Below are positions 1 through 64,000 of a stretch of 64,000 nucleotides of DNA, in pieces. Both the position numbers and the translations under genes were made by a program. Under the pieces are notes generated by a model. The model worked only from the letters and a program-made list of their open reading frames with translations, searched no databases and had not been told where the DNA came from. Origin of the DNA: Haliotis cracherodii (taxonomy: Eukaryota); the NCBI RefSeq assembly GCF_022045235.1, contig NW_027266297.1, positions 682,001 through 746,000 of the forward strand, in the 5' to 3' direction. Numbering within the stretch: the stretch's first letter is position 1; every line of letters begins with the position of its first letter.

Positions 1-514
1 TTTCATTCTGTGTGACATAGTAAGTGATGCCCTTGTTTCTTAAATAAGACCTTATTTTCTTATTATCAAATTCTCGCCCTTTATCTGATCGTATAATTTG
101 TGGCAGGGTAGCGCGGGAGAATATCTTCTTCAAGGCCTTAATGACCGCATCCGGTGTTTTATTTTTAAGGGGCTCGACCCACAGAAAACGTGTTAATACA
201 TTTATAGCTATGAGTAAGTATTTCACACCGTCATTGTCCGAGGCTATATTAGATACATCAGCCAAGTCAATATCCCATCGAGCATTGAGGCCTGAAGCCA
301 CCACTCTGTTCCGCTTGAACTTGTAGCTTAAAGGTCGCTGAAGCGAATAGGCATCTTGGGATGTCAACCACTTCTTTATGTGATGCAAACTAATATCAAA
401 TTTCCCCTCCTTTTTCACAATGTGATACAACTTAGTAGGGCAAGAAAAGGAGGCTGGGTGTTTGGGATTCAAATAAATACTAGACAAGTATGCTTTCCAT
501 CCGTCAGCAGGCAT
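1..514 (-). CDS. Polinton/Maverick-type retroviral-like (rve/DDE) integrase, N-terminal 171 codons, runs off the left window edge
   Basis: Hand translation from ATG at 514: MPADGWKAYLSSIYLNPKHPASFSCPTKLYHIVKKEGKFDISLHHIKKWLTSQDAYSLQRPLSYKFKRNRVVASGLNARWDIDLADVSNIASDNDGVKYLLIAINVLTRFLWVEPLKNKTPDAVIKALKKIFSRATLPQIIRSDKGREFDNKKIRSYLRNKGITYYVTQNE. The PxHPASF, WLxxQDAY, WxxDLAD, PLKNKT and SDKGxEF motifs are typical of Maverick c-integrases. No stop occurs in the window, so the ORF track omits it. Confidence 0.85.
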   Translation of the reverse strand, partial: MPADGWKAYLSSIYLNPKHPASFSCPTKLYHIVKKEGKFDISLHHIKKWLTSQDAYSLQRPLSYKFKRNRVVASGLNARWDIDLADVSNIASDNDGVKYLLIAINVLTRFLWVEPLKNKTPDAVIKALKKIFSRATLPQIIRSDKGREFDNKKIRSYLRNKGITYYVTQNE

Positions 515-1770
515 GGTTACACATGAAATGAAGCCTACACGATGTAAATAGAGCTTATATGTTTATCCACTACATAGCCTATCAAAACTACAGAGACGGG
601 CCTGGGTTACCTTGAATAACAAACGTGCTTGTGTGTTTATGTTAACCCGTGGATACAGCTGACTGCCTTCATTGTATACCGTCTGGCGACGTGACCTAGT
701 TCATCACACTGTTTAAAGTAACAAAACAATTCTCCTTTACCTATGCAACTAATGTAAACATAGAAGAACTGACTACATTGCTTCCTCACTATTCCAAAGG
801 ATTCCAAAGGAATTTCATACATACTATTCTACAGATTTTGATACTTATTAGTCCATGTTTGAATGTGTAACCGTTGATCTGTCTATAGCGCGGGGATTCC
901 CCTCCACACCTGGCAATCTCATTCGGGTCGTTTCCTGTGACGTCATCGTGCACCACCGGTGAAGTGATGTGGTTCTGTCAGTTAGTATTCATCATGCCAC
1001 GACTGACGGAGGCCAAAATTACACGATTACTGAATGGGAATTTTCACCTTAAGAAATAGACGACTCTTTGACCGAATATACCTGAAAGAAATAGGGTTTC
1101 TTTATAACAATCCTGCAGAAACCGGACTGCACTGTGTTCAACACAGTTGTGATCTCAAAGCATAAAATTCCTGGCAGGAATTGAACGTAATAGTTGCCAG
1201 CTTTGGGGGAGAATAGGTCCCCAGCAACTTTACTTATTGCCGTGGAGGGACTTAATTGATGAGCTTGTCAGGCCCAAACTCCACCTCGACATTACGGATT
1301 ATCTGTCAATTGTGAACAATGATGTACAGGAATCCTTAGATCCCCTTTAGAGCTTTTTGGTTATTCTCTAATAATTTTTAACCGTTAATTAGGTAGGCAT
1401 TAGATGCCATTGTAACATGCGTTAATGGAAATAAAAGCTACGAAACATTTCCACATTCATAAGAAAGCTCTACTATATAACGAACATGTGTAACAGTTTA
1501 TGAACTACTGTGAAATGGTGATATATACCAGCCAGGGGAATAGGTGAGCGTATCCTGCCCCACCGCTGGCACCCGTCACAAACACATGCAAAGGCAATTC
1601 AAATGTTCAACGGGAACATATGGCACAAGTCAAAATTGACAATTGCATCGGACATCATTTTTGTCACTGATGTGTCAAATTTAAAGGGAAAGTCGCACCT
1701 CTTCAAGTCTCGAGTTTGCTTTTGTATTTTTGAATCTTTATGCACATATCAAAATATGAGAACAGATAAA

Positions 1771-2106
1771 GCGTCCGCCCGGAGAGCGGAAGGTCCGGGG
1801 TTCGATCCCCGTCCGCGTCATACCAAAAGACGTTAAAAGATGGTACTTGTTGTTACCCTGTCCTGCGCTCGGCATTTGGGGCTAAAACAAGGACTGGTCG
1901 GCTCAGAATCAGGATACTGTGTCGGAGCGGGGTATTCATGTTAAACTGCGGCATGGTATCTCAGTGTGCTAGCACTATAAATCGGCATTCGTCCGGACTA
2001 GTACAAGCAGCCACACACACACGTGCATGCACGTCGCAATATAAGTGCAATAATCTTGGACGCGACGTTAAACCCAATTTCACCTCACCTCACCTCACCT
2101 CACCTC
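1771..2106 (+). mobile_element. 5'-truncated tRNA-derived SINE (central domain resembles molluscan Meta-type SINEs)
   Basis: B-box-like GGTTCGATCCC at ~1799, 3' tail GACGTTAAACCCAA plus (CACCT)n, and a 9-bp target-site duplication ACAGATAAA at 1762-1770 and 2107-2115. Family assignment is from recall, not a search. Confidence 0.75.
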
Positions 2107-2189
2107 ACAGATAAAACGACCTCATTGGTCCCCTAATTTCGTGTTCATTTGGTTATATCAGTGGAAGGGAATAGACTATTTGATGGTTA

Positions 2190-2440
2190 TTGTTTGTTTG
2201 TTTGCGCTCACCAATATCCCAGCTATATGACGGCGGTCTGTAAATAATCGAGTCTGGATCAGACAATCCAATGATTGACATCATGAGCATCGATTTAAGC
2301 AATTGGGATACGATGACAAGCATCAACCAAGTCAGCGAGCCTGACCACCCGATCCCGTTAGTCGCCTCTTACGACAAGCATAGTCGCCTTTTACGGCAAG
2401 CATTGGTTGCTTAAGATCTATTCTACCCAGGATCTTCCCT
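2190..2440 (-). mobile_element. Dispersed SINE-like repeat family A (non-tRNA head), copy 1
   Basis: Same ~250-bp sequence recurs at ~4822, 5655, 39180, 50027, 54183, 55356, 56505 and 57420; the family's sense strand ends in GCTGAGTGCGGCGTTAAACAACAA-like tail. Confidence 0.8.
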
Positions 2441-2526
2441 GACTATCATGGGAAATATAAAATAAACATGAATTCATCATGAAAGCGTCAAAACATTTAC
2501 ACGTCATCTCAGGCTGAAAGTAATGG

Positions 2527-2750
2527 GTGGTCACAGATGTTACATTTAGGATAACACTTTCTCAGTAAAGTACAGATTCTCTTTCTCAGTAAAGCAGAGA
2601 TTCTCGAACTTTGTGTGCTGGCGATAAGGTGCCTCACTCTGGCAGTGTGGGTTCGAATCCCGGACGGGACTCAACCCCCAAAAAGTACGAGAATCTGTAC
2701 TTTACTGAGAAAGTGTTATCGCAAATATAACATTTGTTACATTTGACCAC
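2527..2750. mobile_element. MITE-like element with ~45-bp terminal inverted repeats around a tRNA-like core
   Basis: GATAACACTTTCTCAGTAAAGTACAGATTCT (~2550-2580) is the reverse complement of AGAATCTGTACTTTACTGAGAAAGTGTTATC (~2690-2720); the core contains GGTTCGAATCCC. Confidence 0.7.
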
Positions 2751-2803
2751 TTTCTAAATGGCATTTTGTGTTCATAGTGTGGGGTCAGTTGTCAGTTCTC
2801 AAG

Positions 2804-4330
2804 TCAGTGTCCGGTATGCCCATCATTAGCAATGACACAAACTTGACACCGGCGCCGTATTGACGACACAAGCTGCTTGAGGAAGGCTTGTGGGATGTCA
2901 TTCCGGTTGGTTGGAAGTCGGCGTAAACCACGATTCATTTCATCCATGACGTCATGGTTGACAGATCTGGCGAAACAGCGGGCCAAGGAGTGTTTGGCAA
3001 TAAGGCTGTGAGCTGGCGAAACGGCAGGCCAAGGCGTGTTGGGCAATAAGGCTGTGAGCTGGCGAAACGGCAGGCCAAGGCGTGTTGGGCAATAAGGCTG
3101 TGAGCTGGCGAAACGGCGGGCCAAGGCGTGTTGGGCAATAAGGCTGTGAGCTGGCGAAACGGCAGGCCAAGGCGTGTTGGGCAATAAGGCTGTGAGCTGG
3201 CGAAACGGCGGGCCAAGGCGTGTTGGGCAATAAGGCTGTGAGCTGGCGAAACGGCAGGCCAAGGCGTGTTGGGCAATAAGGCTGTGAGCTGGCGAAACAG
3301 CGGGCCAAGGCGTGTTGGGCAATAAGGCTGTGAGCTGGCGAAACGGCAGGCCAAGGCGTGTTGGGCAATAAGGCTGTGACCACACGTGTAAGGTCCTGCT
3401 GTAACGTCATGTGACGCCCATGGGCTTAATGACCGAGCGGATGTGCGGACGGATACTTCGTCATGGTACCGTACACCTGTTAAATTGCTATCGATGACCA
3501 CTAGAGGGGTCATGTGATGTGCAGTGATGCCTCCCAACACCATGACGCATCCACCACCGAATGCAACAATCTATGCGGAAGAACACACGCATCAGCATAA
3601 CGTCGTGGGACATCCAACGTCGATAAACACGCTAACGGCCACCACTGCTGTCAAGATGAAACCAGGGCCACGTTCCACAATGCGACCATAGCACTTGGCT
3701 GGCCGTAAGTCTATGTTAAAGTATTGGAGTCACGATCGTCGTAGGCTAAGAATGATTTGTGGAACGGCACCCAGGAGTCGTCTGTGAAGAAGCCTGACTA
3801 ACCTCCATTGTAGTCCTGTAACCTCAGATGTTGTCTCGACCAAGCCAGCAGTTCCGTGTGACCTGGCAGCAAAATTGGACGTCGTGGTCGGGTGTTGCGC
3901 TCTCGTGATCCGCGCAGTCCTTGCACGAATCGGACGGAAGCCAGGATGCTGCGGGTATGATAATGTTGCCGACGTGACGTTACCGGTGGAGCTCCAGAAC
4001 GAGGTCGTTCCCTGGCGTTGCCAGTCTGTTGGTACCGACCCCAGAGTGACTACATGGTGTTACCATAGAAACCAAAACGTCTTACAGCAACTGTTTGTGC
4101 ACTTCCAATTTCAAGCAGATTTCAATTGCACGCAACCGCTCATCTTCAGATGGGAGTTGCACAACCGCTACCATGTTTGGCCATCAACAAAGTGAAAGTT
4201 GCTTTTCACAATTAAAACACTTCAACGATTTATTTTGTTTGAATTGACTGCCCCTGTGTACAGTGATGTGTGATCTGGTTAACATGCAGAATTCTGATAA
4301 AACCAAGGCAATTTCCATTTCATGTGTGTT
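2804..4330 (-). pseudogene. Degenerate Tc1/mariner transposase (transposon remnant)
   Basis: Fragments MVLGGITAHHMTPLVVIDSNLTGVRYHDEV, WPAVSPDLS and LVSSIRRRCQVCVIANDGHTGH match Tc1 DDE-domain and C-terminal motifs; frameshifted. Outer ends are approximate. Confidence 0.75.
2968..3378. repeat. 46-bp minisatellite (~9 copies) amplified from inside the Tc1 transposase
   Basis: Unit GGCGAAACGGCAGGCCAAGGCGTGTTGGGCAATAAGGCTGTGAGCT, period 46 (3015 to 3061); encodes TALLPNTPWPAVSP on the - strand. Confidence 0.95.
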
Positions 4331-4821
4331 TGATTATAATGCACAGAATTTTGTTCCGATGGTATATGTACTTCGCTGTTGACGGGAACCAGTAGAAAGA
4401 TGATCAGGGAACACATGTGTACAAGTTCCTGTGACATATTGTATTTCCTCTGAGCCAAGATAAGGACATAAAATTATACTGTCTGTCAATTGGTGGTGGT
4501 GCCACATTCTAAAAAAGCACAATCATCTACATAGGTGATACTATCATCTATACGTACGTAGATGAATTTGAGAATGTGTCACCATTCCGCTTCCATACTT
4601 TTCATTAGTGAATGTAGCCAATGCAGCACTGTTGTTGAAATATTAAGCGCCGGGTATATTACCTGCCGAATTTGGAAGCTTGTTCATAGAACAAGACCGC
4701 CGAGGCGCCTGTTAGGGGAAATACGGTAATCTTCTGATTCTGCTGTTTATATATTTAGTCACAAATTGCACTTTAAAAAGTGTCGGTCTCAAATACCCGG
4801 GGTCATAGGTGCGCGTGCTTT

Positions 4822-4915
4822 CAGTCACAGGTTTGTCTGGACCAGACTCGATGATTCACAGACCGCCGTTATGTTGCTGATCGACTGCTGAGTGTGGCAT
4901 ACAACAACAAACAAA
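4822..4915 (+). mobile_element. Repeat family A, 3' fragment
   Basis: TTGTCTGGACCAGACTCGATGATTCACAGACCGCCG...GCTGAGTGTGGCATACAACAACAAACAAA matches the family tail. Confidence 0.65.
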
Positions 4916-5139
4916 AATGTTCATCTGCAAGCGCGGATAGTATTCAAGTACACCTATATGATTCCAGAAACAATTTTTATCTGATTAATTGTGAAGTGTA
5001 ACAACATTCCCTCCATCTTTAGGAAGTAATCAATATGTAGATCTAGTCTGGACAATGTTTATTAACAACTGGAAGAAGTAAGAATAATTTTCCTGACTAA
5101 ACACGAATACACCTGATGAACCCCATTCTACTCAGGATA

Positions 5140-5362
5140 GAACGAAGATTGTCACGTGCTGACTTTAACGGGATCGTCCATGTTTTGATCATGTGATTAA
5201 GGGCTTAAACTTGATTGGTTAGTACGGATCACATGGTCGGCAACCATGATAGTTTACAATATGTCTGCCGTAGCACTAAAAAACTACAGGAAGCTATGTG
5301 ATTTATGATTTTTATACCCGCTTGGAAAAGGAATACCTTGCAGACATGTTGATTACATTTAG
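5140..5362 (+). promoter_or_regulatory. Candidate AGBL5 promoter and non-coding first exon
   Basis: Unique, non-repeat sequence with GTCACGTG (5151), ATCATGTGAT (5188), inverted CCAAT (5214), an RFX-like half site GGCAAC (~5239) and a donor AG|GTATGT at 5362/5363. The ATG exon at 10408 starts with an acceptor, so an upstream exon is required. The location is inference. Confidence 0.3.
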
Positions 5363-5654
5363 GTATGTTTTAGTCACATACTCGAACGATATTATTTGTG
5401 AAATGAGAGTTTTCCTGTTCGTACTGACAAGTCTGAATCCGTCCATAAACATGATTCGTTTCAACTTGTCAGAAGCACCTTTTGAGGTTTGTACCGGTGG
5501 ATTGGAAAAAGTCAGCTGATAGAGTGTTGTAGTAGTGCTGACAACTTACTTCATGAAGTAATTTCTTTATCGACTGTATGTCACTTTGCATAACTGCGAA
5601 ATTACGAACCCATCTCTTATATTTTGTGTCATCTAGATTGTTCCTGATAGTGTA

Positions 5655-6066
5655 GTTTGTTGTTACGCCGCACTCAGCAATATTCCAACTGTGTGATGGC
5701 GGTCTGTAAATAATAGAGTTCTGACCATACAAACCAGTGATGGACATCATGAGCATCGATCTATGCAATTTGGATACAATGATATGCATGAACCAAGTCA
5801 GCGAGCCTGACCACACAATCCCATTAGTCGCCCCTTACAACAGCATGCAGGGTCCACTCTAGGAATTTTCTGACGTTGGCCCTTTATGTGAAAATTGTAA
5901 ATATTCCAGAGGTACGCCCATACATCACAATGTTAAATTAGCCCATTGTATTTGAAAATATGGGCCTTTTTTCAATTTTAGGGGCTATAAGCACAAGGCC
6001 CCACCCTAGAATTATCCGTGAGCATGGGTTTCTGAAGACCAATTCTAACCCGGAATCTTCACGGGA
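5655..6066 (-). mobile_element. Repeat family A copy interrupted by a nested insertion
   Basis: Family sequence stops at 5847 and resumes at 6021. Confidence 0.8.
5848..6020. mobile_element. 173-bp MITE-like insertion with 6-bp TSD AGCATG
   Basis: AGCATG at 5842-5847 and 6021-6026; imperfect TIRs CAGGGTCCACTCTAG / CTAGAATTATCCGTG. Confidence 0.65.
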
Positions 6067-7412
6067 CTTAAATGCCTTTTGTTCAAGGTTTGGATACCAG
6101 CCACATTACTGCTCACCGTTGATAATAATGCATATTTATAATGTGCCTGATCCATATCCTAGAATGTACTCATAACGCTACACAAAGAACTAGACTGGAC
6201 AATGTCTAGTTGAGGCAGTGGAGAGTAAGGAGGTGTGTTTGCAGTCTGGACCTTGTATTGTTGTTGATCAGTGTTCCATAGAACTGTGTCAATGTGGGAA
6301 AATGATGCTAAGTGCCTGAAAAGTCCAAATCCAGAGGTCTTCCAGCACGCTGAACTGTTCATGCTTGTATAGGACCATGAACAGTTTTATTGAAGGACCA
6401 AGTTTATTTTGTCAGTGCCAGCGTTTGTTTTTCCAGGTTTGTTGCAGGTATTGAACTATTTCGTTATCATGTCATAGTCAGATAAACGATAATATGTGAA
6501 GAAATATTTCACATGAATTTTTCTCAATAGATGAGCACATTTGATCATGTTTACCATGTTTAGTATAATAAAAAAAAATATGTTTGACACAGTTTGGTAA
6601 GTAGTTGAACTGTTTACCGGATGTTAACATCATTAAGAACCACATAAATGCATTTCAATAAGTGCTCCTATCTAACCACGTTAACTTGTCTAAAACAGCA
6701 TGATGCCACACTTTTTTTTATTTTATGTTTCACGGATCTATTCCAGTTTTTTCCACACAAGGTCAGTCGAAATAAAAATAAAAATAAATAGCTATGCCAA
6801 TCATTTAAATATTTATATGAAAGTCATTCTGCCGTGAAGTTAAGACTGCAGCTGGTTCTTGAATCCTGGATAGTAGTGGAGACATGGAATTTATATATAA
6901 CATTTTGTGTTGTATAAGACTAAAGAGGGTTAATATTACTATCGGGAGACATAATAAAAATACATCTTTTTATGTTTAATTTATTTCTTTTCCAGCTGCT
7001 TTTCAGTAGCCACAGCAGGCCCATGAAACAGTAAATTAAAATGCGTGGCCTGATGTTGTATTTCCCATGTACAACAACATGTACAACAACATGTACAACA
7101 ACATGTACAAAATCATGAACAAGATCCTTTGTTGCAGCTGCTTCAACAATGTTGACAGTTTTTGGGGATGTGCCGTAGTGTCTTGATTGCACAATGGCAT
7201 GATGCTGTTTGTAACGTCTGCATTACCAACAGCACAGCATTCTTTTCCCATCTACCTACTGTAGTGTTCTGTAAGGTAAGTACTTCTGGGACATGCTGCT
7301 TGTCATGTCATTCTTCATTAATGTAGTGATCATGTAGTCAGGCCAATGTCAGAATATTTCTAGAGTGAACCCTGTATTCTGAATAATCAAAGGCAAAGTC
7401 CTAAGTAGAATG

Positions 7413-9503
7413 TCCCACAGTCCTATATAATCCAGGTTGTCCTAACATGTGGTGATCCCACAGTCTTCTATAATCCAGGTTGTCCTACCATGTGGTGATC
7501 CCACAGTCCTATATAATCCAGGTTGTCCTAACATGTGGTGATCCCATAGTCTTCTGTAATCAAGGTTGTCCTAACATGTGGTGATCCCACAGTCTTCTGT
7601 AATCAAGGTTGTCCTAACATGTGGTGATCCCACAGTCTTCTATAATCCAGGTTGTCCTAACATGTGGTGATCCCACAGTCTTCTGTAATCCAGGTTGTCC
7701 TAACATGTGGTGATCCCACAGTCTTCTGTAATCCATGTTGTCCTAACATGTGGTGATCCCACAGCCTTCTATAATCCAGGTAGTCCTAACATGTGGTGAT
7801 TCCACAGTCCTATATAATCCAGGTTGTCCTAACATGTGGTGATCCCACAGTCCTATATAATCCAGGTTGTCCTAACATGTGGTGATCCCACAGTCTTCTG
7901 TAATCCAGGTTCTCCTAACGTGGTGATCCCACAGTCTTCTGTAATCCAGGTTGTCCTAACATGTGATGATCTCACAGTCTTCTGTAATCCAGGTTGTCCT
8001 AACATGTGGTGATCCCACAGTATTCTATAATCCAGGTTGTCCTAACATGTAGTGATCCCACAGTCTTCTATAATCCAGGTTGTCCTAACATGTGGTGATC
8101 CCACAGTCTTCTATAATCCAGGTTGTCTTAACATGTGGTGATCCCACAGTCTTCTGTAATCCAGGTTGTCCTAACATGTGGGGATCCCACAGTCTTCTAT
8201 AATCCATGTTGTCCTAACATGTGGTGATCCCACAGTCTTCTGTAATCCAGGTTGTCCTAACGTGGTTATCCCACAGTCCTCTGTAATCCAGGTTGTCCTA
8301 ACATGTGGTGATCCCACAGTCTTCTGTAATCCAGGTTGTCCTAACGTGGTGATCCCACAGTCTTCTGTAATCCAGGTTGTCCTAACATGTGGTGATCCCA
8401 CAGTCTTCTGTAATCCATGTTGTCCTAACATGTGGTGATCCCACAGTATTCTATAATCCAGGTTGTCCTAACATGTGGTGATCCCACAGTCTTCTATAAT
8501 CCAGGTTGTCCTAACATATGGTGATCCCACAGTCTTCTGTAATCCAGGTTGTCCTAACATGTGGGGATCCAACAGTCTTCTGTAATCCAGATTTTCCTAA
8601 CATGTGGTGATCCCACAGTCTTCTGTAATCCAGGTTGTCCTAACGTTGTGATCCCACAGTCTTCTGTAATCCAGGTTGTCCTAACATGTGGTGATCCCAC
8701 AGTATTCTATAATCCAGGTTGTCCTAATATGTAGTGATCCCACAGTCTTCTGTAATCCATGTTGTCCTAACATGTGGTGATCCCACAGTTTTCTGTAATC
8801 CAGGTTGTCCTAACATGTGGTGATCCCACAGTCTTCTGTAATCCAGGTTGTCCTAACACGTGGTGATCCCACAGTCTTCTGTAATCCAGGTTGTCCTAAC
8901 ATGTGGTGATCCCACAGTATTCTATAATCCAGGTTGTCCTAACATGTGGTGATCCCACAGTCTTCTATAATCCAGGTTGTCCTAACATGTGGTGATCCCA
9001 CAGTCTTCTGTAATCCAGGTTGTCCTAACATGTGGGGATCCAACAGTCTTCTGTAATCCAGATTTTCCTAACATGTGGTGATCCCACAGTCTTCTGTAAT
9101 CCATGTTGTCCTAACATGTGGTGATCCCACAGTCTTCTGTAATCCAGGTAGTCCTAACATGTGGTGATTCCACAGTCCTATATAATCCAGGTTGTCCTAA
9201 CATGTGGTGATCCCACAGTCCTATATAATCCAGGTTGTCCTAACATGTGGTGATCCCACAGTCTTCTGTAATCCAGGTTGTCCTAACATGTGGTGATCCC
9301 ACAGTCTTCTGTAATCCAGGTTGTCCTAACATGTGGGGATCCCACAGTCTTCTGTAATCCAGGTTGTCCTAACATGTGGGGATCCCACAGTACTCTATAA
9401 TCCAGGTTGTCCTAACATGTGGTGATCCCACAGTCTTCTATAATCCAGGTTGTCCTAACATGTGGTGATCCCACAGTCTTCTGTAATCCAGGTTGTCCTA
9501 ACA
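7413..9503. repeat. 43-bp minisatellite, ~48 copies
   Basis: Unit CCCACAGTCTTCTGTAATCCAGGTTGTCCTAACATGTGGTGAT. Confidence 0.97.
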
Positions 9504-9900
9504 CTAGTTGATGTGTCTGTAACCAGCCAGGCTAAATGTGCTGGGAACAATTCAAATTTCAGTGATGGTATGGTAGTCCACTGTTAACCATTGAGCATGT
9601 TGATGACTATCATTCTTGATTAGATCTCAGTGCTTTGATTTTAAATAAATAACATTTCGAGCAAATCAGTCTGGCAAGACTAGCTATAAACTCTGAGGAT
9701 TAGTTGAATAGGTTTTTAAATTAGCCCTTTGGACCTAAAATATCTGGGGCTGTGTAACCATGCCCCTCCTCAGCTCTATAAGTTGTCCCCAGTTTCTCCT
9801 GCTAGTTGTAAGTCATGTGGTTGTGTTATTCTACTGTGTACCTCAACAACATGGATCCGTGATGATTCTTTCAGTCTCCAGCCACTCAGTTATTGCAGGC

Positions 9901-10337
9901 TTTTTGTCACGAAGTGGAAGGGGGAAAAAGGAATGGGTGCCATCCGTCCGTCCGTCCGTCCTTCACGTTTCATTTTCAGAGCAGGCCTCAAAAAGCATGA
10001 GAGATATCACATAGATAGGTCTCGTCGTGAACTGGTGCCTTCTCAGTGTAAGGATTTTAGTAAAATTGATTTTTCAAGTTTACACGGACTGAATTTGACT
10101 TAGACTGAAAATAGTGGTGGTGCTTCTCTCCGGAGCAGATCTTGAAAACTGTAAATATTTCTTCAACAAACTGAGCACATAGATAGGTCTAGTGATGAAC
10201 AGGCTCTGTGGTTTCTTTTTATAGTTAGGGTTTTTTTTTTCCCAAAATTATTTTTCTTAGCTTTGAGTTAGGGGCTCATGCTTTTTGACGACCTGACATG
10301 TCATATTGGCGGGGGATATGAGTATTTCGTGCTTGTT
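9901..10337 (+). mobile_element. HINE-like (Helentron-associated non-autonomous) element
   Basis: T-run 5' end, short subterminal inverted motif CACGAA/TTCGTG, (TCCG)n microsatellite at ~9943-9961, an internally repeated CATAGATAGGTCT block and a CTTGTT 3' end. Confidence 0.5.
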
Positions 10338-10415
10338 TTAGTTGGAGTATTTCTGACAACTGCATTAAACACCCTTCAGTTCATGTTGTCTCTCTGTTTG
10401 TCTGCAGCGGGTAAC

Positions 10416-10515
10416 ATGGAGAGTCGTGTTGGAGGACTACTGTTTACGTCAAAGTTCGACTCCGGCAACCTCACCTGTGTGGAAAAAGTTGTCAGGGAAG
10501 ATGAAGATGAATCAA
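10416..10515 (+). CDS. AGBL5: AGBL5 coding exon 1 ([19 protein letters not shown]...)
   Basis: Acceptor TCTGCAG ends 10407, ATG at 10416, donor A|GTAAGT. Confidence 0.93.
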
Positions 10516-13500
10516 GTAAGTAAACAATGTTGATTTCCTGAAACCTTTGTCGCTTTTGGAAAACATGAACCATTTGTAACCATGGTAACACACAGAATAT
10601 ATAATAGTAGCATATTGAACCAGACAGTTGTGGGTAAAAAAGTATCCACGCTGAGTAATATCCCTGTAAATAAGTAGATTTGTCAGAAAGTGAGAAAAAT
10701 AACAAGTATGTGTTTCCCAATAATCAGAGACATCACTCCAGTAAATGTAACCTGAAACCTTCATGCCAGGTAGGAGCTTCTACACCTGTTCTGTGTCGCC
10801 ATAAGCTAAGGGTGGTTTCATCATTAGTTAATCTGCACCAGTGCACTGATATGACATCATGTTGTTAAAGAATGTTCCAGTCAGTAGGACAAAATAGTAG
10901 TTGTAACGTAGCTAATCAACATGAAGCAAAATGGCTGTCAGTGACCGAAAATAATTGCCCCGATATTCATGCCCATATGGGAAGTGTTCACGTGCATGCA
11001 CGCAGTCACCTTGTGTTACAGTTATAATTACATTCAACTGAGTATGACAACTTGGTAAATATCCCAGAAAATGTCCAGGGACTCCACAGAGTTGTGTCAC
11101 AACTACCACAAGTTTGTTGAGTATTCATTTATTGCAGCTAAAGGAGTCCTACTTTTACATTAACCAGTGAGGGCAGATAGGTGTAAGTATGAATCGCTGG
11201 GCAGAGATTGGTTTGGGTCAGCCCTGGGTCACAAGCAACAATGTCTGGGTCTTAGACGAGTATAGGGAATGACATCCTGATTCTAATGATGAAAGTCTTG
11301 TAACATAATTCAGCAGCTCTTCAGTTGGCATGGTTACTGAATGAAATAACCCTACTTTCTCTAAGATTTTAAAAACATTTTATCCTTTAAAAGTCAAGAT
11401 TACTGTTATTATTTTTTTAAGATTGAAATTAATATGATTAATATATATAACTATATATGTTTACACTTCTTTGATCATTGTTGATTACAGAAAGAGCATT
11501 AGTGTTTAAGATCAGGTGTGAAATGTTGTAATTGAATTGTAACACAGAGTTTTTGGAAATTGACTCCTTGAAAAGCTGCATAAACAACAGTTGACCCTGG
11601 CTGAATAGGTTGTAGCTGTGTGTATGAAGTCTACTGGTTGTAGCTGTGTGTATGAAGCCTACTGGTTGTAGCTGTGTGTGTGTTGTATGAAGTCTACTGG
11701 TTGTAGCTGTGTGTATGAAGCCTACTGGTTGTAGCTGTGTGTGTGTTGTATGAAGTCTACTGGTTGTAGCTGTGTGTGTGTTGTATGAAGTCTACTGGTT
11801 GTAGCTGTGTGTGTGTTGCAGGTGGCAGCTACTACTCCGGACAAGAACCTCGGCCGGACTATGAGTTCAATGTGTGGACAAAACCTGACTGTGGAGGCAC
11901 TGAGTTTGAAAATGGGAACAGGTAGGAGGAATTGAACAGGTTCAGTTAGCATGATTGGGATTTAGGAGAAAATATCTCATGGGTTCATTGTCATGACAAA
12001 TAAGAGCAAGTGTTATTATCAACTAATGCTTTATCATGTTTGTATGTGAAGTATTTGTATCATTTTGCAATGGTTCAGTGCCATCGCCTAGTTTCTCAAA
12101 GCAATCTCAGCACTACGTTGGCTGTTACTCATATACTTAAACATGGACTTAACATAATGTAATAGATGTACGACAGTCATAGTGCTAAGATTGCTTTGTG
12201 GAACTGGACGCATGTAATTGAAAAATAAACTTTACAAAATGACATTGGGAGCTTAAACCATGTCAAAGTTGGACTGTTTCCCTGTCAAATGTTTTCCATC
12301 CTTGTGTTGTCATCTTGTTGCAGATCCTGGTTCTACTTTGGGGTCCGAGGCTGGAACCCGGGTCGCCTCATCAAGATCAACGTGATGAACATGAACCGGC
12401 AGGGCAAGCTGTACAGCCAGGGTCACACCCCACTTGTACGCATCCTCCCCAACAGACCAAAGTGGGAACGCATCAGAGACCGGCCATCTTATGAGGTAAA
12501 TGGGAATTTCTTGGCTGAAAGGGAAAATCAGTTAGTGATACTGACGGCTTCTCGACTCACTGTGTATGAACCAGGTGAAGAATTTAAGGACTACGAGGGC
12601 TATGGTATTTGCTCTTGTGTTATGAATATTCATATTATTTGAATTAAATTGTTGTTTAACGGAACAAACATCTTGATAAATCAGATCACTCTTCTGAAAT
12701 GTCTGAAATGCATTCCACCCCCTGGGCACGTGGGTGACAGCAGGGCACGTGTGTAACAGTAGGGCACGTGAGTGACAGCAGGGCACGTGGGTGACAGCAG
12801 GGCACGTGGGTGACAGCAGGGCATGTGGGTGACAGCAGGGCACGTGTGTAACAGCAGGGCAAGTGGGTGACAGCAGGGCACGTGTGTAACAGCAGGGCAT
12901 GTGGGTGACAGCAGGGCACGTGGGTGACAGCAGGGCACGTGTGTAACAGCAGGGCAAGTGGGTGACAGCAGGGCACGTGTGTAACAGCAGGGCATGTGGG
13001 TGACAGCAGGGCACGTGTGTAACAGCAGGGCAAGTGGGTGACAGCAGGGCACGTGTGTAACAGCAGGGCATGTGGGTGACAGCAGGGCATGTGGGTGACA
13101 GCAGGGCATGTGGGTGACAGCAGGGCACGTGGGTGACAGCAGGGCACGTGTGTAACAGCAGGGCAAGTGGGTGACAGCTGGGCACGTGTGTAACAGCAGG
13201 GCATGTGGGTGACAGCAGGGCACGTGTGTAACAGCAGGGCAAGTGGGTGACAGCAGGGCACGTGTGTAACAGCAGGGCATGTGGGTGACAGCAGGGCAAG
13301 TGGGTGACAGCAGGGCACGTGTGTAACAGCAGGGCATGTGGGTGACAGCAGGGCATGTGGGTGACAGCAGGGCATGTGGGTGACAGCAGGGCACGTGGGT
13401 GACAGCAGGGCACGTGTGTAACAGCAGGGCAAGTGGGTGACAGCAGGGCACGTGTGTAACAGCAGGGCACGTGTGTAACAACAGGGCACGTGGGTGACAG

Positions 13501-16500
13501 CAGGGCACGTGTGTAACAGCAGGGCACGTGTGTAACAGCAGGGCATGTGGGTGACAGCAGGGCACGTGGGTGACAGCAGGGCACGTGGGTGACAGCAGGG
13601 CACGTGTGTAACAGCAGGACACGTGGGTGACAGCAGGGCACGTGGGTGACAGCAGGGCACGTGTGTAACAGCAGGGCACGTGGGTGGCAGCAGGGCACGT
13701 GGGTGACAGCAGGGCACGTGTGTAACAGCAGGGCACGTGGGTGACAGCAGGGCAAGTGGGTGACAGCAGGGCACGTGGGTGGCAGCAGGGCAAGTGGGTG
13801 ACAGCAGGGCATGTGGGTGACAGCAGGGCAAGTGGGTGGCAGTGGGTGACAGCAGGGCACGTGGGTGACAGCAGGGCACGTGGGTGACAGCAGGGCACGT
13901 GGGTGACAGCAGGGCACGTGGGTGGCAGTGGGTGACAGCAGGGCACATTGGTGGCAGCAGGGCAAGTGGGTGACAGCAGGGCAAGTGGGTGACAGCAGGT
14001 GGGTGACAGCAGGGCACGTGGGTGATAGCAGGGCATGTGGGTGACAGCAGGGCACGTGGGTTACAGCAGGGCATGTGGTGACAGCAGGGCATGTGGTGAC
14101 AGCAGGGCATGTGGGTGACAGCAGGGCATGTGGGTGAAGGCCCCCCTCACCCATTCATGATCGAGCATACATAGAAAGAAGGTTGCTACTGTGACAGATA
14201 ACTTTATGCTTTAACACAGTGGATAAATTTTGAAATGTTTAACTTCTTGCTATACAACTATCAATGAAAGTTGAAATTTACAAAAACAAAAGGTATTTTC
14301 ATAATTCAAAAATTCCATGATGAACATTGTAAAGAAGTTCCATTCAAATGAAGGAATGATCAGTGGAATGTTGGTGGCTGTCTGATGGATGTATCATATG
14401 TTTGGTCTCCAGACGGTGGATGGTCAGTTTATCCTGAGCTTCAGCTACCGGTTCCCGGACATCAAGGGAGCGACGGTGTACTTCGCCTTCAGCTACCCCT
14501 GGTCTTACACCGAGTCCCAGGACAGGCTGACCGAACTCGATAAAAAGTTTGAACATTGCAAAAACCTCAGCCCTGACAGGTAGGTAGTCAAAGGTGTCTT
14601 TCTGAAGTCTGTCGGTAGATTAAAGTCTACGCATAGTTTAAACATGGATATTGCTCCAGACCAGTGCCCTTGAGCCTTTCCTCACACAATAGGTTCACAC
14701 GCCGTGATATGACTGAACTATTGTTAAAGTCATCATTGAAACCAGACTGAAATGAAAGAAAATTTTCTAGAAATGGGCTTTTATCTATTGGCTAAAGTGT
14801 CAGACTGGTTCAGTTACAGTGTACAACATTAAGTACTGCATGCAGAACATGTTCACCTTCCTTTGTGTTATCGGTTGTAGCCGACCTGACTCCATCTACT
14901 ATCATCGAGAACTTCTGTGTAAATCTCTGGACAACCTGCGGGTGGACCTCATCACAGTCACGTCTTGTCACAAGCTCTGCTCACAGCGGGAACCCAGATT
15001 TGACGGCAAACTGTTTCCTGACAAGGCCACGCCCAGATGTAGACAGTTCAAAGGCAAACGGGTGAGAGAAGTTGTCTGTCATCAGTGTACTGATTTGGTA
15101 TGATATCACAGTTGTATTCATTGTACTGATTGGCTATGATATCACAGTTGTATTCAGTGTACTGATTGGCTATGATATCACAGTTGTATTAAGTGTACTG
15201 ATTGGGTTTGATGTCACAATTGTATTCAGTATACTGATTGGGTACGATGTCATAGCTGTATCCAGTGTTATGATTGTATGATGTCACAGTTGTATTCAGT
15301 GTAATGCTTGGGTATGATGTCACAGTTGTATGCAGTGTAATGATTGGGTATGATACCACAGTTGTATTCAGTGTAATGATTGTATGATATCACAGTTGTA
15401 TTCAGTGTACTGATTGTATGATATCACAGTTGTATTCAGTGTTATGATTGATGTAACAGTTGTATTTAGTGTAATGATTGGGTATGATGCCACAGTTGTA
15501 TTCAGTGTAATGATTGTATGATATCACAGATGTAGTCATTGTAATGATTGTATGATGTGACAGTTGTATGCAGTGTAATGATTGACTATGATGTCACAGT
15601 TGTATTGAGTTCAGTGGTTGGGTATGATCTTACAGTTGTATTCAGTGTAATGATTGGGTATGATGTCACAGTTGTATTCAGTTCAGTGATTGGGTATGAT
15701 CTTACAGTTGTATTTAGTGTAATGATTGGGTTTGATGTCACAGTTGTATTCAGTATAATGATTGGGTTTGATGTCACAGTTGTATTTAGTGTAATGATTG
15801 GGTATGATGTCACAGTTGTATTCAGTATAATGATTGGGTATTTTGTCACTGTTGTATTCAGTGTAATGATTGGGTATGGTGTCAGTTGTATTCAGTTTAA
15901 TGATTGGGTATGATATCACAGTTGTATTAAGTGTTAAGATTGATGTTTTTAGTGTAATGATTGGGTATGATGTCATAGTTGTATTCATTGTAATGCTTGT
16001 TTATGATGCCACAGTTCTGTTCAGTGTTAAAATTGACTGTGATGTCATAGTTGTATTCAGTTTAGTGATTGGGTATGGTGTCACAGTTGTATTGAGTGTA
16101 ATGATTGGATGTCCCAGTTGTATTCAGTGTTATGATTGACTATGATGTCCCAGTTGTATTCAGTGTTATGATTGACTATGATGTCCCAGTTGTATTCAGT
16201 TTAGTGATTGGGTATGATGTCACAGTTGTATTCAGTTTAGTGATTGGGTATGATGTCACAGTTGTATTCAGTGTAATGATTGGATGTCACAGTTGTATTC
16301 AGTTTAATGTTTGAATATGATGTCGCAGTTGTATTCAATGTAATGAATGATGTCACAGTTGTATTCATTTTAATGATTGACTATGATATCACAGTTTTAT
16401 TCAGTGTACTGATAACAAGTTATCCAGGTGTATTTACTGAGGAGTTATTTGTCATTCCAGGTGTATTTACTGAGGAGTTATTTGTTGTTCCAGGTGTATT

Positions 16501-19500
16501 TACTGAGGAGTTATTTGTTGTTCCAGGTGTATTTACTGAGGAGCTATTTGTCGTTCCAGATGTATTTACTGAGGAGTTATTTGTTCTGCCAGATGTATTT
16601 ACTGAGGAGTTATCTGTTGTTCCAGGTCTATTTACTGAGGAGTTATTTGTTCTGCCAGATGTATTTACTGAGGAGTTATCTGTCGTTCCAGGTGTATTTA
16701 CTGAGGAGTTATTTGTTGTTCCAGGTGTATTTACTGAGGAGTTATTTGTTGTTCCAGGTGTATTTACTGAGGAGTTATTTGTTCTGCCAGATGTATTTAC
16801 TGAGGAGTTATCTGTCGTTCCAGGTGTATTTACTGAGGAGTTATTTGTTGTTCCAGGTGTATTTACTGAGGAGTTATCTGTCGTTCCAGGTGTATTTACT
16901 GAGGAGTTATTTGTTGTTCCAGGTGTATTTACTGAGGAGCTATTTGTCGTTCCAGATGTATTTACTGAGGAGTTATTTGTTCTGCCAGATGTATTTACTG
17001 AGGAGTTATCTGTCGTTCCAGGTGTATTTACTGAGGAGTTATTTGTTGTTCCAGGTGTATTTACTGAGGAGTTATCTGTCGTTCCAGATGTATTTACTGA
17101 GGAGTTATTTATTCTGCCAGATGTATTTACTGAGGAGTTATCTGTCGTTCCAGATGTATTTACTGAGGAGTTATTTGTTGTTCCAGGTGTATTTACTCAG
17201 GAGTTATTTGTTGTTCCAGATGTATTTACTGAGGAGTTATCTGTCGTTCCAGATGTATTTACTGAGGAGTTATTTGTTGTTCCAGGTGTATTTACTGAGG
17301 AGTTATTTGTTCTTCCAGGTGTATTTACTGAGGAGTTATTTGTTGTTCCAGGTGTATTTACTGAGGAGTTATTTGTTGTTCCAGGTGTATTTACTCAGGA
17401 GTTATTTGTTCTTCCAGGTGTATTTACTGAGGAGTTATTTGTTCTTCCAGATGTATTTACTGAGGAGTTATTTGTTGTTCCAGGTGTATTTACTGAGGAG
17501 TTATTTGTTGTTCCAGATGTATTTACTGAGGAGTTATTTGTTGTTCCAGATGTATTTACTGAGGAGTTATCTGTCGTTCCAGATGTATTTACTGAGGAGT
17601 TATTTGTTGTTCCAGGTGTATTTACTCAGGAGTTATTTGTTCTTCCAGATGTATTTACTGAGGAGTTATTTGTTGTTCCAGGTGTATTTACTGAGGAGTT
17701 ATTTGTTGTTCCAGGTCTATTTACTGAGGAGTTATCTGTCGTTCCAGGTGTATTTACTGAGGAGTTATTTGTTGTTCCAGGTGTATTTACTGAGCAGTCG
17801 TGTTCATCCAGGGGAAACACCGGCAAGTTTTGTGTTTAATGGATTCTTGGATTTTATCTTGCGAGAAGATGACTGTCGAGCTCAACAGCTACGTAAACAG
17901 TATGTGTTTAAACTGATACCGATGCTGAATCCGGACGGGGTGATGCGAGGTCACTACAGGACTGACCAGCGGGGCGTCAACCTGAACCGCATGTACCTTG
18001 ACCCAAGTTTCACCCTCCATCCATCCATCTACGCTGCGAAGAGCGTCATCATCTACCACCACGTCCACAACCGCATCAAGAAAGAGGGTGACCTGTCTGA
18101 CATTCAGGTCAACTTCCCACAGGGAGAACTTGTGTCTAGTCCACAGCGACCAGCAACACGTACCCCGAGGCTCAACCTGTCAGGTCAGGGGGAAGCCCTG
18201 AGTTCTCGGACACTGGTCGGAGCTGACCCTCTCTCGTCAAGGACGCCGGGCAGTGGTGCTACAACTGTTGTGATCAGAGACCGTGTTGAACCAGTGGACA
18301 GTCATCGAAGTGACCGGAATCCGGGCGGAAGTGAGGCCACATGGCTTCATGAAACGAACAAGCTGCCCACGCTTGATGTTGAAGGACTAGACTCAAGTCA
18401 CATGGATTCAGCTCAACCAAAGTCATTTCAGATTGAACCTCTGAACCTTGCAGATCTTGACGGGACAGACACATCATTGAGCGATGGTGGACTGGCTCCG
18501 GACACCATGCCTGCCAACCACGTGTCGTCTTCATGTTGTAGTGTACTCAGTAATCTCGACATGACCAAAGACCAGCGCCGCGTGGACAGCGAGTTGAGAC
18601 TCCGCCTGTCAGAACTGAACATGTCAGATGACTTCCGATGTGATGGTGGCCCGGCCAATGAGTTGATGGCTGATACAGATGATGAGGGTGATGGAGACAC
18701 AGACAACCTTGGCAACGAAGGGTCGGAGGATGAGGGGGCCGTGTACGTCACTAGCACTAACTCCCCTCATCTGTCAGATCCGAAACTCAAAGAGATTCCT
18801 CCTCATGAGAGTGGGATAGCTTTTTATGTGGATTTACATGGGCATGCGTCGAAACGAGGCTGCTTCATCTACGGCAACTACTATGAGAATGAAGATACTC
18901 AGGTGAGCTGCGACTGCTTCTTATTATGATCATGCTCAGTGCACTAGGGTCATGATGATGGTGAGTTTTGCTTATGAGTGTAAAAAGATCCATGTTTTCT
19001 TGGTAACATATTCCGTGTTACACATCCGTGGTTCCTGGGGTGCTTCAGGTCAACTCTTGTAGTGTTGGAATCTTGACACCCTAAATTTAAAACTTTCAAC
19101 ATTAGGTTTATGGAGCGGCCCATTGACTTGTTTGCATATTTTCAAACACTGCTTGATATTGTCTGCTCTTCTGTGTGGAACTGACATGTCCTTAGTTAAT
19201 ATACAGTGTCAGGTCATGTAAGTCGGTAAAATCTGTTGTTCTAAGACATACAAAAAAGTATTGTTTAGGATGAAAAGTTAAGATTAATTTGTTCTCATTT
19301 TCTGACTTTGGAGAAAGTCCAACATGTCTGAAGCTTAAAAGGTTCCTTTGGTCAGGTGAGCTATGCTAATAATCATCCTCATATTCACAATAAAATCTAC
19401 TGGAAATGGAGTCACGAGACAGGTTCGGTCTGTAGTAGACTCAGAAGTTTCTATGGCAAACTGTTGAGGGAGGCAGGCATCTTTGTAAGATTCTTTTTTA

Positions 19501-22500
19501 TTGATCATTTGATGTGGAAAAGACAGCTTCTCTCCATGAGGACTGACAAGCAGGACAATAGTCTTCATCTATTATGTGTTTCTGACTGTAACCATGTGTA
19601 TCTGACTGTAACCATGTGTATCTGACTGTAACCATGTGTATCTGACTGTAACCATGTGTTTCTGACTGTAACCATGTGTATCTGATTGTAACCATGTGTA
19701 TCTGACTGTAAGCCATATGTATCCGACTGTAGCCATGTATCTGACTGTAACCATGTGTATCTGACTGTAACCATGTGTTTCTGACTGTAAGCCATGTGTA
19801 TCTAACTGTAACCATGTGTATCTGACTGTAAGCCATATATATCTGACTGTAGCCATGTATCTGACTGTAACCATGTGTATCTGACTGTAACCATGTGTAT
19901 CTGACTGTAACCATGTGTTTCTGACTGTAACCATGTGTATCTGATTGTAACCATGTGTATCTGACTGTAAGCCATATGTATCTGACTGTAGCCATGTATC
20001 TGACTGTAACCATGTGTATCTGACTGTAACCATGTGTTTCTGACTGTAAGCCATGTGTATCTGACTGTAACCATATGTATCTGACTGTAAGCCATATGTA
20101 TCTGACTGTAGCCATGTATCTGACTGTAACCATGTGTATCTGACTGTAACCATGTGTATCTGGCTGTAACCATGTGTTTCTGACTGTTAGCCATGTGTTT
20201 CTGACTGTAACCATGTGTATCTGACTGTAACCATGTGTATCTGACTGTAACCATGTGTTTCTGACTGTAAGCCATGTGTACCTGACTGTAGCCATGTATC
20301 TGACTGTAACCATGTGTATCTGATTGTAACCATGTGTACCTGACTGTAACCATATGTTTCTGACTGTAAGCCATGTGTTTCTGACTGTAACCATATGTAT
20401 CTGACTGTAACCATGTGTATCTGACTGTAACCATGTGTATCTGACTGTAACCATGTGTATCTGACTGTAACCATGTGTATCTGACTGTAACCATGTGTTT
20501 CTGACTGTAACCATGTGTATCTGACTGTAACCATGTGTATCTGATTGTAACCATGTGTATCTGACTGTAACCATGTGTTTCTGACTGTAACCATGTGTAT
20601 CTGACTGTAACCATGTGTTTCTGACTGTAACCATGTGTATCTGACTGTAACCATGTGTTTCTGACTGTAACCATGTGTATCTGATTGTAACCATGTGTAT
20701 CTGACTGTAAGCCATATGTATCCGACTGTAGCCATGTATCTGACTGTAACCATGTGTATCTGACTGTAACCATGTGTTTCTGACTGTAAGCCATGTGTAT
20801 CTGACTGTAACCATGTGTATCTGACTGTAAGCCATATGTATCTGACTGTAGCCATGTATCTGACTGTAACCATGTGTATCTGACTGTAACCATGTGTATC
20901 TGACTGTAACCATGTGTTTCTGACTGTTAGCCATGTGTTTCTGACTGTAACCATGTGTTTCTGACTGTAACCATGTGTATCTGACTGTAACCATGAGTAT
21001 CTGACTGTAACCATGTGTTTCTGACTGTAAGCCATGTGTATCTGACTGTAGCCATGTATCTGACTGTAACCATGTGTATCTGACTGTAACCATGTGTACC
21101 TGACTGTAACCATGTGTTTCTGACTGTAAGCCATGTGTTTCTGACTGTAACCATATGTATCTGACTGTAACCATGTGCTTCTGACTGTAAGCCGTATGTA
21201 TCTGACTGTAACCATGTGTATCTGACTGTAACCATGTGTTTCTGACAGTAAGCCATGTGTATCTGACTGTAACCATGTGTATCTGACTGTAACCATGTGT
21301 TTCCGACTGTTAACCATTTGTATCTGACTGTAACCATGTGTATCTGACTGTAACCATGTGTATCTGTCTGTAACCATGTGTTTCTGACTGTAAGCCATGT
21401 GTTTCTGACTGTTACCATGTGTATCTGACTGTAACCATGTGTATCTGACTGTAACCATGTGTTTCTAACTGTAAGCCATGTGTATCTGACTGTAGCCCAT
21501 GTATCTGACTGTAACCATGTGTATTTGACTGTAACCATGTGTTTCTGACTGTAACCATGTGCTTCTGACTGTAACCATGTGTATCTGACTGTAACCATGT
21601 GTATCTGACTGTAACCATGTGTTTCTGACTTTAAGTCATGTGTATCTGACTGTAGCCATGTATCTGACTGTAACCATGTGTATCTGACTGTAACCATGTG
21701 TATCTGACTGTAGTCATGTTTCTGACTGTAGTCATGTTTCTGACTGTAACCATGTGTATCTGACTGTAACCATGTGTTTCTGGCTGTAAGCCATGTGTAT
21801 CTGACTGTAACCATGTGTATCTGACTGTAGTCATATTTCTGACTGTAACCATGTGTATCTGACTGTAGCCATGTGTATCTGACTGTAACCATGTGTATCT
21901 GACTGTAACTGTTGTTATCGCCAGGTTGAAAACATGATGTTCCCAAAGTTGATCTCCATCAACACAGCACACTTTGACTTCACGGGCTGCAACTTCTCGG
22001 AGCGGAACATGTACTCGAAGGACAGGCGTGATGGGATGTCCAAAGAAGGCAGCGGCAGAGTCGCTGTGTTCAAGGCTATTGGCATCATACACAGGTGAGT
22101 TGGGAATCTATTCTACCCTGAAGTCCCCACAGGGGAGAAGTAAGTACTTGAGTGTGATCCTTGTACTGATTCTAGGAAATGAGTGTTAGTGTGTCATAAA
22201 TACATTTCTGACACAAGTTTAGTTTGGGATATCAAAAGCAACATACATGATATCATAACTGTTTACGTCATCAGTGCTGTGTATGTCGTGTGTATTGTTA
22301 TCGATGTCAACAGTGGCCTCTGCATGACGTCATCAGTGCTGTGTATGTCATGTGTATTGTTATCCATGTCAACAGTGGTCTCTGCATGACGTCATCAGTG
22401 CTGTGTATGTCATGTGTATTGTTATCCATGTCAACAGTGGCCTCTACATGACGTCATCAGTGCTGTGTATGTCGTGTGTATTGTTATCCATGTCAACAGT

Positions 22501-25500
22501 GGTCTCTGCATGACGTCATCAGTGCTGTGTATGTCATGTGTATTGTTATCCATGTCAACAGTGGTCTCTACATGACGTCATCAGTGCTGTGTATGTGGTG
22601 TGTATTGTTATCCATGTCAACAGTAGCCTCTTCATGACGTCATCAGTGCTGTGTATGTGGTGTGTATTGTTATCCATGTCAACAGTGGCCTCTACATGAC
22701 GTCATCAGTGCTGTGTATGTGGTGTGTATTGTTATCCATGTCAACAGTGGCCTCTACATGACGTCATCAGTGCTGTGTATGTGGTGTGTATTGTTATCCA
22801 TGTCAACAGTGGCCTCTACATGACGTCATCAGTGCTGTGTATGTCGTGTGTATTGTTATCCATGTCAACACTAGCCCCTGCCTTGTCTATGCCAGCTGAC
22901 AGGAATACTGCTGTATGTGTTTCAGCTACACCTTGGAGTGCAACTACAACACCGGCAGAATGGTCAATTCTGTCCCCCCGGCCTTCCATGACCAGGGCCG
23001 CGCCACACCCCCTCCAATCGCCGGGTTCCCCCCCAAGTACACTCAGGCTCATTACGAAGAGGTATGTGACATCCTTATGGACTTTGTGTATAGGAAAGAT
23101 CTGGTTGGCAGTGGAGTCTGTAGTTAGACCAAGGTTTGATACCTCACCGGTGAGGCAGTGGACACTTTAGTTAGACCAAGGTTTGATACCTCACTGGGGA
23201 GGCAGTGGAGCGTGGTAGTTAGACCAAGGTTTGATACCTCACTGGGGAGGCAGTGGAGCGTGGTAGTTTGACCAAGGTTTGATACCTCACTTGGGAGGTG
23301 GTGGAGCGTGGTAGTTAGACTAAGGTTTGATACCTCACTGGTGAGGCAGTGGAGCCTGTAGTTAGACCAAGGTTTGATACCTCACTTGGGAGGTGGTGGA
23401 GCCTGTAGTTTGACCAAGGTTTGATACCTCACTTGGGAGGTGGTGGAGCGTGATAGTTAGAACAAGGTTTGATACCTCACTTGGGAGGTGGTGGAGCTTT
23501 TTAGTTAGACCAAGCTTTGATACCTCACTTGTGAGGTGTTGGAGCCTGTAGTTAGACCAAGGTTTGATACCTCACTGGTGAGGTGGTGGAGTGTGGTATT
23601 TATGTCACTCCTTAATATGAAGGAACTAGTGATGTTGATAGATCCCTCTTGATGTTCAGTAGTACATCGTTGGCCTTGTGTTGCAGGTGGGGAGGGCTGT
23701 GGCTACAGCAGCGTTAGACATGATGGAGACCAACCCCTGGACCAGGCTCACCCTGTCAGAACATACCAGCCTGCATGGTGTGCGCGATGCCGTCCGCCGG
23801 TACCTGCGTGGTCTGCGAGGCGGGCCGCGGGTTCCACGCAACCCTGTCATCAGGAGCTACGGCAGGAACAGGTACTGCAGCAGTGTCTGCTACAACATCC
23901 ACCACGGTGTCACTGGCGTCATTGTCGACTTTCTAGAGAAATAGTTTGTAAGAATCATGGTGACTGCATGTATCTGAATCATTGTGGTATTGTACTGAAT
24001 ATATAGATTGAAAATATTTTTCTAGAAAAGATCATCCTAATTGGGAGTGTGTTGTCAGTACAGGCTCTCAGATGATGAAGCTGGAGTTTACAGTATTGGG
24101 ACATGAATGATAACAGCATCAGGGCTGTACGTGTCTAGTTGTGGGTGGCAGGAAATGAATCTTAACATGAGACAACTGTTTAGGGATTAGACTTCTTGAG
24201 TGGGGATTAGCTGTGTAACAACTGAGATCAATGCAATTTGTTTGTTGATTTAGAAATGGGAATCATCTCAATATGATTAACAACATTGCCAATTCTTTGT
24301 CAAATTTAATAATGGCATTAACCATAGTGGCATTATAACCAGGAATTGGAATGGTTGGTTTGAAAAACATTGGCATTGGCATTATAACCAGGGCATTTTG
24401 CACTTTGGTAAATCTGTTCTGAGAAAAACATGGCATTATAATCTTGGGGCATAGTATAACCAGGGAGGACTGTACATGCACTATTAAACAAGTCCCAAAG
24501 ACTTCCCATTTAACAGTCTTTTTCAACCTACCAGAGCAAAAATACTCAAATATATTTGACATTCTGTAATAGGGGACTTGCATGTTGTGTGTGGCCTGTT
24601 GAGCCGGACACCCTGTTGTTGTTATGTTGGTCATCTTGTCTGTCTGTGGAAGTTGTCATTTTCTCATTGCATTTATGATACATTGCCTTTTCACAGTTTG
24701 ACTGGCAGCAATTTGAACAACAATCGTCAGAATCGCGGGAACCTGAGTGAGTCCAACATCCATCAGAACAACCGCGGTGCATTCTCTCGCTCCACTGTCA
24801 GTGACACCAACACAGCCAGCACCTCCCGCACAGTGCGCGGCGGCGGCGGCGGCGGGTACACCAGACAGCCCACTCTGGGGCCGGGCAACAAGCGGGAGTT
24901 GGCGCCAGTCAGAGAAGGTAGGCCCAGTGATAACTATTGTTTTATTTTTGGCAACTTGTTTGTTTCCTTGCGAGTTATTTCAACATGAGATGACTTTGCT
25001 TCCGTCCTGACATCATGCAATATCCCTAGCGGCATCTCTCAGGGTTTCCGTTTCTATGTCTGTTGTTTCAGCTACCCGCGGCGCGCTCGGTAACCAGACC
25101 CGGCGCCGAGTCACTCTGCCGTCCTGTAGCTCACCTGCCAAGCCAACGTCTGCTTCCTCGGTCCCAGCATCCACCAAGATGGCCTTGAGAATAGGGTCAG
25201 GATCAGGGTCAGGGTCAGAGGAGAGGCGGCAGCAGTCCGCAGACTGTTCGCTGAGGATGAGGGAGGAGGACAAGTACCAGGAGCTGAAGAACAGTGGCCT
25301 GGTGAGATAGAGAGGCAGCCATCCTACAACTGTATCTGTGTCTGCTGAATGGCCCTTGAGGCCTTGTTTGATATTAAGGGAGCGATGAGTTTTATGGTCA
25401 TATACCAATCAGTGGTATGAGGTATTTTGCATGTGTGATATTGCCAACATGGAGACTGTCATATCATAGGGGGTGTAATAACCAAACCCTTATTAAACCC

Positions 25501-26989
25501 CCTGCCGGGCTGATATGGCTTGTCAATGCATTTTGATGGGCGATCGAAATCAGCCCAGGTGCTAAGGAATTCCAAACAAGGTGAACATGTTAGAGATGTT
25601 TTACGAATGGATACATTTTACAATTTGATGTTATGGTATGTGATAACAAGGTTGTTATATGGCATTTATGTAGCAGGGTGTCGAGTCATCCTACAGATGA
25701 CATCCTTACCTTGTCAGCATGCTGGCGGGGTTAACCTCTTCGGTCATGTGGACAAGGCGTCCGACCTCGGATCAGAAGGTCCGTGGTTCGAATCCCATCA
25801 CGGGACTCGGAAATTTTATGGCCGCTACAGTTACATATCATATCCCATGTCAACCCTCAGGCTGATATGGCGGTCTAGGGCTGATATGGCGGTCTAGGGC
25901 TGATATGGCAGTCTAGGGCTGATATGGCGGTCTAGGGCTGATATGGGGTATGACAGCCATATAATAACCTCTAAACATCAACTAGGTCTGTAACATGAAC
26001 GTTACGTTACGTTACGTTACGTTACGTTACGTATATCTATATGCACTGGCGCTTGGTTGAATGTTGGTGTGTGGTGAGCAGGACATTGTGTTTTCAGTTG
26101 GCTCTAGCCAAGAAGGGGGCCTCTCCCAGTCGGATCCCGCTCCCCACCAACCGCTCCCAGCTGAACCTCCTGACCCCCCAGAGCATGGATGTCCACTCCA
26201 AGTTCCTGGCCCAGGGGAACCTGCGCGCCACCAAGCCGGGGACCAAGTCAGGGCCGCACAAACCAGGGGAGATAACTCACCCAGCTGAGGTTGACGGCAG
26301 CATGCAACCAGGAGGCAGGAGTAATGATGGTCACAAGGGACCCGAGGACGCATCTCACCCGTGGGACAGCATCCCTATCACTCTCACTAAGGATGCAGTT
26401 CCCATAATACAGAGTACTGTCACAGTCCGAGACGGAACAGATGCTCATGGGTGAGTCCAGACATCAGAATGTCATACAGGTCATAGGTGATGGCAGAATG
26501 GTGCCCCTTATCTATGCCAGGATCTGCTGGTCAAACATGGGTGGGTTGGGAGTGTGTGGGGGTGTGCTTAGGACAAAACAGAGTCTCATGGTGAAGCAAG
26601 TGATTCAAATGTTCTCACAAGTCTTCGTATTCTTGAGCAAATAACATCATGTGTTTTCTGTTTCATGAGATAAAAAATCAGCAAAACTTTAACTGATCTT
26701 TGTCATATGAAAATGTTGAAAGTTGAAATGAGGAAAGTGTATGATCCCACTAAGCTACCGAATTGTCTTGAAAACTATACCACTATTTGCAGTGAGGTGC
26801 CTCGACGGAGGAGGTCGACTTTCGGACGCCGGAAGAGCTTGACTCGAAGCCCAAAGAACGGTGTGACCAAAGGTATGGGTAGCAAACAGGGGAGTGCGGA
26901 CAGTGACTTTGAACGGCGGCGGAGACGGCGTAGGAGACAGCGCAAACGGACGACAGAAGCGAGCCCAGCGTCAGATGACGGGGGACAAG
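10416..26989 (+). CDS. AGBL5: Cytosolic carboxypeptidase-like protein 5 (CCP5, M14 zinc tubulin deglutamylase); join of 13 confident coding exons, C-terminus continues downstream
   Basis: Exons 10416-10515, 11822-11921, 12324-12495, 14413-14579, 14881-15061, 17781-18902, 21925-22094, 22926-23061, 23687-23871, 24697-24917, 25072-25301, 26098-26450 and 26793-26989 are all GT-AG and phase-consistent. Motifs: [83 protein letters not shown]. Confidence 0.95.
11628..11820. repeat. 28/35-bp tandem repeat ending at the exon 2 acceptor
   Basis: GGTTGTAGCTGTGTGT(GTGTTGT)ATGAAGTCTACT units; the last one runs into GTGTTGCAG|. Confidence 0.9.
11822..11921 (+). CDS. AGBL5: AGBL5 coding exon 2 ([22 protein letters not shown])
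   Basis: TTGCAG| and AG|GTAGGA boundaries; conserved motif. Confidence 0.95.
12086..12210. mobile_element. Small palindromic MITE
   Basis: AGTTTCTCAAAGCAATCTCAGCACTA versus TAGTGCTAAGATTGCTTTGTGGAACT as inverted termini. Confidence 0.55.
12324..12495 (+). CDS. AGBL5: AGBL5 coding exon 3 ([24 protein letters not shown]...RDRPSYE)
   Basis: TTGCAG| and GAG|GTAAAT boundaries. Confidence 0.95.
12724..14136. repeat. 19-bp G-rich minisatellite, ~74 copies
   Basis: Unit GTGGGTGACAGCAGGGCAC with GTGTGTAAC variants. Confidence 0.97.
14413..14579 (+). CDS. AGBL5: AGBL5 coding exon 4 ([14 protein letters not shown]...FAFSYPWSY...)
   Basis: CTCCAG| and AG|GTAGGT boundaries. Confidence 0.95.
14881..15061 (+). 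CDS. AGBL5: AGBL5 coding exon 5 ([26 protein letters not shown]...FKGKR)
   Basis: TTGTAG| and CGG|GTGAGA boundaries. Confidence 0.95.
15082..16412. repeat. Degenerate 36-bp minisatellite
   Basis: Unit CAGTTGTATTCAGTGTAATGATTGGGTATGATGTCA; starts ~20 nt after the exon 5 donor. Confidence 0.95.
16421..17794 (+). repeat. 33-bp minisatellite made of 41 duplicated copies of the exon 6 splice-acceptor junction
   Basis: Unit GTGTATTTACTGAG-GAGTTATTTGTTGTTCCAG; 17781-16428 = 1353 = 41 x 33; the first 14 nt equal the start of exon 6. Confidence 0.97.
17781..18902 (+). CDS. AGBL5: AGBL5 coding exon 6 (catalytic core: [12 protein letters not shown]...NPDG...NLNR...[13 protein letters not shown])
   Basis: TTCCAG|GTGTAT and CAG|GTGAGC boundaries; 1122 nt, phase 0-0; zinc ligands HxxE and H present. 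Confidence 0.95.
19575..21909. repeat. 20-bp minisatellite, >110 copies, ending ~15 nt before the exon 7 acceptor
   Basis: Unit TCTGACTGTAACCATGTGTA. Confidence 0.97.
21925..22094 (+). CDS. AGBL5: AGBL5 coding exon 7 ([19 protein letters not shown]...[17 protein letters not shown])
   Basis: CGCCAG| and AG|GTGAGT boundaries. Confidence 0.95.
22263..22870. repeat. 62-bp minisatellite (~10 copies), each unit carrying a TGACGTCA palindrome
   Basis: Unit GACGTCATCAGTGCTGTGTATGTCGTGTGTATTGTTATCCATGTCAACAGTGGCCTCTACAT, period 62. Confidence 0.95.
22926..23061 (+). CDS. AGBL5: AGBL5 coding exon 8 ([11 protein letters not shown], catalytic Glu)
   Basis: TTTCAG| and GAG|GTATGT boundaries. Confidence 0.95.
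23108..23598. repeat. 48-bp minisatellite, ~10 copies
   Basis: Core TAGTTAGACCAAGGTTTGATACCTCAC. Confidence 0.93.
23687..23871 (+). CDS. AGBL5: AGBL5 coding exon 9 ([21 protein letters not shown]...)
   Basis: TTGCAG| and AG|GTACTG boundaries; end of the carboxypeptidase domain. Confidence 0.92.
24697..24917 (+). CDS. AGBL5: AGBL5 coding exon 10 (low-complexity tail)
   Basis: TTTTCACAG| and G|GTAGGC boundaries; phases 2 to 1 fit the neighbours; GC-rich open frame. Confidence 0.8.
25072..25301 (+). CDS. AGBL5: AGBL5 coding exon 11
   Basis: GTTTCAG| and CTG|GTGAGA boundaries; phases 1 to 0. Confidence 0.8.
25655..25963. mobile_element. Putative non-autonomous DNA element with tRNA-like core and GGGCTGATATGG subterminal repeats
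   Basis: Termini TTATATGGC...GCCATATAA; GGTTCGAATCCC at ~25786; repeated GCTGATATGGCGGTCTAGG at 25861-25945. Confidence 0.45.
26098..26450 (+). CDS. AGBL5: AGBL5 coding exon 12 (contains PSRIPLP)
   Basis: TTTTCAG| and GG|GTGAGT boundaries; phases 0 to 2. Confidence 0.8.
26793..26989 (+). CDS. AGBL5: AGBL5 coding exon 13 (Arg-rich)
   Basis: TTTGCAG| and G|GTAATG boundaries; phases 2 to 1. Confidence 0.78.
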
Positions 26990-27025
26990 GTAATGGTTGA
27001 CAGAGATGACAGTGATAGACCCATG

Positions 27026-27716
27026 TGCAGGGTGCAGTCAGGATAGGCAGGGTGTAGTCAGGATAGGCAGGGTGCAGTCAGGATAGGCAGGATGTAGTCG
27101 GGATAGGCAGGGTGTAGTCGGGATAGGCAGGATGTAGTCGGGATAGGCAGGGTGCAGTCAGGATAGGCAGGGTGTAGTCAGGATAGGCAGGATGTAGTCG
27201 GGATAGGCAGGGTGTAGTCGGGATAGGCAGGATGTAGACGGGATAGGCAGGGTGTAGTCGGGATAGGCAGGATGTAGACGGGATAGGCAGGGTGTAGTCG
27301 GGATAGGCAGGATGTAGTTGGGATAGGCAGGGTGTAGTCGGGATGTGCAGGGTGCAGTCGGGATAGGCAGGGTGTAGTCGGGATAGGCAGGATGAAGACG
27401 GGATAGGCAGGGTGTAGTCGGGATAGGCAGGATGTAGACGGGATAGGCAGGGTGTAGTCGGGATAGGCAGGATGTAGTTGGGATAGGCAGGGTGTAGTCG
27501 GGATGTGCAGGGTGCAGTCGGGATAGGCAGGGTGTAGTCGGGATAGGCAGGATGTAGACGGGATAGGCAGGGTGTAGTCGGGATAGGCAGGGTGCAGTCA
27601 GGATAGGCAGGGTGCAGTCAGGATAGGCAGGATGTAGTTGGGATAGGCAGGGTGTAGTCGGGATAGGCAGGATGTAGTTGGGATAGGCAGGGTGTAGTCG
27701 GGATAGGCAGGGTATA
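27026..27716. repeat. 20-bp minisatellite, ~34 copies
   Basis: Unit GGATAGGCAGGGTGTAGTCG. Confidence 0.96.
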
Positions 27717-27847
27717 GCTACTCACTTGTTTCAGCAGTCTACAGCACTCATCTCTGTCTCCGGAGGCTCATGAACAGATGTCACATTGGCTGTTGAGTGT
27801 CAGTTCAGTGTCAGGCTTTTGACCACTGGTTTGTCTGGTCCCGGCTC

Positions 27848-28161
27848 TGTTAGAGTTAGTGTACTGTTAGTGTCAGTGTACTGTTAGTGTACTGTTAGTG
27901 TACTGTTAGAGTACTGTTAGTGTACTGTTAGTGTACGAGTACTGTTAGTGTTAATGTAATGTTAGTATTAGTGTACTGTTAGTGTACTGTAAGTGTTAGT
28001 GTACTGTTAGTATTAGTGTACTGTTAGTGTACTGTAAGTGTTAGTATTAATGTACTGTTAGTGTTAGTGTACTGTTAGTGTTAGTCTACTGTTAGTGTTA
28101 GTGTACTGTTAGTGTTAGTCTACTGTTAGTGTTAGTGTACTGTTAGTGTTAGTGTACTGTT
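27848..28161. repeat. Compound GTTAGT/GTACT simple repeat
   Basis: Interleaved GTGTACTGTTA and GTGTTA units. Confidence 0.9.
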
Positions 28162-28876
28162 GATATTGCGGACTTTGAAGGGTGTGCTACTGAGGTCAAC
28201 TCAGGGAGTGGTGTTTGTTATTGTGAGGGAACTGATCTAGTGAGTGCTTGTTGATTACAAACCGTTCTGCCGTCCCCTGCACATTTGGTCATCTGCCGTC
28301 TCACCGGCAAACTGCAAACTTAGACAGTGATGGTGTCGTCATTCCAGACTAACTGTGTAGATGTTTTTCCATCACATTGAGACATTTTAGTTGGCTTGCT
28401 ATTATTTATTCCCAACTTTAGATTTGCATGTTGCATGATTAGATACAGAGGAACAGAGTGGTGTCCGTGCTAGTCTTCATGTTTGTCTTGTTGGTATTGC
28501 TGTGACGTAGATGCCCTTATTTGATTTTTTTTCTGCCACTCCTGTGTTTACCTCCCTCATCTTCCTGTGAGATCAAAGTAAGAGAACACTGGAACATGTT
28601 GGTTTTAAGACAACAGAGAAATATTAGATTCATGATTTTAAATATAGATCTGAGGAAAGTTACTAGAAATGTATGTAATTTCTAATCCTTCCTCTTCTAG
28701 TGTATAGCCAGTCTGACTTTACTCTGAGCTTCCATCACGGCTTGCTTGATTTGTGTCACTCTCTCCAGGATTTCCCCTGTGATTACCACAATACAGCGCT
28801 TGTCTCCCTTTGATACCTGTCTCTCTGTGATAGTACAAATGTGTGTACTCACACTTGATACATAACTCCCTGCATT

Positions 28877-30090
28877 CACACTGGTCAACACTAACACTAC
28901 CTCACACTGGTTAACACTAACACTATCTCACACTGGTAAACACTACACTACCTCACACTGGTCAACACTTCACTACCTCACACTGGTCAACACTAACACT
29001 ACCTCACACTTGTCAACGCTAACACTACCTCACACTGGTCAACACTAACACTACCTCACACTAGTCAACACTAACACTACCTCACACTGGTCAACACTAA
29101 CACTACCTCACACTGGTCAACACTAACAGTACCTCACACTGGTCAACACTTACACTACCTCACACTGGTCAACACTAACACTACCTCACACTGGTCAACA
29201 CTAACACTACCTCACACTGGTCAACACTAACACTACCTCACACTGGTCAACACTAACACTACCTCACACTGGTCAACACTACACTACCTCACACTGGTCA
29301 ACACTAACACTACCTCACACTGGTCAACACTAACACTACCTCGCACTGGTCAACACTAACAGTACCTCACACTGGTCAACACTAACACTACCTCACACTG
29401 GTCAACACTAACACTACCTCGCACTGGTCAACACTAACAGTACCTCACACTGGTCAACACTAACACTACCTCACACTGGTTAAAACTAACACTACCTCAC
29501 ACTGGTCAACACTAACACTACCTCGCACTGGTTAAAACTAACACTACCTCACACTGGTTAAAACTAACACTACCTCACACTGGTTAAAACTAACACTACC
29601 TCACACTGGTTAAAACTAACACTACCTCACACTGGTTAAAACTAACACTACCTCACACTGGTCAACACTAACACTACCTCGCACTGGTTAAAACTAACAC
29701 TACCTCACACTGGTTAAAACTAACACTACCTCACACTGGTTAAAACTAACACTACCTCACACTGGTCAACACTAACACTACCTCACACTGGTCAACACTA
29801 ACACTACCTCACACTGGTCAACACTACACTACCTCACACTGGTCAACACTAACACTACCTCGCACTGGTCAACACTAACACTACCTCACACTGGTCAACA
29901 CTACACTACCTCACACTGGTCAACACTAACACTACCTCGCACTGGTCAACACTAACACTACCTCACACTGGTCAACACTACACTACCTCACACTGGTCAA
30001 CACTAACACTACCTCACACTGGTCAACACTAACACTACCTCACACTGGTCAACACTACACTACCTCGCACTGGTCAACACTACACTACAC
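28877..30090. repeat. 26-bp minisatellite, ~46 copies
   Basis: Unit CACACTGGTCAACACTAACACTACCT. Confidence 0.96.
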
Positions 30091-30259
30091 TATGTCCCAC
30101 ATACCCCATGTTTGTTGCTTCCCCACCTGGCCATGTCCAGCATCAGTCTACCTCTTACTTCCAAACACAGTGTAGTATGAGTACACTATGAACCATACGC
30201 ACTTCACACATGTCACATATTGACCACAGTTTCACCAATTACAACCACTGCATTCAAAA

Positions 30260-32378
30260 TTATCCACACTCACACAGTCTCCATCAATTTACACCCACAC
30301 AAAGTCTCCAACAATCCACACCCATACACAGTCTCCATCGATCCACACCCACACAGTCTCCATCTCTCCACACTCACACACAGTCTCCATCTCTCCACAC
30401 TCACACACAGTCACCATCTCTCCACACTCACACACAGTCACCATCTCTCCACACTCACACACAGTCACCATCTCTCCACACTTACACACAGTCTCCATCT
30501 CTCAACACTCACACACAGTCACCATCTCTCCACACTCACACACAGTCACCATCTCTCCACACTCACACAGTCTCCATCTCTCCACACTCACACACAGTCA
30601 CCATCTCTCCACACCCACACACAGTCTCCATCTCTCCACACTCACACACAGTCACCATCTCTCCACACTCACACACAGTCACCATCTCTCCACACCCACA
30701 CACAGTATCCATCTCTCCACACCCACACACAGTCTCCATCTCTCCACACTCACACACAGTCACCATCTCTCCACACTCACACACAGTCTCCATCTCTCCA
30801 CACTCACACACAGTCACCATCTCTCCACACTCACACACAGTCTCCATCTCTCCACACTCACACACAGTCACCATCTCTCCACACTCACACACAGTCACCA
30901 TCTCTCCACACTCACACACAGTCTCCATCTCTCCACACTCACACACAGTCTCCATCTCTCCACACTCACACACAGTCTCCATCTCTCCACACTCACACAC
31001 AGTCACCATCTCTCCACACTCACACACAGTCACCATCTCTCCACACTCACACACAGTCTCCATCTCTCCACACTCACACAGTCTCCATCTCTCCACAATC
31101 ACACACAGTCTCCATCTCTCAACACTCACACACAGTCACCATCTCTCCACACTCACACACAGTCTCCATCGATCCACACCCACACAGTCTCCATCTCTCC
31201 ACACTCACACACAGTCTCCATCTCTCCACACTCACACACAGTCACCATCTCTCCACACTCACACACAGTCTCCATCTCTCCACACTCACACACAGTCACC
31301 ATCTCTCCACACTCACACACAGTCTCCATCTCTCAACACTCACACACAGTCACCATCTCTCCACACTCACACACAGTCACCATCTCTCCACACTCACACA
31401 CAGTCTCCATCTCTCCACACTCACACACAGTCACCATCTCTCCACACTCACACACAGTCTCCATCTCTCCACACTCACACACAGTCACCATCTCTCCACA
31501 CTCACACACAGTCACCATCTCTCCACACTCACACACAGTCTCCATCTCTCCACACTCACACACAGTCTCCATCTCTCCACACTCACACACAGTCACCATC
31601 TCTCCACACTCACACACAGTCACCATCTCTCCACACTCACACACAGTCTCCATCTCTCCACACTCAAACAGTCTCCATCTCTCCACACTCACACACAGTC
31701 TCCATCTCTCAACACTCACACACAGTCACCATCTCTCCACACTCACACACAGTCTCCATCGATCCACACTCACACACAGTCTCCATCGATCCACACTCAC
31801 ACACAGTCTCCATCTCTCCACACTCACACACAGTCACCATCTCTCCACACTCACACACAGTCACCATCTCTCCACACTCACACACAGTCTCCATCTCTCC
31901 ACACTCACACACAGTCACCATCTCTCCACATTCACACACAGTCTCCATCTCTCCACATTCACACACAGTATCCATCTCTCCACACCCACACACAGTCACC
32001 ATCTTTCCACATTCACACACAGTCACCATCTCTCCACACTCACACACAGTCACCATCTCTCCACATTCACACACAGTATCCATCTCTCCACACCCACACA
32101 CAGTCTCCATCTCTCCACACTCACACACAGTCTCCATCTCTCCACACTCACACACAGTCACCATCTCTCCACACTCACACACAGTCACCATCTCTCCACA
32201 CCCACACACAGTATCCATCTCTCCACACCCACACACAGTCTCCATCTCTCCACACTCACACACAGTCTCCATCTCTCCACACTCACACACAGTCTCCATC
32301 TCTCCACACTCACACACAGTCTCCATTGATCTACACTCACACACAGTGTCCATCTATCCACACTCACACACAGTCTCC
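30260..32378. repeat. 27-bp minisatellite, ~78 copies
   Basis: Unit CACACTCACACACAGTCTCCATCTCTC. Confidence 0.96.
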
Positions 32379-32781
32379 CTTAGCCATAACAGGATTCAAT
32401 ATCTTAGTAACCCTGATTATTATCCTTGGTTTGTGAGCACCATACAGTCTAACTATGCTTGTGGGTTTCTCAAAAGTGGTAAATGTTTCTGACATTTATA
32501 ATTTTGGGTTATCATCCCTCATTAAGCTGACACGTGTGATATGATGGGAATATTGTTCAAAGCTGTGTTTCACCCACTCACACACTCACCTACTCACCTG
32601 CCTGTAGCCACACTAACTCTGTCAATGTGGCGACATCATCGTTGTTGAAAGCTAATCTCTGTCATCATTACTGTGAGCAGGTCCTATCTGACGTGGGCTT
32701 GCAGTGCTCATAATAAAACTGATCTAATATTAACAGGGTCTTTACTGAATAAACAATCAGGCTACACCCAGGTACTATGAA

Positions 32782-33730
32782 CTGAAGACACCAGGTGTTA
32801 CACAATGTCTATGTCAGTAAGTGAAGACACCAGGTGTTACACAATGTCTGTATTCATAAAGTGAAGACACCAGATGTAACACAATGTCTGTATGTTCTGA
32901 AGTGAAGGGGGCGGTCGGGTAGCCTAGTGGTTAAAGCGTTTGCTCATCACGCCGAAAACCCGGGTTCGATTCCCGACATGGGTACAATATGTGAAGCCCA
33001 TTTCAGGTGTCCCCTGCCGTGATTTTTCTGGAATATTGCTAAAAGCGGCGTAAAACCATACCCACTCACTCACTCTGAAGTAAAGACACAATGTCTGTAT
33101 GTTCTGAAGTGAAGACACCAGGTGTAACACAATGTCTGTATGTCATGAAGGGAAGACACCAGGTGTAACACAATGGCTGTATGTCATGAAGTGAAGACAC
33201 CAGGTGTAACACAATGTCTGTATGTCATGAAGAGAAGACACCAGGTGTAACACAATGTCTGTATGTTCTGAAGTGAAGACACCAGGTGTTACACAATGTA
33301 TGTATGTCATGAAGAGAAGACACCAGGTGTTACACAAGCTCTGTATGTTCTGAAGAGAAGACACCAGGTGTTACACAATGTCTGTATGTTCTGAAGAGAA
33401 GACACCAGGTGTAACACAATGTCTGTATGTCATGAAGGGAAGACACCAGGTGTAACACAATGGCTGTATGTCATGAAGTGAAGACACCAGGTGTAACACA
33501 ATGTCTGTATGTCATGAAGAGAAGACACCAGGTGTTACACAATGTCTGTATGTTCTGAAGAGAAGACACCAGGTGTAACACAATGTCTGTATGTTCTGAA
33601 GTGAAGACACCAGGTGTTACACAATGTATGTATGTCATGAAGAGAAGACACCAGGTGTTACACAATGTATGTATTCATAAAGTGAAGACACCAGATGTTG
33701 CACAATGGCTGTATGTCATGAAGACACCAG
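32782..33730. repeat. 41-bp minisatellite with an embedded SINE
   Basis: Unit GAAGACACCAGGTGTAACACAATGTCTGTATGTTCTGAAGT. Confidence 0.93.
32907..33075 (+). mobile_element. Short tRNA-derived SINE family B, full length
   Basis: A-box TAGCCTAGTGG, B-box GGTTCGATTCC, tail GGAATATTGCTAAAAGCGGCGTAAAA plus (CACT)n; flanked by CTGAAGT; homologous copies at 51108, 55915 and 59073. Confidence 0.85.
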
Positions 33731-34056
33731 GGTTTTATGGTATTATTGAGTAGGCAACACGGTATTGTTGTCCTCTATCAGAGGTGACCATGGCAACACA
33801 GTTGTCAAGGTGATGAATATAAGGAATTGAATACAGTGCCATTATTGGTCACTACGAGCAAATATTCTGTTATCTTATGACAAAACAAGTTGATGTTGTG
33901 CTTAGAGTTAGCATCAGTGTCATGTCAGTGTACCCATGAAGGTGATTGACATGCGGTCCACTACGTGGTGAGTCTGGCTGTACATGTGTCAAGTGTATTT
34001 CACCCTGTGTTGTCGACCCACAGAGCATCACAGTGTACCCTACAATTCCCATGTAG

Positions 34057-34108
34057 CAGCAGCAGCAGCCCGGGGCTTGGAGGGGGCCGCCCTGAAACTG
34101 TCACCCAG
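34057..34108 (+). CDS. AGBL5: Tentative AGBL5 exon 14 (AAAAARGLEGAALKLSP)
   Basis: GC-rich island between ATGTAG| and CAG|GTAACC; phases 1 to 2 link exon 13 with the 44344 exon. No homology support. Confidence 0.45.
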
Positions 34109-37100
34109 GTAACCACTGGTAGTTGTGTGGCTGCTACTATAGTGTGGCCAGCAGTAGGTGTGTGGCTTCTAGTATCATGTAACCAGCTGTAGTTGTGTGG
34201 CTTCTAGTATCATGTAACCAGCTTTAGCTGTAGCTGTGTGGACGCTAGTATCAGGTAACCAGCGGTAGTTGTTTGGCCTCTAGTATAATGTAACCAGCTG
34301 TAGTTGTTTGGCCGCTAGTATCAGGTAACCAGCTGTAGTTGTGTGGACGCTAGTATCATGTAGTCACATGTAGTTGTGTGGCTGCTAGTATAGTGTAACC
34401 AGCAGTAGTTGTGTGGACGCTAGTATAGTGCAACTAGCTGTAGTTGTGTGGATGCTAGTATCATGTAGTCACCTGTAGTTGTGTGGCCGCTAGTATAATG
34501 TAGCCAGCTGTAGTTGTGTGGCTTCTCGTATTGTGAAACCAGCTGTAGCTCTTGGGCTGCTTGTATAGTGTAACCAGCTGTAGTTGTGTGGCCTCTAGTA
34601 TAGTGTAACCAGCTGTAGTTGTGTGGCCGCTAGTATAGTGTAACCAGCTGTAGTTGTGTGGCTTCTAGTATCATTTAACCAGCTGTAGTTGTGTGGCCGC
34701 TAGTATAGTGGAACCAGCTGTAGTTGTGTGGCCGCTAGTATAGTGTAACCAGCTGTAGTTGTGTGGCCGCTAGTATAGTGTAACCAGCTGTAGTTGTGTG
34801 GCCGCTAGTATAGTGTAACCAGCTGTAGTTGTGTGGCCGCTAGTATAGTGTAACCAGCTGTAGTTGTGTGGCTTCTAGTATCATTTAACCAGCTGTAGTT
34901 GTGTGGCCGCTAGTATAGTGTAACCAGCTGTAGTTGTGTGGCCGCTAGTATAGTGTAACCAGCTGTAGTTGTGTGGCCGCTAGTATAGTGTAACCAGCTG
35001 TAGTTGTGTGGCCGCTAGTATAGTGTAACCAGCTGTAGTTGTGTGGCCGCTAGTATGGTGAAGCCAGCTGTAGTTGTGTGGCCGCTAGTATAGTGTAACC
35101 AGCTGTAGTTGTGTGGCCGCTAGTATAGTGTAACCAGCTGTAGTTGTGTGGCCGCTAGTATAGTGTAACCAGCTGTAGTTGTGTGGCCTCTTGGGCTGCT
35201 TGTATAGTGTAACCAGCTGTAGTTGTGTGGCCGCTAGTATAGTGTAACCAGCTGTAGTTGTGTGGCCGCTAGTATAGTGAAGCCAGCTGTAGTTGTGTGG
35301 CCGCTAGTATAGTGTAACCAGCTGTAGTTGTGTGGCTTCTAGTATCATTTAACCAGCTGTAGTTGTGTGGCCGCTAGTATAGTGTAACCAGCTGTAGTTG
35401 TGTGGCCGCTAGTATAGTGTAACCAGCTGTAGTTGTGTGGCCGCTAGTATAGTGTAACCAGCTGTAGTTGTGTGGCCGCTAGTATAGTGAAGCCAGCTGT
35501 AGTTGTGTGGCCGCTAGTATAGTGTAACCAGCTGTAGTTGTGTGGCCGCTAGTATAGTGAAGCCAGCTGTAGTTGTGTGGCCGCTAGTATAGTGTAACCA
35601 GCTGTAGTTGTGTGGCCGCTAGTATAGTGTAACCAGCTGTAGTTGTGTGGCCGCTAGTATAATGTAACCAGCTGTAGTTGTGTGGCCGCTAGTATAGTGT
35701 AACCAGCTGTAGTTGTGTGGCCGCTAGTATAGTGTAACCAGCTGTTGTTGTGTGGCTTCTAGTATCATTTAACCAGCTGTAGTTGTGTGGCAGCTAGTAT
35801 AGTGTAACCAGCTGTAGTTGTGTGGCCGCTAGTATAGTGTAACCAGCTGTAGTTGTGTGGCCGCTAGTATAGTGTAACCAGCTGTAGTTGTGTGGCCGCT
35901 AGTATAGTGTAACCAGCTGTAGTTGTGTGGCCGCTAGTATAGTGAAGCCAGCTGTAGTTGTGTGGCCGCTAGTATAGTGTAACCAGCTGTAGTTGTGTGG
36001 CCGCTAGTATAGTGTAACCAGCTGTAGTTGTGTGGCCGCTAGTATAGTGTAACCAGCTGTAGTTGTGTGGCTTCTTGGGCTGCTTGTATAGTGTAACCAG
36101 CTGTAGTTGTGTGGCCGCTAGTATAGTGTAACCAGCTGTAGTTGTGTGGCCGCTAGTATAGTGAAGCTAGCTGTAGTTGTGTAGCCGCTAGTATAGTGGA
36201 ACCAGCTGTAGTTGTGTGGCTTCTAGTATCATTTAACCAGCTGTAGTTGTGTGGCCGCTAGTATAGTGTAACCAGCTGTAGTTGTGTGGCCGCTAGTATA
36301 GTGTAACCAGCTGTAGTTGTGTGGCCGCTAGTATAGTGTAACCAGCTGTAGTTGTGTGGCCGCTAGTATAGTGTAACCAGCTGTAGTTGTGTGGCCGCTA
36401 GTATAGTGAAGCCAGCTGTAGTTGTGTGGCCGCTAGTATAGTGTAACCAGCTGTAGTTGTGTGGCCGCTAGTATAGTGTAACCAGCTGTAGTTGTGTGGC
36501 CGCTAGTATAGTGTAACCAGCTGTAGTTGTGTGGCTTCTTGGGCTGCTTGTATAGTGTAACCAGCTGTAGTTGTGTGGCCGCTAGTATAGTGTAACCAGC
36601 TGTAGTTGTGTGGCTGCTAGTATAGTGAAGCCAGCTGTAGTTGTGTGGCCGCTAGTATAGTGTAACCAGCTGTAGTTGTGTGGCCGCTAGTATAGTGTAA
36701 CCAGCTGTAGTTGTGTGGCCGCTAGTATAATGTAACCAGCTGTAGTTGTGTGGCTTCTTGGGCTGCTTGTATAGTGTAACCAGCTGTAGTTGTGTGGCCG
36801 CTAGTATAGTGTAACCAGCTGTAGTTGTGTGGCTTCTAGTATCATTTAACCAGCTGTAGCTGTGTGGCCGCTAGTATAGTGTAACCAGCTGTAGTTGTGT
36901 GGCCGCTAGTATAGTGAAGCCACCTGTAGTTGTGTGGCTGCTAGCATCATGTAACAGGCTGTAGTTGTGTGGACGCTGGTATCATGTAGTCAACTGTAGT
37001 TATGTGGCCGCTAGTATAGTGTAACCAGCTGTAGTTTTGTGGACGCTAGTATAGTGAAGCCACCTGTAGTTGTGTGGCTGCTAGCATCATGTAACAGGCT

Positions 37101-38730
37101 GTAGTTGTGTGGCCGCTGGTATCATGTAGTCAACTGTAGTTATGTGGCCGCTAGTATAGTGTAACCAGCTGTAGTTTTGTGGACGCTAGTATAATGTAGT
37201 CACCTGTAGTTGTGTGGCCGCTGGTATGACATAACCAGCTGTAGTTGTGTGGACGCTCGTATCATGTAGTCAACTGTAGTTTTGTGGATGCTAGTATCAT
37301 GTAGTCACCTGTAGTTGTGTGGCCGCTGGTATGATGTAACCATCTGTAGTTGTGTGGACGCTCGTATCATGTAGTCAATGGTAGTTATGTGGCCACTAGT
37401 ATAGTTTAACCAGCTGTAGTTGTGTGGACGCTAGTATCATGTTGTCACCTGTAGATGTGTGGCAGCTAGCATCATGTAACCAGCTTTTGTTGTGTGGCAG
37501 CTAGTATCATGTAACCAGCTGTAGTTGTGTGGCAGCTAGTATCATGTAACCAGCTGTAGTTGTTTGGCAGCTAGTATCATGTAACCAGCTGTAGATGTGT
37601 GGCCGCTAGTATCATGTAACCAGCTGTTGATGTGTGGCCACTAGCATCATGTAACCAGCTGTAGTTGTTTGGCAGCTAGTATCATGTAACCAGCTGTAGA
37701 TGTGTGGCCGCTAGTATCATGTAACCAGCTGTTGATGTGTGGCCACTAGCATCATGTAACCAGCTGTAGTTGTGTGGCCGCTAGTATCATGTAACCAGCT
37801 GTAGTTGTGTGGCAGCTAGTATCATGTAACCAGCTGTAGTTGTTTGGCAGCTAGTATCATGTAACCAGCTGTAGATGTGTGGCCGCTAGTATCATGTAAC
37901 CAGCTGTTGATGTGTGGCCACTAGCATCATGTAACCAGCTGTAGTTGTTTGGCAGCTAGTATCATGTAACCAGCTGTAGATGTGTGGCCGCTAGTATCAT
38001 GTAACCAGCTGTTGATGTGTGGCCACTAGCATCATGTAACCAGCTGTTGATGTGTGGCCACTAGCATCATGTAACCAGCTGTAGTTGTGTGGCCACTAGC
38101 ATCATGTAACCAGCTGTAGTTGTGTGGCCACTAGCATCATGTAACCAGCTGTAGTTGTGTGGCCACTAGCATCATGTAACCAGCTGTAGTTGTGTGGCCG
38201 CTAGTATCATGTAACCAGCTGTAGTTGTGTGGCCACTAGCATCATGTAACCAGCTGTAGTTGTGTGGCCGCTAGTATCATGTAACCAGCTGTAGTTGTGT
38301 GGCCGCTAGCATCATGTAACCAGCTGTAGTTGTGTGGCCGCTAGCATCATGTAACCAGCTGTAGTTGTGTGGCCACTAGCATCATGTAACCAGCTGTAGT
38401 TGTGTGGCCACTAGCATCATGTAACCAGCTGTAGTTGTGTGGCCACTAGCATCATGTAACCAGCTGTAGTTGTGTGGCCACTAGCATCATGTAACCAGCT
38501 GTAGATGTGTGGCCACTAGCATCATGTAACCAGCTGTAGTTGTGTGGCCACTAGCATCATGTAACCAGCTGTAGTTGTGTGGCCACTAGCATCATGTAAC
38601 CAGCTGTAGTTGTGTGGCCACTAGCATCATGTAACCAGCTGTAGATGTGTGGCCACTAGCATCATGTAACCAGCTGTAGTTGTGTGGCCGCTAGTATCAT
38701 GTAACCAGCTGTAGTTGTGTGGCCGCTAGT
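34109..38730. repeat. 35-bp minisatellite, ~130 copies (4.6 kb)
   Basis: Unit GTAACCAGCTGTAGTTGTGTGGCCGCTAGTATAGT; a TATAGT-variant domain is followed by an ATCAT-variant domain. Confidence 0.97.
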
Positions 38731-39179
38731 TTCTTAGTCTCCACCCAGACATGTCTCACTGGCAGACATCGTGCAACCCTCATCAAGCCTGCAGATGGTC
38801 GCTATGGTGGAAGTTTCGCAGACATGTCTATCCTAATGATTTTAGTGTAAACAGAGCTAAGGATTTCAATCAAAAACCCAATTTTTCTCAACCCATTTCT
38901 ATGGATTCTTTTTCAAGAGAGAAAATAAACAACTATCTCACTAAGCATTGTGCAATATAGGGGCGGTAGGGATCAGGTCAACTCTTCAGTGGCAGTCGAG
39001 TCAAATTTGGTATTGATAATTAACATGCTTAGAGAGAGGTTCCATTGTAGATACTTAAAGCATTTTGTAGGATTATAGCTGAAGACACTTATAATATTTT
39101 TTTTTGTCACTGGGGTCGGCTTGTCTGCAGAAATGTGGTAGGACTTACATCTGTCTGCTTGTCCGCTGATACTTGGCAC

Positions 39180-39405
39180 CACGTGAAGACGGTTAGAATT
39201 GATCTTCAGCAACCCATTCTTGTTGCAAGAGGCGACTAACAGGATCGGGTGGTCAGGCTCGCTGACTTGGTTGATGTATATAATCGTATCACTATTGTGT
39301 AGATCAGTGCTCATGAAGTCAATCACTGGCTTGTCTTGTTCATGCTTGATTATTTACAGACTGCCATCACATAGTTTGAATATTGCCAAGTGCAGTGTTA
39401 ACAAT
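39180..39405 (+). mobile_element. Repeat family A, full-length sense copy
   Basis: CGTGAAGAC...GATCTTCAGCAACCCAT...AAGAGGCGACTAACAGGATCGGGTGGTCAGGCTCGCTGAC... Confidence 0.8.
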
Positions 39406-39597
39406 CAGATACTTGTTGAGTGACATCATTGGTCAGAGTTGGTCACATGTCCCGTGTCACGTGACACATGTCTGGTGGTGGTGGTGGTGGTGAGATCTAC
39501 AGCTTGTTGGTCTATAGGCTGCCTTGTAGCATGTGCCTGCTTACAGCCAGATTCCTACTGGTTGGTATACAGCATGTATTGTGCTACAGTTTGGCTG

Positions 39598-40425
39598 AAC
39601 ATGCATGTGTGTAGATTGTAGATTATATAACATGCATGTATGTAGATTGTAGATTATATAACATGCATGTGTGTAGATTGTAGATTATATAACATGCATG
39701 TATGTAGATTGTAGATTATATAACATGCATGTGTGTAGATTGTAGATTATATAACATGCATGTGCGTAGATTGTAGATTATATAACATGCATGTGCGTAG
39801 ATTGTAGATTATATAACATGCATGTGTGTAGATTGTAGATTATCAAACATGCTTGTGCGTAGATTGTAGATTATCTAACATGCATGTGTGTAGATTGTAG
39901 ATTATCTTACATGCATGTGTGTAGATTGTAGATTATATAACATGCTTGTGCGTAGATTGTAGATTATATAACATGCATGTGTGTAGATTGTAGATTATAT
40001 AACATGCATGTGTGTAGATTGTAGATTATATAACATGCATGTGCGTAGATTGTAGATTATATAACATGCATGTGTGTAAATTGTAGATTATCTAACATGC
40101 ATGTGTGTAGATTGTAGATTATATAACATGCATGTGCGTAGATTGTAGATTATATAACATGCATGTGTGTAGATTGTAGATTATCTAACATGCTTGTGCG
40201 TAGATTGTAGATTATCTAACATGCATGTGTGTAGATTGTAGATTATCTTACATGCAAGTGTGTAGATTGTAAATTATCTAACATGCTTGTGCGTAGATTG
40301 TAGATTATCTAACATGCATGTGTGTAGATTGTAGATTATCTAACATGCATGTGTGTAGATTGTAGATTATATAACATGCATGTGCGTAGATTGTAGATTA
40401 TATAACATGCATGTAATTAGATTGT
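39598..40425. repeat. 31-bp minisatellite, ~26 copies
   Basis: Unit AACATGCATGTGTGTAGATTGTAGATTATAT. Confidence 0.96.
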
Positions 40426-40477
40426 ACATTAATTCTTATTTACGATGTATGGTAGACTATGGCTATCGGCCTGTGCA

Positions 40478-40727
40478 GCATGTATTCTTGTCTAACAGCC
40501 AATGAATGTCTTATAAGCAAGAAGCTGCCTGGAGCCGTGTGTTATTTGCCAGGGCACTGCATGTATTCATGTCTAATAGCTAATGAATGTCTAATAAGCT
40601 AGAAGCTGCCTGGAGTCGTGTGTTACTTGCCAGGGCGCTGCATGTATTCACGTCTAACAGCCAATGAATGTCTAATAAGCAAGAAGCTGCCTGGAGTCGT
40701 GTTACTTGCCAGGGCGCTGCATGTATT
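40478..40727. repeat. ~80-bp tandem triplication
   Basis: GCATGTATTC...AATGAATGTC...AAGCTGCCTGGAG...TTGCCAGGGC repeated three times. Confidence 0.85.
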
Positions 40728-41358
40728 TGTAGGGAATCCTTCAGCAGGACAGAGTCAATTACTATTATCAGATGACACTATGCACGATAGTGTTGAAAAA
40801 TTATAAAGGAAACTGCTGGGTTTTTTTTACATCTTCTGCAACTGTAAATACATAAAAGATCAAATATTCACAGTCTATATGTTAGGCTGCGTGTGTATTA
40901 GGAAGCCCAGACCAGTTTGTTTTCTTGTTTTACAAGCCTACCACCTCTCTTACCCTTTATGTAAATTTGAAAACACACTCAAAAATTTGCCTTTTTTCCT
41001 CATCTCTTTGCTTGTATACACTGTATATGTTTGTGTGTACTTATTTTGAGATATATCTACGGAACCAACTCTAACCTGACAATGTTGTTACTTTGCACCC
41101 TGCATTTGGCAACTCTACCAACTGATGTGTAAAACAAGAATTTGAAATGGTCTGAAGCATATTAATCTGTGAGTGTAATTAGTTTCTGCATCATCATCCA
41201 TGTGAGATGAGCACTGCTACATCAGCAGCAATCAGGGACTGACTTCCATGTTGTGTTTCTGTATGCTTGCCAGGATTGTGACTCTGTCCATGGTAGGTAT
41301 GCAGTGTGCTGTGATGAAGGCCGGTGTAGCTGTCCCACAAGTGTGCTGCTCCTGGTGT

Positions 41359-41597
41359 ACACTGGGACATTGTTTGCACTGGGACATTGTTTATATTGGG
41401 GCATTGTTTGCACTGGGACATTGTTTATATTGGGGCATTGTTTGCACTGGGACATTGTTTATATTGGGGCATTGTTTGCACTGGGACATTGTTTATATTG
41501 GGACATTGTTTGCACTGGGACATTGTTTTTATTGGGATATTGTTTGCATTGGGACATTGTTTATATTGGGACATTGTTTACTGTGGGACATTGTTTA
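41359..41597. repeat. Alternating ~17-18-bp minisatellite
   Basis: CACTGGGACATTGTTTG / ATATTGGGGCATTGTTT. Confidence 0.9.
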
Positions 41598-41984
41598 CTT
41601 ATTATGGCTAGCTTCAACCTCCACCAAACACCACATTTAACACTGCCTTCAGACATCTGTCTGCCAGTTCACACATAGGGGACTATCATGGACACTTTTC
41701 ATCCCTTAAGTCCCAAAACATTTACATTTAAGTGTCCCAAATATTTGGACTGAATATGTATTGTATGAATGATTCAATTTTTATCCTTGCTGATGTTTTC
41801 TATACACAATAACAGCATCCAAACCAGATGTTTGGTGTACTTAAAGGTGAATGATTTCAGAACTAGGAGGTGTAAAATGTCCGTGACATTCTCTGATGGT
41901 CATCTGATAGAGCTTGTGTGGAGTAGTATCAGCATCGGACTCCATAGGACCGTGATTGTGGGAGGGATCCACCGCAGAGTGTGA

Positions 41985-42320
41985 TGACCGGTAGAGGGTT
42001 CTGACCAGTAGAGGGTTCTGACCAGTACAGTGTTCTGACCAGTAGAGGGTTCTGACCAGTAGATGGTTCTGACCAGCAGAGGGTTCTGACCAGGAGAGGG
42101 TTCTGACCAGCAGAGGGTTCTGACCAGCTGAGGGTTCTGACCAGTAGAGGGTTCTGACCAGCAGAGGGTTCTGACCAGCAGAGGGTTCTGACCAGCAGAG
42201 GGTTCTGACCAGTAGAGGGTTCTGACCAGTAGAGGGTTCTGACCAGTAGATGGTTCAGACCAGTAGAGGGTTCTGACCAGTAGATGGTTCAGACCAGTAG
42301 ATGGTTCTGACCAGTAGATG
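41985..42320. repeat. 17-bp minisatellite, ~20 copies
   Basis: Unit TGACCAGTAGAGGGTTC. Confidence 0.95.
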
Positions 42321-43794
42321 TCTGATTGTAACAGGGGAGCAGCACATGGCGATGATTTGTCAGGTGGTCTACAGCTAGTTGCCGGCCTGACTATAGCCTC
42401 CGTGTGTGTGTGCTGGGACTTGTTGTTATCTCAATTCTTTAGTATTTGGAATGTGTTTGGTTGTGATGGATTTGCCTCTTTGTGGTAAACTGTTTTTCCC
42501 TAGTCTATTATCGCTGTTTCATCTTTTAATTTATAATAATCTGCAAGCTCACCTTGGCCACAGGTCCATGTGAATGTGTGGCATGGCATGTTGTCTCTAT
42601 CTATCCATCCATCCATCCATCCGTCCGTCCGTGATACATACCACTAGAACAGTTTCCAAGGAGTATTTGTCAAATGAAATTTGAGAGTTCCATTTGACTG
42701 ACATTTTGTTTTCCAAGTACATGTAACTTATTGCAAGGCATCAACAGAAGCTAATAGTAGCAGACACCAGTAACAGACTTCCAACATCTGATTAACACAA
42801 TTACTCCACTTGGCCAGGTGAGCTATGGAATCCTTTGGTTGATGGTTACCTGTACTTCCCGTAGTCCTGCCCATTAATTTGTTACCAAAGTGCTAACTAA
42901 TTAAACATGATATTAGAATAAATTATTCCTGCTAAAATAATAGTTTCCGATACAATTCTTCCGATCATTGTATCAAAATTCTTTAAAGTTCTATTAGTTG
43001 GTAATTTTTAACCAAATCACTGGTAGATTCCGAGAAACGCTGATTGCTACTTTTGGCTTACCGGTAGTTTACGAGAAAATACAGACGGTAATCTTAATCT
43101 CTGCATATTTAATAATCCTTATCAGAACTGGAAAAACAATTAAATAGGTATATCATCATGTCTAGTGTTTTTTTTATCTCTTTTTTTCAAATTTGTCTTG
43201 ACCAAGTTTAATTTTTATGATCTGTTTGTTTCCCTGAATTTGCTGAAGGCATAAATGTAATTTTTTCTGGTGAAGACAAACACATTTCTATTGCAAATGT
43301 AGGGATTGTGTATGTGCTGGTGACGTGCTTCATTCCGATTCACTTTGTAGACGGGGTTTGTAAATTAGCATCCATTTTGAAGGCCTATACACGGGGTCAC
43401 TTTATAGACGGCGATATACGGTAGGTCTGTCTCCACGGCCTACAGCAGCTCCTTGTGTTTGCTGTCCACATCCAGCAACTCACACTCATGTTCTTCAAAT
43501 GGAAACTCTCATAATACAATGATGACATTATGTAAGACATGACCTGCTTTGAGAGTATGCGAGTTTGTGTTCCTCAACAGACAATCCTAACCCCCAGATG
43601 TATCTAGATGTCTCCCTGACTGTTTCTCACTTGCTTCCAACACATATTCTTGATGGTTGGCTTCCATTATTTGTGAGGCATTTTGTGCTCAGTGTGTTTT
43701 TTATTCATATTTTCTATTTCTTTTCTTTAATCTGATAACAAAATGTGTAAAGACAAAAACATTGTCGCTTGAATACATCATCACTGATGACATG

Positions 43795-44362
43795 AATTTC
43801 TCTTTTCACAGACACGTTGATCATCAATACCTACACACTGCTATTTCTCTGTTTACAGACACATCATCAATACCTACACACCGCTGTTTTTTTGTTCTCA
43901 CACATTATCAATACCTAGACACCACTATTTCTTTGTTCTCACACATTATCAATACCTACACACACACACACTATTTCTCTGTTCACAAACACATTTTCAA
44001 TACCTACACACCACTATTTTTTTGTTCTCACACATTATCAATACCTAACACACACACACACACACACTATTTCTCTGTTCACAGACACATCATCAATACC
44101 TACACACACACTATTTCTCTGTTCACAGACACATCATCAATACCAACACACCTCTATTTCTCTGTTCACAGACACATCATCAATACCAACACACCTCTAT
44201 TTCTCTGTTCACCGACACATCATCAATACCAACACACCTCTATTTCACTGTTCACAGACGTATTATCAATACCAACACACCTCTATTTCTCTGTTCACAG
44301 ACACATCATCAATACCTACACACCGCTATTTCTCTGTTCACAGACACATCATCAATACCTAC
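43795..44362 (+). repeat. ~43-bp minisatellite of duplicated acceptor junctions, ~13 copies
   Basis: Unit CTATTTCTCTGTTCACAG|ACACATCATCAATACC(T/A)ACACAC; the last copy continues into a unique exon-like sequence. Confidence 0.9.
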
Positions 44363-44422
44363 GGCCCTTCCAGCTGGCACCGACTCCCACACTTCAAGCA
44401 CACATCGATGAAAAGACAGTGG
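44344..44422 (+). CDS. AGBL5: Tentative AGBL5 exon 15 (HIINTYGPSSWHRLPHFKHTSMKRQW)
   Basis: Strong acceptor TTTCTCTGTTCACAG| and donor TGG|GTAAGC; open frame, phases 2 to 0. Confidence 0.5.
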
Positions 44423-44444
44423 GTAAGCATAACCTGCCCTCTGA

Positions 44445-44757
44445 ACCTGGTAGAGGTGGTCTGGTGGGGATTCTAGAGTAGAACAAGTCCCCAGTAGACC
44501 ATGCTTACAGAGCCGACCAGGTGGAGATGTGTGGTCAAGCTGTGTGGACCTGGTAGAGGTGGTCTGGTGGGGATTCTAGAGTAGAACAAGTCCCCAGTAG
44601 ACCATGCTTACAGAGCCGACCAGGTGGAGATGTGTGGTCAAGCTGTGTGGACCTGGTAGAGGTGGTATGGTGGGGATTCTAGAGTAGAACAAGTCCCCAG
44701 TAGACCATGCTTACAGAGCCGACCAGGTGGAGATGTGTGGTCAAGCTGTGTGAACCT
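44445..44757. repeat. 103-bp tandem triplication
   Basis: ACCTGGTAGAGGTGG starts at 44445, 44548 and 44651. Confidence 0.93.
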
Positions 44758-45161
44758 GCTGATGGTGTGATTGTAACCCAGTGATGTCACAAAGGTGTCC
44801 CTTTGCTCTGTCAGGATCCATTGGTTGTGGGATTGATTAAGATGCTTACTTGGTCATTATTGTCTAACAAAGTTTTTTGTAAATGGTTCCAATCTGCGGT
44901 ACTTTGGTCTTACCTCCCACATTATGCTGACACAGCATGTTATGATAACTAACCAGTCCTATCCACTACCAATGCTGTTATGCTGTTGAGGACCCCTAAT
45001 GGCAACTAGATATCAGTATTTTATATGTCTGCATGACTCGATAGACGGAAGTGTTCATGCAATTATCAGCTACATAGCTTCACATGTGTTTTACTGCAAT
45101 GAAATTTGAAGATAAGCAAATGTTATGAACTCCGCTTATTGAAAATGTTCTCCGTTGTGAG

Positions 45162-45254
45162 GACCCCTCTACTGCTGTTCCCCGCACCTTCCTCGGCCCC
45201 CCAGCAACTAGTCAACCCTCCAGCAACACTGACGTCTTCTGGGTCAACTTCTGA
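45162..45254 (+). CDS. AGBL5: Tentative AGBL5 terminal exon (DPSTAVPRTFLGPPATSQPSSNTDVFWVNF*)
   Basis: Phase 0 fits and it ends in TGA at 45252-45254, but it needs an uncommon GAG acceptor (TTCTCCGTTGTGAG|). Confidence 0.35.
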   Translation, partial: DPSTAVPRTFLGPPATSQPSSNTDVFWVNF

Positions 45255-46162
45255 TAGATGCCAATGACTGCTGCAATGAAAGACATCACCAGTGGTTGCC
45301 AGGGGAGGCAACTCATCATCCCGGTCTGTGCCAGAACATACCAGTGTACATCTATCCCCCGACCTGCTGGATGGTGGGTGTCGGTGATGTGTGTTGAAGC
45401 CTGTCTGGAAGGCAGTATTACAAGTTTATTGTTGAGGAACAGAATTGTCTTCATACTAACATCGAACTATAGTTTTAGACTAGAATTCTGAAGAAGGTGA
45501 AACTTCAGTCTCTCAGTTCATCCAACTGTAGACATGCAAGGAGCAAGTTAGGTGCCATGTTTTTTCAGAAACATTCTTTTTCCAACTTGATAAACATGGT
45601 TCAACATACTTGATTAAGGTAGAATACTCTCTATAATAAGATCATCATTTTACTAATGACATTTCTTCCTGACTTACATTTAAGTCACAAGCATTTCTTT
45701 TTACATATCGATAGGTGACAGTTCAATACTCTTGCTGTTGAATTAGTATGTATTGTTTAACATGTAACTATATGACATAACATTTAAACCCATAGCAGGG
45801 GAGCTGCCTTCAGGCCGATTACTGTTGGGATGTAGAATCGATTTCAACCATGTATGTGTTAGTCTGCATAACGTTGAGAGTTCTGATAGCAGGATGTGAT
45901 ATCATTGTCATCAAACCAGGATCAAACCAGGATATCACCAGGATATCACCATTGCCATGTTCACACAATGAGGCCCTGGTGGGGTGGGGAGTATATACAA
46001 CATCACTTACCGGTATACAAGCCCATATCATATGTCATCACCGCATTTACATATCATGTGTGTCGGTCTTCATCACATTCACACATCACATATTGTCAAC
46101 AGTACACCATGGACTGTATAATGTCTGTGGAATCAGATCATCTCACATCGAGGGTTACTCTA

Positions 46163-46993
46163 CTGAACAACATATTCCTGTGACATTCAATAAGATTTAA
46201 TGCAAAGTTATGTTTTTTACCAAATCTGAAACAATTTCGGTTTGCAACAGATAAAAGACTCCTGTAAGTGTTAAAATGGTTTAATTTGCAATACTGACTC
46301 CAGAAAATGCATGATTTCATAAAAAACATGAACATGCCAAAATATCAATTTACAAATCAATAACGTGTGTGTCCACCTCTCGTTGCGATGCAGGCAACAC
46401 ATCTTCGTCTCATGGAATGGACCAGGCGTCCGCCAAGGTCCTGCACATCTGAGGCGGCGACGTACAGTTTGTGAACATATTCGTCGAAGGCCAGGGATGC
46501 TTCTTGCAGTCACTGTTGCTGGCTGGAATCAATTTCGTAGGTGTGTTGTTCGAATCCAGTGGTCTTGTCGATTATTGGTTACGCGTGGCCTGCCACTCTG
46601 AGGATGGTCTCTGACTGCATTCGTCTGTTGCCAATGCTGCCATGAACACCAATAGTGTTTCTATGGACATTCAATTGTCTTGCAACATGACGTTGACTCG
46701 ATCCTGCTTCAAGCATACAAATGGCTCGCAGACACTTATTTTGTTATTTTTCTGAGTGGTTGTTGTCAGCACGATGCTAAACAATGCATATGGAATCCAG
46801 TTAACGCACATGTTTTTATACCAATTCTTGGGTAGTGAAATGCATGGGGCTTGCATAAAAGTCAACTTTTGCATGGAATGCATGCTTTTCTGTGACTTGA
46901 TTCCATACATGTACTACAATATTCAAAAACCAAACTTTACTTGTTTGAAAAATACTCTAAAATATTGGTGTCACAGGAACTTTTGTTGTTGAG
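46163..46993 (-). mobile_element. Internally deleted Tc1 transposon
   Basis: TIRs CTGAACAACATATTCCTGTGACA / TGTCACAGGAACTTTTGTTGTTGAG with TA flanks. The - strand encodes degenerate MLEAGSSQRHVARQLNV...SGRPRVT...SQTVRRRL joined directly to the C-terminal SMRRRCVACIATRGGHTRY. Confidence 0.85.
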
Positions 46994-48304
46994 TATATTT
47001 GGCTGAAACAATGCAGTCGAACATTAGATTTTAGCTCTCTTATGTCCAGAAATTCCATGTTTCAAAAACTATTGATGAACACTGACTGCATGAACACTGT
47101 TAGTCTGAGACCCCTGCTCACTGCCAACTGTCCTCTGTGAGTAGACACCAGGCTACAGGTGCCAGGTTACGTTCCTCGGGACAGTTGTCAGTCTAGCCGA
47201 GTTCATGACACACTCTAGTGTGGTGGGCTTCCACTGTTACTTCTCTTAAACATCGACATTGATACATATGTATATAACCACCAGCCAACTCTCCCCCACA
47301 CCCACCCACAGAGCGCACAAGTTGCATGAAGTGTGTTGCTCAAGCCCCCACCCTGAACACACAATGTCTACCAAACTGTTTCATGTTGATATACCAAGAA
47401 TCTCACATTCACTTCCACATCTCCACAGAGGTTGTGACTCTCAGTCAGCATTACGGCAGGGGTGCCAACGCGCCAATGTCACAGTTCTCAAAACTCAAGA
47501 TCTGATCTGAAGTTGAATTTTGCGAAAAGATAAAAGTCCAGTCATTTGTGACTGTTGTTGTGGTCTCTGTACACTGGGATATGGTAAAATAGAGCCATAT
47601 TTTGATTAAGATGGCAGCTATGTTTTCCACGCTAACATGCTACTGAGTGCATCGTGGGCTTGGCACCTCTGATTTCAGAGCGAACAAATCTGTCACCTTT
47701 GTAGGATGGATCTGAGTTATATTTTAAAATGTTTACGGTCTAGCATTTGCTACGCTTAGAAGAATTTCCGTCCAGCCTGGCTCTTGCGTCAACTTTTGCT
47801 TATGTTTACATTGTGTATATATAACATACCAACTGTACATACCAATCTTGCAATGATATGTAATTATTCTTCTAATTTATTACTGTTGATCAGTATTTTA
47901 TCTATTTATTTCAAGTTTTAAATCAATGCTCTGAGGACATTTTTTTATGATGATTTATGCTCATTTTACCTGAAACTGACGAAGCAGATCACTTCCATAT
48001 ATAAGCCAAAGACCATGTGATCAGTATTGATGGCTGTTCGGCTGCTCATGGAATGTAAAAAAGAAGTTTCTATTTCACTGGAATGTGTCAACTCTGTACA
48101 ACAGCCGTTTTATGTTCTTCACATGTAACTTGATGTAAGTCATCTTCAAAGTTAATGTTACAACAACATGGGAGTCCTGTCTCAACTTATCGGACCGCTG
48201 GTTTACAATCGATTTACGGCCTTAAAGCAGATAAATCAACAAGCTGTTTTTACCAAAAATTGTACATATATATGTGGATCGATTTGGTCCACAGCTTCTA
48301 CCTA

Positions 48305-49885
48305 CTGGGGTACAATGTATTGCCCATGTCTCGTGTCCTGGGAACAGGGGTACAATGTATTGCCCATGTCTCGTGTCCCGGGAACAGGGGTACAATGTAT
48401 TGCCCATGTCTAGTGTCCCGGGAACTGGGGTACAATGTATTGCCCATGTCTCGTGTCCCGGGAACTGGGGTACAATGTATTGCCCATGTCTCGTGTCCCG
48501 GGAACAGGGGTACAATGTATTGCCCATGTCTCGTGTCCATGAACTGGGGTACAATGTATTGCCCATGTCTCGTGTCCCGGGAACTGGGGTACAATGTATT
48601 GCCCGTGTCTCGTGTCCCGGGAACTGGGGTACAATGTATTGCCCGTGTCTCGTGTCCCGGGAACTGGGGTACAATGTATTGCCCATGTCTCGTGTCCATG
48701 AACTGGGGTACAATGTATTGCCCGTGTCTAGTGTCCCGGGAACTGGGGTACAATGTATTGCCCGTGTCTAGTGTCCCGGGAACTGGGGTACAATGTATTG
48801 CCCGTGTCTAGTGTCCCGGGAACTGGGGTACAATGTATTGCCCATGTCTCGTGTCCCGGGAACTGGGGTACAATGTATTGCCCATGTCTAGTGTCCCGGG
48901 AACTGGGGTACAATGTATTGCCCATGTCTAGTGTCCCGGGAACTGGGGTACAATGTATTGCCCGTGTCTAGTGTCCCGGGAACTGGGGTACAATGTATTG
49001 CCCGTGTCTAGTGTCCCGGGAACTGGGGTACAATGTATTGCCCATGTCTCGTGTCCCGGGAACTGGGGTACAATGTATTGCCCGTGTCTAGTGTCCCGGG
49101 AACTGGGGTACAATGTATTGCCCATGTCTAGTGTCCCGGGAACTGGGGTACAATGTATTGCCCATGTCTAGTGTCCCGAGAACTGGGGTACAATGTATTG
49201 CCCATGTCTAGTGTCCCGGGAACTGGGGTACAATGTATTGCCCGTGTCTCGTGTCCATGAACTGGGGTACAATGTATTGCCCATGTCTAGTGTCCATGAA
49301 CTGGGGTACAATGTATTGCCCATGTCTAGTGTCCCGGGAACTGGGGTACAATGTATTGCCCATGTCTAGTGTCCATGAACTGGGGTACAATGTATTGCCC
49401 ATGTCTAGTGTCCATGAACTGAGGTACAATGTATGGCCCGTGTCTAGTGTCTCGGGAACAGGGGTACAATGTATTGCCCGTGTCTCGGGAACAGGGGTAC
49501 AATGTATTGCCCGTGTCTCGTGTCCATGAACTGGGGTACAATGTATTGCCCGTGTCTCGTGTCCCGGGAACTGGGGTACAATGTATTGCCCGTGTCTCGT
49601 GAACTGGGGTACAATGTATTGCCCGTGTCTAGTGTCCCGGGAACTGGGGTACAATGTATTGCCCGTGTCTCGTGTCCCGGGAACTGGGGTACAATGTATT
49701 GCCCATGTCTAGTGTCCCGGGAACTGGGGTACAATGTATTGCCCGTGTCTCGTGTCCCGGGAACTGGGGTACAATGTATTGCCCGTGTCTAGTGTCCCGG
49801 GAACTGGGGTACAATGTATTGCCCGTGTCTAGTGTCCCGGGAACTGGGGTACAATGTATTGCCCGTGTCTCGTGTCTCGTGAACA
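48305..49885. repeat. 40-bp minisatellite, ~39 copies
   Basis: Unit GGAACTGGGGTACAATGTATTGCCCGTGTCTAGTGTCCCG. Confidence 0.97.
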
Positions 49886-50026
49886 GGGACATTGCATGGT
49901 AGAAGAGCAAACTCAAAATACAGCCACAGTTGAGAACCAAGGGACATAACTCTGTTGAATCTGCAGAGCATAGCCAACAAACCTAAAATTTCACTAATGA
50001 ATGTGCAAACCACACGCAAGGATATG

Positions 50027-50264
50027 TTGGTTTGTTGTTTAAAGCTGCACTAAACAATATTCCAGCTATATGACGGCTGACTGTAAATACTGAAGTCTGG
50101 ACCAGACAATCCAGTGATTAATATCATGAGCATCGATCCATGCAATTGGGATACAATGACATGTATCAACCAAGTCAGGGAGCCTGACCACTCGATCCCG
50201 TTAGTCACCTTTTACGGTAAGCATGGGTTGCTGAAGACCTATTTTACCCTGGATCTTCATGGGA
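50027..50264 (-). mobile_element. Repeat family A, full-length copy
   Basis: Matches the 2190 and 55356 copies end to end. Confidence 0.8.
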
Positions 50265-51107
50265 CCAAGGAAATGTAGTCACATTTACAGGTCAATGTCA
50301 TTTTTAAAACAGATCTTGTATATACCGATTATTTCTTATCCAGAATACTGTCAAATTGACATTTTTACTGCAGGGTTGAAGATGGAGTCCTTGTGCTAAT
50401 TTGTGTGAAGCTTTAATGGATTCATTTATTTTATGCAGTTGCTTTAATCATCTACATGTACGTATAAATAAATCCTTGCCTGTCATTTTAAGCCATATTG
50501 TACTTGCTCTCTGGTGTGATGTGTGTTGCAAGTGAACAAGATTACTAGACAATCTGTGATATGCAGTAAACAGTGAAATAAAATAACTTGTTTGTCATCA
50601 TTAGCTGCTTGGGAAGACAAATAAATACAGTTGGTTTGTTCCATGTGCGACATGTTTCCAGTGAACTTGCTGACAGAACCAGTTCCAAGGTTCAAATATC
50701 TGCATGGTTTGCATGGCAGAACATGGGAGCTGTGCCACAACACTTGTGAGAGGGGTACAGAAAGTACCTGATCTAGACTAAGAGTTGTCAGACTTTCACA
50801 AAATGTGAGCTTTGACCTCACTGAATGTGCCAAACTTAATCCAAGGTCCATTGCAGGAAATCCTGTTAAATCTTTATGCCATATTCAAAAGAAACAATTA
50901 CCTAAAATGTGTCCTTGACCTTTGACAAATGCAATTGACATAGGATTTAAGAAACATGTAAACAAAGATCCATGCCTCAAACTGATTGATATAAGCATGT
51001 TTTACATCAACCTTTAAGTGTCAAGCTGCAGAAACCATGATGACAGTTGACATGGATTTCAACTCTTAGTTTTTCATTGCAATGTTCCAGTACAGATGTT
51101 AGTATGT

Positions 51108-51258
51108 GGTGAGTGAGTTTGATTTTGCGCCACTTTTAGCAATATTCCAGCAATATCACGGAAGGGCACACCAGAAATGGGCTTCACATGTTGGGTCTCA
51201 AATACGGGTCTTTGGTGTGATGAGTGAACACTTTAACCACTAGGCTACCCGACTGCCC
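51108..51258 (-). mobile_element. SINE family B copy
   Basis: Reverse complement of 32907-33075 (TTTAACCACTAGGCTACCC). Confidence 0.8.
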
Positions 51259-51670
51259 CTTACTGTATGATGAAACCTTGAGCATTCGCCAAAGCCTTTC
51301 AAATCAAGGCCCCCATCCTAAAAGGACTCCGATCTGCCCCTGGCCACGTCTGTCTCTGTCTCTGTGTGCGCGCTCACCACGCACGCACGCACGCACGCAC
51401 GCACACATGCACGCACGCACGCACAGTCAAGAAGCTGATGTTCTCATTGCATCAATCCAAGTTTGACGTCTTTTATCTCAAACAAATCTTTCAAAATGAG
51501 AAAAAAATCAACATGACAAAAAATATGCAAACAATTTAATATTTGATTTTGTACAAATGGCAGATGAAATGGAAACAGTACAACTACGTATATACATGGA
51601 CAACTGTATGTACAACGTTCTTACACCGGAGACTAACATCATGAGTTCTGCACTGGAGACAAAGGCACAT

Positions 51671-51724
51671 TCATGTTGCCATGGGCTCCGCTTCTGTGGC
51701 GACAGCAGGGGTCTCCTCTTTCTT
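51671..51724 (-). CDS. NASP: NASP last coding exon (KKEETPAVATEAEPMAT*)
   Basis: Acceptor TTTGTTTGTTTCAG|, phase 0, stop at 51673-51671. Confidence 0.8.
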   Translation of the reverse strand, partial: KKEETPAVATEAEPMAT

Positions 51725-54700
51725 CTGAAACAAACAAAATTAAATATGTGACGGGTCCAACTTCAAAGTTAAGTAAAACTCCATTCACATGGATGCATCA
51801 TCAGACCCACCATGGTATTACAAGCATACGTTGCTGACTAGAAGCATACGTTGCTGACTACAAGCATACGTTGCTGACTACAAGCATACGTTGCTGACTA
51901 CAAGCATACGTTGCTGACTACAAGCATACGTTGCTGACTACAAGCATATGTTGCTGACAGTAACCTGCGTCCCAAGCTCAGTGATGTCTTACACAGAACA
52001 AGACTATAGTCACAACACATGCATGTCGGTCCCAAGGGTCAACCTCCAGGGAACGTGTTCTCACTGTGGTCCCTCATGACCAACCGCCCCACACCCCTCT
52101 ACAATCAGCGTACCTCTGTACTGTTGGCATCAACAACCACCCCACACACCCCTACAATCAGCGTACCTCCATACTGTTGGCATCAACAACCACCCCACAC
52201 ACCCCTACAATCAGCGTACCTCCATACTGTTGGCATCAACAACCACCCCACACACCCCTACAATCAGCGTACCTCCATACTGTTGGCATCAACAACCACC
52301 CCACACACCCCTACAATCAGCGTACCTCCATACTGTTGGCATCAACAACCACCCCACACACCCCTACAATCAGCTTACCTCCATACTGTTGGCATCAACA
52401 ACCACCCCACACACCCCTACAATCAGTGTACCTCCATACTGTTGGCATCAACAACCACCCCACACACCCCTACAATCAGCGTACCTCCATACTGTTGGCA
52501 TCAACAACCACCCCACACACCCCTACAATCAGCGTACCTCCATACTGTTGGCATCAACAACCACCCCACACCCCTCTACAATCAGTGTACCTCCATACTG
52601 TTGGCATCAACAACCACCCCACACACCCCTACAATCAGCATACCTCTGTACTGTTGGCATCAGCAGCTGGTTTGTCATGGCCGTTCTGTTTGGGGGCATC
52701 TCCTGAGCCATCTTCCTGCCGAGATTTCTTCGATTCAGGGTCATCTGCATCCTCGTCAGGTTTACGCTTGAAATATACCAGACACCGTTTCATTTCTATC
52801 ACAATGTGGAGAGAACACCAACATGGCACAGGTCTACATTCTTAAAGACATACTGAGAATGATAATGGTGGCATATTAGGGAGATTCAAACATATAAGGT
52901 ATGGATCCTAACATGACAGGCACATAACTGACTAACAAAGTGCTGCCACCTGGTGTGTGTGGTCGTAAGTGAACAATGAGTTGTATCAGATAAGAACTGG
53001 CGAAGATTGCTGCCTGGAAGCCTGGGGTATTTTATTAGTGAAATCTAGATGCTTGTGAGAATCCCTACAAATGTGATCATGTCAACCTACCTTCCTCCTG
53101 ATGAGATGGCTGATGTCAGAGGCTTTCTTCACTTCAATCTGGAACACAACATGAGACATGGAACAACATGAGACGTGGAACAACATGAGACGTGGAACAA
53201 CATGAGACGTGGAACAACATGAGACGTGGAACAACATGAGACGTGGAACAAGATGAGACTCGGAACAACAAGAGACGTGGAACAACATGAGACTCGGAAC
53301 AACATGAGACGTGGAACAACATGAGACGTGGAACAACATGAGACTCGGAACAACATGAGATGTGGAACAACATGAGATGTGGAACAACATGAGACGTGGA
53401 ACAACATGAGACGTGGTACAACATGAGACGTGGAACAACATGAGACGTGGAACAAAACATGAGACGTGGAACAAAACATGAGACGTGGAACAAAACATGA
53501 GACGTGGAACAACACGAGATGTGGAACAACATGAGACGTGGAGCAAGCCATGAGGTGACAAACATCAACCCCAACTATCAGTGCAACGATGTCTGGAGAG
53601 TTAATGTTAACAGTGTTTAGTCAACTCACTGAGGTCAGTGATCCAAGCCCAAACTGGCCAGCTCCGTTCACCAGGTAAATAGCACTTACACCCATGTATG
53701 GAGTTGCCAGCTCCGTTCACCAGGTAAATAGCACTTACACCCATGTATGGAGTTGCCAGCGAGGTTAACCAGCACTCACACCCATGTGTGGAGTTGCCAG
53801 CGAGGTTAACCAGCACTCACACCGATGTGTGGAGTTGCCAGCGAGGTTCACCAGCACTCACACCCATGTGTGGAGTTGCCAGCTCCGTTCACCAGGTAAA
53901 TAGAACTCACACCCATGTGTGGAGTTGCCAGCTAGGTTCACCAGCACTCACACCCATGTGTGGAGTTGCCAGCTCCGTTCACCAGCAATCACACCCATGT
54001 GTGGAGTTTCCACCTAGAAACTAATCAAACTGGGATTCGAACCCACAATCATAGGTTTCTGGGGCATGCCCAAGGGACGTAACTCTGCACAGAGAATCAC
54101 AGCGCCTTACATGTTGATTTATTTGTCACATTAAGAAGCAGTTTTTTAAATGAGGCCGTAAGAGTTTAGTCCGGGCCTGAAGTTTGTTGTTTATTTCACA
54201 CTGCACTCAGCAATATTCCAGCTATATGATGGCAGTCTGTAAATAATCAAGTCTGGACCAGACAATCCAGTGATTGATACCATGAGCATCGATCCACATA
54301 TTTGGAGTACGATGACATGCATCAACCAACGGGTCCAGGGCCTGAACAGAACAGTGTGGGTCCTGATGGCAGCCAGGCAGTTTAATTTTATTTCAAACAC
54401 TGGTGCGCCGCTCAGAGACAGGACCGTCAGATTGGAGCTACAAGACATGCTCACTCCTCACACTCACCGGGGTTGCTGCTGTCGTCGTTTCACTGGTTGA
54501 CGTAAACTGAAGCAAGATTTGAAGACAAGATTTACAACATCCATTAGCAAACATCTCAACATTTGAACCAATTTCACAATATTTACGTTTCTTATTGAGC
54601 ATTGGCCGATCCTCAAAGTTCGACCATTGAAATCCCTACCTATATAAACCTAGAAGAAAAGCAGGTCCAACAACAGAAAGAAGAAAACAGCCTTATTACT

Positions 54701-57700
54701 CCCTGCCATGGGGCACATTAGAATTGTGTATGTTCATATGGTAGTGAATATACATGGAGAAAGTGAGGGAACTCCAGAACAAAAACATTACTGCATCAAC
54801 TTCAGAGAACGTTTAGTGAATGGCCAAATTGCAAGCACTATAGAGCCGATATGTCACATTTCCCGCTATTCATTTCACAGAAGCGAGCAGTCACATGACA
54901 AGCAGGAGAAATATGATTGCGATAAAAAGTAAAAACATTATTTCAAAACATCAAATGTAACTGTTTAAGTTGTTTGATAGTCTTGTAGACAGAATTTATA
55001 TTATAACTTTAATCTGATAATTCAGAATACATCATCAATGCACCCCATAAAGCATGGTTGAACACTGTCATATAAAACAGGGACCCTCTCCACTCACTGT
55101 GGTCAGTGTTCCTCCAACAATTTCTTTGGTCATCGTCTTCAGCTGTTCGAGATTCTTCTTCTCCTCCTCTGCGTCTTCAATCTGCAAATAAAAAACATCA
55201 GTAGAAACAAACTGATAAAAACCCTGGCCAACCCTTCCGTTAGCTACAGTAAGTGTAGGTTTGGCTGTAGGGAAGTCCCAATAACTAAAATAGCAGCAGA
55301 CATCACTGCAGGGTACTGTGCCTCAGGTCACTCAACCCTTCATTTCTTTTCCAATTTGTTTAACGCCGCACTCAGCAATATTCCAGCTATATGACAGCGG
55401 TCAGCAAATAATTGAGTCTGGACAAGACAATCCAGTGATTGACATCATGAGCATCGATCCACGCAATTGAGATACAATGACATGCATCAACCAAGTCAGC
55501 AAGCCTGACCACCCCATCCCGTAAGTCGCCTCTTATGACAAGCATGGTCGCTTTTTAAGGCAAGCATGGGTTGCTGAACTATTCTTCCCTGGATCTTCAC
55601 GGGTCTTAAAAAGATGAAATTGGCCGTCACCTGTACGTCATCACGTCCTGTGTGAAGAAGTTGAAATCTAACATTGCAATCACAAGGACCCCCTTGGTCA
55701 CAATCTAATCTAAAGGTCAGAAGGTCAGATCAAATGTTCTCATTTGGCCAAGGACATTCCCCTAACTGAAACTGACAAGTCTGTTTACCTTGGATGCAAT
55801 ATCGGGCAGGATTTCCTTTAACTCAGAGATTTCTTTTGTTGCCTGTGTAACTGGGTCATCGGAACTTGAGAGTTCTGAAAACACAAAGGAAAATCTCATT
55901 TAAAATATAGTGAAGTCAGTTTGGTTTTACGCCTCTTTTAGCGATATTCCAGCAATATCACGGCTGGGGGACACCAGAAATGGGCTTCAAACATTGTACC
56001 CATGTTTGGAATCTAACCCGGGTCTTCGGTGTGACGAGCAAACACTTTAACCACTAGGCTACCCCACCACCCCATTTCAAAAATAATTGTAACATTTCAC
56101 ATTAAACTGCCAGCAATTAGTGCAAACATTGTTTACTCCTTAGGGACCAGGAAAGTACACACTGAACACCCTTGACGATCCAGTGCATATCTCCAATATC
56201 TGCCATTACCACCTGCCCCAGGTCCCCACCATAGCTCCATCCATCCATCCATCCATCCATCTCTACAGCGCTAAAACTAAACGGCCAATCAAACTATGGT
56301 GTGAAGAGTGAAACACGACTTGTTTTGTACCGTCTCATACAACTGGGACTCTCAACACTCTGTAAATCGTTAGTGTGCCAGGTATTTGGCCATGCTGTAT
56401 GACAAAGATGGCTCATGCACCATATTGGATCGTGAGCGAGGTATTGTGGTATCTATCACATCGCACAGGTCGTGTATCGTCCAAGCCCTGGTAATTACAT
56501 GATTAATTGGTTGATGCATGTCATCGTATCACAATTGCTGGATCGATGCTCATAATGTCTATCACTGCTTGTCCAGACTTGATTATTTACAGACCACCGT
56601 CATATAGTATGGTATTTCCAGTGTTACATGCTTGCTGTATTAGAGGGTAAAATCATCAAAACTCTTCTACCCTGTGTATAGGGCGACCCCCTTTGAAAGC
56701 CTCCTAATTCTAGGAATGAATAACTCACCTTATTCATGGCCCTCAATGGCAAGTATTTCTTCTAAATCGGTGCTTACCTTTTCCCTTTCCCTTGGACTGC
56801 TCTTCTATGACCTTCTCAAGGTGACCTGGAAAAACAGGGAATGATTTATGCAAACATTTAATCTTTTATTTTCTAAAACAAATTCTCATCAATTTCTTAC
56901 AGGCAAGTAAGTCTTGATATCATTACTAAGTGGGTGACAAATTCACTTCCCACGTTGCAACCCCAGGCAACCATTGGAGCCACACACAGCAACCATCTGA
57001 GCCACACACGGCAACCATTGGAGCCACACATTGCAGCCATCGGAGCCCAGACAGGCAACCATCGGAGACATTCGAAATTTGGTCAAACAGGTCTTCTACG
57101 TCAAGCTATGATTCAAAGAAACTTATGGTAACAGATTCACGACTCACCAATTTTTTCTTCGATGACTTTTATTGCTGCCCTGTAGTGTTCGACCGACTCC
57201 TCATACTTCTTATCAAACCCGAACGCTAGTCCCAGCTGGTAATGTCTCACAACGTTAAGGCACAACAGCTCACCAGCACCAGGGACACTAAACAGCTCAC
57301 CAGCACCAGGGACACTAAACAGCTCACCAGCACCAGGGACACTAAACAGCTCACCAGCACCAGGGACACTAAACTACCTGCCCACACACTGCCACGAATA
57401 ATCTCAACATGGATGCCATTTGTTTGTTTCTTGTTTAATGCCCCACTCAGCAATATTCCAGCTATATGACGGTGGTCTGTAAATAATCAAGTCTGGGCCA
57501 GACAATCCAGTGACTGATATCATGAGCAATGATTCACACAATGGGGATAAGATGACATGCATCAACAAAGTCAGAGAGCCTGACTACTCGATCCCATTAG
57601 TCGCCTCTTATGACAAGCATAGTCGCCTTTTACAGCATGCATGGGTTGCTGAAGACCTATTCTACCCTGGCAAGCATGGGTTGCTGAAGACCTATTCTAC

Positions 57701-60700
57701 CCTGGCAAGCAGGGGTTGCTGAAGACCTATTCTACCCTGGCAAGCATGGGTTGCTGAAGACCTATTCTACCCTGGCAAGCATGGGTTGCTGAAGACCTAT
57801 TCTACCCTGGCAAACATGGGTTGCTGAAGACCTATTCTACCAGTGAATGAAGTATGACAGACACACATCTCCTGAGAAAAGCTGGTTTCCGGTGAGCTAA
57901 AAACAAGTGCTTACCGGGTGAGCTAAAAACAAGTGCTTACCGGGTGAGCTAAAATCAAGTGCTTCCCGGGTGAGCTATTAACATGTGCTTCACAGGCAGG
58001 AATATCTGCACAACGTAGACTTGCATATTTATTGCACTACACTTGAGGACAACAGATCATTCATAATCAAATCCTTAAGACATTGCACCCAACAACGTAA
58101 ATGATTCTTGTATTAGCGAGGCTTAACACCACTGAGTATTTCAGCAGTGTATAATCACAACTTCAGTGATATGACGGTGTGTCAGCTGAATGTTGGTGTA
58201 AAGTTTGAAGTGTTGCAGGTCCTGAATTCACCACGCTGGTGAAACCCAATAGGACAGGTATGACAAATTAGGAATGTCATGAGCATAGGGACCTGAACCC
58301 ATGGTCATAGGTTTCTGGTATGCTCAAGCGACGGCAGTCTGTACAGCGACCTGCTGTCCTCAGGTGACAGGGCCGCCTGTGCCTCGCACGATGACATCCA
58401 GGCATGATAGGAGCTATGGAACTGGTGCTGAAGCCTAACACTGAATGTGACAATGTTTCAGACAGTGATCATCCAAAGGATACGATTCAGCAAGCAATCT
58501 GTCAGTGGCTTCAAGGTGTTTCTTTTGGATTTCCAGACAAGCCTTGAAGTCCTCGGTAGCCTGCTCGTACTGCTCTGAAACACAATGTCAACAACCGTAT
58601 TGTTGTGTGCGGACTGTGCCAAAACCCAATCCCCACCATGTCTCTATTACATCAAGCATATCTGAGTCTTAGGACACGCATGAACATATGTTGTAAATAT
58701 TATATATATGATCGTAAATACTAATGGACTTGGGCTTGAGACTTGTGCCTAAAGGCGCAGACTGTCATGTTGAGGCCTTTCCGCTCTCTGGGCAGACAAT
58801 CTCCGACCAGACCACACAGGGAGTTGCTACCTAGCCAGGGATCAAACCCCAGGCCTTTCCGCTCTCTGGGCAGACAATCTCCGACTAGACCACACAGGGA
58901 GTTTCTACCTAGCCAGGGATCAAACCCCAGGCCTTTCCGCTCTCTGGGCAGACAATCTCCGACTAGACCACACAGGGAGTTGCAACCTAGCCGATTCTCA
59001 CCATGCACAAACTGGAATTCTGGAGACTTCTCTATTGTTTAATGATGTTTTGGGTGTTATTTATCATCAAACATGTGAGTATGGTATTATGCCGCTTTTA
59101 GCAATATTCCAGCAATACAATGGCGGGGGACACCAGAAATTGGTTTCATACATTGTACCCATTTGGGAATCGAACCCAGGTCTTTAGCATGATGAGCTAA
59201 CACTTTAACCACTAGGCTACCCAAACACACCTATCAAACATGAAGAGTGCTAACAATGCATGAAAGCTGAGAAATTGGATAACATTTATATGAAGTTATT
59301 TATGGTCTAGTCTCCCCAAACCAATGTTGTGACATCCCTGGTGTGTCTGTAGAACTAGGTACAATGTTGTGACATCCCTGGTGTGTCTGTAGAACTAGGT
59401 ACAATGTTGTGACATCCATGGTGTGTCTGTAGAACTAGGTACAATGGTGTGACATCCATGGTGTGTCTGTAGAACTAGGTACAATGGTGTGACATCCATG
59501 GCGTGTCTGTAGAACTAGGTACAATGGTGTGACATCCATGGCGTGTCTGTAGAACTAGGTACAATGGTGTGACATCCATGGCGTGTCTGTAGAACTAGGT
59601 ACAATGGTGTGACATCCATGGCGTGTCTGTAGAACTAGGTACAATGGTGTGACATCCATGGCGTGTCTGTAGAACTAGGTACAATGGTGTGACATCCATG
59701 GCGTGTCTGTAGAACTAGGTACAATGGTGTGACATCCATGGCGTGTCTGTAGAACTAGGTACAATGTTGTTACATCCATGGTGTGTCTGTAGAACTAGGT
59801 ACAATGTTGTGACATCCCTGGTGTGTCTGTAGAACTAGGTACAATGGTGTGACATCCATGGCGTGTCTGTAGAACTAGGTACAATGGTGTGACATCCATG
59901 GTGTGTCTGTAGAACTAGGTACCTGTTTCTAGGCTGACTTCCCCCAGCTTCAGGTACGCTTGTGCTGCCTTCAGTTGGGCTTCTTTTGTAGTTTCCCTGA
60001 AGAGAAAGTGGCATGTGTAGAATCTAGAGATGTTTCCGACTGACAAATCTATGGAATCCAGCATGAGCATCCGTGATAAAACATCTGACTGCCGAAACTT
60101 CATCAGCTCGCTCTTATGTGTGAGGACAACAAAAATAATGAAGTCAGCAAAAAAAGCAGCAATGTATTTCATATTGGTTGGCTGAAAACTTCTAAATGGC
60201 TTCGATTTAACAACAGAATGAATGCTTCTGTGCCGGAAATCCAGAAAATCTCTGCTTAATGCTTTTGACACTTGGATGAGAAATGGTAAAAAAAAATCTG
60301 ATCTTAAGGCTAAAAAAATATAATAGTCTTGGTTCTAAGGCACCGCCCGCAAGTTCGCCGCACGTTTCATTTTTATTTCCATTTTTAAAAACAAAACACA
60401 CCAAAAAACCCTTAAATATTCCAAGTCTAACAGTAGTCAAATACTGTATTCCAGTATTTTACTTACCAAGGAATACATTTATGTAGGGAGGTTGATTGTT
60501 GATTGTACACAATTGCTTATTGATTACACAACTGTTTTTTGATGACATACTAGTTTTAACAACAAAAAAAAGGACACCGCCCGCACGCACTATATTTTCA
60601 AAAACCATTGTCTGAGAACCATTTCTTTTATTTTTTTAAGCCTAATATACACTGCATACACAATTGCCAAAGATGAGTTGCCTTTCACAAAGTTCAAACT

Positions 60701-61292
60701 GTTTCTGACAGATGTGATTAGCATTAATAACATGAATTTACTGGTTATGTTTTTAAAGGCTTCTATAAGGAAAGAAACATGTCCCCCGCCCGTCCCCCCG
60801 CCCGCCCTGTCGACTCACTTGAGGTAGATCATCTTGGCGAGTTCCAACATCTCCCAGGCCAGCTGTAGGTTGGACACATCGTCACTATCTTCCTGCACAC
60901 AGAGAAAACACAGGCGTAAACAACAGATTCTGTCTGACAAGCAAACAATACAGGACAAGCATGTACATTCGCTGTGCACCTCAGTCTCAATCTCTCCCCC
61001 TCCCTGGACGATATTACCCTCCTCTTCCCTGGACGACATCGCCTCTCCCCCTCCCTGGACGACATCGCCTCTCCCCCTCCCTGGACGACATCGCCTCTCC
61101 CCCTCCCAGGACGACATCGCCTCTCCCCCTCCCTGGACGACATTACCTCTCCCTCCTTTGGCTCACTGGTTCCTTCAGCCCCCTCTCCCTCTGCTGTCTC
61201 TTCACCTTCCTCCTCCTCTTCTTCCTCCTCCTCCTCCTCTTCACCATCTTTAGTTTCTTTGTCATCCTTGGTTGCCGAGGATTCACCAGTTT
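51671..61292 (-). CDS. NASP: Nuclear autoantigenic sperm protein (histone chaperone, SHNi-TPR family); last 12 coding exons, 5' part not found in window
   Basis: Exons 61292-61147, 60892-60819, 59996-59923, 58574-58484, 57245-57148, 56825-56778, 55874-55789, 55181-55098, 54506-54468, 53138-53091, 52766-52644 and 51724-51671 are phase-consistent. An acidic tract is followed by NLQLAWEMLELAK, AYLKLGEVSLETEQYEQA, DRLLAESHYQLGLAF, KEISELKEILPDIASKIEDA and DISHLIRRKRKP, then stop TGA. Confidence 0.93.
51817..51958. repeat. 20-bp tandem repeat, ~7 copies
   Basis: Unit CAAGCATACGTTGCTGACTA. Confidence 0.93.
52085..52662 (-). repeat. 53-bp minisatellite of duplicated NASP donor junctions, ~11 copies
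   Basis: - strand unit TGATGCCAACAGTA(TG/CA)GAG|GTACGCTGATTGTAGGGGTGTGTGGGGTGGTTGT. Confidence 0.95.
52644..52766 (-). CDS. NASP: NASP exon (RKPDEDADDPESKKSRQE...NSTE)
   Basis: TTTCAAG| and GAG|GTATGC boundaries; 123 nt. Confidence 0.9.
53091..53138 (-). CDS. NASP: NASP exon (IEVKKASDISHLIRRK)
   Basis: GTTCCAG| and AAG|GTAGGT boundaries; conserved DISHL motif. Confidence 0.92.
53140..53541. repeat. 17-bp minisatellite abutting a NASP acceptor, ~23 copies
   Basis: Unit GAACAACATGAGACGTG. Confidence 0.95.
53657..54008. repeat. ~41-49-bp minisatellite
   Basis: Core CACTCACACCCATGTGTGGAGTTGCCAGC. Confidence 0.9.
54183..54329 (-). mobile_element. Repeat family A, 5'-truncated copy
   Basis: CACTCAGCAATATTCCAGCTATATGA...CATCAACCAA. 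Confidence 0.75.
54468..54506 (-). CDS. NASP: NASP 39-nt exon (FTSTSETTTAATP)
   Basis: CTTGCTTCAG| and CCG|GTGAGT boundaries; phase 0-0. Confidence 0.7.
55098..55181 (-). CDS. NASP: NASP exon (IEDAEEEKKNLEQLKTMTKEIVGGTLTT)
   Basis: TTTGCAG| and ACA|GTGAGT boundaries. Confidence 0.88.
55356..55605 (-). mobile_element. Repeat family A, full-length copy
   Basis: TTGTTTAACGCCGCACTCAGC...GGATCTTCACGGGTC. Confidence 0.82.
55789..55874 (-). CDS. NASP: NASP exon (LSSSDDPVTQATKEISELKEILPDIASK)
   Basis: TTTTCAG| and AAG|GTAAAC boundaries. Confidence 0.92.
55915..56073 (-). mobile_element. SINE family B copy
   Basis: Reverse complement of the 32907 copy. Confidence 0.8.
56778..56825 (-). CDS. NASP: NASP exon (HLEKVIEEQSKGKGK)
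   Basis: TTTTTCCAG| and G|GTAAGC boundaries. Confidence 0.85.
57148..57245 (-). CDS. NASP: NASP exon (HYQLGLAFGFDKKYEESVEHYRAAIKVIEEKI)
   Basis: Conserved TPR motif; U12-type acceptor upstream and G|GTGAGT donor. Confidence 0.92.
57265..57375. repeat. 27-bp tandem repeat (4 copies) abutting the U12 branch site
   Basis: Unit ACAGCTCACCAGCACCAGGGACACTAA. Confidence 0.93.
57420..57841 (-). mobile_element. Repeat family A copy whose head is amplified as a 35-bp tandem array (~57639-57841)
   Basis: Unit GCATGGGTTGCTGAAGACCTATTCTACCCTGGCAA, ~6 copies. Confidence 0.85.
58484..58574 (-). CDS. NASP: NASP exon (QYEQATEDFKACLEIQKKHLEATDRLLAE)
   Basis: GTTTCAG| acceptor; ends at the GTATCCTT donor. 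Confidence 0.93.
58773..58992 (-). repeat. 78-bp tandem near-trimer of a tRNA-like SINE head
   Basis: - strand unit has TGGTCTAGTCGG (A-box-like), GCCCAGAGAGCGGAAAGGCCTGGGGTTTGATCCC (B-box-like), similar to the SINE head at 1771-1810. Confidence 0.8.
59073..59225 (-). mobile_element. SINE family B copy
   Basis: Reverse complement of the 32907 copy. Confidence 0.8.
59322..59922. repeat. 40-bp minisatellite (15 copies) starting exactly at a NASP donor GT
   Basis: - strand unit GTACCTAGTTCTACAGACACGCCATGGATGTCACACCATT. Confidence 0.96.
59923..59996 (-). CDS. NASP: NASP exon (ETTKEAQLKAAQAYLKLGEVSLET)
   Basis: CTCTTCAG| and CAG|GTACCT boundaries. Confidence 0.93.
60304..60645. mobile_element. 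Putative MITE (TTAA-flanked, Kolobok-like termini)
   Basis: TTAAGGCTAAAAAAATA...GGTTCT versus AGAACC...TATTTTTTTAAGCCTAA. Confidence 0.4.
60819..60892 (-). CDS. NASP: NASP exon (EDSDDVSNLQLAWEMLELAKMIYL)
   Basis: GTGCAG| and AA|GTGAGT boundaries; hallmark LAWE motif. Confidence 0.95.
60990..61157 (-). repeat. 26-bp repeat derived from a NASP donor junction
   Basis: Real junction GGGAGAG|GTAATGTCGTCCAGGG; copies read GGGAGAG-GCGATGTCGTCCAGGG. Confidence 0.9.
61147..61292 (-). CDS. NASP: NASP acidic exon (TGESSATKDDKETKDGEEEEEEEEEEEEGEE...KEGE)
   Basis: TTTGTTTGAAG| and GAG|GTAATG boundaries; poly-Glu histone-binding tract. Confidence 0.85.
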
Positions 61293-61619
61293 CTTCAAAC
61301 AAAACGACAAATTTAAAAAACTTCTACAAGAGCACCCATAAAAACATTTGACCTGTCCAGGGGTGTACTCAATTTATTGAAGCCATTTGAGGATTATTAT
61401 CAAACAGTTTGATGGCATTGGAGAGAACTAATTCCTGACTCCGAGAACGTAAGAATCAGAGCGCGTGCAGCTCATACATGCATGACATTGATCCAGGTCA
61501 TCCTCCATTTAAAGGAGAAAATAAATTCCACAATGTAGCGGTGGACAGTTTGTATAATTAACTTGAGGGTGGAGTGAGTAGGGCCGAGTGCTGCATTGGA
61601 CTTTCAAAGCTGTATTGTA

Positions 61620-62198
61620 CGAGGGGCGTTCAATAAGTTTTGCGACTTGGGCATTTGTGTTTACACAAACAATGTCAACCCAACTTGTGGCAGGTGTGAC
61701 ACTAGTCATAACATCAGGCTGACATGTGTCATAACAAGTTCCAGACACAACAATAAGTCAGATGTGATGGCTTCATTCACCAAAGGATCACAGTCATGGA
61801 TTCTCTCAAACATGAACAATGCGCTGTAATAAAGTTTCTTACGAAGGATGCAAAGCCAAAGAAATCCATCATCACATGTGTAAAGTGATGGTAAGGACAG
61901 TTAAATCACCTTCCCTACAGCCCCGACTTAGCCCCCAGTGACTATTGCCTGTTCCAGCGAATGAAATCTGCCCTTCGTGGAAGACGCTTCCAGGATGATG
62001 AGGACATAAAGGCTGCCACAGAGGCGTGGTTAGAGGGCCAATGAGCGAAATTTATATAAAAGTGGTATTAAAAGCTTGAAGGACAAATGGAATAAGCGTA
62101 TTGAATTGAATGGAGATTACACTGAAAAATAAAAATGCAAAAGATATTCTGCTACTTGGTCATATATTGAAGTTGCAAAACTTATTGAACGCCCCTCG
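61620..62198 (+). mobile_element. Internally deleted mariner element
   Basis: TIRs CGAGGGGCGTTCAATAAGTTTTGC / GCAAAACTTATTGAACGCCCCTCG with TA TSDs; degenerate YSPDLAPSDY and KWNKRIELNGDYTEK*. Confidence 0.9.
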
Positions 62199-62280
62199 TA
62201 AGTAAAGATGGCTGTAATTGCAGCCATTTTTAATTTATCAACATGGAAAAAGACTGTTGCAGCAAGGGACACACTACAGT

Positions 62281-63192
62281 GGACATACGTACATGTAGCC
62301 GAGGACATACGTACATGTGGCAGAGGACATACGTACATGTAGCCGAGGACATACGTACATGTGGCAGAGGACATACGTACATGTAGCAGAGGACATACGT
62401 ACATGTGGCAGAGGACATACGTACATGTAGCAGAGGACATACGTACATGTGGCAGAGGACATACGTACATGTAGCCGAGGACATACGTACATGTGGCAGA
62501 GGACATACGTACATGTGGCAGAGGACATACGTACATGTGGCAGAGGACATACGTACATGTAGCCGAGGACATACGTAAATGTGGCAGAGGACATACGTAC
62601 ATGTAGCAGAGGACATACGTACATGTGGCAGAGGACATACGTACATGTGGCAGAGGACATACGTACATGTGGCAGAGGACATACTTACATGTGGCAGAGG
62701 ACATACTTACATGTGGCAGAGGACATACGTACATGTGGCAGAGGACATGCGTACATGTGGCTGAGGACATACGTACATGTGGCAGAGGACATACGTACAT
62801 GTGGCAGAGGACATACGTACATGTGGCAGAGGACATACGTACATGTGGCAGAGGACATACGTACATGTGGCAGAGGACATACGTACATGTAGCAGAGGAC
62901 ATACGTACATGTGCCAGAGGACATACTTACATGTAGCAGAGGACATACATGTACTTACATGTGGCCGAGGACATACGTACATGTGGCCGAGGACATACGT
63001 ACATGTGGCCGAGGACATACGTACATGTGGCCGAGGACATACGTACATGTGGCAGAGGACATACATACATGTGGCAGAGGACATACGTACATGTGGTTGA
63101 GGACATACGTACATGTGGCTGAGGGCATACGTACATGTGGCTGAGGACATACGTACATGTGGCTGAGGGCATACGTACATGTGGCTGAGGAC
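62281..63192. repeat. 22-bp minisatellite, ~41 copies
   Basis: Unit GGACATACGTACATGTGGCAGA. Confidence 0.97.
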
Positions 63193-63768
63193 AGGACCTG
63201 GTTTTGGCCTTCAGCCATACTCACGGATGAACAACCAGATCGAGGTTCCATACGGTATTAATGCAACTACTTTTCCCCATTCTTACATGCACATAAATGT
63301 TAAAATAATGTCAGCAATTGTGTCAAACTTGTCCCACATTCTTCTAACATATAGAGAATCTCACCCCTCGTGTCTTTTGATATCAAATATATCAACGACA
63401 TGATGGTGAGATTGTATTTATCAACCAACATCATTCTTCCAACTTTTTCTCTTAAGTGTAAATAAAAAGTACTGCTTACAGCTTCAGTAGCAGAGCCATT
63501 GGTGATGTCATTTGATTGCGACCTCATGGTAACCAATGACATCAAAATGATCTGCAAAGCATTGTGATGCAAGTTCATTACAGCGATATCTACAGTGTAG
63601 ATATCGCTTGATCTCACTCCAGCGATATCTCCTGTGGGAGCCAGTTTTGGATGATAAATTTTATTTGCAAGAAAATGTGTTACCCTATAACTCTTCTGCT
63701 AGTAAACAAACATGGTTAGTTGGAGTGGAATGTGAAAAGACAAGCAGCATGCCGGTGCAGGGTGTAAC

Positions 63769-63958
63769 CAATGAAGTCCTGTACAAGAACAATGAAGTGC
63801 TGTACAAGAACAATGAAGTCCTGTACAAGAACAATGAAGTCCTGTACAAGAACAATGAAGTCCTGTACAAGAACAATGAAGTGCTGTATAAGAACAATGA
63901 AGTGCTGTACAAGAACAATGAAGTGCTGTACAAGAACAATGAAGTGCTGTACAAGAAC
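63769..63958. repeat. 21-bp minisatellite, 9 copies
   Basis: Unit CAATGAAGTGCTGTACAAGAA. Confidence 0.95.
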
Positions 63959-64000
63959 GCTGTCAGTGTGTTGTGTCATCAAATAAAATAACAAGGTTAG

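Follow-up and report, generated by a model that had tools for sequence, protein, structure and literature searches.

The window that we analysed, a stretch of 64,000 nucleotides from Haliotis cracherodii (black abalone), holds the CCP5 (AGBL5) gene of the M14 family. A spliced model of 16 exons taken from the window was identical to XP_071118890.1 in a script comparison with the database protein, the best matches were to CCP5 across molluscs, and the gene is present as a single copy in the 1.18 Gb assembly. Exon 6 carries the zinc-binding motif HxxE in the form HPGE, which is kept in all homologues seen, and residues 3-73 of this exon match the Pfam domain Peptidase_M14 (PF00246). An earlier note on this DNA had placed the start of exon 6 ahead of the HxxE motif of M14, and this is where we find it. 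Exon 3 shows a weak match to the CCP N-terminal domain (PF18027). The HxxE motif, the M14 domain, the weakly matched N-terminal domain and the orthology agree in assigning the host gene to CCP5 and the M14 family. Exon 6 is long for classical exon definition.

The features of intron 5 and its surroundings, together with two arrays that lie further downstream in the same gene, are the following.

14881..15061, + strand, CCP5 coding exon 5, ending in phase 0 with ...AAACGG|gtgaga, the donor of intron 5 (from the exact model and the sequence)
15082..16413, + strand, 36-bp x 37 minisatellite, the older array (77% matches and 8% indels in Tandem Repeats Finder, TRF)
16428..17780, + strand, 33-bp x 41 'mirage' minisatellite, 41 complete gap-free units (41 x 33 = 1353 nt)
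17778..17780, + strand, authentic acceptor CAG, the last CAG of the array
17781..18902, + strand, CCP5 coding exon 6, 1122 nt, 374 codons, protein starting VYLLSS
17805..17816, + strand, HPGE, the HxxE zinc-binding motif of the M14 carboxypeptidase domain (from translation and Pfam match)
34109..38730, + strand, 35-bp x 131 array running from the exon 14 donor, with 98 GTAAC copies
43796..44362, + strand, 43-bp x 12.8 acceptor ladder of exon 15, with 8 ACAG| copies

Anatomy and origin of the 33-bp array

TRF reported the array at 16423-17798 with a period of 33, 41.7 copies, 92% matches and 0% indels. When we registered the units on the true acceptor, each was seen to consist of 14 nt from the start of CCP5 exon 6 and 19 nt from the end of the intron, as the earlier note had described. 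Its claims of an exact 41 x 33 nt spacing and of a CAG in every copy held as well, since there are no indels and CCAG closes 41/41 units. The first 14 nt of the unit agree exactly with exon 6, and 18 nt agree with one mismatch. The last CAG of the array is the authentic acceptor; the RefSeq protein is reproduced only if exon 6 begins at 17781. An extra CAG lies at 16425-16427, 5' of unit 1, which gives 41 decoy CAGs in addition to the real one.

The units fall into 15 variants that follow each other in a non-periodic order, with no N and no gaps; 12 units are the same as the last one, and blocks of several units recur inside the array. Four decoys share the exact sequence that the real acceptor has between -63 and +14 (77 nt). 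In each unit there is a branch-point-like TTTAC/CTGAG, 20-24 nt 5' of its CAG, and for the real acceptor the predicted branch point is the A of one of these motifs in the last unit. The description of the units as 'CAG|GT' applies to the 25 of 41 copies (61%) that start with GT, but not to the 16 that start with AT. Joined to the end of exon 5, decoys would start GTGTATTTACTGAGG, GTCTATTT or ATGTATTT, whereas the real start is GTGTATTTACTGAGC.

The exon frame stays open across the whole array (ORF 16428-18929, 0 stops) and each of the 41 upstream CAGs is in frame, so we agree with the earlier note on the open frame and on its corollary, that any upstream CAG would add n x 11 residues with no stop. 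Note that neither this nor the invariant CAG is informative as a sign of selection, and we rejected both: the open exon frame is unremarkable because two of the three reading frames are open through the array, and the CAG says little because 24 of the 33 unit positions are invariant, the chance that three given positions are invariant being about 0.37.

As a repeat, the array is far above chance, yet it is ordinary for this window. Minisatellite sequence accounts for 45% of the window and for 64% of the CCP5 intron bases, there are dozens of comparable arrays, and seven array edges lie no more than 25 nt from splice sites. The 36-bp array occupies the 5' half of intron 5, beginning 21 nt past the donor. 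Three arrays in CCP5 copy a splice site, namely the 33-bp, the 35-bp and the 43-bp array, with CAG|GTAACC kept in just 2 decoys of the 35-bp array, and the neighbouring NASP gene apparently has one further array of this type. In this abalone genome, minisatellites that copy a boundary appear to be common. The earlier note had missed that the 33-bp array is one of several in CCP5, and that the kind is already described, as amphioxus mirages and as the human F7 IVS7 VNTR.

Searching the 1.18 Gb assembly, we were not able to find the 33-bp unit elsewhere except for one 74% match at chance level. This sole outside match (C56) is a different 18-bp array that shares one 15-mer with the unit, which is about the chance expectation in 1.18 Gb, and a dispersed repeat family was rejected. 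No alternative haplotig of the array was found in the one assembly examined. The 36-bp and the 33-bp unit show no significant similarity, as their alignment score was not above that of shuffles (P = 0.17).

In dozens of animal CCP5 fragments the exon begins with V[YF]x[LV][ST]S after an in-frame CAG, with no repeats upstream. Since animals keep this start without repeats, the exon part is ancestral and the array was copied from it. In a second homologue search with exon 6, the position of intron 5 was also conserved; this search gave no Haliotis fragments of 206-655 aa. There is an additional weak match that would suit a unit derived from the exon's first 31 nt (TGTTCATCCAG against TGTTGTTCCAG, P about 0.02). 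A unit that spanned the boundary from the beginning may be likelier, because the flank upstream, AAGTTAT..CCAG, is similar to what the unit holds of the intron.

Use of the acceptors

Next, we looked at which acceptor is used. Exon 5 is joined directly to exon 6, giving FKGKR|VYLLSS, in 21/21 Haliotis RefSeq isoforms of CCP5, and the repeat unit is carried by 0/21. Four of these isoforms are from H. cracherodii and 17 are from H. rufescens, H. rubra and H. asinina; the array is known here from H. cracherodii only, and the latter 17 may not bear on it. That the decoys are silent is read from the annotation. Reads that cross a junction into units so alike map to multiple places, annotation pipelines may discard them, and minor in-frame isoforms could be missed. 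Use of a ladder can nevertheless be annotated when it is supported, because RefSeq records two copies in use at the exon 15 ladder (the copy at 43859 in isoform X1 and the last copy, at 44344, in X2). The earlier note had considered that the last of 42 acceptors might be the one chosen, and the annotated isoforms, with the exon 15 ladder as an internal control, speak for this.

The peptide encoded by the array was found in no protein among 1.84 billion representatives in a HMMER scan. The matches were to unrelated repeat proteins only, with a best identity of no more than 51%, and three of them share a chance 5-mer. With the unit in none of the isoforms and its peptide in no database protein, the array does not look like a set of regulated alternative 3' splice sites. 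We also asked whether the decoys could be hidden by RNA structure and rejected this, as the array RNA folds worse than shuffles (z = +2.0). The decoys' own sequence offers no explanation of their silence.

How should such an array be understood? That the array or its copy number is an assembly artefact seems highly improbable to us: long tandem arrays are prone to misassembly, but the 15 variants in non-periodic order, with zero indels and no gaps or N, argue against it, as do the dozens of comparable arrays across the window and the exact agreement of the flanks with the RefSeq gene model. The least probable explanation here is stepwise or recursive splicing, in which exon 5 would be joined to a GT-type unit and re-spliced from the regenerated 5' site, the final mRNA being canonical. 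The GT that directly follows CAG in 25/41 units and in the real exon would fit this. On the other hand, the regenerated CGG|GTGTAT agrees with the consensus CAG|GTAAGT at 6/9 positions (mismatches at -2, +4 and +5), so that the units, as acceptors, do not recreate a competent 5' site, and the 16 units that start with AT would trap the insertion. The recursive splice points put forward in the earlier note are therefore unlikely.

It is also unlikely that an appreciable part of the transcripts uses upstream acceptors, so that n x 11 in-frame residues are inserted just before the HxxE and escape NMD, and array length sets the fraction of inactive or altered CCP5. Several observations would allow it: each of the 41 upstream CAGs keeps the frame without a stop, the identity of decoys with the real site extends over as much as 77 nt, folding predicts an open array RNA, the exon 15 array of CCP5 has ladder copies that are in use, and multi-mapping could conceal such junctions from annotation. 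However, the unit is in none of the 21 annotated isoforms and in no database protein, selection should act against losing much of the output of a single-copy gene with a conserved protein to insertion isoforms, and splicing is normal at the mirage and F7 arrays of the literature (PMC3087553, PMC1557585). Equal use of all 42 acceptors would leave only about 2% canonical mRNA for a conserved single-copy enzyme. The strongest form of this idea, that the spliceosome reads the ladder, that a measurable share of CCP5 starts at an upstream copy and that array length is a heritable dial on active tubulin deglutamylase, is very unlikely, and we were not able to find support for the tuning by array length that the earlier note had suggested. 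If it were true, there would be many such dials across abalone genes, boundary-copying minisatellites being recurrent.

Interpretation of the array

We think that the array is probably a locus-specific 'mirage' minisatellite of which the exon-proximal copy is used, while the upstream copies are silent decoys. It has structural properties of such minisatellites: tandem units of minisatellite size, each with exon, intron and splice signal, and an authentic copy that is exon-proximal. What we observed directly are its anatomy, the restriction of the unit to this locus in the genome, the canonical junction of the annotated isoforms and how abundant such arrays are in CCP5.

The array may have arisen by tandem duplication of a 33-bp segment across the acceptor of CCP5 intron 5, with a subsequent expansion to 41 units via unequal exchange or slippage, which we propose because of the recurring multi-unit blocks. 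A duplication that spans the acceptor would leave the real exon joined to an intact copy, and therefore the gene would work as long as the spliceosome uses that copy; the upstream copies would stay behind in the intron and be silent. Which copy is chosen would then be set by what the last one alone has, the real exon from +15 onward. Exonic enhancers, lower U-richness and cross-exon definition are candidate selecting features, and each decoy is instead followed by another U-rich acceptor unit. Presumably the array is neutral or slightly deleterious and not regulatory, and the likeliest effect on CCP5 biology is none.

The array is of interest as a natural experiment in 3' splice-site choice, with 41 decoys in one intron, of which four do not differ from the real site between -63 and +14. 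Any misuse of a decoy would give a stable in-frame product. If the last copy alone is used, the selecting information must lie 3' of +14 or in position.

Comparison with known systems

Recursive (ratchet) sites regenerate a strong 5' splice site and are conserved. They share with the CCP5 units the juxtaposed acceptor and donor motifs (CAG|GT), whereas the site regenerated in CCP5 would be weak and 39% of the units have no GT. NAGNAG acceptors lie 3 nt apart and have one common branch point. As in the CCP5 array, one intron is offered several AGs, but each CCP5 unit has its own branch-point-like motif.

In human segmental duplications, internal tandem repeats are found at exon-intron boundaries, and minisatellite expansion at a boundary alters exon or intron structure and can activate cryptic sites (PMC2812944). 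Both forms are often supported by transcripts there (PMC2812944), whereas in CCP5 the canonical form alone is annotated. Another parallel to CCP5 is the 37-bp VNTR in intron 7 of human F7, the first unit of which holds the authentic splice site and which has several identical pseudo-sites (PMC1557585). Only the exon-proximal site is used, though others were functional when tested, and, as in CCP5, the choice is not explained by secondary structure (PMC1557585). The F7 repeat is on the donor side, has 5-9 copies and was studied experimentally, with minigenes for the choice of donor (PMC1557585), while the CCP5 array is on the acceptor side, has 41 copies and is known from sequence and annotation. 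The 5'-to-3' scanning that was proposed for F7 (PMC1557585) would, on acceptors, favour the first copy and not the last.

The 'mirage' minisatellites of amphioxus, known from the globin genes BflGb6 and BflGb9 (PMC3087553) and, as far as that article summarises Canestro et al. 2002 (NAR), from Adh3, consist like the CCP5 array of tandem units across an exon-intron boundary (PMC3087553). The BflGb6 unit is made of the 3' end of an intron together with the next exon's 5' part, the same as in CCP5, AG/GT signals are kept in many units, and the authentic copy adjoins the exon in both cases (PMC3087553). Splicing of the amphioxus mirages was regular by RT-PCR (PMC3087553), while that of CCP5 is known from annotation; instability of length is documented for the former (PMC3087553). 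BflGb6 has 3-6 copies of 150-160 bp units (PMC3087553), compared with 41 x 33 bp in CCP5, and the Adh3 units are given in the same summary as 10-72 bp (PMC3087553), compared with 33 bp. Specific to CCP5 are the mollusc phylum and the fact that every decoy is in frame and lies 5' of a catalytic motif. With boundary-copying arrays in abalone, the 'mirage' phenomenon of amphioxus would reach into molluscs and offer many replicate cases.

Intron 5 and its 33-bp array

The DNA of the window is that of an abalone: translated CCP5 exon 6 shares 99% identity with CCP5 of Haliotis rufescens and, while H. cracherodii isoforms contain it exactly, the H. rufescens isoform does not. A 16-exon model with GT-AG introns in the window encodes, without a single residue changed, XP_071118890.1, the 1196-aa isoform X2 of H. 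cracherodii CCP5. Two minisatellites make up nearly the whole length of intron 5 (15062-17780).

Features at CCP5 intron 5
14881-15061, + strand, coding exon 5, ends in phase 0 at CGG/gtgaga
15082-16413, older minisatellite, 36 bp x 37, 77% matches
16423-17798, 33-bp array, 33 bp x 41.7 copies, 92% matches, no indels
17781-18902, + strand, coding exon 6, residues 3-73 match Pfam Peptidase_M14
17805-17816, + strand, HPGE motif in exon 6, from translation

With the register set by the true acceptor, the array contains 41 complete units at 16428-17780, with a consensus of exon 6 nucleotides 1-14 followed by 19 nt that end in CCAG. Since all 41 units end in CCAG and one extra CAG lies just 5' of unit 1, 41 decoys (upstream copies of the acceptor CAG) precede exon 6 at an exact spacing of 33 nt. 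The ladder of in-frame acceptor copies described in the earlier note is therefore real. Two further observations of that note, the CAG in every copy and the open exon frame, are correct as such, but they are not remarkable: 24 of the 33 unit positions never vary, so that an invariant CAG is no evidence of selection, and two of three reading frames are open across the array, as is unsurprising for a 33-nt unit.

The units fall into 15 distinct sequences, and 12 units match the last one exactly. Short series of unit types (e.g. BCD, GBI) appear more than once, a signature of multi-unit unequal exchange. The branch-point location proposed within the unit is reasonable, as TTTAC and CTGAG occur in each unit, 24 and 20 nt 5' of its CAG. 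The sole AGs between lie 4-8 nt 3' of the TTTAC adenosine; in 3' site scanning, AGs at such a distance from the branch adenosine are too close for use.

Annotated isoforms at the ladders of exons 6 and 15

In all RefSeq isoforms of H. cracherodii (4), H. rufescens (8), H. rubra (7) and H. asinina (2), FKGKR is joined directly to the start of exon 6, and the unit peptide occurs in none of them. The suggestion that the array regulates the amount of active enzyme is thus unsupported by the annotation of these four species. A scan of the array peptide against 1.84 billion representative proteins matched only unrelated repeat proteins, and a search for shorter Haliotis CCP5 fragments found none.

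A second ladder in the same gene serves as an internal control.

Acceptor array of CCP5 coding exon 15
43796-44362, 43 bp x 12.8, copies the acceptor and the exon start, eight ACAG/ copies

Spliced to the copy at 43859, exon 14 yields exactly H. cracherodii isoform X1, which ends inside the array; spliced to the last copy at 44344, it yields isoform X2. In H. rufescens, isoforms X1 and X2 have 129 additional residues, the length encoded by 9 x 43 nt in frame; in X1, which exceeds X3 by this number of residues, 43-residue blocks are repeated. Because ladder copies are annotated at exon 15, ladder use can be annotated in these genomes, and exon 6 has none. Junction reads into identical units multi-map and may be dropped by pipelines, so that the annotation may miss minor exon 6 isoforms. 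The likeliest reading, which we consider probable, is that the gene tolerates a boundary minisatellite and splices to its last copy.

Probable choice of the last acceptor

A tandem duplication over an acceptor would leave the exon joined to an intact copy, and would be tolerated provided that the exon-proximal copy is picked. Equal use of 42 sites could hardly be afforded by CCP5, which is a single-copy, conserved enzyme. The real acceptor and four decoys are identical over 63 nt upstream and 14 nt downstream. Masking of the decoys by RNA structure was rejected, as the array RNA folds worse than its shuffles (z = +2.0). Since the decoys equal the real site to +14 and do not fold away, the distinguishing information must lie 3' of +14. 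There, the T content is 31% in the real exon, which contains purines, versus 43% in the decoy context, and what follows each decoy is a further acceptor unit, with no usable donor. Exon enhancers may, we infer, select the last copy.

Alternatively, the GT-type units could act as recursive splice points, as the earlier note proposed from its CAG/GT units. Such units do exist, 25 of the 41 starting with GT, but the other 16 start with AT, so that 39% have no GT, and the regenerated site, CGG/GTGTAT, is weak. Recursive splicing is therefore unlikely, and use of the last copy remains our preferred reading.

Neighbouring arrays, origin and known boundary minisatellites

Of the window, 45% consists of tandem arrays with periods of 17-172 bp, and in the CCP5 introns their share is 64% of the bases. 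Random placement would put 0.37 array edges within 25 nt of a splice site, where seven are observed; much of this excess would follow if the arrays arose in once-short introns.

Further arrays with splice-site motifs
34109-38730, array at the exon 14 donor, 35 bp x 131, begins exactly at the CAG/GTAACC donor
52081-52662, 53-bp array, 53 bp x 11, reverse complement of AG/GTACGC in each unit read (51960-52260)

The 35-bp array has 98 GTAAC copies, most with T instead of G at -1, and only two decoys keep CAG/GTAACC. The motifs of the 53-bp array are consistent with a NASP donor ladder on the minus strand. A 20-bp x 117 array (19574-21909) ends 16 nt 5' of the exon 7 acceptor and has 103 copies of CTGAC, a perfect match to the branch-point consensus; a 63-bp x 3 array (11617-11818) with acceptor-like TTGTAG motifs in its units ends 4 nt 5' of the exon 2 acceptor. 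Arrays of this boundary type seem to be a habit of abalone introns throughout the genome, with CCP5 as one instance.

The 33-bp unit itself is confined to the CCP5 locus in the assembly (1.18 Gb, 80 contigs). The single match elsewhere, at 74% identity, belongs to a different array, of 18-bp units, with one common 15-mer, about the number expected by chance in 1.18 Gb. This 18-bp x 5 array, on contig C56 (69527500-69531500, positions 1741-1837 of that stretch), shares CAGGTGTATTTACTG with the CCP5 unit and adjoins a 49-bp x 41 array. In other animals, dozens of CCP5 exon fragments start with Q/V[YF]x[LV][ST]S-RVHPGE, where Q is the in-frame acceptor CAG, and none of them has upstream repeats; the position of the intron and the start of the exon are therefore of ancient origin, the array being a copy of them. 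The founding duplication may have run across the boundary or come from the first 31 exon nucleotides; the upstream flank AAGTTAT..CCAG favours the former.

Tandem repeats that run across an exon-intron boundary were named "mirages" in amphioxus Adh3 (Canestro et al. 2002, as cited in PMC3087553). Amphioxus globin genes also have them, one on the acceptor side, and RT-PCR gave normal splicing (PMC3087553). The 37-bp VNTR of human F7 IVS7 places 5-9 identical donors 3' of exon 7, of which the exon-proximal one alone is used, the remaining ones working if tested (PMC1557585), and in human paralogues boundary minisatellites are able to create introns (PMC2812944). The CCP5 array offers a natural system in which to test how an acceptor is chosen. 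It has the structure that defines a mirage and, on this structural ground, is a member of an already described type; compared with the amphioxus mirages, its host belongs to another phylum, its copy number is different, and all its decoys stand in frame before a catalytic motif.

Follow-up and report, generated by a model that had tools for sequence, protein, structure and literature searches.

The question raised by this stretch of Haliotis cracherodii DNA (64,000 nucleotides, the whole of which is called the window here) is what sort of 5' end a short retroposon has when it carries no tRNA head, and what that end might do. The repeat concerned, family A, is an interspersed, TSD-flanked SINE of about 250 bp, sharply delimited at its 5' end and lacking a tRNA head. 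The initial annotation had proposed that its copies begin with a fixed, structured RNA head containing a pseudoknot, perhaps a ribozyme.

Copies and boundaries of family A

One copy of family A lies at 55355-55605 (minus strand), and there are eight other copies or fragments in the window; six of these nine have heads.

55355..55605, minus strand: copy of the family A SINE (251 bp) from the duplicated-unit subfamily, in a decayed state (sequence alignment)
50030..50265, minus strand: copy with a single-unit head, the best score in the window (57.4 bits)
39178..39404, plus strand: copy with a single-unit head (42 bits)
5655..6067, minus strand: copy with its head interrupted by a 173-bp insertion at 5848-6020
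2204..2443, minus strand: copy with a duplicated unit and a variant 5' start lacking the C-run
57422..57845, minus strand: copy without the 5' start, a 35-nt head fragment being present in about six tandem repeats
54182..54329, minus strand: 5'-truncated, headless copy
56507..56620, plus strand: 5'-truncated, headless copy
4810..4917, plus strand: diverged 3' fragment

Five copies had originally been said to share a start, and this holds for four of them, the heads of which begin at 55605, 50265 and 6067 (minus strand) and at 39178 (plus strand), but the fifth has at 2437-2443 a variant start that lacks the C-run, and hence helix P1 of the fold described below. A similar start is seen at L012:1494-1506; it accounts for two of 36 copies, and is possibly the mark of a small lineage with a few further examples among the genome candidates. 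The consensus first given for the head fits a single-unit subfamily, but not the 55605 and 2440 copies or a sixth head that had been missed (57670), so that three of the six window heads carry a duplication of a 22-nt hairpin unit. A 20-nt head pattern, allowed up to three mismatches, matches three times in the window as against not at all in 100 shuffles, while genome-wide a first look yielded 1184 family A candidates in 1.18 Gb, and exact matches to two 33-nt single-unit patterns number 1048 (with GTCG) and 746 (with GCCG).

To judge from 30 genome copies chosen on head positions 30-72 and read by eye, 19 start at G1 (+/-1), seven are truncated within the head and four are ambiguous; upstream of them no sequence is held in common except in one segmental pair. 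In contigs of another sample the point of departure from the SINE is G1 in 138 cases, +1 in 56 and +3 in 19. Exact TSDs of 9-14 nt accompany nine of the 30 copies (the other 21 have none at that strictness), and of these nine, five end at G1 or +1 and four at -1 to -3. The base preceding G1 is G in 24 of 109 copies, which in a genome of 42% G+C is near background and so gives no hint of cap copying. Five of the seven head-truncated copies (L081, L083, L084, L087 and L102) start near position 11-13, which suggests that there may be a second preferred 5' boundary there.

No tRNA was found in family A by ARAGORN, which bears out the original description of the head as non-tRNA, and the Rfam search then called for gave no match on family A. 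As had been said, there is no A box in any of three clean copies; one B-box-like 9-mer does however occur in the SINE body, at +127 to +150. Family A thus lacks the tRNA head with A and B boxes by which a tRNA-derived SINE is recognised. At the 3' end the tandem repeat is (CAAA/CCAA)n, preceded by a tail (taken from the clean copy L090) that aligns to the 3' end of a LINE of the same genome, encoding AP endonuclease, RT and RNase H (APE-RT-RNase H), with local scores of 36 and 39, where shuffled sequence gave 18.2 +/- 2.9 and none of 2000 shuffles scored as high. Since the LINE with the matching tail ends in a different short repeat, the partner of the SINE is probably a sister subfamily.

Some neighbouring features may be recorded here. 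A likely coding exon on the minus strand, with an AG acceptor and a GTGAGT donor, lies at 55097-55181, and several nearby family A copies share its orientation; the 55605 copy, being about 170 bp upstream of it, is probably intronic. The insertion at 5848-6020 has terminal inverted repeats, though imperfect ones, together with a 6-nt duplication, and on these sequence features is probably a small DNA transposon. A second SINE family, with a tRNA head and a related tail, is present at 55909-56084, 32905-33070, 51112-51259 and 59075-59241. Heads or head fragments have also been amplified as minisatellites, with units of 35, 50 and 74 nt (57635-57845 in the window, L018 and L070).

Predicted fold of the head

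The head, called here the module wherever it occurs, is predicted from comparison of its sequence across families to form two tandem H-type pseudoknots, P1/P2 and P3/P4, with a hairpin in the last loop. Mapped onto the 55355-55605 copy, the elements of this fold are as follows.

55512..55605, minus strand: LP head module (30.7 bits with model R1)
55600..55604, minus strand: P1 5' strand, the 5'-terminal C-run, pseudoknot 1 (19 of 20 families pair here, with weak covariation)
55592..55598, minus strand: P2 5' strand, preceded by a near-invariant U at 55599 (covariation)
55587..55591, minus strand: P1 3' strand, a G-run within the P2 loop (covariation)
55581..55585, minus strand: conserved AGAAU loop of pseudoknot 1 (conservation line)
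55576..55580, minus strand: P2 3' strand remnant, 3 nt being deleted in this copy (alignment)
55563..55575, minus strand: P3 hairpin of pseudoknot 2, NGYA (55575-55572) with UGCN (55566-55563) (RNAalifold and held-out sequences)
55571-55567, minus strand: C-run in the P3 loop, pseudoknot 2
55546..55567, minus strand: first 22-nt hairpin unit, mutated (alignment)
55524..55545, minus strand: second 22-nt hairpin unit, its core near-invariant across families (alignment)
55518..55520, minus strand: G-run 3' of CUAA, pairing with the P3 loop to give P4, pseudoknot 2 (covariation)
55355..55405, minus strand: tail homologous to the APE-RT-RNase H LINE at its 3' end, followed by (CAAA)n (local alignment)

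This particular head is decayed: its inner stem is short of 3 nt, its folding z is -0.22, no better than shuffles, and it scores 30.7 bits against 57.4 for the 50265 copy. The evidence for the fold therefore comes from comparison between families, in which pairing partners were swapped from one family to another. With hand-set anchors (which lean towards the double-pseudoknot model) and 20 families, P2 makes 5.05 Watson-Crick pairs with its own partner as against 3.39 with swapped ones (z 7.1), and P4, in which the C-run before UGC pairs with the strand after CUAA, gives z 6.3, neither value being reached in any of 200000 permutations. When registers were left free the figures were z 5.9 for P2 and 5.2 for P4, using 21 of 23 representatives (the two dropped have no AGAAU), and with automatic anchors, which misplaced several rows, 535 of 200000 permutations did as well for P2 and none for P4, P1 not being significant. 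P1 itself, between the 5'-terminal C-run and the G-run of the loop, can pair in 19 of 20 families, but its covariation is weak (z 1.8 with hand-set anchors, 2.8 with free registers) because it is mostly a C-run against a G-run. RNAalifold, run on a MAFFT alignment built from sequence only, revealed P3 (NGYA with UGCN); in nine of nine held-out sequences the variable pair of this helix is intact, and all four Watson-Crick types occur (one row of this set is misaligned, yet gives A-U in either register).

On that MAFFT alignment of 21 heads, in which two clusters are represented twice and one row is shortened, 83.7% of cells pair under the full model, with 64 double changes, a result equalled in none of 500 shuffles; slid registers pair only 33-48% of cells. 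As related sequences can beat shuffles of this kind, it is the slid-register and held-out controls that carry the weight. G-U alternation in P1 and P3 indicates the sense RNA strand.

Of the four helices first drawn by hand, the inner stem is P2, and its covariation is that just described. The outer stem CCCGT/ACGGG shows none across families (z -0.4 with hand-set anchors, -1.4 with free registers), and nor does the proposed pairing of the loop GGG with a downstream ACCC (z 0.2 and 0.5); the two together have three double changes, and 224 of 500 shuffles were equally high. The GTCG/CGAC hairpin is not confirmed either: it is broken by the GCCG variant, of which the genome has 746 exact copies, GTCG having 1048, although a three-pair stem with a six-base loop survives in that variant; invariance of the motif in the 21-row alignment is uninformative, because the alignment was selected on it. 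What stands of the original proposal is that the head is structured and pseudoknotted, whereas two of the four helices were wrong: covariation across families is strong, as the annotation had proposed to check, though for another fold. It had also envisaged that the head might prove to be an internal piece of a known LINE UTR with heterogeneous ends, and this is half true, in that it belongs to known LINE 5' UTRs (PMC4758252) and in the LINE of this genome lies internally, behind a true HDV-like ribozyme; with ends that are not heterogeneous and covariation that is strong, however, the structured-RNA claim stands. It must be added that for the SINE alone ViennaRNA, which excludes pseudoknots, gives a minimum-energy fold that prefers the outer stem, and that the distance from the head start to the core ranges from about 41 to 59 nt among families, the start tracking the first helix.

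A possible divergent module is apparent at 44460-44524, within three 103-nt tandem units at 44442-44758 (plus strand). This candidate scores 18-20 bits, with stems that differ but are complementary and a core that is partly deleted, and the stretch can also be folded as one long hairpin; fragments related to the tandem units form satellites on C6 and C13.

The module in a LINE, in metagenomes and in viral contigs

The genome holds an intact 6.2-kb LINE of the APE-RT-RNase H type that carries the module 60 nt inside its 5' end, with P2 fully exchanged. Immediately ahead of the module comes a textbook HDV-like fold that has L3 and J4/2, a minimal form without P4, and the two are seen abutting at LINE 5' ends (e.g. 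L121:799-860 and L173-L177). This fold scores 27.5-28.5 bits against Rfam HDV-F-prausnitzii, under the 44-bit threshold, while an HDV-like descriptor finds three of three LINE 5' ends, none of five SINE heads and, weakly, one of 31 other heads. The J4/2 motif is exact in 539 of 588 LINE modules genome-wide. We found no literature report of HDV-like ribozymes in this LINE clade. Two subfamilies of the LINE are 74% alike in ORF2 and 93-95% alike across their first 335 nt. One small-RNA run shows an accumulation of short antisense reads over the 5' UTR of the LINE, module included (L121:860-891 and 976-1007); these reads are piRNA-like on the strength of that one study.

The suggestion that the SINE head is itself HDV-like is contradicted by this contrast between SINE heads and LINE ends, and by topology: the nested order P1, P2, P3/L3, P1.1, P4, J4/2, P2' is absent from the SINE head, where covariation gives serial knots, and the partner of the strand after CUAA is the C-run that immediately precedes the hairpin, not a P2 strand. 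A resemblance does exist, in that head positions 1-36 align to L121:799-860 with P2 strands and flanks alike (local score 27, reached in one of 2000 shuffles); the same positions align to the LINE's own module with a score of 36. The likeness to the ribozyme may reflect recombination between the two modules, or descent of pseudoknot 1 and the HDV scaffold from a common source.

Thirty LINE modules were selected by the module sequence only. All 30 retain the HDV-like stretch ahead of it, 29 from G1 onward, and in no case does a copy begin at the module itself. Cutting or initiation at the module's own edge would cost new copies the ribozyme part, so that the module probably does neither. This bears on the idea of a new class of self-cleaving ribozyme cutting at its own 5' edge, which we regard as distinctly unlikely. 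It would suit the compact double pseudoknot and invariant core, the sharp start without an extra G, and the exchange of the module among LINE clades, as is described for HDV-like ribozymes (PMC6765202); the LINE copy, which has core changes, may have been silenced since gaining the HDV-like ribozyme. Besides the retained upstream sequence, however, the idea has to contend with the persistence of diverged tandem modules, with the amplification of subfamilies that have a duplicated or changed core, and with the absence of hits both to Rfam ribozymes and to the HDV descriptor; in the two RdRp contigs described below, moreover, cutting would remove the 3' end.

An exact 23-nt core pattern recovered 50 heads at 44 metagenome loci, falling into 22 clusters. 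These clusters and the genome's LINE have only the head in common, homology ending there. The invariance of the core is partly built in, because homologs were selected on it, and the LINE module shows that it can vary at four positions. Downstream of the module there are single-ORF AP-endonuclease elements (L038, L055 and L069), RTE-like by layout, as well as an ORF with no Pfam match (L054), one that is Baculo_F-like (L056) and a two-ORF element on a MAG contig (L107). The Baculo_F-like envelope ORF is at L056:3-1043 (minus strand), and a short ORF in L060 looks similar. Diverged tandem modules persist in L038, L070 and L110. Of eight matches in GTDB contigs three are due to chance, and the other five look like eukaryotic contamination carrying true modules. 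Rfam found nothing on the module in the window, 20 metagenome loci and five further loci, nor, in the same material and at E values up to 5-10, any hammerhead, twister, pistol, hatchet or twister-sister.

Full modules with new compensated stems were found in three of 15 viral loci. Two are in sense orientation, 23 and about 73 nt past the stop of an RdRp ORF, each within 190 nt of the contig end; the third, L211:1959-2033, is intergenic on a 212-kb contig, close to a DNA ligase gene, and about 115 nt ahead of a long ORF without a Pfam match. The exact 23-mer had no match in viral contigs, a looser scan (at least 120 stretches) revealed no further module among the 80 loci listed, and Rfam gave no match on the viral modules. 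On sequence evidence, then, the module appears to work as RNA in unrelated hosts, without LINE proteins or a DNA stage. Self-cleavage in the RdRp contigs would sever the 3' end, although these may conceivably be endogenised copies.

As an RNA genome gives a DNA promoter no role, the RdRp-contig modules also speak against an internal promoter with the RNA fold secondary, as Matetovici et al. presumed. That reading is very unlikely in our judgement. The module does stand in for a tRNA head in an oyster SINE (PMC4758252), its start is fixed, tandem head arrays resemble promoter monomers, and the 22-nt unit tolerates duplication, as might a site bound by protein on DNA. A promoter would not, however, call for compensatory helices that include G-U pairs, and none of the 30 LINE copies starts at the module, the stretch between start and core is of variable length (about 41 to 59 nt between families) with the start following the first helix, and there is no cap-like extra G.

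More doubtful again is a binding or folding signal for the element's own RT or RNP, serving packaging or 5'-junction formation like the R2 5' pseudoknot. R2 protein does bind such a pseudoknot (PMC6765202), and of 30 LINE copies extending as far as the module 29 are completed to G1, but the module is common to elements with unrelated proteins and to RdRp contigs.

Possible function and relation to known systems

The explanation that we tentatively favour, at somewhat less than even confidence, is that the head is the LP domain of a LINE-dependent non-autonomous retroposon, and that its two stacked pseudoknots would block 5'-to-3' exoribonucleases, thereby setting and protecting the 5' end. A little more tentatively, the module might constitute a new xrRNA class, a tandem double pseudoknot present in thousands of copies in animal genomes, through which host decay would carve SINE 5' ends without promoter or ribozyme, and which RTE-, Nimb- and other LINEs would have exchanged with one another, with RNA viruses and with a large DNA virus.

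On this model the SINE would be transcribed by read-through from host promoters, and after decapping or cutting an exonuclease would trim the host leader as far as pseudoknot 1, the first helix of which is predicted to employ the very 5'-terminal bases. XRN1/XRN2 would be blocked at that point, so setting the exact element start and protecting the uncapped RNA, which might then be copied by the RT of an I/Nimb-type LINE recognising the tail. In the LINE, cutting by the ribozyme ahead of the module would yield a 5'-OH terminus, which is not a substrate for XRN enzymes, so the ribozyme part would survive and the module would act as a second barrier. The roadblock would thus account for a module that fixes the start when it comes first and spares upstream RNA when a ribozyme comes first. 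For R2 templates a stable 5' fold is of help, and it has been proposed to be an exonuclease barrier (PMC11331408).

Several observations count against a roadblock: the 22-nt duplication lies inside pseudoknot 2 in a subfamily that amplified, a variant start without P1 exists, seven of 30 copies are truncated inside the head, P1, the helix most important for a 5' block, covaries only weakly, the minimum-energy fold of the SINE alone favours the outer stem, and the LINE's module, with its core changes, could be a silenced relic. Ordinary frameshift pseudoknots, moreover, fail to stall Xrn1 (PMC10321173). Three raw, shallow small-RNA runs have 1, 19 and 2 short reads on the SINE, with no peak at its start.

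The usual place of xrRNAs is just inside the viral 3' UTR (PMC8374639), but a location there would suit a translation enhancer or a replication signal just as well. In tombus-like viruses, 3' translation enhancers lie just after the RdRp stop. It is conceivable, if on balance unlikely, that the module is a cap-independent translation enhancer, or an RNA that binds the ribosome or initiation factors: it would be a cap substitute on ribozyme-cut LINE RNA and on viral RNA, through which the SINE would reach ribosomes making LINE protein. The module lies directly behind an HDV-like ribozyme, which leaves no cap, it precedes ORFs in LINEs and in a large DNA virus contig and follows RdRp stops, and its near-invariant 20-nt core would be suitable for binding by a protein or rRNA; an IRES role has been suggested for the HDV-like 5' folds of R2 (PMC6765202). 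An enhancer alone, however, leaves unexplained both the exact SINE start at the first helix and the replacement of a tRNA head by an LP head, which PMC4758252 describes.

With viral xrRNAs (flavivirus classes 1-2, diantho/luteovirus and coremin; PMC8374639) the module shares a compact, pseudoknot-based form with paired 5'-terminal bases, and a position just inside viral 3' UTRs, also in tandem. It differs in having no three-way junction but two serial H-type knots, and in its presence in cellular retroelements. The hallmark of xrRNAs is a 15-16-nt ring around the 5' end, in that same account. The pseudoknot expected of them is predicted here from covariation, and Rfam placed neither the viral nor the SINE modules in a described class. 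Whether eukaryotic genomes hold xrRNA-like folds is a question raised in PMC8374639, and the module bears on it, as it does on how LP-SINEs come to be transcribed without a Pol III head (PMC4758252); with only 70 nt and a defined fold to handle, both questions could be put to a simple in vitro assay. If the module does act as a roadblock, retroelements would have a third means of defining their 5' end besides ribozymes and internal promoters, and it would also serve as a compact stabiliser of RNA. Whatever its function, a motif conserved between retrotransposons and viruses that has no Rfam family deserves curation.

The HDV-like ribozymes of R2, L1Tc (Pr77), RTE and Baggins are likewise 5'-terminal, about 70 nt long and built of two pseudoknots with A-rich joining strands, and are swapped between LINE clades, but the knots of the module are serial rather than nested, without P3/L3/P1.1, and the true HDV-like fold of the LINE is separate and upstream.

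The closest relatives of family A are the LP-SINEs Hdi/Hmi_LP, Lsa_2 and Sgl_LP, whose 5' domain of about 70 bp also occurs in Nimb-17_LMi, I-3_DR and RTE-9_CPB (Matetovici 2016, PMC4758252). There the LP head was presumed to be a promoter, section 10 gives no fold for it, and the partner LINE was called unidentified. Searches of the literature outside subscription journals, Repbase Reports and Dfam did not find the motif in full text, nor any paper on the fold or function of the head; the SINE type and head sequence are already published, and the structured RNA in them is undescribed. Family A has a head shared with LINE 5' UTRs, flanking variable TSDs and a 3' tandem repeat with a LINE-related tail, matching the LINE-derived head of about 70 bp, TSDs and short tandem-repeat tail given for LP-SINEs in PMC4758252. 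It is putatively the same as Hdi/Hmi_LP, length being the one feature compared (255 bp for the Hmi_LP consensus, about 250 bp here), and the scallop heads labelled 'Nimb-17 homology' in Fig. S2 of that paper have the same motifs by eye. What distinguishes the present case from the LP-SINEs as described is the covarying double pseudoknot, its viral occurrences and a candidate partner clade.
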